A stretch of 32,000 nucleotides of DNA, taken from NCBI RefSeq assembly GCF_000014785.1, contig NC_008340.1:810001-842000 (forward strand), written 5' to 3'. Below the pieces are notes generated by a model. That model made no database searches. It was not told the origin of the DNA and worked only from the letters and a program-made list of their open reading frames with translations. The translations under genes were made by a program, and so were the position numbers. This document shows positions 1-32,000 of the stretch, in pieces (the stretch's first letter is position 1; every line of letters starts with the position of its first letter). This DNA is from Alkalilimnicola ehrlichii MLHE-1. Lineage in GTDB: Bacteria; Pseudomonadota; Gammaproteobacteria; Nitrococcales; Halorhodospiraceae.

Positions 1-1
1 G

Positions 2-358
2 GCGGTGTTCGACGGCCTGCTCAAGGTGGAGGAGGGCGCCCAGAAGACCGACGGCTTCCAGGAGAATCGCAACCTGATCCTGAGCCCGATGGCGCTGGCC
101 CACTCCAACCCGCGCCTGGAGATCTACGCCGACGACGTCAAGTGCTCCCACGGCTCCACCGTGGGCGAGCTGGACAAGGAGGCGGTCTTCTACCTGCGCA
201 GCCGCGGCATGGACCAGGACAGCGCTCAGGCCCTGCTCACTTGGGCCTTTGCCAATGAGGTGCTCAGCGAGGTCAGGCTTGATAGCCTGAAGACCTATCA
301 GCAACGCCTGCTGGGCGGCTTCCTGCCGGGGCAGGCCGACTTCGAGGGGCTTGTATGA
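2..358 (+). CDS. sufD: Fe-S cluster assembly protein SufD, C-terminal fragment (5' end lies off-window)
   Basis: The frame is open from the window edge. The translation NPRLEIYADDVKCSHGSTVGELDKEAVFYLRSRGMD...ALLTWAFANEVL is the conserved SufD C-terminal region. Its stop overlaps the sufS ATG (ATGA at 355-358). Confidence 0.8.
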   Translation, partial: AVFDGLLKVEEGAQKTDGFQENRNLILSPMALAHSNPRLEIYADDVKCSHGSTVGELDKEAVFYLRSRGMDQDSAQALLTWAFANEVLSEVRLDSLKTYQQRLLGGFLPGQADFEGLV

Positions 359-1620
359 GCACGGTTGAACCGGTTCGCGACCGGGAACGGGCCGGGCCGC
401 CGCTGGACGTGGCGGCCCTGCGCGCCCAGTTCCCCGTCCTGCACCAACAGGTGAACGGCTACCCGCTGGTCTACCTGGACAATGCCGCCAGCTGCCAGAA
501 GCCGGAGGCGGTGATCGAGGCCGAGGCGGCGTGTTATCGCGAGTACTACGCCAACATCCACCGTGGGGTGCACGCCCTCTCCCAGCGCTGCACCACCGCC
601 TTCGAGGGGGCCCGCGAGAAGGTGCAGCGGTTCCTGAACGCCGAGCGCGACGGGGAGATCGTCTTCCTGCGCGGCACCACCGAGGCCATCAATTTGGTGG
701 CCCACAGCTACGTGGAGCCCCTGTTGCAGCCAGGCGATGAGATCCTCATCAGCTACCTGGAGCACCACTCCAACATCGTCCCCTGGCAGATGGTCTGCGA
801 GCGCACCGGGGCGGAGCTGCGGGTCATCCCGGTACAGGATAACGGCGAACTGGACCTGGAGGCCTTCCAGGCCCTGCTCAGTGATCGGACCCGCTTCCTC
901 TCCGTGGGGCACGTCTCCAATGCCCTGGGCACGGTGAACCCGGTGCGCTGGATGATTGAGCAGGCCCACGCCCGGGACATCCCCGTGCTGCTGGACGGCG
1001 CCCAGGCGGTGCCTCATGGCCCGGTGGATGTGCGCGAGCTGGACTGCGACTTCTACGCCTTCTCCGGGCACAAGCTCTATGGGCCGACCGGGGTGGGGGT
1101 GCTCTACGGGCGCCACGACCTGCTCAAGGGCATGCGGCCCTGGCAGGGCGGTGGCGACATGATCCGCACCGTCAGCTTCGAGAAGACCCTCTACGCCGAA
1201 CCGCCTGCCCGCTTCGAGGCAGGTACGCCCAACATCGCCGGCGCCATCGCCCTGGGCGCGGCGGTGGACTGGGTGCAGGCGGTGGGCCTGGAGGCCATCG
1301 CCGCCCATGAGGCCCGCCTGTTGGATTACGCCACCGAGCGGCTGGGTGCGTTGGAGGGGGTGCGGCTACTGGGCACGGCCCCGGACAAGGCGGCGGTGCT
1401 CTCCTTCGTGATGGACGAGGCCCACCCCCACGATATCGGCACCATCCTCGACCAACAGGGGGTCGCCATCCGCACCGGGCACCACTGTGCCGAGCCGGTG
1501 ATGAAACGCTTCAACGTGCCGGCCACCGCCCGCGCCTCCTTCGCGGCCTACAACACCGAGGCCGAGGTGGATGCGCTGGTGGAGGGCGTTGAGAAGGTGC
1601 GCGAACTGTTCGGCGGCTGA
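355..1620 (+). CDS. sufS: Cysteine desulfurase SufS (group II, PLP-dependent)
   Basis: 421 aa. It has the PLP-lysine motif SGHKLYGPTGVGVLYG and the catalytic-Cys motif RTGHHCAEP. It sits directly after sufD with a 4-nt overlap. Confidence 0.93.
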   Translation: MSTVEPVRDRERAGPPLDVAALRAQFPVLHQQVNGYPLVYLDNAASCQKPEAVIEAEAACYREYYANIHRGVHALSQRCTTAFEGAREKVQRFLNAERDGEIVFLRGTTEAINLVAHSYVEPLLQPGDEILISYLEHHSNIVPWQMVCERTGAELRVIPVQDNGELDLEAFQALLSDRTRFLSVGHVSNALGTVNPVRWMIEQAHARDIPVLLDGAQAVPHGPVDVRELDCDFYAFSGHKLYGPTGVGVLYGRHDLLKGMRPWQGGGDMIRTVSFEKTLYAEPPARFEAGTPNIAGAIALGAAVDWVQAVGLEAIAAHEARLLDYATERLGALEGVRLLGTAPDKAAVLSFVMDEAHPHDIGTILDQQGVAIRTGHHCAEPVMKRFNVPATARASFAAYNTEAEVDALVEGVEKVRELFGG

Positions 1621-1635
1621 GCCGCCGCGCCATTT

Positions 1636-1657
1636 GCCGGCGGTGTCCGTCGCCGGC
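1636..1657 (+). other. GC hairpin just downstream of the sufS stop (GCCGGCG-N8-CGCCGGC), no U-tract
   Basis: Perfect 7-bp inverted repeat read directly from the sequence, followed by GCCCTTCTC. This is weak as an intrinsic terminator. Confidence 0.25.
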
Positions 1658-1787
1658 GCCCTTCTCAGGCAGCCGGCGGCCATGGACTGTCTTCCCGGGC
1701 CGCTTTCCTGTCCGCGGTGTGCCCCGCCAGGTGGCCGCTGGCCGCCGCCGGCTTGGTATACTCACCGCATTTATCACCGGGGAGACC

Positions 1788-2234
1788 ATGTCCAAGCTCA
1801 GCGACCTCTACCGCAAGATCGTCCTCGCCCACAACCGTCAGCCCCGCAATCATCACCCGCTGGAGCCCTGCAGCCACCATGCGGAGGGGTACAACCCGGT
1901 GTGCGGCGATCATATCCAGGTGTATCTGCGGCTGGACGAGGCCGGACGGGTGGCGGCGGCGAGCTTTACCGGTGAGGCCTGCGCCATCTGCACGGCGTCC
2001 AGTTCCATGATGACCGAAGTGGTGGCCGGTCTGGATGCCAGCGAGGTGGCGGCACTGTTTCGCCGCTTCGAGGCCATGCTCACCGAGGACCCCGCGCAGG
2101 GTGAGTCGCTGCCCGGTGAGCTGCCGGTGCTGGCCGGCGTGCGCCACTTCCCCGGCCGTACCAAGTGTGCCACCTTGTCCTGGCATACCCTGCTGGCGGC
2201 CCTGGAGGGCGAGCGCGCCGCCAGTACCGAATAG
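1788..2234 (+). CDS. sufU: SufU-type (IscU/NifU-like) sulfur acceptor/scaffold protein
   Basis: ATG at 1788 is preceded by GGGGAG. Motifs NPVCGD, GEACAICTASSSMM and LAGVRHFPGRTKCATLSW closely resemble Bacillus SufU (FPARIKCATLSW), and there is no LPPVK motif. The track ORF start at 1719 looks like an upstream over-extension. Confidence 0.85.
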   Translation: MSKLSDLYRKIVLAHNRQPRNHHPLEPCSHHAEGYNPVCGDHIQVYLRLDEAGRVAAASFTGEACAICTASSSMMTEVVAGLDASEVAALFRRFEAMLTEDPAQGESLPGELPVLAGVRHFPGRTKCATLSWHTLLAALEGERAASTE

Positions 2235-2292
2235 TCGTTGGCGGCGTCCGTCTCGCCGTGCCGTTGGGGCCCAGGGAAGAGGGAGGGGCCGA

Positions 2293-3399
2293 TTGCACCA
2301 CCAATACCCGTTTTCTCGTGCCGTTCTGGTCCTGCCTTGGCTGCTGGTGCTGCTGCTGGCCGGCTGTGAGGGCCCGCCGGAGGCGGATCACGCCGATCTG
2401 CCGCGCCCCGTCTATGTCGAGCCGGTCCGGATGGAACCCGCCCACGAGCAGGTCACCCTGCCGGGCCAGCTCCGTGCCCGCGACGAGAGCACGCTTTCCT
2501 TCCGGGTCTCGGGCCCGGTGGCGGCCCTGCCGGTGGCGGAGGGGGAGCGGGTGGCATCCGGCACGGTGCTGGCGCGCATGGATCCGCGTGATTATCACCG
2601 CCGGGTGAATGGCCTGCAGGCGGCGCTGAGCGAGGCCCAGGCCGCCCGTGAGCTGGCTGCCACCGAGTTGCGCCGGCTGCAGCGGGCGGCGGAGGGGCCC
2701 GGGGTTGCCGAGCTGCGGCTGGATCAGGCCCGCGCTGCCCTGGCCCAGGCCACCGCCCGGGTGGAACGTACCCGGGAAGAGCTGGAGGGTGCTCGCGACG
2801 CCCTGGCCGATACCCGCCTGGTGGCGCCGGCGGACGGGGTCCTCGCCCGCCGACTGGTGGAGCCGGGAGAGATGGCTCAGGCCGGTCAGCCGGTGGTGGT
2901 CTTTCAGGATGTTGACCGTCTGGATGTCACCGTCGACCTGCCGGAGCGGCTGTTGCTCGGTGGTGCGCTGACCGGGATGTTGCAGGTGCGGCTGCCCGCC
3001 ATCGACGATAGCTGGCACCGGGCCCGTCTGGTGCACCGTGCCGGCACGCCCAGCCCCGGGACCGGCACCTGGCGTGCCCGCCTGCGCTTGGATGAGCCGC
3101 CCGCCGAGGCCCGGCCCGGCATGCGGGCGCAGGTGCGGCTGCTGCCGGAGACCCACGGCGAGCCCACCTGGCTGCTGCCCATGGGGGCGCTGGACGACCG
3201 CGAACAGCCGCGGGTGTGGCGCCTGGGCGATGACGACACCCTGGAGCCGGTGCCGGTCACGGTGCTGGGGCTCCAGGGCAACCGGCTGCGACTGGCCAGC
3301 GATGAATTGGCGGCGGGCGATCGGGTGGTCACCGTGGGGGCCGTCCTTCTCCGGGATGGACAGCGGGTCACCCCGCTGGAGGTGGAGGCCTCGCGATGA
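2293..3399 (+). CDS. Efflux RND transporter periplasmic adaptor subunit (MFP/HlyD family), lipoprotein
   Basis: In-frame TTG at 2293 lies 5 nt after GGGAGGGG. Signal peptide with lipobox LLLAGC. A lipoyl-like segment, an Ala/Arg-rich coiled coil and TRLVAPADGVLARRLVEPGEMAQAGQPVVVF are typical of adaptor subunits. The stop overlaps the pump start (ATGA). Confidence 0.85.
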   Translation: MHHQYPFSRAVLVLPWLLVLLLAGCEGPPEADHADLPRPVYVEPVRMEPAHEQVTLPGQLRARDESTLSFRVSGPVAALPVAEGERVASGTVLARMDPRDYHRRVNGLQAALSEAQAARELAATELRRLQRAAEGPGVAELRLDQARAALAQATARVERTREELEGARDALADTRLVAPADGVLARRLVEPGEMAQAGQPVVVFQDVDRLDVTVDLPERLLLGGALTGMLQVRLPAIDDSWHRARLVHRAGTPSPGTGTWRARLRLDEPPAEARPGMRAQVRLLPETHGEPTWLLPMGALDDREQPRVWRLGDDDTLEPVPVTVLGLQGNRLRLASDELAAGDRVVTVGAVLLRDGQRVTPLEVEASR

Positions 3400-6300
3400 A
3401 CCTGGCCGCGCTGGCCATACGCCACCGCATCACCACCCTGGTGGCCGTCCTGCTGCTGGTGGTCATGGGCTGGCAGGCCTACCACAACGTCGGCTGGTTG
3501 GAGGACCCGGAGTTCAGCATCAAGCTGGCGCTGGTGGTCACCCAGTACCCGGGTGCCTCACCGGAAGAGGTGGAGCTGCAGGTCACCGACCCCCTGGAAC
3601 GGGCCATCCAGGACCTGGATGAGCTGGACCATGTGCGCAGCCTCTCCCGCGCCGGTGAGTCCGTCATCTATGCCGAGATCCAGCAGCGCTACCGGGCCGA
3701 CGACCTGCCGCAGATCTGGGACCGCCTGCGGCAAAAGGTCGGCGACGCCCAGGCGCAGCTGCCCAGCGGCGCCCACCCATCGCGGGTGATCGACGATTTC
3801 GGTGATGTCCACAGCATCGTGCTTGCCGTCCACGGCGCGGGGGTGGAGCGCGCCCGCCTGGAGGACTATGCCGACGAACTCAAGCGCGACCTGCTGGGCG
3901 TGGACGGCGTCGCCCGCGGCAGTCTCTGGGGGGCGCAGCCCGAGGCGGTCTACGTGGACCTGTCCGAGTCGCGCATCGCCATGATGGGCTTGGCTGCCGG
4001 TCAGGTGGTGCCGTTGCTGTTCGACCAAACCAAGGTCCAGGACGCTGGCTGGGCGGAGCTGGGCGACCGCCGGCTGCGGGTCATCCCCAGTGGCACCTTC
4101 AATACCCTGGACGAGTTGCGCGACTTCTTGATTCCCGGCGGCGAGTCGGGCGAGTTGGTGCGCCTGGGGGACATCGCCGAGATCAGCCGCGGGCCGCTGA
4201 CCCCGCTCCGGCCGCTGATGCGCTTCAACGGCGAACCGGCGGTGGGCATCGCCCTGGCCCACGAGGAGGGCAGCAATGTGGTGGCCATGGGGCGCGCCGT
4301 GCAGCAGCGACTGGACGAGCTGGCGCCCTTCACTCCGGCGGGAATCGAGCTGGGGGTGGTCGCCTGGCAGCCGCAGATCGTGGACGATGCGGTCAGCGGC
4401 TTCGTTCGCAACGTTCTGATTGCGCTGGTGATTGTCCTCGGGGTGCTGTGCCTGTTCACCGGCCTGCGCAGCGGCCTGATGGTGGGGGTGGCGCTGCTGC
4501 TCACGGTGGCCACCACCCTGGTGTTCATGCGGGTGTTCGGTATCGACCTGCACCGGGCCTCGGTGGGGGCGATGATCATCTCCCTGGGGATGATGGTGGA
4601 CAATGCCATCGTCACCGCGGATCTCATGCAGGTAAAGATCCGGCGCGGGGTGGAGCGCCTGCAGGCGGCCCGCGAGGCGGTGCGCGAGAGCGGCCTGCCG
4701 CTGCTCGGTGCCACCCTGGTGGGGATCTTCGGCTTTCTGGCGATCTTCCTGGCCGAGGACGACACCGGCGAGTATGTCGCCAGCCTCTTTCAGGTGGTGG
4801 GCATCTCCCTGCTGGTGAGCTGGGTGGCGGCCATGACCATCGTCCCGCTGCTGGGCTTCCTGCTGTTCAAACCCGGGCAGCAGACCACCGAGCCCTATCA
4901 GACCCGCTTTTACGGGGCCTACCGGCGGCTGCTGCACGGCGTGCTGCGCCACCGACCGCTGGTGGTCATCACGGTGATCGCCACCGTGGCCCTGGCCGTC
5001 ATCGGCTTCCGCTTTGTCGACCAGAGCTTCTTTCCCAACGCCGATCGTAACGAGGTGATGCTCGACTACTGGCTGCCGGAAGGCGGGCGCATCGAGCAGG
5101 TGGCGGCGGACCTGCGCGAGATCGAGGACCACTTCCTGGCCATGCCCGAGGTGGAGCGGGTGACCAGCTTCATCGGTGAGGGCGCCCCGCGCATTGTACT
5201 GGCCATGGAACCGGAGCTGCACAACCAGAGCTACGGCCAGCTACTCATCCGCCTGCAGGACGCCGGCCAGGTGTCGGAGATCGTTCGCCGTGGCGATGCC
5301 TACCTGGCACAGCATTTCCCCCAGGCGGAGCCCCGGATGCGCCCCTTCAGCCTGGCCTCGGTGGAGAAGTTCAAGGTCGAGGGCCGGTTCCGCGGCCCCG
5401 ACCCGGCGGTCCTCCGGGCGTTGGCCGCTCAGGCGGAGGCGATCCTGCGCGCCGATCCCGAGGCCAAATACGTGCGCAACGACTGGCGCCAGCCGGTGAA
5501 GACCCTGGAGCCGGTCATCGACCAGGCTGCCGCCCGCCGCGCCGGGGTCACCCGTGAGGCCATCGGTCAGGCCTTCCTGCGCGCTGAGCACGGCCTGGAC
5601 ATGGGGATGTACCGGGAGGGCGACGACCGGCTGCCCATCCGCCTGCGCCGCCCGCCGGATGAGCGCGAGCGGCTCTCGGACCTGCGCCATATCCAGGTCT
5701 GGCCCGCGGATCGCCCCTGGTCCGTGCCGCTGGACCAGTTGCTGGAGACGCTGCGGGTGGACCGGGAGGACAGCCTGCGCTGGCGGCGGGACCGGCAGCC
5801 CACCCTCACCGTGCAGGCGGATCCGGTGAATATTGAGGCCCACGAGCTCCACGGCCGGGTGCGCGACGCCATCGAGGCCATCGAGTTGCCGCCCGGCTAC
5901 CACTTCGAATGGGGCGGGGAGCACGAGGCGGCCCAGCGCAGTGAGGCCGAGGTGTTGTCCAAGGTCCCGGTGAGTCTGGCGCTGATGGTGCTGATCACGG
6001 TGGCCCTGTTCAACGGCTTGCGCCAGCCGCTGATCATCTTCATGACCATCCCGCTGGGCATCGTCGGGGTCGCCGCCGGCCTGCTGGTGACCGGACTGCC
6101 CTTCGGCTTCATGGCCCTGCTGGGGCTGATCTCCCTGTCGGGGATGTTGATCAAGAACGGGGTGGTGCTGCTGGATCAGATCGAGCAGTACATCGCCAGC
6201 GGCATGGACCGCTACCAGGCGGTGGTGGAGGCCTCGGTGGGGCGCCTCTCGCCCATCTCCATGACGGCGCTGACCACCGCCCTGGGGATGACCCCCATGC

Positions 6301-6437
6301 TCACCGACACCCTGTTCCGGGTGATGGCGGTGAGCATGATCGGGGGGCTGCTGTTCGCCACGCTGCTGACCCTTTTCCTGGTGCCGGCGCTCTACACCTG
6401 GCTGTTTCGGGTGCGTCCGCCAGAGCCCGCGGAGTGA
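3396..6437 (+). CDS. RND efflux permease (AcrB/AcrD/AcrF family)
   Basis: 1013 aa. It has two large periplasmic loops and 12-TM style hydrophobic blocks, with typical N-terminal (IRHRITTLVAVLLLVVMG) and C-terminal (FLVPALYTWLF) features. It is translationally coupled to the adaptor gene. Confidence 0.93.
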   Translation: MNLAALAIRHRITTLVAVLLLVVMGWQAYHNVGWLEDPEFSIKLALVVTQYPGASPEEVELQVTDPLERAIQDLDELDHVRSLSRAGESVIYAEIQQRYRADDLPQIWDRLRQKVGDAQAQLPSGAHPSRVIDDFGDVHSIVLAVHGAGVERARLEDYADELKRDLLGVDGVARGSLWGAQPEAVYVDLSESRIAMMGLAAGQVVPLLFDQTKVQDAGWAELGDRRLRVIPSGTFNTLDELRDFLIPGGESGELVRLGDIAEISRGPLTPLRPLMRFNGEPAVGIALAHEEGSNVVAMGRAVQQRLDELAPFTPAGIELGVVAWQPQIVDDAVSGFVRNVLIALVIVLGVLCLFTGLRSGLMVGVALLLTVATTLVFMRVFGIDLHRASVGAMIISLGMMVDNAIVTADLMQVKIRRGVERLQAAREAVRESGLPLLGATLVGIFGFLAIFLAEDDTGEYVASLFQVVGISLLVSWVAAMTIVPLLGFLLFKPGQQTTEPYQTRFYGAYRRLLHGVLRHRPLVVITVIATVALAVIGFRFVDQSFFPNADRNEVMLDYWLPEGGRIEQVAADLREIEDHFLAMPEVERVTSFIGEGAPRIVLAMEPELHNQSYGQLLIRLQDAGQVSEIVRRGDAYLAQHFPQAEPRMRPFSLASVEKFKVEGRFRGPDPAVLRALAAQAEAILRADPEAKYVRNDWRQPVKTLEPVIDQAAARRAGVTREAIGQAFLRAEHGLDMGMYREGDDRLPIRLRRPPDERERLSDLRHIQVWPADRPWSVPLDQLLETLRVDREDSLRWRRDRQPTLTVQADPVNIEAHELHGRVRDAIEAIELPPGYHFEWGGEHEAAQRSEAEVLSKVPVSLALMVLITVALFNGLRQPLIIFMTIPLGIVGVAAGLLVTGLPFGFMALLGLISLSGMLIKNGVVLLDQIEQYIASGMDRYQAVVEASVGRLSPISMTALTTALGMTPMLTDTLFRVMAVSMIGGLLFATLLTLFLVPALYTWLFRVRPPEPAE

Positions 6438-6571
6438 GCGGCGCGATGGCGCCGTCGTTCGCGTCAAAACCCCTTGTTCTGCTAGGCTTGAATGCATGAC
6501 CTAGAATAAAGAGTCTGACAAAACACGACCGGTCATGACGTTCAATCTTGGGGCAATAGGGTAGAGACGAC

Positions 6572-7879
6572 TTGCAGAGAATACGCGTCCGCAATCTCAC
6601 CAAGATCTTCGGCGATCAGCCCGAGGAGGGCCTGAAGCTACTCAAAGAGGGGGTCGCACCCGACAAGATCCACGAACAGACCGGGCTCACCGTGGGGCTC
6701 AATGACGTCTCCTTCGATGTGGACGAGGGCGAGATCCTCGTGGTCATGGGGCTCTCTGGCAGTGGCAAATCCACGCTCATCCGCTGCGTCAACCGGCTCA
6801 TCGAACCCACCGCGGGCAGCGTCGAGGTGGATGGCGAGGACATCCTCCAATACAGCGCGGATAAGCTCTTCGACCTGCGCCGGCGCAAGTTCGGGATGGT
6901 CTTTCAGAACTTCGCGCTGCTGCCCAACCGGACCATTGTCGACAACGTTGCCTTCGGTCTGGAGATCCAGGGCGTCGAGCGCGCGGAGCGCGAGGAGAGC
7001 GCCCGCCGGTCGCTGGAGCTGGTGGGCCTGAAGGGCTGGGAGGAGGCTTACCCCAGTCAGCTCTCGGGGGGCATGCAGCAGCGCGTGGGCCTGGCCCGGG
7101 CGCTGGCCGTGGACCCGGACATCCTGCTGATGGACGAGGCCTTCAGCGCGCTGGATCCGCTGATCCGCCGCGACATGCAGAACGAGCTGATCGACCTGCA
7201 GTCGCGGATGCACAAGACCATCCTGTTCATCACCCACGACCTGGACGAGGCCCTCAAGCTCGGCGATCGGATCGTGCTGATGAAATCCGGCGGCGTGGTG
7301 CAGATCGGCACCCCCGAGGAGATCCTCAGCAACCCCGCCACCCGCTACGTGCAGCGCTTCGTCGAGGACGTGGACAAGTCCCAGGTGCTCACCGCCGGCA
7401 GCATCATGGGCAAGGCCCGGGTGGTGGCCTTTGAGTCTGACGGACCGCGCACGGCGTTGCACAAGATGGAGGAGGAGAGCTACTACAGCCTCTTCGTCAC
7501 CTCCCGCGACTTCCGGGTCAAGGGCGTGGTCTGGGCCGATGACTGCGGCGCCGCCATCAAGCGGGGCGACAAGGACCTTTCGCGCATTCTCGACACCGAT
7601 TTCCATAAGGTGCGTGAGGACACACCCCTGGCCGAGCTCATCACCCTGCTGGCGGAGAGCCGTATCCCGCTGGCGGTGGTGGACGAGCGCGACAAGCTGT
7701 TGGGCACCGTGGTCAAGAGCAACGTGCTCTCGGCGCTGGCCGAGACCCAGGAGAGCGACGTGCTGCCCGACCATCCGGGCCATGACGATAAGGAGGATGC
7801 GCCGCCGGCCACCGCCGCGGCGGATGACGGTGAGACGGTGGCGACCGACGGCGACCGGCAAGGGGGGCAGGCATCGTGA
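6572..7879 (+). CDS. proV: Glycine betaine/proline betaine ABC transporter ATP-binding protein with C-terminal CBS pair and acidic tail
   Basis: Walker A GLSGSGKST, signature LSGGMQQRVGLARAL and Walker B ILLMDEAFSALD, followed by a CBS-like region and the tail DDKEDAPPATAAADDGETVATDGD. TTG start as in the track. Confidence 0.92.
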   Translation: MQRIRVRNLTKIFGDQPEEGLKLLKEGVAPDKIHEQTGLTVGLNDVSFDVDEGEILVVMGLSGSGKSTLIRCVNRLIEPTAGSVEVDGEDILQYSADKLFDLRRRKFGMVFQNFALLPNRTIVDNVAFGLEIQGVERAEREESARRSLELVGLKGWEEAYPSQLSGGMQQRVGLARALAVDPDILLMDEAFSALDPLIRRDMQNELIDLQSRMHKTILFITHDLDEALKLGDRIVLMKSGGVVQIGTPEEILSNPATRYVQRFVEDVDKSQVLTAGSIMGKARVVAFESDGPRTALHKMEEESYYSLFVTSRDFRVKGVVWADDCGAAIKRGDKDLSRILDTDFHKVREDTPLAELITLLAESRIPLAVVDERDKLLGTVVKSNVLSALAETQESDVLPDHPGHDDKEDAPPATAAADDGETVATDGDRQGGQAS

Positions 7880-8724
7880 GTCAGGAGTTTCCCTTCATCG
7901 GCAAGATCCCGCTGGCCGATTGGATCGACAGCGGTCTGGACTGGTTGACCGACAAGTTCGCCCTGGTCACCCGTGCCATCAGTCGCTTCATGGGCGATGG
8001 CGTGGAGCTGGTGGTCGGTGCGCTCACCTACCCCCCGCCCTGGGTGGTCATCCTCGGCTTCATGGCGCTGGCGTGGTGGCTAGCCGGGCGGCGGGTGGCC
8101 ATCGGCACCGGCCTGGGCCTGGCGCTGCTGTGGAACCTGCAGCTCTGGGTGGCGACCATGGAGACGCTCACCCTGGTCCTGTTCGCCACCGCGGTGGCGG
8201 TCACTATCGCCCTGCCCATCGGCATCTGGGGCGGCTTGTCCGGGCGGGCCCACCGGGTGATGACGCCGGTACTGGACTTCATGCAGACCATGCCGGCGTT
8301 CGTCTACCTGATTCCCGCCGTGCCCTTTTTTGGGCTGGGACCGGTGGCGGCCATGTTCGCCACGGTGATCTTCTCCATGCCGCCGGCGATCCGACTGACT
8401 ACACTGGGAATACGTCAGGTGCCTGCCGAACTGGTGGAGGCCGCCGATGCCTTCGGTGCCACCCGGCGGCAGAAGCTGTTCAAGGTGCAGCTGCCGCTGG
8501 CCGTACCCACCATCATGGCCGGCATCAACCAGACCATTATGCTCGCCCTGTCCATGGTGGTCATCGCCGCCATGATTGGCGCCGGTGGGCTGGGTAGCGA
8601 GGTGTGGCGCGCCATACAGCGCCTCCAGTCCGGGAACGGCTTCGAAGCGGGCATCGCCATCGTGATCCTGGCGATGATCCTGGATCGGGTGACGCAAAAG
8701 ATCGGAAAGGGAAAGCAATCCTGA
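7876..8724 (+). CDS. proW: Glycine betaine/proline ABC transporter permease
   Basis: 282 aa polytopic protein with the EAA-type loop ELVEAADAFGATRRQKLFKVQLPLAVPTIMAGINQ. It has a 4-nt overlap with proV. Confidence 0.92.
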   Translation: MSQEFPFIGKIPLADWIDSGLDWLTDKFALVTRAISRFMGDGVELVVGALTYPPPWVVILGFMALAWWLAGRRVAIGTGLGLALLWNLQLWVATMETLTLVLFATAVAVTIALPIGIWGGLSGRAHRVMTPVLDFMQTMPAFVYLIPAVPFFGLGPVAAMFATVIFSMPPAIRLTTLGIRQVPAELVEAADAFGATRRQKLFKVQLPLAVPTIMAGINQTIMLALSMVVIAAMIGAGGLGSEVWRAIQRLQSGNGFEAGIAIVILAMILDRVTQKIGKGKQS

Positions 8725-8750
8725 GTTCAAGCCGCAAGGAGTAGTGTGTC

Positions 8751-9599
8751 ATGCATAAATCACTGAGCAGTCTGATCGTAGCGGCCGCCGCGGGCACGTT
8801 GATGGTCACCTCCCTGTCCGCGGCCGCCGAGGGCCGCATCAACATGCCCTACGTGGAGTGGGACAGCGAAGTGGCCAGCACCAACGTGGTCCGGGTGGTG
8901 CTCGAGGAGGCGGGTTACGATGTCCGCACTACCTCCGTGAGCGCGGCGGCCATGTGGCAGGCCGTGGCCAGCGGTGACCAGGACGCCATGGTGGCGGCCT
9001 GGCTGCCCACCACCCACGCCAGCTATCTGGAACAGACCCGGGACCGGGTGGTGGACCTGGGGCCGAACCTGGAGGGCACCCGCATCGGCCTGGTGGTGCC
9101 GGCCTACGTGGAGATCGACTCCATTGAGGAGCTCAACGACCACGCCGACCGCTTCGATGGCCGCATCGTCGGCATCGACCCGGGCGCCGGCATCATGAGC
9201 ACCACCGAGACGGCCATTGAGGAGTACGGGCTGACCAACCTCCGGCTGGTGGACGGCTCCAGCGCCACCATGGCCGCGGCCCTCCGGGATGCCATCCGTA
9301 ACGAGGACTGGGTGGTGGTGACCGGCTGGACGCCCCACTGGAAGGAGGGCCGTTGGGACCTCAAGTACCTGGAGGACCCGAAGGGTATCTACGGGGGTGA
9401 GGAGGAGATCCACACCATCGTGCGCCAGGGGCTTGAGGAGGACCACCCGACGGCCTACGCCATCCTCGACAACTTCCAATGGACCCCCGAGCACATGGCC
9501 GAGGTTATGGTCATGAACGAGGAGGGCGGCGACCCCTACGAGAACGCTAAAAAGTGGGTCGAGGAGAACCGCGACCTCGTGGAGCAGTGGCTGCCCTGA
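8751..9599 (+). CDS. proX: Glycine betaine ABC transporter substrate-binding protein (OpuAC/ProX family)
   Basis: Signal peptide ending SLSAAAEG. WDSEVASTNVVRVVLEEAGYDV and GWTPHWKEG are typical of betaine-binding proteins. It is the third gene of the proVWX arrangement. Confidence 0.9.
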   Translation: MHKSLSSLIVAAAAGTLMVTSLSAAAEGRINMPYVEWDSEVASTNVVRVVLEEAGYDVRTTSVSAAAMWQAVASGDQDAMVAAWLPTTHASYLEQTRDRVVDLGPNLEGTRIGLVVPAYVEIDSIEELNDHADRFDGRIVGIDPGAGIMSTTETAIEEYGLTNLRLVDGSSATMAAALRDAIRNEDWVVVTGWTPHWKEGRWDLKYLEDPKGIYGGEEEIHTIVRQGLEEDHPTAYAILDNFQWTPEHMAEVMVMNEEGGDPYENAKKWVEENRDLVEQWLP

Positions 9600-9613
9600 T
9601 CAGGGCAGGCGCC

Positions 9614-9643
9614 GGGCGGCCGGCATCTGCTGACCGGCCGCCC
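9614..9643 (+). other. Perfect 10-bp-stem GC hairpin just after the proX stop
   Basis: GGGCGGCCGG-catctgctga-CCGGCCGCCC read directly. There is no T-tract immediately after it. Confidence 0.35.
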
Positions 9644-9680
9644 CTGTCACAATCGTGACGGCCCGGGTCCGGGCCGGAGG

Positions 9681-9740
9681 GGCCACCCCGCGGGTCGGCC
9701 GGGTCTATCACCGGCGCAGCCTGCGGGGTGGCCTTTTTCT
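9681..9740 (+). terminator. Candidate intrinsic terminator downstream of proX
   Basis: GGCCACCCCGC (9681-9691) pairs with GCGGGGTGGCC (9723-9733) and is followed by TTTTTCTGTT. The loop is long (about 31 nt), so this is atypical. Confidence 0.4.
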
Positions 9741-9820
9741 GTTCGCAGGCCTCGGGCGGCATGGCCGCCCGCACTGCGGTATCATCGGCACACCAATGCG
9801 GACTATGGACAGGGGGCAGT

Positions 9821-10267
9821 GTGCGTGAATATTGGATGAGCCCGGTCACCCGGTGGGTGGGTATCGCCGTACTGGTCATCATCCCGGCGATGCTGATCGC
9901 CGGGATCAGTCAGGGCCGGTTGACCCCGGCCGAGCCCGGGGCGTTCTACATGAACCTGTTCCTAGGGGTGCTGGTGGTCTACTTGGTGGGCATGCTGATC
10001 TGGAACGGCAGCCACTGCCCGCTGGCCCGCCAGGACGGCGAGCGCTTCGAGGTGCTGCGCGCCTTCACCCCCGGGGGCGGCTGGCGCTGCTATGACCTGG
10101 ACAAGCTGTTCATCGTCCGCCGCTCCCTCTCCGGCACCATGTTCGGCTTCACCGACGGCAGCCTGGCCCACCTGCGCACCAGCCTGCTGCGGCGCGCCGA
10201 TGCCAAGGAACTGGTGCAGACCATGCGCGAACGCGCCGACCGGCAGAAGCCGGAGGGCTTGGGGTGA
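9821..10267 (+). CDS. Hypothetical small membrane protein (two predicted TM helices plus a soluble C-terminal domain)
   Basis: In-frame GTG at 9821 follows AGGGGG; an alternative ATG is at 9836. It has hydrophobic segments WVGIAVLVIIPAMLIAGI and FLGVLVVYLVGMLIW. I recognise no family. The track start at 9728 lies inside the terminator-like structure. Confidence 0.5.
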   Translation: MREYWMSPVTRWVGIAVLVIIPAMLIAGISQGRLTPAEPGAFYMNLFLGVLVVYLVGMLIWNGSHCPLARQDGERFEVLRAFTPGGGWRCYDLDKLFIVRRSLSGTMFGFTDGSLAHLRTSLLRRADAKELVQTMRERADRQKPEGLG

Positions 10268-10364
10268 TGGGGACCCACCGCACCCGGCACGCCGTATAGG
10301 CCCCACCCCGCCCCCGCGACCCCCGGAGGCCTTCCCGTCATCGCGAGGGGGGCGCCCCTACCCC

Positions 10365-10444
10365 CCGTCATCGCGAGGGCCGAAGGCCCGTGGCGATCCA
10401 GAGCGGTAGACTGCCACGTCGGCTTCGCCTCCTCGCAGTGACGG
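10365..10444. repeat. REP-like palindromic intergenic repeat, full copy A
   Basis: CCGTCATCGCGAGG...GGCGATCCA...CTGCCACGTCG...CCTCGCAGTGACGG. The terminal arms are inverted repeats with a 2-nt mismatch. A left-arm-only fragment lies at 10335-10348. Confidence 0.75.
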
Positions 10445-10461
10445 TGGGGGGCGCCCCACCC

Positions 10462-10542
10462 CCGTCATCGCGAGGGCCGCAGGCCCGCGGCGATCCAGGC
10501 GGGGTGTGGATTGCCACGTCGCTGCGCTCCTCGCAATGACGG
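10462..10542. repeat. REP-like palindromic intergenic repeat, full copy B
   Basis: CCGTCATCGCGAGGGCCGCAGGCCCGCGGCGATCCA...TGGATTGCCACGTCGCTGCGCTCCTCGCAATGACGG. It has nested inverted repeats, including GGCGATCCA/TGGATTGCC. A degenerate right-arm fragment CTTCGCAGCGACGG lies at 10553-10566. Confidence 0.75.
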
Positions 10543-10576
10543 TATGGGGGGCTCTTCGCAGCGACGGGATGGGTGC

Positions 10577-11590
10577 TCAGGCGTCCCCGTTCACGCCGTT
10601 TTCCTCGTCCTCGCCGTTCTCTTCCTCCTCTCCGTCGTCGATATCCAGGAAGACCTCGGTGGTCTCACCTGGTTCGGCGTCCAGCGTGATGACCTTGGAG
10701 GTTCCGATCACCAAGTCATCTCCAGCGGCGTCCGGGTCATCCTCGTCAGCGTTGCACACTAGCGCCAGGGTATAGGTTTCAGGTTCCAGGAACCCAAAGC
10801 GGAAGGTCCAGTTGCCGTCTTCGTTGACGTCATCGGCGTCCTCCCCCTCGTGGGTTGCGGTGGTCAGTGGCCCCTGGTCCTCTGCAATATCGTCGAAGGT
10901 GTCGGTCTCGCCTTCGTAGACGTAGACGGCGGGCACGGGTGACTCCGTTTCGCAGGCGGCTGGCGGGGCGAAGACATCCAAGTGACCGACGTTGTCCAGG
11001 GAGATCACGCGTAGAACGGGACGGAAGAGGTATTGCTCGTTACCGGTTTTCACCAGGGATTTGCGCAGATCCACATCCACCACAAGCCGCAACGCCTGTC
11101 CGTCTTCGATCGTTTCGCCACCGGGCATATTCAACTGAAAGCCCCGGGTGCCGCCAGACGGAATGCGGAGCGGTTCCTCGCTCCCGTCCTTAAGTACGAG
11201 CCAGGACGCCCCGGAGTGCGGGAGGGGGTCATTCGCCTCATCCGCATCCAGTTTCAGGCGGATCCAGTTGTAGGTCCCCGCCGGAATGGTCTCTTCAGTG
11301 ACCAGATCCGCACTCTCACTGCCTTGGAGCGAGAGCAGGTCAACGGCGTCAGGCGCCTCATCGACGAGTATCTCGAAGGGTTCACCGTCCTGGGGATTGA
11401 ACTCAAGGGAATGGAACCGCACCCAGACCTCCTGGACTTCGTCCACCGGTGCGTCGGTGACCGCCAGGGAGAAGGTCGCCTCCTCGTCGTCCGTGCTACT
11501 ACTGCTCCCGCTGTTGCAGGCCGCTACCAGGGCGCCGCTGGCCAGGATGGCGGCCAGGGCGGACCAATGACGGGTCTTGTGTTGGCTCAT
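10577..11590 (-). CDS. DUF4382-like secreted lipoprotein with a polyacidic C-terminal tail
   Basis: Signal peptide with lipobox ALVAAC. FSLAVTDAPVDEVQEVWVRFHSLEF resembles the DUF4382 N-terminal signature. The C-terminus is IDDGEEEENGEDEENGVNGDA. The opposite-strand ORF 11033-11644 has no recognisable features. Confidence 0.72.
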   Translation of the reverse strand: MSQHKTRHWSALAAILASGALVAACNSGSSSSTDDEEATFSLAVTDAPVDEVQEVWVRFHSLEFNPQDGEPFEILVDEAPDAVDLLSLQGSESADLVTEETIPAGTYNWIRLKLDADEANDPLPHSGASWLVLKDGSEEPLRIPSGGTRGFQLNMPGGETIEDGQALRLVVDVDLRKSLVKTGNEQYLFRPVLRVISLDNVGHLDVFAPPAACETESPVPAVYVYEGETDTFDDIAEDQGPLTTATHEGEDADDVNEDGNWTFRFGFLEPETYTLALVCNADEDDPDAAGDDLVIGTSKVITLDAEPGETTEVFLDIDDGEEEENGEDEENGVNGDA

Positions 11591-11836
11591 GGGCTCTTCT
11601 CCGTTGTGCTGGGCTACATCCTTAAAGGTAACCCTTATGGGTGAGCGGGTCAGCCCAGCGTATCAAGGGGTTTTACATCGGGTGGCTGGTCGGCCCCGGC
11701 CGGGCTGTTATCCTTGGTGTTCGCTCTGGCCCGGCCCTGACGGTGCCTATCGGGGGCATCGCGAATCGAAAGCGGGAAACAGATAGTGTGTTGCTATCAT
11801 GGGGCGCCACGCCACCTCTTTAGGGAGCCTGTCTGC

Positions 11837-12958
11837 ATGTCGCAGTTGACCGTGAAGTCGTTGTTCGAAGGCCGGAAGGGGTTCCGGCACGACGATCAGC
11901 CCCGGCTCGGGGTGCTGGTAACCAACCTGGGTACCCCTGACGCCCCTACCACGCCGGCCCTGCGCCGCTACCTGCACGAGTTCCTGTGGGACCCCCGGGT
12001 GGTGGAGGCGCCCCGTTGGATCTGGTGGCTGATCCTCAACGGCATTGTGTTGCGTACCCGCCCGAAGAAATCCGCCGCGGCCTACCGTGAGGTCTGGACC
12101 GAAGAGGGCTCGCCGCTGCTGATCATCGGCCGGAAACAGACCCGGGGCATCCTCGAGCGGTTGCAGTCGCGCCTGCAGGGGCCCGTGGTGGCGGAGCTGG
12201 CCATGCGCTACGGCAACCCTTCCATCGCCTCCGGACTGCGCAGGCTGCGCGATCAGGGAGCAGAGCGCATCGTGGTGCTGCCGCTCTATCCCCAGTATTC
12301 CGGCTCCACGACCGGGTCCACCTTCGATGCCGTTGCGGACGAGCTCAAGCGCTGGCGGTGGGTGCCGGAGTTCCGCTTCATCGGCCAGTACCACGACGAT
12401 GAGCGTTACATCGAGGCCCTGGCCGCCAGCATCCGCGAGCACTGGGCCGAGCACGGCCGCGGCGAGAAGCTGCTGTTTTCCTTCCACGGGACCCCGCGCC
12501 GCTACCTGCTCGACGGCGACCCCTATCACTGCCAGTGTCAGAAGACGGCCCGCCTGGTGGCCGAGCGCCTGGAGCTGTCCGACGAGGCCTGGCAAGTCAC
12601 CTTCCAGTCGCTCTTTGGCAAGGAGGTCTGGCTGCAGCCCTACACCGATGCCACCGTGGAGCAGCTGGCCCGCTCGGGGCTGAAGACCCTGGACGTGATC
12701 TGCCCGGGTTTCTCGGCGGACTGCCTGGAGACCCTAGAGGAGATCGAGGGCGAGAATGCCGAGATCTTCCAGGAGCACGGCGGCGATAAGCTGCGCTACA
12801 TCAAGGCGTTGAACGACCGGGACGACCACTTGGAGATGCTGGCCGGCCTGGTGCATGAGCATAGCCAGGGCTGGCCGGAGGCTGGGGGGCCGGCGCGCAC
12901 CCTGCGCGACCCGCAGGCCACCCAAGAGCGGGCCAGGGCACTGGGGTCCGATGTCTGA
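11837..12958 (+). CDS. hemH: Ferrochelatase
   Basis: ATG at 11837 follows AGGGAG. Motifs LVTNLGTPDAPT, VVLPLYPQYSGSTTGS, LLFSFHGTPRRYL and FQSLFG..WLQPYT are present. Confidence 0.92.
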   Translation: MSQLTVKSLFEGRKGFRHDDQPRLGVLVTNLGTPDAPTTPALRRYLHEFLWDPRVVEAPRWIWWLILNGIVLRTRPKKSAAAYREVWTEEGSPLLIIGRKQTRGILERLQSRLQGPVVAELAMRYGNPSIASGLRRLRDQGAERIVVLPLYPQYSGSTTGSTFDAVADELKRWRWVPEFRFIGQYHDDERYIEALAASIREHWAEHGRGEKLLFSFHGTPRRYLLDGDPYHCQCQKTARLVAERLELSDEAWQVTFQSLFGKEVWLQPYTDATVEQLARSGLKTLDVICPGFSADCLETLEEIEGENAEIFQEHGGDKLRYIKALNDRDDHLEMLAGLVHEHSQGWPEAGGPARTLRDPQATQERARALGSDV

Positions 12959-13445
12959 GCCCGATATGTCTGAGCCCCGGCGCCTGACCTCGCGGCGCCT
13001 CTTCTGGGCGCTCACCGGGGCCGTGCTACTCTGGACCCTGTTCACCGCCGGGCAGGGTTGGGACCCGCTGGGGCTGTTGGTGGTCACCGCAGCAACCCTG
13101 GCGGGGGCGTGGTGGACCCCGCTGTGGTTACGCCCGGTGCGCTGGCACGCGCTGCCCGGTTTCGGGCTCTATTTTGTCGACCGCTCGGTGCGGGGCGGCG
13201 TCGATGTGGCCTGGCGGGCGTTGCAGCCCACGATGCCGCTGCAGCCGCAATGGCGGGTGCGCCCCCTGCGCCTGCCCGCCGGCGGGCCCCGGAGTCTGCT
13301 GGTCAGTGTGATCAGCCTCATGCCCGGCACCCTGTGCGCCGAGCTGGTGGACGACGAATTGGTGGTCCATGCCCTGGCCCAGGGACTGGACGGCGAGCTG
13401 GACGAACTGGAGCGACGCATCGCCCGGTTGTACGCACTGGAGTAG
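12951..13445 (+). CDS. mrpE: Monovalent cation/H+ antiporter subunit E (MrpE/MnhE-like)
   Basis: ATG at 12951 overlaps the hemH stop by 8 nt; a second ATG is at 12966. It has the two N-terminal TM segments and the VISLMPGTL....DDELVVHAL...ELERRI pattern typical of subunit E, and it lies directly upstream of F and G. Confidence 0.78.
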   Translation: MSEPDMSEPRRLTSRRLFWALTGAVLLWTLFTAGQGWDPLGLLVVTAATLAGAWWTPLWLRPVRWHALPGFGLYFVDRSVRGGVDVAWRALQPTMPLQPQWRVRPLRLPAGGPRSLLVSVISLMPGTLCAELVDDELVVHALAQGLDGELDELERRIARLYALE

Positions 13446-13448
13446 TTC

Positions 13449-13715
13449 ATGGACACGGCTCTGCTGCTGGTGGCGGTCTTTCTCTTACTCAACCTGCTGG
13501 CCGGGTTGGTTCGCGTCTGGCGCGGCCCTACGCCCGCCGACCGGATGCTCGCCGCCCAGTTGTTCGGGACCACCACGGTGGCGGTGTTGCTGATCCTTGC
13601 CCAGGCCATGGAGCTGGCCGCCCTGCGTGACGTGGCGCTGCTCTTCGTGCTCCTCGCCACCCTGGTGAGTGTGGCCTTCGTGCGCCTCCCGAGCCGGGCG
13701 GAGGAGCGGGAGTGA
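13449..13715 (+). CDS. mrpF: Monovalent cation/H+ antiporter subunit F (MrpF/MnhF-like)
   Basis: 88 aa, three hydrophobic helices, with the RVWRGPTPADRMLA motif typical of subunit F. Confidence 0.8.
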   Translation: MDTALLLVAVFLLLNLLAGLVRVWRGPTPADRMLAAQLFGTTTVAVLLILAQAMELAALRDVALLFVLLATLVSVAFVRLPSRAEERE

Positions 13716-14017
13716 CCATGGCCCTGGTGCTCGCCTGGGGGTTGATCCTGATGGGGGCCGGCTTTTTCCTGGCCGGAACCATCGGCCTGCTGCGCTTCCC
13801 CAATGTCTTCTCCCGCCTGCACGCGCTCACCAAGGCCGACAACGTGGGCCTGGGACTGCTGGCGTTGGGGCTGGCGATCCTGGCGGGCAGCCCGTGGGTG
13901 GCGTTGAAACTGGCCCTGATCTGGCTGCTGGCCCTGTTGGCCGGTACGGTCTCCTGCCACCTTATCGCCCGCTACGCATTGCGTGAGCAGGGGGGCCGGG
14001 AGCAGGCCCGGCCATGA
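13712..14017 (+). CDS. mrpG: Monovalent cation/H+ antiporter subunit G (MrpG/MnhG-like)
   Basis: GTIGLLRFPNVFSRLHALTKADNVG is the MnhG signature region. GTG at 13712 overlaps the F stop (an in-frame ATG at 13718 is an alternative). Confidence 0.85.
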   Translation: MTMALVLAWGLILMGAGFFLAGTIGLLRFPNVFSRLHALTKADNVGLGLLALGLAILAGSPWVALKLALIWLLALLAGTVSCHLIARYALREQGGREQARP

Positions 14018-14967
14018 TGGTCTGGTGGCTGGACGGCCTGCTGGCACTGGGCCTGCTCTGGCTGGCCTGGCAGGCGGTGACCGCGCCGCGGCTGTTCCGC
14101 TCGGTGGTGATGTTCATTGTCTTCGGGTTGTTCATGAGCCTGTGCTGGGCGCGGCTGGCGGCGCCCGACCTGGCGCTCGCCGAGGCCGCCATCGGTGCGG
14201 GCCTGACCGGGGCCCTGTTGCTCTCCGCCTATCGGGCGCTGCTGGTACGCCACGGTGCCGGCCGGGAGGAGGCGCCCGGTATCGCGCCGGCACTGGCACG
14301 GGCGATCGCCGTCGGCTCCGGGGTGCTGTTCGCGGTCCTTGCCGGCATCCTGTTGACCCTGCCCGGGGCGGAGGCGCCGGCCGGCCGGGAGGCGCTGGCG
14401 CGCATGGAGGAGTTGGCCCTGGACAATCCGGTGACCGGTGTCCTGCTGGTTTTCCGCGCCTACGACACGCTGATGGAGATGGGGGTGCTGCTGCTGGCAC
14501 TGCTGGGCGCGCGGGTGGTGGCCGAGCCGTTGCGCGCTGCCGGCCCGGGGCCCTGGCGCCGTCCCGGCCTCAGCGAACCGGTCCTGGTCGCCCCGCTGGT
14601 GGCGCTGCTGGTGCCCCTGATCGTCCTGGTGGCGGGTTATCTGCTGTGGGCCGGCACCACCGCGCCGGGTGGCGCCTTCCAAGCCGGTGCGGTGCTCGCC
14701 GCCCTGGGGGTGTTGCTGCGGCTCACCGGCCGTCTCCGGCCCACGCTCACCAATAGCCTGTACGAACGGGCGGTCCTGGTGCTCGGGCTGGCGGTATTCA
14801 CCGCCGCCGGCGCCCTTGGTCTCGGGACCGAGGGCTATATGCTCAGCTATCCGGCGGGGTGGTCCTACCCGCTGATTCTGGTGGTTGAGACCACGCTGAT
14901 GCTCTCTATCGCCCTGACCCTGGCGCTGTTGTTCAGCGGCTCCAACGGCTTCCGGGGAGCGCGGTGA
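14014..14967 (+). CDS. mrpB: Fusion of an MrpA C-terminal-like (DUF4040/MbhD-like) region with MnhB/MrpB
   Basis: 317 aa. The N-terminal part LDGLLALGLLWLAWQAVTAPRLFRSVVMFIVFGLFMSLCWARLAAPDLALAEAAIGAGLTG resembles DUF4040. The C-terminal part NPVTGVLLVFRAYDTLMEMGVLLLA...GGAFQAGAVLA resembles MnhB. ATGA overlaps at both ends. Confidence 0.78.
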   Translation: MMVWWLDGLLALGLLWLAWQAVTAPRLFRSVVMFIVFGLFMSLCWARLAAPDLALAEAAIGAGLTGALLLSAYRALLVRHGAGREEAPGIAPALARAIAVGSGVLFAVLAGILLTLPGAEAPAGREALARMEELALDNPVTGVLLVFRAYDTLMEMGVLLLALLGARVVAEPLRAAGPGPWRRPGLSEPVLVAPLVALLVPLIVLVAGYLLWAGTTAPGGAFQAGAVLAALGVLLRLTGRLRPTLTNSLYERAVLVLGLAVFTAAGALGLGTEGYMLSYPAGWSYPLILVVETTLMLSIALTLALLFSGSNGFRGAR

Positions 14968-15278
14968 TGGAACAGGTGCCCCTCTACGTCCTGACGGCTG
15001 CCGGGTTGTTTGCCATCGGTGTCTACGGCCTGCTGGTCCAGACGCACCTGCTGCGGCGAATCCTGGCGGTGAACGTGATCGGCAACGCCGTTTTTCTGCT
15101 GCTGGTGGCCTGGGCGGTGCGCGATGGCCGACCGCCGGACCCGGTTCCCCACGCCATGGTCCTGACCGGCATCGTGATCGCGGTGAGCGCCACTGCCTTC
15201 GCCCTGGCCCTGTTGCGCCGGTACTACCGGGATACCGGCCGCGTCAGCCTGGAGGACCGAGAGGACGGGCCCGGATGA
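14964..15278 (+). CDS. mrpC: Cation/H+ antiporter subunit C (MrpC; NuoK-like)
   Basis: 104 aa, three TM helices, with GLFAIGVYGLL..HLLRRILAVNVIGNAVFLLL typical of NuoK/MnhC. Start and stop overlaps on both sides. Confidence 0.85.
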   Translation: MMEQVPLYVLTAAGLFAIGVYGLLVQTHLLRRILAVNVIGNAVFLLLVAWAVRDGRPPDPVPHAMVLTGIVIAVSATAFALALLRRYYRDTGRVSLEDREDGPG

Positions 15279-16702
15279 GCGGCGCGGTCTGGGCCATCTT
15301 CTGGCCGCTATTGGTGGCGTTGGCCGAGTACCTGCTGCAGGGGCGGGCGCGCTGGCCGCTGCGACTGGCGGGGGTGGCCGGCACCGTGTGGGCGCTGGCC
15401 CTGCTCACCCGGATGGTGGTGGTCGACGGGGTGGGGGTTCACGCCCTGGGCGGCTGGCCTGCCCCGCTCGGTATCGAGCTTTACGCCGATGGCCTGGCGG
15501 TGCTCATGCTCTGGCTGTCTGCTGTGGTGATGGCGGTGAGCGTGCCCTATGCCGGCGCCTGGTTCGGCGACCAGGCCCGGGCCCGGCATTACTGGCCGCT
15601 CTGGTGGGTGCTCTGGTCCGCGTTGAACGGGCTGTTTCTGTCGGCGGATCTGTTCAACCTCTACGTCATGCTGGAGTTGCTCACCCTGGCCGCCGTGCCC
15701 CTGGTGGCGTTGGCGGCTAAGCCGGAGGCCCTGGCCGCGGCCCTGCGTTACCTGTTGTTCGCGTTGCTCGGCTCGTTGGCCTGGCTGCTGGGGGTGGCGG
15801 TGATCTATGCCGGGGCCGGCACCCTGCATCTGCACGGGGTGCCCGAGCTGGCCGGTGCGCCCTACGGGGCCTTGGCGGCCGGGCTGATCACCGCAGGCCT
15901 GTTTGCCAAGGCGGCACTCTTCCCCCTCCACGCCTGGCTGCCCCCGGCCCATGGGCACGCCCCAGCCCCGGTCTCGGCCATCCTCTCGGCGCTGGTGGTG
16001 AAGGCGGCGGTGTACCTGGTGTTGCGGATCTGGCTTTGGGGCTTTCCGGACTTGATCACGCCCCTGGCCGGGCAGTTGTTGGGCCTGCTGGGGGCGGCGG
16101 CGATGATCCTCGGGTCCGTGTGGGCCTTCCGTCAGGCGCAATTGAAGCAGGTGATCGCCTACTCCACGGTGGCGCAACTGGGCTACCTGTTGCTGATTTT
16201 CCCGCTCCTGGCCAGCGCCGCCGCCTGGCAGGGCGTGGTGTACCACGGGCTTGCCCATGGCCTGGCCAAGGCCGCGCTGTTCCTGGCCGCGGGCAATATC
16301 ATGATCGTGATAGGGCACGACCGCCTGCGCGACATGCGGAACTTCCCCAGCACCCTGTCCCCCAGCCTGTTTGCCTTCGCCCTGGCCTCGGTGAGCCTGA
16401 TGGGGCTGCCCCCGGCCGGCGGGTTCGTCGCCAAGTGGCTGCTGGTTGAGGGGGCACTGGCGGAGGGCCAATGGGGCTGGGCCCTGCTGGTGGTGGCCGG
16501 CGGGCTACTGGCGGCCGCCTACCTGTTCCGGGTCATGCGGCTCTTTGTGCGCCACGCCGGCACCCCGGGGGTGAGTCACCACCCGCCGCTGGGGTGGGCA
16601 TTGAACGGGCCACCCATGGCGCTGGCGCTGGCGGCCCAGGCCCTGGGGCTGGGGGCGGAACCGCTGCTGGCGTTGCTGGCGATCGCCGAGGGGGGGCCGT
16701 GA
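15275..16702 (+). CDS. mrpD: Proton-conducting antiporter-like subunit (MrpD/NuoN/NuoM family), copy 1
   Basis: 475 aa polytopic protein with KAALFPLHAWLPPAHGHAPAPVSAILSALVVK and GLPPAGGFVAKWLL motifs. Confidence 0.88.
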   Translation: MSGAVWAIFWPLLVALAEYLLQGRARWPLRLAGVAGTVWALALLTRMVVVDGVGVHALGGWPAPLGIELYADGLAVLMLWLSAVVMAVSVPYAGAWFGDQARARHYWPLWWVLWSALNGLFLSADLFNLYVMLELLTLAAVPLVALAAKPEALAAALRYLLFALLGSLAWLLGVAVIYAGAGTLHLHGVPELAGAPYGALAAGLITAGLFAKAALFPLHAWLPPAHGHAPAPVSAILSALVVKAAVYLVLRIWLWGFPDLITPLAGQLLGLLGAAAMILGSVWAFRQAQLKQVIAYSTVAQLGYLLLIFPLLASAAAWQGVVYHGLAHGLAKAALFLAAGNIMIVIGHDRLRDMRNFPSTLSPSLFAFALASVSLMGLPPAGGFVAKWLLVEGALAEGQWGWALLVVAGGLLAAAYLFRVMRLFVRHAGTPGVSHHPPLGWALNGPPMALALAAQALGLGAEPLLALLAIAEGGP

Positions 16703-18213
16703 GCGCGCTGTACACCGCCATGCCGCTGTGGGTGCTGATGACCTCGCTGGTCACGGCGGTGGTCATCTTCCTGTTGGGCGAGCGGCGCCAGCGGGCGCGC
16801 ACGGCCATGAACCTGGGCGGGGCCCTGGCCAAGCTGGCACTGGTGGCGGTGATGCTGTTCGGGGTCTGGGCCGGGCACGACTTTCACTTCCGCTGGGCGG
16901 TGATCCCGGGCGGACCGGATATCGTGCTGCACGCCGATGCCCTGGCCATGCTGTTCATCTCCCTCTCGGCGCTCCTCTGGCTGCTGACAACGGTCTATGC
17001 CATCGGCTATCTGGAGGGCCAGCCCCATCGCTGCCGCTTCTTCGGCTTTTTCAGCCTCTGTGTGGCGGCCACCATGGGCATTGCCACTGCCGGCAACCTG
17101 TTCACCTTTTTCATCTTCTACGAACTGCTCACGCTCTCCACCTGGCCGCTGGTGGTGCACAAGGGGACCCATGCCGCCCTGCGCGGGGGGGCGGTCTACC
17201 TGCGCTACACCCTGGGCGCCGGCCTGCTGCTGTTGCCCGGCATCATCGGGTTCTACCTGCTCACCGGGCTGCAGAGCTTCCAGCCCGGCGGCGTCGTCGG
17301 CGAGGTGGTGCCGGAGCAGGCCCTGGCGCTGACGGTCTTCTTCTGGATGATGGCCTTGGGCATCGGGGTGAAGGCGGCGCTGGTGCCGCTCCACGGCTGG
17401 TTGCCCACGGCCATGGTGGCGCCGGCGCCAGTCTCGGCCCTGCTGCACGCGGTGGCGGTGGTGAAGGCGGGGGCCTTTGGCATCGTGCGCCTGGTGCAGG
17501 ACCTCTACGGTATCTCGGTGGTGGCGGAATTGGGGGTCGGTGTGCCGCTGGCGCTGCTGGCCTCGTTCACCATCCTCTACGGCTCCTGGCGGGCGCTGGC
17601 CCAGGACGACATCAAGCGCCGGCTTGCCTTCTCCACGGTCAGCCAGGTGGCCTACATCACCCTGGGGGTGGCGGTGGCTGGCCCGGTAGCGGCGGTGGGA
17701 GGGCTGGTGCATCTGGTCCACCAGGGGCTGATGAAGATCACATTGTTTTTCTGTGCCGGCAATGTGGCCGAGACCCTGGGCGTACACAGCATCCGCGACC
17801 TGGACGGCACCGGTCGGCGCATGCCGCTCACCATGGCGGCCTTCACCCTGGGGGCCTTCGGCATGATCGGTGCACCGCCGCTGGCCGGTTTCATCAGCAA
17901 GTGGCACCTGGGCATCGGCATGGTGGAGGCGGGCATGCCGGCGTTCATCGCGGTGCTGGTGGCCAGCACGCTGCTCAATGCGGCCTACTTCCTGCCGGTC
18001 CTGCACCGCATCTGGTTTCGCCCGCCCCCGGACCAGTGGCCGAACGAGCGCGATCTGGGGCCAGGGGAGACCCACGGCTGGCTCCTGTGGCCGACCCTGA
18101 CCACGGCGGCCATGGCCCTGGGGGCGGGCCTGTTGGCCGGTATGCCCTTCAGCCCACTGGACTGGGTGAGCCTGATTATCGAGCGCGATTACGGCCTGGT
18201 GCCACAGCCCTAG
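16699..18213 (+). CDS. Proton-conducting antiporter-like subunit (MrpD/MrpA-N/NuoL family), copy 2
   Basis: GTG at 16699 overlaps the copy-1 stop (GTGA). It has KAALVPLHGWLPTAMVAPAPVSALLHAVAVVKAG and GAPPLAGFISKWHL. The track start at 16471 would overlap copy 1 by about 230 nt and is rejected. Confidence 0.88.
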   Translation: MSALYTAMPLWVLMTSLVTAVVIFLLGERRQRARTAMNLGGALAKLALVAVMLFGVWAGHDFHFRWAVIPGGPDIVLHADALAMLFISLSALLWLLTTVYAIGYLEGQPHRCRFFGFFSLCVAATMGIATAGNLFTFFIFYELLTLSTWPLVVHKGTHAALRGGAVYLRYTLGAGLLLLPGIIGFYLLTGLQSFQPGGVVGEVVPEQALALTVFFWMMALGIGVKAALVPLHGWLPTAMVAPAPVSALLHAVAVVKAGAFGIVRLVQDLYGISVVAELGVGVPLALLASFTILYGSWRALAQDDIKRRLAFSTVSQVAYITLGVAVAGPVAAVGGLVHLVHQGLMKITLFFCAGNVAETLGVHSIRDLDGTGRRMPLTMAAFTLGAFGMIGAPPLAGFISKWHLGIGMVEAGMPAFIAVLVASTLLNAAYFLPVLHRIWFRPPPDQWPNERDLGPGETHGWLLWPTLTTAAMALGAGLLAGMPFSPLDWVSLIIERDYGLVPQP

Positions 18214-18296
18214 CAGGGCCGGTGCTGTTCCGGGGAGCGCCGCGGTCGTGGCGGTGACGCACCGGGTGGGCCTCCCGGCGGCGGGGAACGAACCGA

Positions 18297-18325
18297 TTGA
18301 CATAGTGTCATACAGACACTAAGTT
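18297..18325 (+). promoter_or_regulatory. Candidate sigma70-type promoter of nrtR-nadA (-35 TTGACA, 17-nt spacer, -10 TAAGTT)
   Basis: TTGACA at 18297-18302 and TAAGTT at 18320-18325, inside an AT-rich island about 30 nt upstream of the nrtR ATG. Confidence 0.5.
18303..18321. promoter_or_regulatory. Perfect palindrome TAGTGTC-ATACA-GACACTA, candidate NrtR operator
   Basis: The 7-bp arms are perfectly complementary. The site contains a GT-N7-AC core, fills the promoter spacer and lies directly upstream of an NrtR-like gene. Confidence 0.6.
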
Positions 18326-18352
18326 TCATTCCTTGCCACGGCAGTCAAGAAC

Positions 18353-19012
18353 ATGCAGATTGCTCCGAAAACCAACGCCGCCGTCAGCACCGACGTGGTG
18401 ATCTTCACCATCCGGGCCGGGCGGCTGAGCGTACTACTGGTGCGGCGGCAGAATGCGCCCTACGCCGGGCTCTGGTCATTGCCCGGTGGTCTGGTGGGCG
18501 AGGGCGAGGCCCTGGAGGACAGCGCGCTGCGCATCCTGCTGGAGAAGACCGGGGTCCAGGGGGTGTATCTGGAGCAGCTCTACACCTTTGGCCAGCCGGG
18601 GCGCGACCCGCGGGGGCGGGTCCTGACGGTGGCCTACTATGCGTTGGTCCCTTACGACCGGCTGCACGTGCGCGGCGGGGTGGAGCGGCTGGACTGGTTC
18701 CCGGAGGATGAATTGCCCCCGCTGGCCTTCGACCACCGGCAGATCGTAGGGATGGCGCGGCGCCGGCTGTCCGGCAAGCTCCACTACTCCACCATCGCCC
18801 TGCAGTTCATGCCAGAGGCGTTTACCCTGTCGGAGTTGCAGGGTGTGTATGAGACCCTTCTGGGCGAGCGCCTGGACAAGCGGAACTTCCGCAAACGCCT
18901 GCAGGCCCTGGACTGCCTGGAGGACACCGGAAAACGGTATAACGGCGGCAATCATCGCCCCGCGCGCCTGTACCGGGCGAAAAGCCCGGGTGAGGTGCGG
19001 ATCATCAGGTAG
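18353..19012 (+). CDS. nrtR: NrtR-type Nudix-related transcriptional regulator of NAD metabolism
   Basis: N-terminal Nudix fold with a degenerate Nudix box (GLVGEGEALEDSALRILLEKTGV). C-terminal winged-helix region FDHRQIVGMARRRLSGKLHYSTIALQFMPEAFTLSELQGVYETLLGERLDKRNFRKR is typical of NrtR. It is adjacent to nadA. Confidence 0.8.
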   Translation: MQIAPKTNAAVSTDVVIFTIRAGRLSVLLVRRQNAPYAGLWSLPGGLVGEGEALEDSALRILLEKTGVQGVYLEQLYTFGQPGRDPRGRVLTVAYYALVPYDRLHVRGGVERLDWFPEDELPPLAFDHRQIVGMARRRLSGKLHYSTIALQFMPEAFTLSELQGVYETLLGERLDKRNFRKRLQALDCLEDTGKRYNGGNHRPARLYRAKSPGEVRIIR

Positions 19013-19042
19013 CAACGGCGGCCCCGGGGCCGGAGGTTGATT

Positions 19043-20113
19043 ATGAGCAAGGCGCAGGCCATCCGCATGGAACGCCCTCGGTATTTTCGTGAGCAGCCGC
19101 AGCAGGCGGCGGAACGGGTGAGCGGTAGTGAGCGCGACCGCTTGATGGAGCGTATCAGCGACCTGTTGCGCGAACGTGACGCCGTGCTGGTGGCCCACTA
19201 CTACACCGATCCGGACCTGCAGATCCTGGCGGACCGGACCGGCGGCTATGTCTCCGATTCCCTGGATATGGCTCGCTTCGGCGCCGAGCACGAGGCCTCC
19301 ACCCTGGTGGTGGCGGGGGTGCGATTCATGGGCGAGACGGCCAAGATCCTCACCCCCGAGAAGCGCGTGCTCATGCCCGACCTGGAGGCCACCTGCTCGC
19401 TGGACGAGGGCTGCCCGCCGGACGCGTTCTCCGCCTGGTGTGATCGGCACCCCGACCGCACCGTGGTGGTCTACGCCAACACCTCGGCGGCGGTGAAGGC
19501 GCGTGCCGACTGGGTCGTGACCTCCAGCATCGCCCTGGACATCATCAACCATCTGAAGGCGCGGGGCGAGAAGATCCTCTGGGGTCCGGACAAACACCTG
19601 GGCGACTACCTGCAGCGGGAGACCGGGGCCGACATGCTGCTGTGGGATGGCAGCTGTATCGTCCACGAGGAGTTCAAGGGGCTGGAACTGGAGAAACTGC
19701 GAGGGGAACACCCCGAGGCCAAGGTGCTGGTCCACCCGGAATCACCCCGCGCGGTGGTCGAGCAGGCCGATGTGGTGGGGTCCACCTCCAAGCTGCTGGA
19801 GGCGGTGACCACCATGGATGCCCGCGAGTTTATCGTCGCCACCGACGCCGGCATCTTCCACAAGATGCTGGAGTCGGCCCCGGACAAGGTGCTGCTCAAG
19901 GCCCCCACGGCCGGCCGTGGGGCCACCTGCTCAAGCTGCGCCCACTGCCCCTGGATGGCCCTGAACGGCCTGCACAGCCTGCTCCGGGTGCTGGAGCGGG
20001 GCGACAACGAGATCCAGGTGGACGAGGCGGTGGCCGAGAAGGCCCGTGTCTCGCTGGGCCGGATGATGGACTTCGCCCGCGCGCACAAGCGGGCCGTGGC
20101 CGGTGATGCGTGA
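19043..20113 (+). CDS. nadA: Quinolinate synthase NadA
   Basis: ATG at 19043 lies 6 nt after GGAGG. It has [11 protein letters not shown], cluster cysteines in CSLDEGC and CIVHEEF, and [10 protein letters not shown] near the C-terminus. Confidence 0.93.
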
Positions 20114-20128
20114 GGAGCCGCGGTACCC

Positions 20129-21280
20129 TTGCGTATCCCCCAGTTACTGATTGCTGTCTATTGTACCCTGCTGGCCTTCTCCGCCATTTACGCCCCGCAG
20201 CCGCTGCTGCCGGTGCTGCAGGGGGCGTTTGACGTCAGTGAGACCCGGGCCTCGCTGCTCATTACCGTGACCCTGCTGCCCCTGGCCATCGCCCCGGTGG
20301 CCTACGGCTTCGTCCTCCAGCGGTTCTCGGCCAAGCGCCTGCTGATCGGCGCCACCGCCCTGCTGGCGGTCACCGAGTACCTGATCTTCTTCGTCACCCA
20401 CTTCGAGCTGTTCCTGTTCCTGCGGCTGCTGCAGGGCCTGCTGATCCCGGCCATCCTCACCGCGCTCATGACCTATCTCTCGGCCAGCGCCGGACCGGGT
20501 CGCATCGCCCGGGTGATGGCCTTTTACGTGGCGGCGACGGTGCTGGGCGGGTTCCTCGGCCGGGCGCTGTCCGGTCTGATCTCCACCGGCTTTGGCTGGC
20601 GCTGGTCGTTCCTATTCCTGGGGCTCGCCCTGACCGTCTGCGTGCTGCTGCTGCGACGGCTGGACGCCGACCCGCCGGTCAGTTTTCAGAAGCTGCGTGC
20701 GGGGACGGTGGTGGCGGTATTGCGTCAGCCCAGTTTCCTGCGGCTGTACGGGGTGATCTTCTGCGCCTTCTACGTCTTCGCCTCATTGCTGAACTTCCTG
20801 CCCTTCCGCCTGGTGGAGCTGGGCAGTGGCATGAACGAGACCGGGATCGCCCTGATGTACTCCGGCTACCTCATGGGCGTGGTCACCTCGCTGCTCTCCC
20901 TGCGGATCGCGGGGCGCATCGGCGGGCCGGTCAACACCATGCTGCTGGGGACAGTGATCTTCGCCGGCTCCCTGCTCTTCTTCCTGGGGCATTCGCTGTG
21001 GCTGATCTTCGCCGGCATGTTTGTCTTCTGCGGAGGCATGTTTCTCATCCATTCGCTGGCCCCCGGTTTTCTCAACCAGCGGGCTGGGGAACAGCGGGGC
21101 GTGGTGAATGGCCTCTATATCGCCTTCTATTATGCGGGTGGCACAGTGGGCTCCTTCATACCCGGCTTCATTTACCACAGCCTCGGCTGGGCGGCCTACC
21201 TGGCATCGCTGGCGGCGGTACTGGCCCTGGCGGGCTATTGGCTGACAGGATTGCGCCGACAGACGGTGCCGGCGAACTGA
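20129..21280 (+). CDS. MFS transporter, YnfM-like
   Basis: 383 aa, about 12 hydrophobic segments. The N-terminal IYAPQPLLPVLQGAFDVSE resembles E. coli YnfM (YCVQPILPVLSQEFGLTP). It begins 15 nt after nadA. The TTG start is uncertain. Confidence 0.82.
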   Translation: MRIPQLLIAVYCTLLAFSAIYAPQPLLPVLQGAFDVSETRASLLITVTLLPLAIAPVAYGFVLQRFSAKRLLIGATALLAVTEYLIFFVTHFELFLFLRLLQGLLIPAILTALMTYLSASAGPGRIARVMAFYVAATVLGGFLGRALSGLISTGFGWRWSFLFLGLALTVCVLLLRRLDADPPVSFQKLRAGTVVAVLRQPSFLRLYGVIFCAFYVFASLLNFLPFRLVELGSGMNETGIALMYSGYLMGVVTSLLSLRIAGRIGGPVNTMLLGTVIFAGSLLFFLGHSLWLIFAGMFVFCGGMFLIHSLAPGFLNQRAGEQRGVVNGLYIAFYYAGGTVGSFIPGFIYHSLGWAAYLASLAAVLALAGYWLTGLRRQTVPAN

Positions 21281-21377
21281 CCGTGCGCAAGGTTGGCGGG
21301 CGCCTTGCCGCTGGACCTCGGTGCCCGGTGCGAATACCCTGGAGTGGACCAGGATTAGGCCTAAAGCAGGGGGTGTA

Positions 21378-23069
21378 ATGGCAGGGGACGACAAACCGGG
21401 GCACCGGCGGATCCTGGACCCCTGGGGGGTGACGGGGGCCTACGCGGAGCTGGGTCGCCGCTGGCTGCGCCAGCCCGACCATGTGCAGAGCATGGCGCTG
21501 CGCTGCGCCGCCAATGGGGCGGCGCTCACCGAGACGTTCTGGCGCCAGGCGCTCGGGTTGCCCCGGCAGGCCGTGGAGACGCCGCACCCGGAGGATATCC
21601 GGTTCAGCGATCCGGCCTGGGAGGGTAATGCGCTGCTCAACCGGATGATGCAGGCCTACCTGGTCCATACGCGCTGGCTGATGGACGCGCTCTATGAAAC
21701 GCCCGACATGGATCCTCGTGCGTTGCAGCGCGCGGCCTTCTGGACCCGTCAGTGGGTGGATGCGGTGGCGCCCGGCAACTGCTTCCTGAGCAATCCGGAG
21801 GCGCTGCAACGGGTCATTGAGACCGGCGGTGAGAGTCTTGGCCAGGGTCTGCAGCGGTTTCTGAGCGATCTGCTGACCGGTGAACTGCCGATGACCGATC
21901 GGGAGGCCTTCCGGGTCGGGGGCAATATCGCCGAGACCCCGGGGCAGGTGGTCTACCGCAACCGGCTGGTGGAGGTCATCCAGTACCGGCCGGCCACCGA
22001 CACGGTCTATGCGACTCCGCTGCTCTTCGTGCCGCCGTGGATCAACAGGTTCTATATCCTCGACCTCAACCGGCGCAAGAGCATGGTGCGCTGGCTGGTG
22101 GCGCAGGGCTACACGGTCTTTCTCATCAGTTGGAAGAACCCGGGCGCCGAGATGCGCGACCTGCACTTCGAGGACTACCTCACCGAAGGGCTCGACCCGG
22201 CGGTGCAGGCGGTGCGGGAGATCACCCGCGCACCGGCCCTGCATGCGGCCGGCTACTGCATCGGCGGGACCCTGTTGAGCTGCTATATGGCTTGGTCCAA
22301 CCGGGGGCCGGAGGGGGCGGCCGGCAACCCCATCGCCCATTGGACCACCTTCACCACGCTCGTGGACTTCGAAGACCCGGGTGAGATCGGTGCCTTTATC
22401 AGCGAGGAGTCGCTGGAGGCGCTGGACCGGCTGATGGACGGTCACGGCTATTTGCCGGGGGAGGCCCTCGCCTTCTCCTTCCGCATGCTCCGGCCCAATA
22501 CCTTGATCTGGCAGTACTACATCAATAATTACCTGCACGGGCGGGATCCGGCCCCCTTCGATGTGCTGTACTGGAATACGGATAACACCCGGTTGCCCAA
22601 GGCCATGCACAGTTGGTACCTGCGCCAGTGCTATCTGCACAACCGCCTGCGCGAGCCGGACGGCGTTGTGCTCGCCGGGCGGCCCATTGACCTGGGCCGT
22701 ATCGACCAACCGCTATACTGTGTGGCGACGGTGGACGACCATATCGCTCCCTGGCGCCAGGTCTTCCGGCTGCCCGGGCGGGTGCGCGGCGCGACGCGCG
22801 GGGTCTTGAGCACCTCCGGGCACATCTTCGGTATCGTCAATCCGCCGGTGGATCCGCCCAAGCGCAGCTACTGGGCGGGGGACGCCACGGGTGTCACCGA
22901 CCCCGATGCCTGGAAGGCGGACCAGGCAAAGACCCCCGGGTCTTGGTGGGAGGACTGGCACGCCTGGTTGTCCGCCCGCAGCGGTGACCGGGTCGCGCCG
23001 CCATCGATGGGTAACGCGGGGTATCCGCCGCTGGCTGATGCGCCGGGCCACTACGTACTGGAGTCCTGA
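21378..23069 (+). CDS. phaC: Class I poly(3-hydroxyalkanoate) synthase
   Basis: ATG at 21378 follows AGGGGG. About 563 aa, with lipase-box GYCIGG, FVPPWINRFYILDL, and a conserved His in STSGHIFGIVNPP. Confidence 0.92.
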   Translation: MAGDDKPGHRRILDPWGVTGAYAELGRRWLRQPDHVQSMALRCAANGAALTETFWRQALGLPRQAVETPHPEDIRFSDPAWEGNALLNRMMQAYLVHTRWLMDALYETPDMDPRALQRAAFWTRQWVDAVAPGNCFLSNPEALQRVIETGGESLGQGLQRFLSDLLTGELPMTDREAFRVGGNIAETPGQVVYRNRLVEVIQYRPATDTVYATPLLFVPPWINRFYILDLNRRKSMVRWLVAQGYTVFLISWKNPGAEMRDLHFEDYLTEGLDPAVQAVREITRAPALHAAGYCIGGTLLSCYMAWSNRGPEGAAGNPIAHWTTFTTLVDFEDPGEIGAFISEESLEALDRLMDGHGYLPGEALAFSFRMLRPNTLIWQYYINNYLHGRDPAPFDVLYWNTDNTRLPKAMHSWYLRQCYLHNRLREPDGVVLAGRPIDLGRIDQPLYCVATVDDHIAPWRQVFRLPGRVRGATRGVLSTSGHIFGIVNPPVDPPKRSYWAGDATGVTDPDAWKADQAKTPGSWWEDWHAWLSARSGDRVAPPSMGNAGYPPLADAPGHYVLES

Positions 23070-23110
23070 GTCCACAGGGCTCAGGGAACCGTCTGACCGG
23101 AGGTCGGTGA

Positions 23111-24001
23111 ATGAGTGCTGCAGTACCGATCCGCATGCCCGATGTGCGCCGCTGGCCGGAGGTGGATGTCCCTGTGGCGGACGCCGGGGCGCTGGCCGCG
23201 TTCCTGCTGCGCCATCCCCGGACCCTGGTGCTGACCGGCGCCGGCATCAGCACCGGTTCTGGCATCCCGGCCTACCGGGACCGCGAGGGTCGCTGGGTGC
23301 ATCGCCAGCCGATGCAGTACCAGGCCTTCATGGGCAGCGACCGGCTCCGGCGCCGTTACTGGGCTCGCAGTTATCTGGGCTGGCCGCGCATGCAGCAGGC
23401 CCGGCCCAACCCCGCCCACAGCGCTCTCGCCTCGCTGCAGCAGGCCGGCCACCTCGGCGGCCTGGTGACCCAGAACGTGGACCGGCTGCACCACAAGGCG
23501 GGCAGCCCATCGGTAACTGAGCTGCACGGCACCCTTTCCGAGGTGGTCTGCCAGGATTGTGGACGACGGGAGCCGCGTGAGTCGCTGCAGGCGGAGCTGA
23601 GCGCGCTCAATCCCGGCTGGGTCGCGGCGGTCCATGGGCTCAACCCGGATGGCGATGCGGAGCTGGATGAGGACGTTTACGACGACTTCCGGATCGCCCA
23701 TTGCCACGGTTGCGGCGGGGTGCTGAAACCGGATGTGGTCTTCTTCGGTGAGAGCGTGCCCTCCGCCCGAGTGACCGCGGTGCGTGCGGCGCTGGCCATC
23801 AGCGACGCCGTGTTGGTGGTGGGTTCGTCACTGGTGGTCTGGTCAGGCTACCGCTTCGCACGCGAGGCGGCGGCCCAGGGCAAGCCGGTGGTCGCCATCA
23901 ACCAGGGCCGCACCCGCGCTGACGGGCTGCTTCGGTTCAAGGTCGAGGCCCCCTGCGATGCGGTGCTACCGGCGGTGGCGCAGCAACTGAGCGGGGCCTG
24001 A
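23111..24001 (+). CDS. NAD-dependent protein deacylase, Sir2 family (class II/SIRT4-like)
   Basis: GGAGG lies 7 nt upstream. It has GAGISTGSGIPAYRD, QNVDRLH, ELHG, zinc-ribbon cysteines CQDCG...CHGCGG, and VVGSSLVV. Confidence 0.9.
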   Translation: MSAAVPIRMPDVRRWPEVDVPVADAGALAAFLLRHPRTLVLTGAGISTGSGIPAYRDREGRWVHRQPMQYQAFMGSDRLRRRYWARSYLGWPRMQQARPNPAHSALASLQQAGHLGGLVTQNVDRLHHKAGSPSVTELHGTLSEVVCQDCGRREPRESLQAELSALNPGWVAAVHGLNPDGDAELDEDVYDDFRIAHCHGCGGVLKPDVVFFGESVPSARVTAVRAALAISDAVLVVGSSLVVWSGYRFAREAAAQGKPVVAINQGRTRADGLLRFKVEAPCDAVLPAVAQQLSGA

Positions 24002-24130
24002 CCGGATCAGGAGCGGCGGGGAAAGGGGGTCATCAGGTCGGTCAGGTGATCCGTGCGATGTGCGTGGCCGCCGGGACCGGCGTGTGGTCAGGCTCTCGGC
24101 CAGGGGGCCGTCTAGCAGGAGGCGGGCGGC

Positions 24131-25090
24131 TCAGAGCGCCCCGCCGCAGCTGGACCCCTGGCCAGCGGTACAACCGTAGCAGTGATCGGCGACGGCAATC
24201 GGCTCGCCGCTCAGATCACGCCCGATCAGATCCCGAAGGTGGCTGCGCGGCCTGTGGCCAGCGCCCAGGGGAATGGCCAGCATCTGGTTGAAGTCGCAAT
24301 CGTAGACGTAGCCGCGCCAGTCCACGCTGAGCAGGCTACGGCACATGACGTTGGCGAGGTTCTCCGGCCGGTAGGCGGACTTGAGCAAGGCCATGTAGGC
24401 CTCGTACTGTCCTGATTTGTAGAGCTGTTTGGCGAAGCGGTGGATGGGCATGTTGGTGATGGTGAACAGGCCGTTGAAGACAATGCCGAACTCGTCCGCC
24501 AGGTGCTGTTTGTAGTCCGCCTCCAGTTGGTCCTGGGGTGGCGGCAGCGTGGCGCCCAAGGGATTGTAGACCAGGTTCAGGGGTAGTCCGCTGCCGGGTT
24601 GGCCGTAGCCCACCGCGTTGAGCTGCCGCAGGCCGCGGATGCTCTGCTCGAAGACCCCCTCGCCGCGCTGGCTGTCGACGTTGTCTGCCGAATAACAGGG
24701 CAGCGAGGCCACCACCTCCACCCGGTGGGCGGCGAGGAAGTTGGCCAGACCCTCCTGTCCAGGCTGCTCCAGCACGGTGAGGTTGCAGCGGTCCATCACC
24801 TGCACGCCGAGCCCGTGGGCCTGCTCCACCAGGTAGTGGAACTGCGGGTTGAGCTCCGGCGCCCCGCCGGTGAGATCCAGGGTGCGCGCCCCGGAATGGC
24901 GCAGATAGGCTAGCACCAGGTCGGCGGTGGCGCGGTCCATCTTCTCCTTGCGGTTGGGGCCGGCATTGACGTGGCAGTGGAAGCAGGTCTGGTTGCACAC
25001 GTAGCCGACGTTCACCTGCAGGGTCTCCAGCCGCCGGCGACGGATGGCCGGGAAGGTGGTCGGTTGCAGTTGCGGAAAGGTGGCGCTCAT
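24131..25090 (-). CDS. arsS: ArsS-type radical SAM/Cys-rich-domain protein (TIGR04167-like, Cys rather than Sec version)
   Basis: GGAGG precedes the ATG. It has the radical SAM motif CNQTCFHC and the C-terminal signature DWRGYVYDCDFNQML...CYGCTAGQGSSCGGAL, which is characteristic of this family. Confidence 0.85.
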   Translation of the reverse strand: MSATFPQLQPTTFPAIRRRRLETLQVNVGYVCNQTCFHCHVNAGPNRKEKMDRATADLVLAYLRHSGARTLDLTGGAPELNPQFHYLVEQAHGLGVQVMDRCNLTVLEQPGQEGLANFLAAHRVEVVASLPCYSADNVDSQRGEGVFEQSIRGLRQLNAVGYGQPGSGLPLNLVYNPLGATLPPPQDQLEADYKQHLADEFGIVFNGLFTITNMPIHRFAKQLYKSGQYEAYMALLKSAYRPENLANVMCRSLLSVDWRGYVYDCDFNQMLAIPLGAGHRPRSHLRDLIGRDLSGEPIAVADHCYGCTAGQGSSCGGAL

Positions 25091-25120
25091 GAAACCTCCG
25101 TCTGATGGTGGCGGGCGCGG

Positions 25121-26542
25121 CTAGCGCCCCGGCAGCCAGCGCTGCAGGAAGGCAACCAGTTTTCGCGTTCTGTCACTGTAGAGTTGCTCGGTGTAGCGGG
25201 TGTTCACCGCCCGCCGAAAGACCTGAGCCAGGGTGGGGTAGGCGTGTATGGCCGCCGCCAGGGTGCCCACCCGCAGCCGGGCCTGGATGGCCAGCACCGC
25301 CTCGTGGATCAGTTCGCCGGCGTGCGGACCTAACACGCTGGCCCCCACCAGGCGGCCCCGGCGCACGATCAGTTTCGCCTGTCCGGCGGTCTCGCCCTCG
25401 GCCAGGGCCCGGTCGACCTCACGGAAGGGGAAGCGCAGCACCTCTACCTTGAGATTGCGGGCCCGGGCCTCGTCCTCGGTCAGCCCGACGGTGGCCAGTT
25501 CAGGGGCCGTGTAGGTCACCCAGGGCACGACCCGGTAATCCACCTTTTTCGGGATGCGGAACAGGGCGTTGGCAATGACAATTCCGGCCTGGTACTCGGC
25601 CATGTGGGTAAAGGGGTAAGGCCCGCAGCAGTCCCCCACGGCGTAGATGTGGCGGACGCTGCTGCGCTGGCGCCGGTCCACCCGGATGCCGCGCGGGCCG
25701 TAGGCCACCCCGGCCGCCTCCAGGCCGAGATCCAGGTTGGGCTTGCGCCCGGCCGCCAGCAGCAGGGCGTCGGCCGTCACCGTCCAGTGGCTCTCGCCGT
25801 TGCGACAGGCCAGCCGGGTGATCCCTTCCGATTGCTCCACCCGTTCCACGGTGGTGGCGGTGTGCACGGTGATGCCCTCGGCGTCCAGCACCGAGCGCAG
25901 TTCCGCGGCCTGCTCCGCGTCGTCCCGGGGCAGGATCTGTGCGGCCATCTCCACCACCGTGACCTGGCTGCCGAGCCGGCTGAAGGCCTGGGCCAGCTCA
26001 ATACCGATCGGACCGCCGCCCATAACCGCCAGCCGGCGCGGCAGGGTGCGCAGTTGGAAGATGGTCTCGTTGGTGTGGAACCCCGCCTCGGCCAGCCCCG
26101 GCACCGGGGGGACGGCCGGCGCGGATCCGGTGGCGATCACGAAGCGGCGGGCCTGGAGCCGCTCACCGTCGACGCTGACGGTGTCGCGGTCGAGGAAGCG
26201 GGCGTGGCCGAACCGGACGTCCACCCCGTAACCGCGGAAGCGGTCCGGGTCATCGTGGACCTGGATCTGGTCGATCACCTGCCGGACCCGGTCCATGACC
26301 GCGCCCAGGTCCACCGGGCCCAGTTCGGCCTGCAGGCCGAACTCCCCGGCGCGGCGGGTCAGGGCTGCCACCTCGGCCGAGCGGATCAGCGTCTTGCTAG
26401 GCACACAGCCGTAGTGCAGGCAGTCGCCGCCCAGATTGGCACCGGCGTCGATGAGCACGGTCTTCACCCCGAGCTGACCGGCGACACTGGCGGTCACCAG
26501 CCCCCCCACGCCGCCACCGATAATGATCAGATCCTGTTTCAT
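25121..26542 (-). CDS. Class I pyridine nucleotide-disulfide oxidoreductase (MerA/Lpd-like, no metal-binding N-domain)
   Basis: It has IIIGGGVGG, the redox-active disulfide GGDCLHYGCVPSK, a second dinucleotide fold VMGGGPIGIELA, and the dimerisation-domain motif HAYPTLAQ. ATGA overlap with the upstream TVP38 gene. Confidence 0.9.
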   Translation of the reverse strand: MKQDLIIIGGGVGGLVTASVAGQLGVKTVLIDAGANLGGDCLHYGCVPSKTLIRSAEVAALTRRAGEFGLQAELGPVDLGAVMDRVRQVIDQIQVHDDPDRFRGYGVDVRFGHARFLDRDTVSVDGERLQARRFVIATGSAPAVPPVPGLAEAGFHTNETIFQLRTLPRRLAVMGGGPIGIELAQAFSRLGSQVTVVEMAAQILPRDDAEQAAELRSVLDAEGITVHTATTVERVEQSEGITRLACRNGESHWTVTADALLLAAGRKPNLDLGLEAAGVAYGPRGIRVDRRQRSSVRHIYAVGDCCGPYPFTHMAEYQAGIVIANALFRIPKKVDYRVVPWVTYTAPELATVGLTEDEARARNLKVEVLRFPFREVDRALAEGETAGQAKLIVRRGRLVGASVLGPHAGELIHEAVLAIQARLRVGTLAAAIHAYPTLAQVFRRAVNTRYTEQLYSDRTRKLVAFLQRWLPGR

Positions 26543-27228
26543 GCATCCCCCCCGGTGGCCGGTTTCTCATCGGGCAACGGCTGCCGGCGGATGCGGCGGA
26601 TCAGACGGGGCAGAAACAGCACCACCGCCAGCAGGGCCAGGGCGATCAGCACCGCCTGGATGGCGCGCTCGCCCCCAGCGATGGCCTCGGCGCCCGCGTA
26701 GCCGAGCCAGGTGTAGGCCAGTGCCCCGGGGGCCATGCAGACGAACGTCGCGATCAGGTAGTGGGCGAGCGGGATGCGGGTCAGCCCCAGGGCGTAGTTG
26801 AGCAGGTTGAAGGGGAACAGTGGCACCAGCCGGGTCAGGGCGACGAAACGCCAGCCCTCGCGCTCCACCCCGGCGATGACGCGGCCGAGCTGGCCACCGG
26901 CCTTGCGTGCCACCCAGTCAGCGGCCAGATGGCGGGCCACCAGGAAGGCCAGTCCGGCACCCACGGTGGCCCCGATCAGGCTGTAGAGCGTGCCCCAGAG
27001 CGGGCCGAAGAGCACACCCCCGGCGAGGGTGAAGACCGAACCGGGGACGAAGCCCACCGCCGCGATCGCGTAGGCCCCCATAAAGGCCAGGGGCGCCCAG
27101 GGCCCCAGGTCATCCAGTGTGGCCCGCAACACGTCCACCTGCAGGTGGTCGCGCAAGGCCCAGGCCAGGGCGATGACCAGGGTCAGCCCGAGGACGATGA
27201 GTGCTTTGCGGATGAGCCGGCGCGGCAT
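26539..27228 (-). CDS. TVP38/TMEM64 (DedA/SNARE-associated) family membrane protein
   Basis: 229 aa, 5-6 hydrophobic helices, with FVPGSVFTLAGGVLFGPLWGTLYSLIGATVGAGLAFLVAR and RLVPLFPFNLLNYALGLT typical of the family. Confidence 0.85.
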   Translation of the reverse strand: MPRRLIRKALIVLGLTLVIALAWALRDHLQVDVLRATLDDLGPWAPLAFMGAYAIAAVGFVPGSVFTLAGGVLFGPLWGTLYSLIGATVGAGLAFLVARHLAADWVARKAGGQLGRVIAGVEREGWRFVALTRLVPLFPFNLLNYALGLTRIPLAHYLIATFVCMAPGALAYTWLGYAGAEAIAGGERAIQAVLIALALLAVVLFLPRLIRRIRRQPLPDEKPATGGDA

Positions 27229-27243
27229 GGGTTCCCCCGGTGC

Positions 27244-27277
27244 GTAGGATTTGACTGTCAGTATCCTGGAATCCTAC
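27244..27277. promoter_or_regulatory. Nested inverted repeat in the gap between the polytopic membrane gene and the TVP38 gene
   Basis: GTAGGATT (27244-27251) and AATCCTAC (27270-27277) enclose the palindrome TGACTGTCA (27252-27260). AGTATCC is directly repeated at 27260 and 27285. Confidence 0.25.
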
Positions 27278-27321
27278 ACCGGGGAGTATCCGTAATACCC
27301 GAACCCGCGCACCGGGTGGGG

Positions 27322-28533
27322 TCAGGCCCGCGCGGGGCTCGGGCGGCTGGCGGCGTTGCCAAAATGCTTTCGGTTCAGTTGCATCACTAGCCAGATGGTG
27401 GCGGCGTGGAAGGCCAGGGCGACCCCGGTGATCGTCCAGTAGAGACCGCCGTACGCCGCGATGGCACCACTGTCGGCCAGTGCGACATTGACCCAGAAGT
27501 GCAGCATGACGGTGATGGCGACACCGGGGCAGACCAGCGTGTAGCTGCCGGGTGAGCGCTCCGACCCGGTGACAAACCGTCGGAAATAGCCATACCGGCG
27601 CAGGACCACCCAACCCAGCAGCCCGAATGCGACCTGGGCCATCAGTAGCGTCGTCAGCAGGCCAAACCCTTGTACCCCACCGACCCCGTCACCGAGCACC
27701 TCGATACCGTGACCCTGGCGCAGCAGGGCGATGCTCAGGACCGTCAGGATGGGCACCACGATCCAGAGGCTGGGTGCGGTCTCTGGGTTGGCCCCCTGGT
27801 CGAGCATGCCCCTTATTCCCAGGATGAGTTGCACGGTGCCGCTGATGATGGCGGTGACGATGAAAAAGCTCGAGAGCACCAGGCTGACCAGGACGGTCAG
27901 GCTGTTCTCGCTCATGGCCGCGGGGGCGGCCAGCCCGACCCCGATCATGGACAAGGCGAACGCCGGCAGCAGTTGGGCGAAGCTATTGTTCTTGGTGCAA
28001 TCAAAATTGCCCTCGGTGAGCACTCGCCCCCAGAAATCGCGCAGCAGCATCAGCGCCCAGACGCCGACCGCCAGGAAGGCCAGCAGGGCCATCGGGAACA
28101 GCCACTCGACAATCTGCCAAAGGCCGGGGACGAAGGCCATGCCCAGCACGAAGCCGACGTTGATGCTCATGGCGAGCGTCAGCGGTCCGGCGAGCAATTG
28201 GGTCTCCGCGTTGCTCTCGCGCAGCGCCCGGTAGGCGGCGGTGCGTCGAAAGGCCTGGAAGCTCTTTAGGTTCCAGGCCAGCAACCGAAAGTGCAGGACC
28301 GAGAAATAGGCGATGCCGAGCCACGCCCCGATTAGGGCCAGCTGCTGGTAGAGCGGACCCTGGCCCAGGACGCCGATCAGTTCGTCGAATACCGGCATGG
28401 GGGTTTCGCTGTAGGGCATCCAGTGCATCAGCCACATGAAGAAGGCAACACCCAATCCCCCGGCGCCCAGGGCCGCCAGGAAATAGAGCGGTGAGTACTG
28501 CTCCGGTGGGGTGTGGGGCAGGCGTTGCAGCAT
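27322..28533 (-). CDS. Polytopic integral membrane protein of unknown family (about 10 TM; possibly TehA/TDT-like)
   Basis: ATG at 28533 lies 6 nt after GGAGGAG; the track start at 28572 is upstream of that RBS. It is hydrophobic throughout. The N-terminal PLYFLAALGAGGLGVAFF loosely resembles the first helix of TDT/SLAC1-type transporters. Family assignment is not secure. Confidence 0.7.
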   Translation of the reverse strand: MLQRLPHTPPEQYSPLYFLAALGAGGLGVAFFMWLMHWMPYSETPMPVFDELIGVLGQGPLYQQLALIGAWLGIAYFSVLHFRLLAWNLKSFQAFRRTAAYRALRESNAETQLLAGPLTLAMSINVGFVLGMAFVPGLWQIVEWLFPMALLAFLAVGVWALMLLRDFWGRVLTEGNFDCTKNNSFAQLLPAFALSMIGVGLAAPAAMSENSLTVLVSLVLSSFFIVTAIISGTVQLILGIRGMLDQGANPETAPSLWIVVPILTVLSIALLRQGHGIEVLGDGVGGVQGFGLLTTLLMAQVAFGLLGWVVLRRYGYFRRFVTGSERSPGSYTLVCPGVAITVMLHFWVNVALADSGAIAAYGGLYWTITGVALAFHAATIWLVMQLNRKHFGNAASRPSPARA

Positions 28534-28580
28534 GAGGGCTCCTCCGTATTCTTGCGTTGGAGCGGCATCCAATCGCTCAG

Positions 28581-28614
28581 TGAATCAATATATTCATGAA
28601 AGATAATATGTGAC
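28581..28614 (-). promoter_or_regulatory. Candidate promoter (-35 GTCACA, 16-nt spacer, -10 TATATT on the minus strand) with an overlapping AT-rich dyad
   Basis: The plus-strand sequence TGAATCAATATATTCA at 28581-28596 has TGAAT/ATTCA arms. The -10 maps to 28587-28592 and the -35 to 28609-28614. It lies in a conspicuously AT-rich island upstream of the membrane protein gene. Confidence 0.3.
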
Positions 28615-28660
28615 TGGGGCGCGGTCAAATGCCCGCCCTGTGGCGGGTTGCCGCAGGGGG

Positions 28661-29281
28661 TCACGGCCGGTATTCGGGCCAATCGGGCGGCAGGTGGCGT
28701 AGATCGCCGGGCTCGTCGATATCGTGCAGGGTGGGGCAGTGGTGCAGGGACCACCCCAGGGCACTGAGGCGGGCGGCGGTCACCTGGCAGACCGTGGGGG
28801 TGCTCCAGGGCACATCCCGAAAGAGGTCCGGGTGGCAGTGGTTGAAGCCAAGGGCGGCGTAGCCGCCGTCCGCCACCGGTGTGATCGCCGCATCGGCATC
28901 GCCCAGCGCGCGCGCCATGGCGTGCAATCGGTCGGCGGTCAGAGCGGGGCAATCGGTGCCCATCAACAGTGCCGGTCGGCCGCCGGCGATCACCCGTCCG
29001 GCGGCACGGGCTAGCCGGGCACCCAGATCGCCGTCGCCTTGGCCGCTGAGGATCAGCCCCGGGGGCAGTTCCACTGCCCCCCAGGCCCTGTCGTCATCCG
29101 GGCTGCGACAGAGCTCCACCGGTCCCAGGTCCGCCCGGAGGGCCTGAGCCAGCGCGTGGGCCAACAGCCGGGCGGCGAGTTCGGCGGCGCCCGCCGGGCC
29201 GAGGGCTGGGATCAGGCGCGTCTTCACCCGGCCGGGGCGCGGGGCCTTGGCAAAGACCACCGTGTGCACGGTCGGGGTCAT
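28661..29281 (-). CDS. DUF2064-type transferase (TIGR04282-like, 'rSAM/selenodomain-associated transferase 1')
   Basis: ATG at 29281 forms an ATGA overlap with the GT2 stop. It has VVFAKAPRPGRVKTRL, GDLGARL, LMGTDCPAL, PVADGGYAALG and VPWSTPTV motifs. The track start at 29344 would overlap GT2 by 67 nt. Confidence 0.8.
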   Translation of the reverse strand: MTPTVHTVVFAKAPRPGRVKTRLIPALGPAGAAELAARLLAHALAQALRADLGPVELCRSPDDDRAWGAVELPPGLILSGQGDGDLGARLARAAGRVIAGGRPALLMGTDCPALTADRLHAMARALGDADAAITPVADGGYAALGFNHCHPDLFRDVPWSTPTVCQVTAARLSALGWSLHHCPTLHDIDEPGDLRHLPPDWPEYRP

Positions 29282-29982
29282 CGATAACGCTGTGCCAGCC
29301 GGTCGGCCGGCACCCCCCGCCAGTAATCGAAACGCAGGCGCCACATAAGCAGAATGGTCGCAGCGACGCCGTGGCGCTCCCAGCGCCGGCCCGAGGTGAG
29401 CACCTGCTCGGGCAGGCAGGCGGGGGGGCCAAGCCGCTTCAGGCGTCGGCTCATCTCGATGTCCTCCATCAGCGGTTGGTCGGGGAAACCGCCGACCGCG
29501 TCGAAGGCCTCACGGCGCATGAACAGCGCCTGATCGCCGGTGGCGATGCCGGTGAGCCGTGAGCGCCGGTTCATCAGTGCGGCAACCACGGGGAGCAGCG
29601 GGTGTCGACCGCTGATGGTGACATCAAAGCGGCCCCAGACCGGGGCCGGAGCGCCCAATGCCTGTTGCACCAGGCGGTCGGCACCGGCGGGCAGCCGGGT
29701 ATCGGCATGCAGAAACAGCAGCAGCGGGTGGCGGGTGGCCCGGGCGCCCGCGTTGAGCTGGCGGGCACGGCCCGCCGTGGCCGTGATCATCCGCAGCCCG
29801 TGGGCCTGCGCTGCCGCCGGCGTGTCATCGTGACTGCCGCCGTCCACCAGCAAGATCTCATGCCCCGGGGCCAGCGCAGTACTACGCAGGTTGCGGGCCA
29901 GGGCGGGGATCTGGCCGGCCTCGTTCAATACCGGCACGATCACCGAGAGCGGCGGCGTTGTGTGCGGGCTTTGCGTGTTCAC
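29278..29982 (-). CDS. Family 2 glycosyltransferase (TIGR04283-like, 'rSAM/selenodomain-associated transferase 2')
   Basis: It has LSVIVPVLNE, LLVDGGSHDDT, GRARQLNAGA, LLFLHADTRLP, TGDQALFMRREAFDAVGGFP, LMEDIEMSRRL and TSGRRWERHG. GTG start with a weak RBS. Confidence 0.83.
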   Translation of the reverse strand: MNTQSPHTTPPLSVIVPVLNEAGQIPALARNLRSTALAPGHEILLVDGGSHDDTPAAAQAHGLRMITATAGRARQLNAGARATRHPLLLFLHADTRLPAGADRLVQQALGAPAPVWGRFDVTISGRHPLLPVVAALMNRRSRLTGIATGDQALFMRREAFDAVGGFPDQPLMEDIEMSRRLKRLGPPACLPEQVLTSGRRWERHGVAATILLMWRLRFDYWRGVPADRLAQRYR

Positions 29983-30058
29983 GCTGTCAGTATGGCATCA
30001 CCGCGCCGGTGATCATCCATATCGGGTGGTGGCCGGTCCGGCCTTGCCGGTGGTGCGA

Positions 30059-30724
30059 TCAGTGCTCCTCCACCGGCAGGCCCGCCGCCCGCCATTCCGG
30101 GTAGCCGTCGGCCAGGCGCCGGGCCTGCAGCCCGTGTTCGCGCAGCACCCGCACCGCCTTGTGGGCGAGGGCGCAGTAGGGGCCGCGACAGTAGGCGACG
30201 ACCTCGCGATCCGGCGGGAGGTCGCGCAACCGGCGCTCCAGCTCCGCGGCGGGGATGTTGATGGCCCCCGGCAGGTGCCCGGTCCGGTACTCCTGCTCGG
30301 GCCTGACGTCGAGCAGGGTTACCAGGCCGTCACGAAGGCGCGCGGTGAGGTCGTCGGCGTGGATCGCCTCCAACGTCTGTGACCCCTCGAAGTAGCTCTC
30401 GAGCAACTGCTGCATCTCCACGATATTGTGTTCCGCCACCCCACGTAATGCCGCCAGCAGGCCGACCACGTTGTCGTCGGTGATGCGGTAGTGGACGTAC
30501 TTTCCCTCCCGCCGTGGCCGGACCAGGCCGGCCCGGCGCAGATGTTGGAGGTGTTGCGACACCGTGGCCACCGGCAGCCGGGTGAGCTCGGTCAGTGCCT
30601 CCACGGTGCGTTCGCCCTGGGCCACGTACTCCAGCAGCTCCAGGCGGTAGGGGTGCCCCAGGGCCTTGCCCAGGGTGGCCAGCTGTTCGAGGAGGTCGCG
30701 CTTTTCTGGGCGGATACGGGACAT
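30059..30724 (-). CDS. ArsR/SmtB-family transcriptional regulator fused to a C-terminal rhodanese domain
   Basis: ATG at 30724. It has the wHTH region LGHPYRLELLEYVAQGERTVEALTELTRLPVATVSQHLQHLRRAGLV. The rhodanese part is LLDVRPEQEYRTGHLPGAINIP...VVAYCRGPYCALA, with the active-site loop CRGPYC. Confidence 0.88.
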   Translation of the reverse strand: MSRIRPEKRDLLEQLATLGKALGHPYRLELLEYVAQGERTVEALTELTRLPVATVSQHLQHLRRAGLVRPRREGKYVHYRITDDNVVGLLAALRGVAEHNIVEMQQLLESYFEGSQTLEAIHADDLTARLRDGLVTLLDVRPEQEYRTGHLPGAINIPAAELERRLRDLPPDREVVAYCRGPYCALAHKAVRVLREHGLQARRLADGYPEWRAAGLPVEEH

Positions 30725-30775
30725 GGGGGCTCTCACGGGTGGTGTTCGGCGTGTGGGATCGCATACGCTGGCATT

Positions 30776-30795
30776 ATTATAATACATTCCAGAAT
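30776..30795. promoter_or_regulatory. AT-rich divergent promoter region: palindromic ATTATAAT (a TATAAT on both strands) plus the dyad ATTC-CA-GAAT
   Basis: ATTATAAT lies at 30776-30783 and ATTCCAGAAT at 30786-30795. This is the only AT-rich stretch between the divergent regulator and rubredoxin-fusion genes. The -35 elements are weak. Confidence 0.3.
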
Positions 30796-30981
30796 ATGAA
30801 ATACAGATGCCGGCGGCGCCGCTTGCCCGTCATTAACGGGGTCGGCTCATCAGCACCGCATCGACATCATGCGCGCGATGCGTGAGACTCAGGGGCGCGT
30901 CAACCGCTATTTGGGCAAGCATTTTGGGCCGCTGGGTGAGGAGCTGGAGCGCCTCGGGGCCACCTGACCGAGGGAGGAGCC

Positions 30982-32000
30982 ATGGGCAGACCCTACCGAC
31001 GCTACCTGTGCCGCGTCTGCGGTTATATCTACGACGAGGCCAAGGGCGATCCTGACGGGAGTCTGCCTCCCGGCACCCGCTTCGAGGACATCCCGGATGA
31101 CTGGGAATGCCCCGACTGCGGGATGCGCAAGGTCGAGTTGGATCTCCTTGAGGAGGGCGACGACGGCGGGGGCAGCCCCAAGATCCGCACGGGGTCGGCG
31201 CGCCCACAGGATCCGGGGCCGGGTCAGGACCCGCACCCGGTGGTTATTGTCGGGGCCGGTATGGCTGGTTGGGCGGTGGCGGAGGGGGTGCGGGCCCAGG
31301 ACGAGGGCCGCGCCATCACCCTCGTGACCCAATGTAACGGGGACGTCTATTACAAGCCCCAGCTGTCGGCGGCGGCCGCGCGTGGGCGGGGCCCGGATGA
31401 GCTCATTCAGGCGACCGGCGAGGACAAGGCCCGGGCCCTGGGGGTGAATCTGCTGGCCCGTACCCGGGCGTTGCGCATCGACACCGACCGGCGCCGCCTG
31501 ATCACGCCGCGTGGCGGTATCCCCTTCGGTGACCTGGTCCTGGCCTGCGGCGCCCGCCAGCCCCGCCCGAGGCTGGCGGGGGACGCGGCCGGCGACGTGC
31601 TGCAGGTGAACGACCTGGCCGATTACCGGCGGCTCCGTGAACGGGTGGATGTCCACGACTCGGCACGGGTCTTTATCCTCGGTGCCGGGCTGATTGGCTG
31701 CGAGTTCGCAGAGGACCTCTCCGGCGCCGGCCATGCGGTGACTCTGGTGGACATCGCCGAGCGGCCGCTGGCGCGGCTGCTGCCCGTGCCCCTGAGCGCG
31801 GACCTGGCATTGGCGCTGGATGACAAGGGCGTGGCGCTGCACATGGGCCGGACCGTGGACGCGGTGGACCGGGCCGCGGATGGGGGCTATCGGGTGATGC
31901 TGGACGATGGTGGGGTCGTGGCCGCGGACGTGGTGGTCAGTGCCCTGGGCCTGATCCCAAACACCTATCTGGCGACCCGGGCCGGGCTGTCGGTGGGGCA
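30982..32000 (+). CDS. Rubredoxin domain fused to an FAD-dependent pyridine nucleotide-disulfide oxidoreductase (rubredoxin reductase-like); 3' end off-window
   Basis: This gene is not in the supplied ORF track because no stop occurs in the window. ATG at 30982 follows AGGGAGGAG. My own translation is [50 protein letters not shown] (rubredoxin CxxCG...CPxCG), then a Gly/Pro linker, then [16 protein letters not shown] and [17 protein letters not shown] dinucleotide folds. The frame stays open to position 32000. Confidence 0.85.

Follow-up and report, generated by a model that had tools for sequence, protein, structure and literature searches.

The ArsS cluster of Alkalilimnicola ehrlichii MLHE-1, a lineage-specific variant of a widespread bacterial cassette with a proposed role in making sugar-linked arsenic compounds

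In Synechocystis, arsS is co-transcribed with arsM and acts downstream of it (bioRxiv 10.1101/2022.09.23.509062). ArsS adenosylates DMAs(III) to DDMAA (PMC13598754; PMC12159101, citing Cheng et al. 2021). Two related Thioalkalivibrio strains have been reported to be devoid of arsM altogether, and A. ehrlichii itself is an arsenite-oxidising organism from Mono Lake, an arsenic-rich habitat (PMC6620896).

The locus described here is the A. ehrlichii MLHE-1 copy of a widespread, already-named bacterial ArsS cassette assigned to the making of sugar-linked arsenic compounds. It lies on the minus strand of the window (the whole 32 kb stretch of DNA that was analysed), where six co-oriented ORFs span 24131-29982, as the preliminary description had read them and as independent gene callers also place them on A. 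ehrlichii contigs. The co-oriented string begins 76 nt upstream of the GT2 gene with an ArsR-rhodanese regulator gene, and the unit is probably one of seven genes with this regulator as the first. The features are:

24131..25090, minus strand: ArsS radical SAM enzyme, 319 aa (TIGR04167, PF12345, PF04055)
25121..26542, minus strand: class I flavoprotein disulfide reductase, 473 aa; ATGA overlap of its start with the stop of DedA
26539..27228, minus strand: DedA/TVP38 (VTT-domain) membrane protein, 229 aa (PF09335, 93.5 bits)
27229..27321, minus strand: spacer 5' of DedA; inverted repeats, perfect and nested: CCCCGGTG/CACCGGGG and GTAGGATT/AATCCTAC
27322..28533, minus strand: TsoY-family polytopic membrane protein, 403 aa (NF047644)
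28534..28660, minus strand: spacer 5' of tsoY, an AT-rich promoter-like island (sigma-70-like matches) with a GGAGGAG ribosome-binding site
28661..29281, minus strand: TIGR04282-family DUF2064 protein, 206 aa (TIGR04282, PF09837); start overlaps the GT2 stop (ATGA)
29278..29982, minus strand: TIGR04283-family GT2 glycosyltransferase, 234 aa (TIGR04283, PF00535)
30059..30724, minus strand: ArsR/SmtB-family HTH regulator with a C-terminal rhodanese domain, 221 aa (NF033788, PF01022, PF00581)
30773..30800, minus strand: promoter-like site 5' of arsR-rhodanese, a TTCATA-16-AATAAT match that contains GAATGTATT (30781-30789)

The ATGA overlaps noted at two gene pairs were read directly, cgATGAcc for GT2/DUF2064 and gcATGAaa for DedA/reductase, and together with the short gaps they fit with co-translation and co-transcription. 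The three-gene signature of the cassette is present: TIGR04167, TIGR04282 and TIGR04283 are all matched over their curated cutoffs, and the Pfam models DUF3641 and DUF2064 match too.

Concerning ArsS, the profile search gives 459.3 bits for TIGR04167 (cutoff 300, E 5e-138) and 191.5 bits for PF12345 (DUF3641), together with a PF04055 match, and the radical SAM motif CX3CX2C is read as C32NQTCFHC. A gap of 30 nt that contains a GGAGG site precedes its ATG, and its C-terminus is Cys-rich (...DHCYGCTAGQGSSCGGAL), in agreement with the first reading of both gap and tail. The Sec-equivalent residue, Cys315, has the codon TGC, hence this copy of ArsS is not a selenoprotein. The GT2 protein scores 266.1 bits with TIGR04283 (cutoff 182), matches PF00535 and carries in its translation all the motifs listed previously (GRARQLN, GDQ, EDIE and TSGRRW). 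Its DUF2064 partner scores 186.2 bits with TIGR04282 (cutoff 134) and matches PF09837. Its similarity is to nucleotidyl or NDP-sugar transferases of the CofC/MobA kind (CofC model TIGR03552, E 4e-8), and the one relative with a solved structure, 3cgx (E 2.4e-16), is a putative nucleotide-diphospho-sugar transferase.

To place the locus among its relatives, 80 ArsS neighbourhoods were sampled, 45 of which are proteobacterial and flanked on either side by 6 kb or more (full loci). In these full loci the GT2 gene is found in 36/45, the DUF2064 gene in 33/45 and DedA plus reductase in 27/45 (60%), the usual order being ArsS > (symporter) (unk355) > DedA~reductase > (DUF547) > GT2 > DUF2064 protein > (DUF3047) (TIGR03169), with an ArsM-like gene adjacent in only 5/45 (11%). 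No arsM was found in the scanned coding ORFs and contig from window position 1 to about 6.5 kb past the right edge (about 38.5 kb), and no AhpD/peroxidase-like gene among the scanned coding ORFs of the window or of the next 6.5 kb or so rightward; adjacent ArsM is also missing from all six loci of the window's Ectothiorhodospiraceae ArsS clade. The absence of arsM and of a peroxidase-like partner from the window was thus described correctly, and an arsM just outside it, which had been raised as a possibility, was not met within the 6.5 kb beyond the right edge. The reading of this absence, and of the interleaved TVP38/DedA and reductase genes, as a departure from the canonical arrangement is not supported: both are the norm, and give no pointer to a non-arsenic product. 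Moreover, the best match among the 80 loci, L001, has the order ArsS > ArsM > DedA~reductase > GT2 > DUF2064 protein, its ArsM being a bona fide arsenosugar-type enzyme (NF038099, 548.9 bits, cutoff 400), while L179 joins ArsR-rhodanese, VTT, reductase, ArsS, GT2 and DUF2064 genes with another bona fide ArsM (PRK11873, 364.5 bits, cutoff 263). These two strings indicate that the DedA-reductase partners belong to arsenic-type clusters. A bona fide ArsM stands in a string with these partners in L031 as well, and the ArsM-linked ArsS proteins are scattered through the ArsS tree among unlinked ones, which argues for one function.

The reductase is a class I pyridine-nucleotide disulfide oxidoreductase with the redox pair C41LHYGC46, of the CxxxxC type proposed initially, and shows 100% identity with the 'dihydrolipoyl dehydrogenase family protein' of MLHE-1. 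Neither a MerA-type N-terminal domain nor a C-terminal Cys pair was found in its 473 aa, and Gln takes the Glu position of the His-Glu dyad. Membership of MerA (381.5 vs 454), Lpd (387.5 vs 409) and NF004991 (506.7 vs 620) was rejected, all three scores being below cutoff. In about 27 of 33 cases in ArsS loci, DedA and reductase are fused as one protein of about 710-770 aa, to which the DedA/reductase junction of the window aligns seamlessly. The ATGA-overlapped pair is hence the split form of this 'TVP38-FAD oxidoreductase', with DedA as a separate N-terminal half where most other ArsS loci have the fusion. Window positions 27333-24131 give 82.7% in alignment with 7761-10960 of L161, and the spacer 5' of DedA is conserved at base level in A. 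mobile. Members of the reductase subfamily also turn up outside ArsS clusters: Ectothiorhodospira BSL-9 has one on its own, and Aquisalimonas has one together with DedA, DUF3047 and symporter genes in the absence of ArsS.

The polytopic membrane protein, earlier called uncharacterised, belongs to the TsoY family (NF047644, 502.4 bits, cutoff 150) and is 100% identical to an A. ehrlichii MLHE-1 protein; assignment to the selenoprotein TsoY model NF047643 was rejected (54.6, cutoff 250). From its AF2 model (pLDDT 85.1, pTM 0.87) it is predicted to have a TehA/SLAC1-like anion-channel fold, the top 22 PDB matches in Foldseek being all TehA/SLAC1 (best 3m77, E 4.7e-4, TM 0.67). The intramembrane Cys335 (C-P-G-V) is invariant in 80/80 homologues and Cys179 is semi-conserved. 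In Halofilum, the TsoY gene adjoins a PF03595 SLAC1 gene. TsoY is a member of ArsS clusters in the Alkalilimnicola/Alkalispirillum clade alone; none of the 80 ArsS loci sampled elsewhere has it, and 79 of the 80 TsoY loci sampled are devoid of ArsS-cluster genes, their neighbours being housekeeping or unrelated genes (e.g. SMC, RlmH/RsfS, LrgAB). Of the TVP38-reductase-membrane trio of the first reading, the first two recur together with ArsS and only the third is unusual. In A. mobile tsoY is deleted and the other five genes are intact, with flanks 99% identical to those of a tsoY-bearing relative; this deletion scar indicates that tsoY is ancestral in the clade.

The regulator scores 76.5 bits with NF033788 (cutoff 55) and matches PF01022 and PF00581, and the gene caller also gives 221 aa. 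Its only cysteines are those of the rhodanese loop YC179RGPYC184, and homologues adjoin ArsS clusters in L036, L043, L169 and L179. TsoR (55.8 vs 115) and BigR (53.7 vs 155) were rejected as below cutoff. The core of its promoter-like site, TTCA..TT.TGGAAT....ATAAT, is conserved in L169. The promoter-like island described 5' of tsoY is real as a pattern, since two of the three sigma-70-like matches in 7.2 kb fall there (28587-28628; 0.7 expected for the whole region) and the core GAATATATTGAT, at about 28584-28595, is invariant in four lineages. Within the 32 kb window GAATRTATT occurs only upstream of arsR-rhodanese and of tsoY, which hints at common control, the motif being one chosen post hoc.

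These data bear on whether the genes form one unit at all. Its own promoter-like island, its flanking spacers of 127 and 93 nt, its lack of linkage in 79/80 loci and its deletion in A. mobile suggest that tsoY may be functionally independent, with a general anion or stress role apart from ArsS chemistry; the Aquisalimonas arrangement would extend this to the DedA-reductase pair, perhaps another membrane/redox module placed between transferases and ArsS. We consider such a patchwork rather doubtful, given that tsoY keeps exactly the same slot in three diverged lineages (75-100% protein identity), that DedA and reductase accompany ArsS on the same strand in 60% of full loci, and that the post hoc 9-mer is common only to the tsoY and arsR-rhodanese upstream regions.

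We lean, if not strongly, to the locus making 5'-deoxyadenosyl-derived organoarsenicals of the arsenosugar type, as the MLHE-1 version of the proteobacterial ArsS cluster. ArsS would cleave SAM reductively and join its 5'-deoxyadenosyl moiety to a methylated trivalent arsenical, supplied by a genome-encoded ArsM elsewhere or by the environment, to give 5'-deoxy-5'-dimethylarsinoyl-adenosine, a product established for cyanobacterial ArsS and suggested here by equivalog-level membership. We infer the later steps, as TIGR04282, TIGR04283, DedA~reductase and TsoY have no known biochemical role. An enzyme of the MTA-phosphorylase type, with its gene at another place in the genome, would take off the adenine and yield arsinoyl-ribose-1-phosphate; 6 other loci have an MTA phosphorylase gene next to them, and one is annotated beside the GT2 and DUF2064 genes on a B. 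thailandensis plasmid. The CofC/MobA-like protein may then activate the arsinoyl sugar phosphate, and at the membrane the GT2 may pass the arsinoyl-ribosyl moiety on to an acceptor, either glycerol-type or lipid. DedA and reductase would act as an NAD(P)H-dependent dithiol reductase anchored in the membrane, by which the thiol carrier of the arsenical or the C-terminal Cys pair of ArsS stays reduced, and DedA may additionally flip a lipid-linked intermediate. More speculatively, the TsoY channel, a clade-specific addition, could let an anionic arsenical, as substrate or as product, cross the inner membrane, and ArsR-rhodanese could sense a signal via its rhodanese Cys pair and control its own promoter and that of tsoY. 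Points that may count against this scheme are the absence of arsM locally, next to ArsS in the clade and from the two Thioalkalivibrio strains, the Gln in the reductase dyad, the reductases outside ArsS clusters, the unlinked tsoY elsewhere and a candidate TVP38-GT-GT trio in Tv. thiocyanoxidans, only a putative orthologue, which shows no response to arsenite.

A variant of the scheme, differing from it solely in the substrate source, is that exogenous methylated or thiolated arsenicals are detoxified or salvaged and nothing is made de novo, a cellular ArsM being unnecessary: TsoY would bring arsenicals in or let the product out, the reductase would hold the arsenicals trivalent, and ArsS and the transferases would turn them into benign sugar conjugates. 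It agrees with the local lack of arsM, with the presence at the locus of a protein with a channel fold and of a reductase anchored in the membrane, with the arsenic-rich Mono Lake habitat (PMC6620896) and with a rhodanese-bearing regulator that could sense persulfide or thio-arsenic species. Nevertheless import by TsoY is putative and the arsM absence covers the locus of about 38.5 kb only, and we regard it as unlikely.

Least probable is the product first proposed, an analogue with sulfur or selenium, or some other glycoconjugate or lipid of 5'-deoxyadenosyl origin, the 'arsenosugar' label being an over-extension from cyanobacteria: the scarcity of ArsM here, in the ArsS clade and in the full loci, the (seleno)protein status of the TIGR04167 and TsoY families (profile search; PMC13188914), the lack of a published function for both transferase families, TIGR03169 ('N-terminal to SelD') in 12/45 full loci, the rhodanese domains and SufE after ArsS in L169 speak for it, but bona fide ArsM stands beside the same partners in three loci, linked and unlinked ArsS mix in the tree, the ArsS score (459 bits, cutoff 300) is that of an equivalog, the host lives with arsenic and respires it, and no positive evidence was found for any alternative substrate, sulfur and selenium included.

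Of the preliminary interpretation, then, the family assignments and the local absence of arsM and peroxidase stand, and the inferred departure from the canonical system is not supported. Compared with the known systems, the locus is a lineage-specific variant of the cassette in which most of the seemingly extra genes are normal ArsS partners, and only the embedded anion-channel-like membrane protein and the sensor-regulator are peculiar to the Alkalilimnicola lineage.

On the minus strand, the region from 24131 to 30724 carries a string of seven co-oriented genes:

24131-25090, minus strand, ArsS, a radical SAM protein
25121-26542, minus strand, flavoprotein disulfide reductase
26539-27228, minus strand, DedA, a TVP38/TMEM64, VTT-domain protein
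27322-28533, minus strand, TsoY-family protein
28661-29281, minus strand, TIGR04282 (DUF2064) transferase
29278-29982, minus strand, TIGR04283 (GT2) transferase
30059-30724, minus strand, ArsR/SmtB-rhodanese fusion

The first six had been delimited in a preliminary description made from the sequence by eye, and independent gene callers agree exactly on them. The finer details described there are also present, namely the two ATGA overlaps (between the two transferase genes, and between those of DedA and the reductase), the 30-nt gap before arsS, which holds a GGAGG site, the CxxxxC pair of the reductase (CLHYGC) and the ArsS tail CYGCTAGQGSSCGGAL. The seventh gene, lying 76 nt upstream of the GT2 gene, extends that list. 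The string is an already-named cassette, correctly observed and arranged in a lineage-specific way; what is new here is a clade-restricted TsoY channel-like gene and an ArsR-rhodanese head gene.

HMM searches place ArsS and both transferases above the curated cutoffs of the families to which they had been assigned. ArsS matches TIGR04167 at equivalog level (459.3 bits against a cutoff of 300, E 5.3e-138, positions 2-303 of 303 in the profile search), and displays the radical SAM motif CX3CX2C as C32NQTCFHC (PF04055, 34.8 bits), a C-terminal DUF3641 domain (PF12345, 191.5 bits) and a Cys-rich tail, CYGCTAGQGSSC315GGAL, which is invariant in 21 homologues and has a Cys at the GxxU position. Since the codon of this Sec-equivalent Cys315 is TGC, the protein is the Cys form. 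The 5'-deoxyadenosylation of a trivalent methylated arsenical (DMAs(III)) by ArsS is established for the cyanobacterial enzyme only (PMC13598754; PMC12159101; bioRxiv 10.1101/2022.09.23.509062), and by analogy the MLHE-1 protein would be expected to 5'-deoxyadenosylate a trivalent methylarsenical. The transferases score 186.2 bits against TIGR04282 (cutoff 134; PF09837, DUF2064, 112.7 bits) and 266.1 bits against TIGR04283 (cutoff 182; PF00535, 52.7 bits), and profile comparison likens the former to CofC/MobA. A literature search returned no experimental paper on glycosyl or nucleotidyl transfer by either family onto an arsenosugar intermediate; their "arsenosugar glycosyltransferase" names rest on genome context.

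To place the string among its relatives, 80 ArsS loci were sampled from different bacterial species, mostly beta- and gammaproteobacteria, with ArsS proteins 59-67% identical to the query. Loci were scored by tblastn and all-against-all ORF clustering, and the counts below refer to the 45 loci in which arsS has 6 kb or more of sequence to each side.

Genes beside ArsS at the 45 loci
TIGR04283 transferase: 36/45
TIGR04282 transferase: 33/45
DedA plus window-type reductase: 27/45 (60%)
ArsM-like methyltransferase: 5/45 (11%); 12/80 over all loci
ArsR-rhodanese: 1/45
TsoY: 0/45

After the two transferases, the commonest ArsS neighbour in Proteobacteria is a DedA-disulfide reductase fusion, not ArsM (arsenite methyltransferase). 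Other repeated neighbours are a soluble 355-aa protein, an SSF-type symporter, DUF547, DUF3047, TIGR03169 ("N-terminal to SelD"), an ECF sigma factor, a sterol-desaturase-like protein and MTA phosphorylase, and plasmid loci carrying PGAP annotation leave this picture unchanged. Of the trio of TVP38 protein, reductase and membrane protein, whose co-occurrence with ArsS it had earlier been proposed to tabulate, the first two members are common and the third is absent from the counted loci. The tabulation does not bear out the earlier suggestion that the lack of arsM, together with the added redox and membrane genes, could mean another product: the absence of arsM and the presence of the DedA-reductase pair are typical of ArsS loci, hence give no argument for a different product. 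What had been over-read as the sign of a new pathway is the usual state of ArsS clusters.

We lean, with modest confidence, towards reading the cluster as an arsenosugar-type organoarsenical pathway. ArsS would adenosylate a trivalent methylarsenical, the reaction established for its cyanobacterial counterpart, and an MTA-phosphorylase-type enzyme would then remove the adenine. The arsinoyl-ribose would be activated and moved to an acceptor by the CofC/MobA-like TIGR04282 and the GT2 TIGR04283 proteins. DedA and the reductase would form a membrane-anchored dithiol reductase, DedA possibly flipping a lipid-linked intermediate; more speculatively, TsoY might be the channel by which an anionic arsenical or the product crosses the membrane, and the ArsR-rhodanese might regulate the unit.

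Of the 33 loci at which DedA and the reductase cluster, about 27 have them fused as one protein of 708-766 aa. Concatenated, the window proteins align end to end with 33 homologues, seamlessly over the junction and with the GGDCLxxGCVPSK motif conserved, so that the architecture of a bifunctional TVP38/TMEM64-FAD oxidoreductase (VTT, then class I disulfide reductase) is found here as a split pair. The ATGA-overlapped genes are a split form of a standard ArsS partner. The reductase begins directly at its FAD-binding motif and ends in LQRWLPGR, a C-terminus devoid of Cys. Its subfamily is often, not always, linked to ArsS: it adjoins ArsS in T. thiocyanodenitrificans and at L179, a gammaproteobacterial metagenome locus, and occurs alone in Ectothiorhodospira BSL-9. 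In Aquisalimonas asiatica (L177, 4048-9425), an SSF symporter, a 317-aa unknown protein, DUF3047, VTT and reductase genes lie together, and neither ArsS nor the transferases occur in the surrounding 8 kb; the accessory module can therefore stand alone. Just 5' of the DedA start codon, at 27235-27284, a pair of perfect inverted repeats of 8 nt, one nested with the other (CCCCGGTG/CACCGGGG and GTAGGATT/AATCCTAC), lies in a spacer that is kept in Alkalispirillum mobile; a role as regulatory hairpin or as operator is conceivable.

The protein at 27322-28533, previously taken for an uncharacterised transporter-like protein, belongs to the TsoY family (NF047644, 502.4 bits, cutoff 150, positions 1-378 of 378), and the identical MLHE-1 protein is named "TsoY family (seleno)protein" by NCBI. 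Its AlphaFold (AF2) model (pLDDT 85.1, pTM 0.87) retrieves only TehA/SLAC1 structures among the top 22 Foldseek matches in the PDB (best E 4.7e-4, probability 1.0, TM 0.67), all with probability 1.0 and a target-normalised TM of about 0.51-0.70. The predicted ten-helix fold thus matches exclusively that of the TehA/SLAC1 (TDT family) anion channels. No corresponding sequence likeness was detected: the protein has no Pfam PF03595 match at E<=0.001, and the family profile finds no PDB sequence at E<=10. In a Halofilum sp. MAG (L172, 3093-5458), a TsoY-family gene lies directly 3' of a PF03595 SLAC1/TehA-family gene, an adjacency that fits a fold-level kinship of the two families. All 80 of the homologues compared keep Cys335, which stands in C-P-G-V, and the stretch C335-x-x-V338 would fit the UxxV Sec motif of selenoprotein TsoY (PMC13188914).

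Three members of the Alkalilimnicola/Alkalispirillum clade, A. ehrlichii itself, a relative at 85% and an Alkalispirillum-like MAG at 75%, have the tsoY gene in the same slot, exactly between the TIGR04282 and DedA genes. It is missing from the type strain of A. mobile (L161, GCA_003664325.1); between the same two genes, a deletion scar at 7710-7862, corresponding to 27322-28660 of the window, leaves a 153-nt spacer that keeps a 41-nt internal fragment (encoding LLHDFWGRMLT) along with the ~20 nt that end the ORF, in flanks 99% identical to those of a tsoY-bearing MAG locus (L171). These remnants and flanks show tsoY to be ancestral to the cluster of this clade and recently deleted in A. mobile, and the scar rules out a recent insertion in MLHE-1, which the lack of the gene in A. 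mobile might have suggested. Among TsoY-family metagenome loci, ArsS-cluster genes were found at 1 of 80, a soda-lake contig whose TsoY is 75% identical to that of the window. The same observations bear on whether the locus is one unit at all: the absence of TsoY beside ArsS elsewhere and its loss in A. mobile would suit a passenger, the constant slot would not, and we consider a locus that is not one unit, with tsoY a passenger, doubtful while still giving it some weight.

No clue to what the TsoY family does in general came from the neighbours of the 80 loci, among them SMC, RlmH/RsfS, LrgAB, a 119-aa ORF without a name and what is probably a PrxU selenoprotein gene. At L107 (6909-7307) and about nine other TsoY loci, the adjacent ORF matches PrxU only from profile position 105, which suggests a putative UGA(Sec)-interrupted PrxU gene beside tsoY in some genomes. 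The 119-aa ORF, seen at L140 (9556-9915) and 22 other loci on the same strand, has no NCBIfam match and lies directly upstream of the TsoY-family gene in 23 of the 80. Separately, the 355-aa protein that precedes DedA at other ArsS loci was rejected as a distant TsoY homologue (BLASTP E 0.11, protein soluble).

The head gene of the string encodes an HTH domain of the HTH_metalloreg subfamily (76.5 bits, cutoff 55) that lacks Cys, the cysteines of the protein being confined to the rhodanese loop YCRGPYC; the classical As(III)/persulfide sensing sites are therefore absent. Homologues adjoin ArsS clusters in four more lineages (L036, L043, L169 and L179). The promoter-like, AT-rich island noticed earlier 5' of tsoY stands, with two of the three sigma-70-like matches in 7.2 kb, and the third lies upstream of arsR-rhodanese. 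The core of the island, GAATATATT(G/T)AT, is invariant across four lineages, and GAATRTATT occurs in the 32-kb window only upstream of tsoY and of arsR-rhodanese. This sharing is suggestive of common control; since the motif was derived from, and chosen after seeing, those two sites, we keep it as a hint only. An Rfam scan of the window gave no matches, and with them no riboswitch or SECIS-like family.

As the preliminary description had it, the scanned coding ORFs of the window contain neither an ArsM nor an AhpD/peroxidase-like gene, and none was found in the ~6.5 kb past its right edge, out to 10 kb upstream of tsoY; over that span there is no arsM adjacent to and co-transcribed with arsS, the arrangement of the Synechocystis pathway. 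In an unbootstrapped neighbour-joining tree, the MLHE-1 ArsS falls within an Ectothiorhodospiraceae clade of six loci, none with an adjacent ArsM, and ArsM-linked ArsS proteins are scattered across the tree of all ArsS sequences. The best ArsS match of the 80 (L001, 67%) has the order ArsS, ArsM, fused DedA-reductase, TIGR04283, TIGR04282, and the ArsM encoded there scores 548.9 bits against the arsenosugar-specific model NF038099, over the cutoff of 400. At L179, found through its reductase (62% identity), a single neighbourhood brings ArsR-rhodanese, a VTT-rhodanese fusion, reductase, ArsS, GT2 and DUF2064 together with a bona fide arsenite methyltransferase (PRK11873, 364.5 bits, cutoff 263). 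Scavenging of exogenous methylarsenicals, which overlaps the arsenosugar-type reading, is compatible with the lack of a local arsM, and we hold it to be rather unlikely. A non-arsenic product is quite improbable, the L001 cassette including the arsenosugar-type ArsM. In an arsenite transcriptome of the related Thioalkalivibrio strain ARh2, a TVP38-GT-GT trio that may or may not be orthologous, with no radical SAM gene annotated beside it, showed no response.

The contig of L179 (1-17410) also carries a FA hydroxylase, a 761-aa Fer4/pyr-redox protein, two multihaem cytochromes, a small methyltransferase and thioredoxin, with electron-transfer genes within the ArsS cluster and MerR and MerC nearby. 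In Ectothiorhodospira shaposhnikovii (L163, 10918-11577), a CMD/AhpD-like "peroxidase-related" protein is encoded directly 3' of ArsS; it stays under all cutoffs (best, YciW-related (seleno)protein, 98.5 bits, cutoff 310) and is probably the peroxidase-like partner missing from the window.

Beyond the arsenosugar-type reading, a wider proposal can be made, which we regard as a long shot. The Alkalilimnicola/Alkalispirillum cassette may be re-plumbed and ArsM-independent: the protein of TehA/SLAC1 fold, by its reactive intramembrane Cys, and the membrane-anchored DedA-reductase would trap methylated or thiolated arsenicals from the environment (or some other species of soft metalloid or chalcogen) and keep them reduced, ArsS and the transferases would then build a membrane-linked organoarsenical, and a new kind of ArsR would sense via its rhodanese Cys pair. 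More broadly, the DedA-flavoprotein reductase fusion may be an essential, unrecognised step of bacterial arsenosugar/arsenolipid synthesis.

MLHE-1 is an arsenite-oxidising chemoautotroph from Mono Lake that can be cultivated and serves as a genetically studied model of arsenic respiration. Many Proteobacteria carry ArsS-type cassettes, but the chemistry has been demonstrated for the cyanobacterial ArsM-ArsS pair only. The compact seven-gene cluster without a local arsM offers a practical system for asking what the cassettes of non-phototrophs make, where the methylated substrate comes from and what the reductase and the channel-like TsoY do, with the natural tsoY loss in the close relative A. 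mobile as a ready-made comparison.

The other genes of the window encode SufS/SufU, an RND pump, a betaine ABC transporter, HemH, an Mrp antiporter, NtrR, NadA, an MFS protein, PhaC and Sir2; GGDEF proteins, MerR, HU and PheT follow in the ~6.5 kb past the right edge. A rubredoxin-fused NorW-like NADH reductase (30940-32000, plus strand), divergent from arsR-rhodanese on the far side of the cluster, is a conserved neighbour, as A. mobile and L171 also have it beside this region. The SufS-family cysteine desulfurase at 355-2234, followed by SufU, exceeds the TIGR01979 cutoff (595 bits); with the model for the family 2A encapsulin cargo desulfurase it reaches 645 bits, under the cutoff of 800 and over profile positions 218-623 only, and no encapsulin shell gene was noticed alongside. 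Two ORFs have no NCBIfam match: 9659-10267 (plus strand), with coding-like GC3, and 10577-11590 (minus strand), which failed the GC3 screen and may be non-coding. Local GC is about 0.68 over most of the window and falls to 0.625-0.628 in two stretches, at 6-7 kb and at 11-12 kb.

Among known systems, one that resembles the cluster is the generic proteobacterial ArsS/TIGR04283/TIGR04282 cassette (for example at L001, L004, L066 and L179), with which it shares the same five families on one strand, the GGDCLxxGCVPSK redox motif of the reductase and NF004991 as that protein's best-scoring model. It differs in the DedA-reductase split, in having ArsS last rather than first and tsoY between the TIGR04282 and DedA genes, and in lacking any ArsM and the accessory DUF547, DUF3047, TIGR03169, 355-aa protein and symporter; moreover, where fused homologues have the dyad motif HxYPTxAEAN, the window reductase reads HAYPTLAQVF (residues ~432-442), the Glu of the His-Glu catalytic dyad being replaced by Gln. 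With MerA and dihydrolipoyl dehydrogenase, names that some sources use, this reductase shares the class I FAD/NAD(P)H fold, CxxxxC and the dimerisation domain, but it is partnered with, or in relatives fused to, a DedA membrane domain. Identification as MerA was rejected (381.5 bits, cutoff 454.45; no NmerA domain or C-terminal Cys pair), as was Lpd (387.5 bits, under the cutoff of 408.8).

TsoY, with 403 aa, is longer than TehA/SLAC1 (about 310), and its invariant intramembrane Cys is a TsoY-family feature. Selenoprotein TsoY and the Tso system, named for a "three selenoprotein operon", were reportedly described by Haft & Tolstoy in mSystems in 2025 (10:e0141724); the window protein belongs to the broader family (NF047644) but has Cys335, not Sec, and lies among ArsS-cluster genes, a context that 79 of the 80 other loci with a TsoY-family gene do not share. 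The reading of the locus as a Tso selenoprotein operon was rejected on a score of 54.6 bits against NF047643 (cutoff 250) and on Cys335; a profile scan of the window found no TsoA, TsoB, TsoC or TsoX gene, and the regulator reaches 55.8 bits against TsoR (cutoff 115) and its rhodanese domain 41.8 against TsoB (cutoff 805).

Finally, the arsenosugar pathway of Synechocystis sp. PCC 6803 is said to have been described by Xue et al. in 2017/2019, and the biochemistry of ArsS, reportedly, by Cheng et al. in 2021. The MLHE-1 enzyme shares with it the TIGR04167 family, CX3CX2C, DUF3641 and the Cys-rich C-terminus. In Synechocystis, arsS adjoins arsM and is co-transcribed with it, whereas in MLHE-1 arsM was not found within about 38 kb, and ArsS is the last gene of a string headed by ArsR-rhodanese and holding the two transferases, TsoY, DedA and the disulfide reductase.
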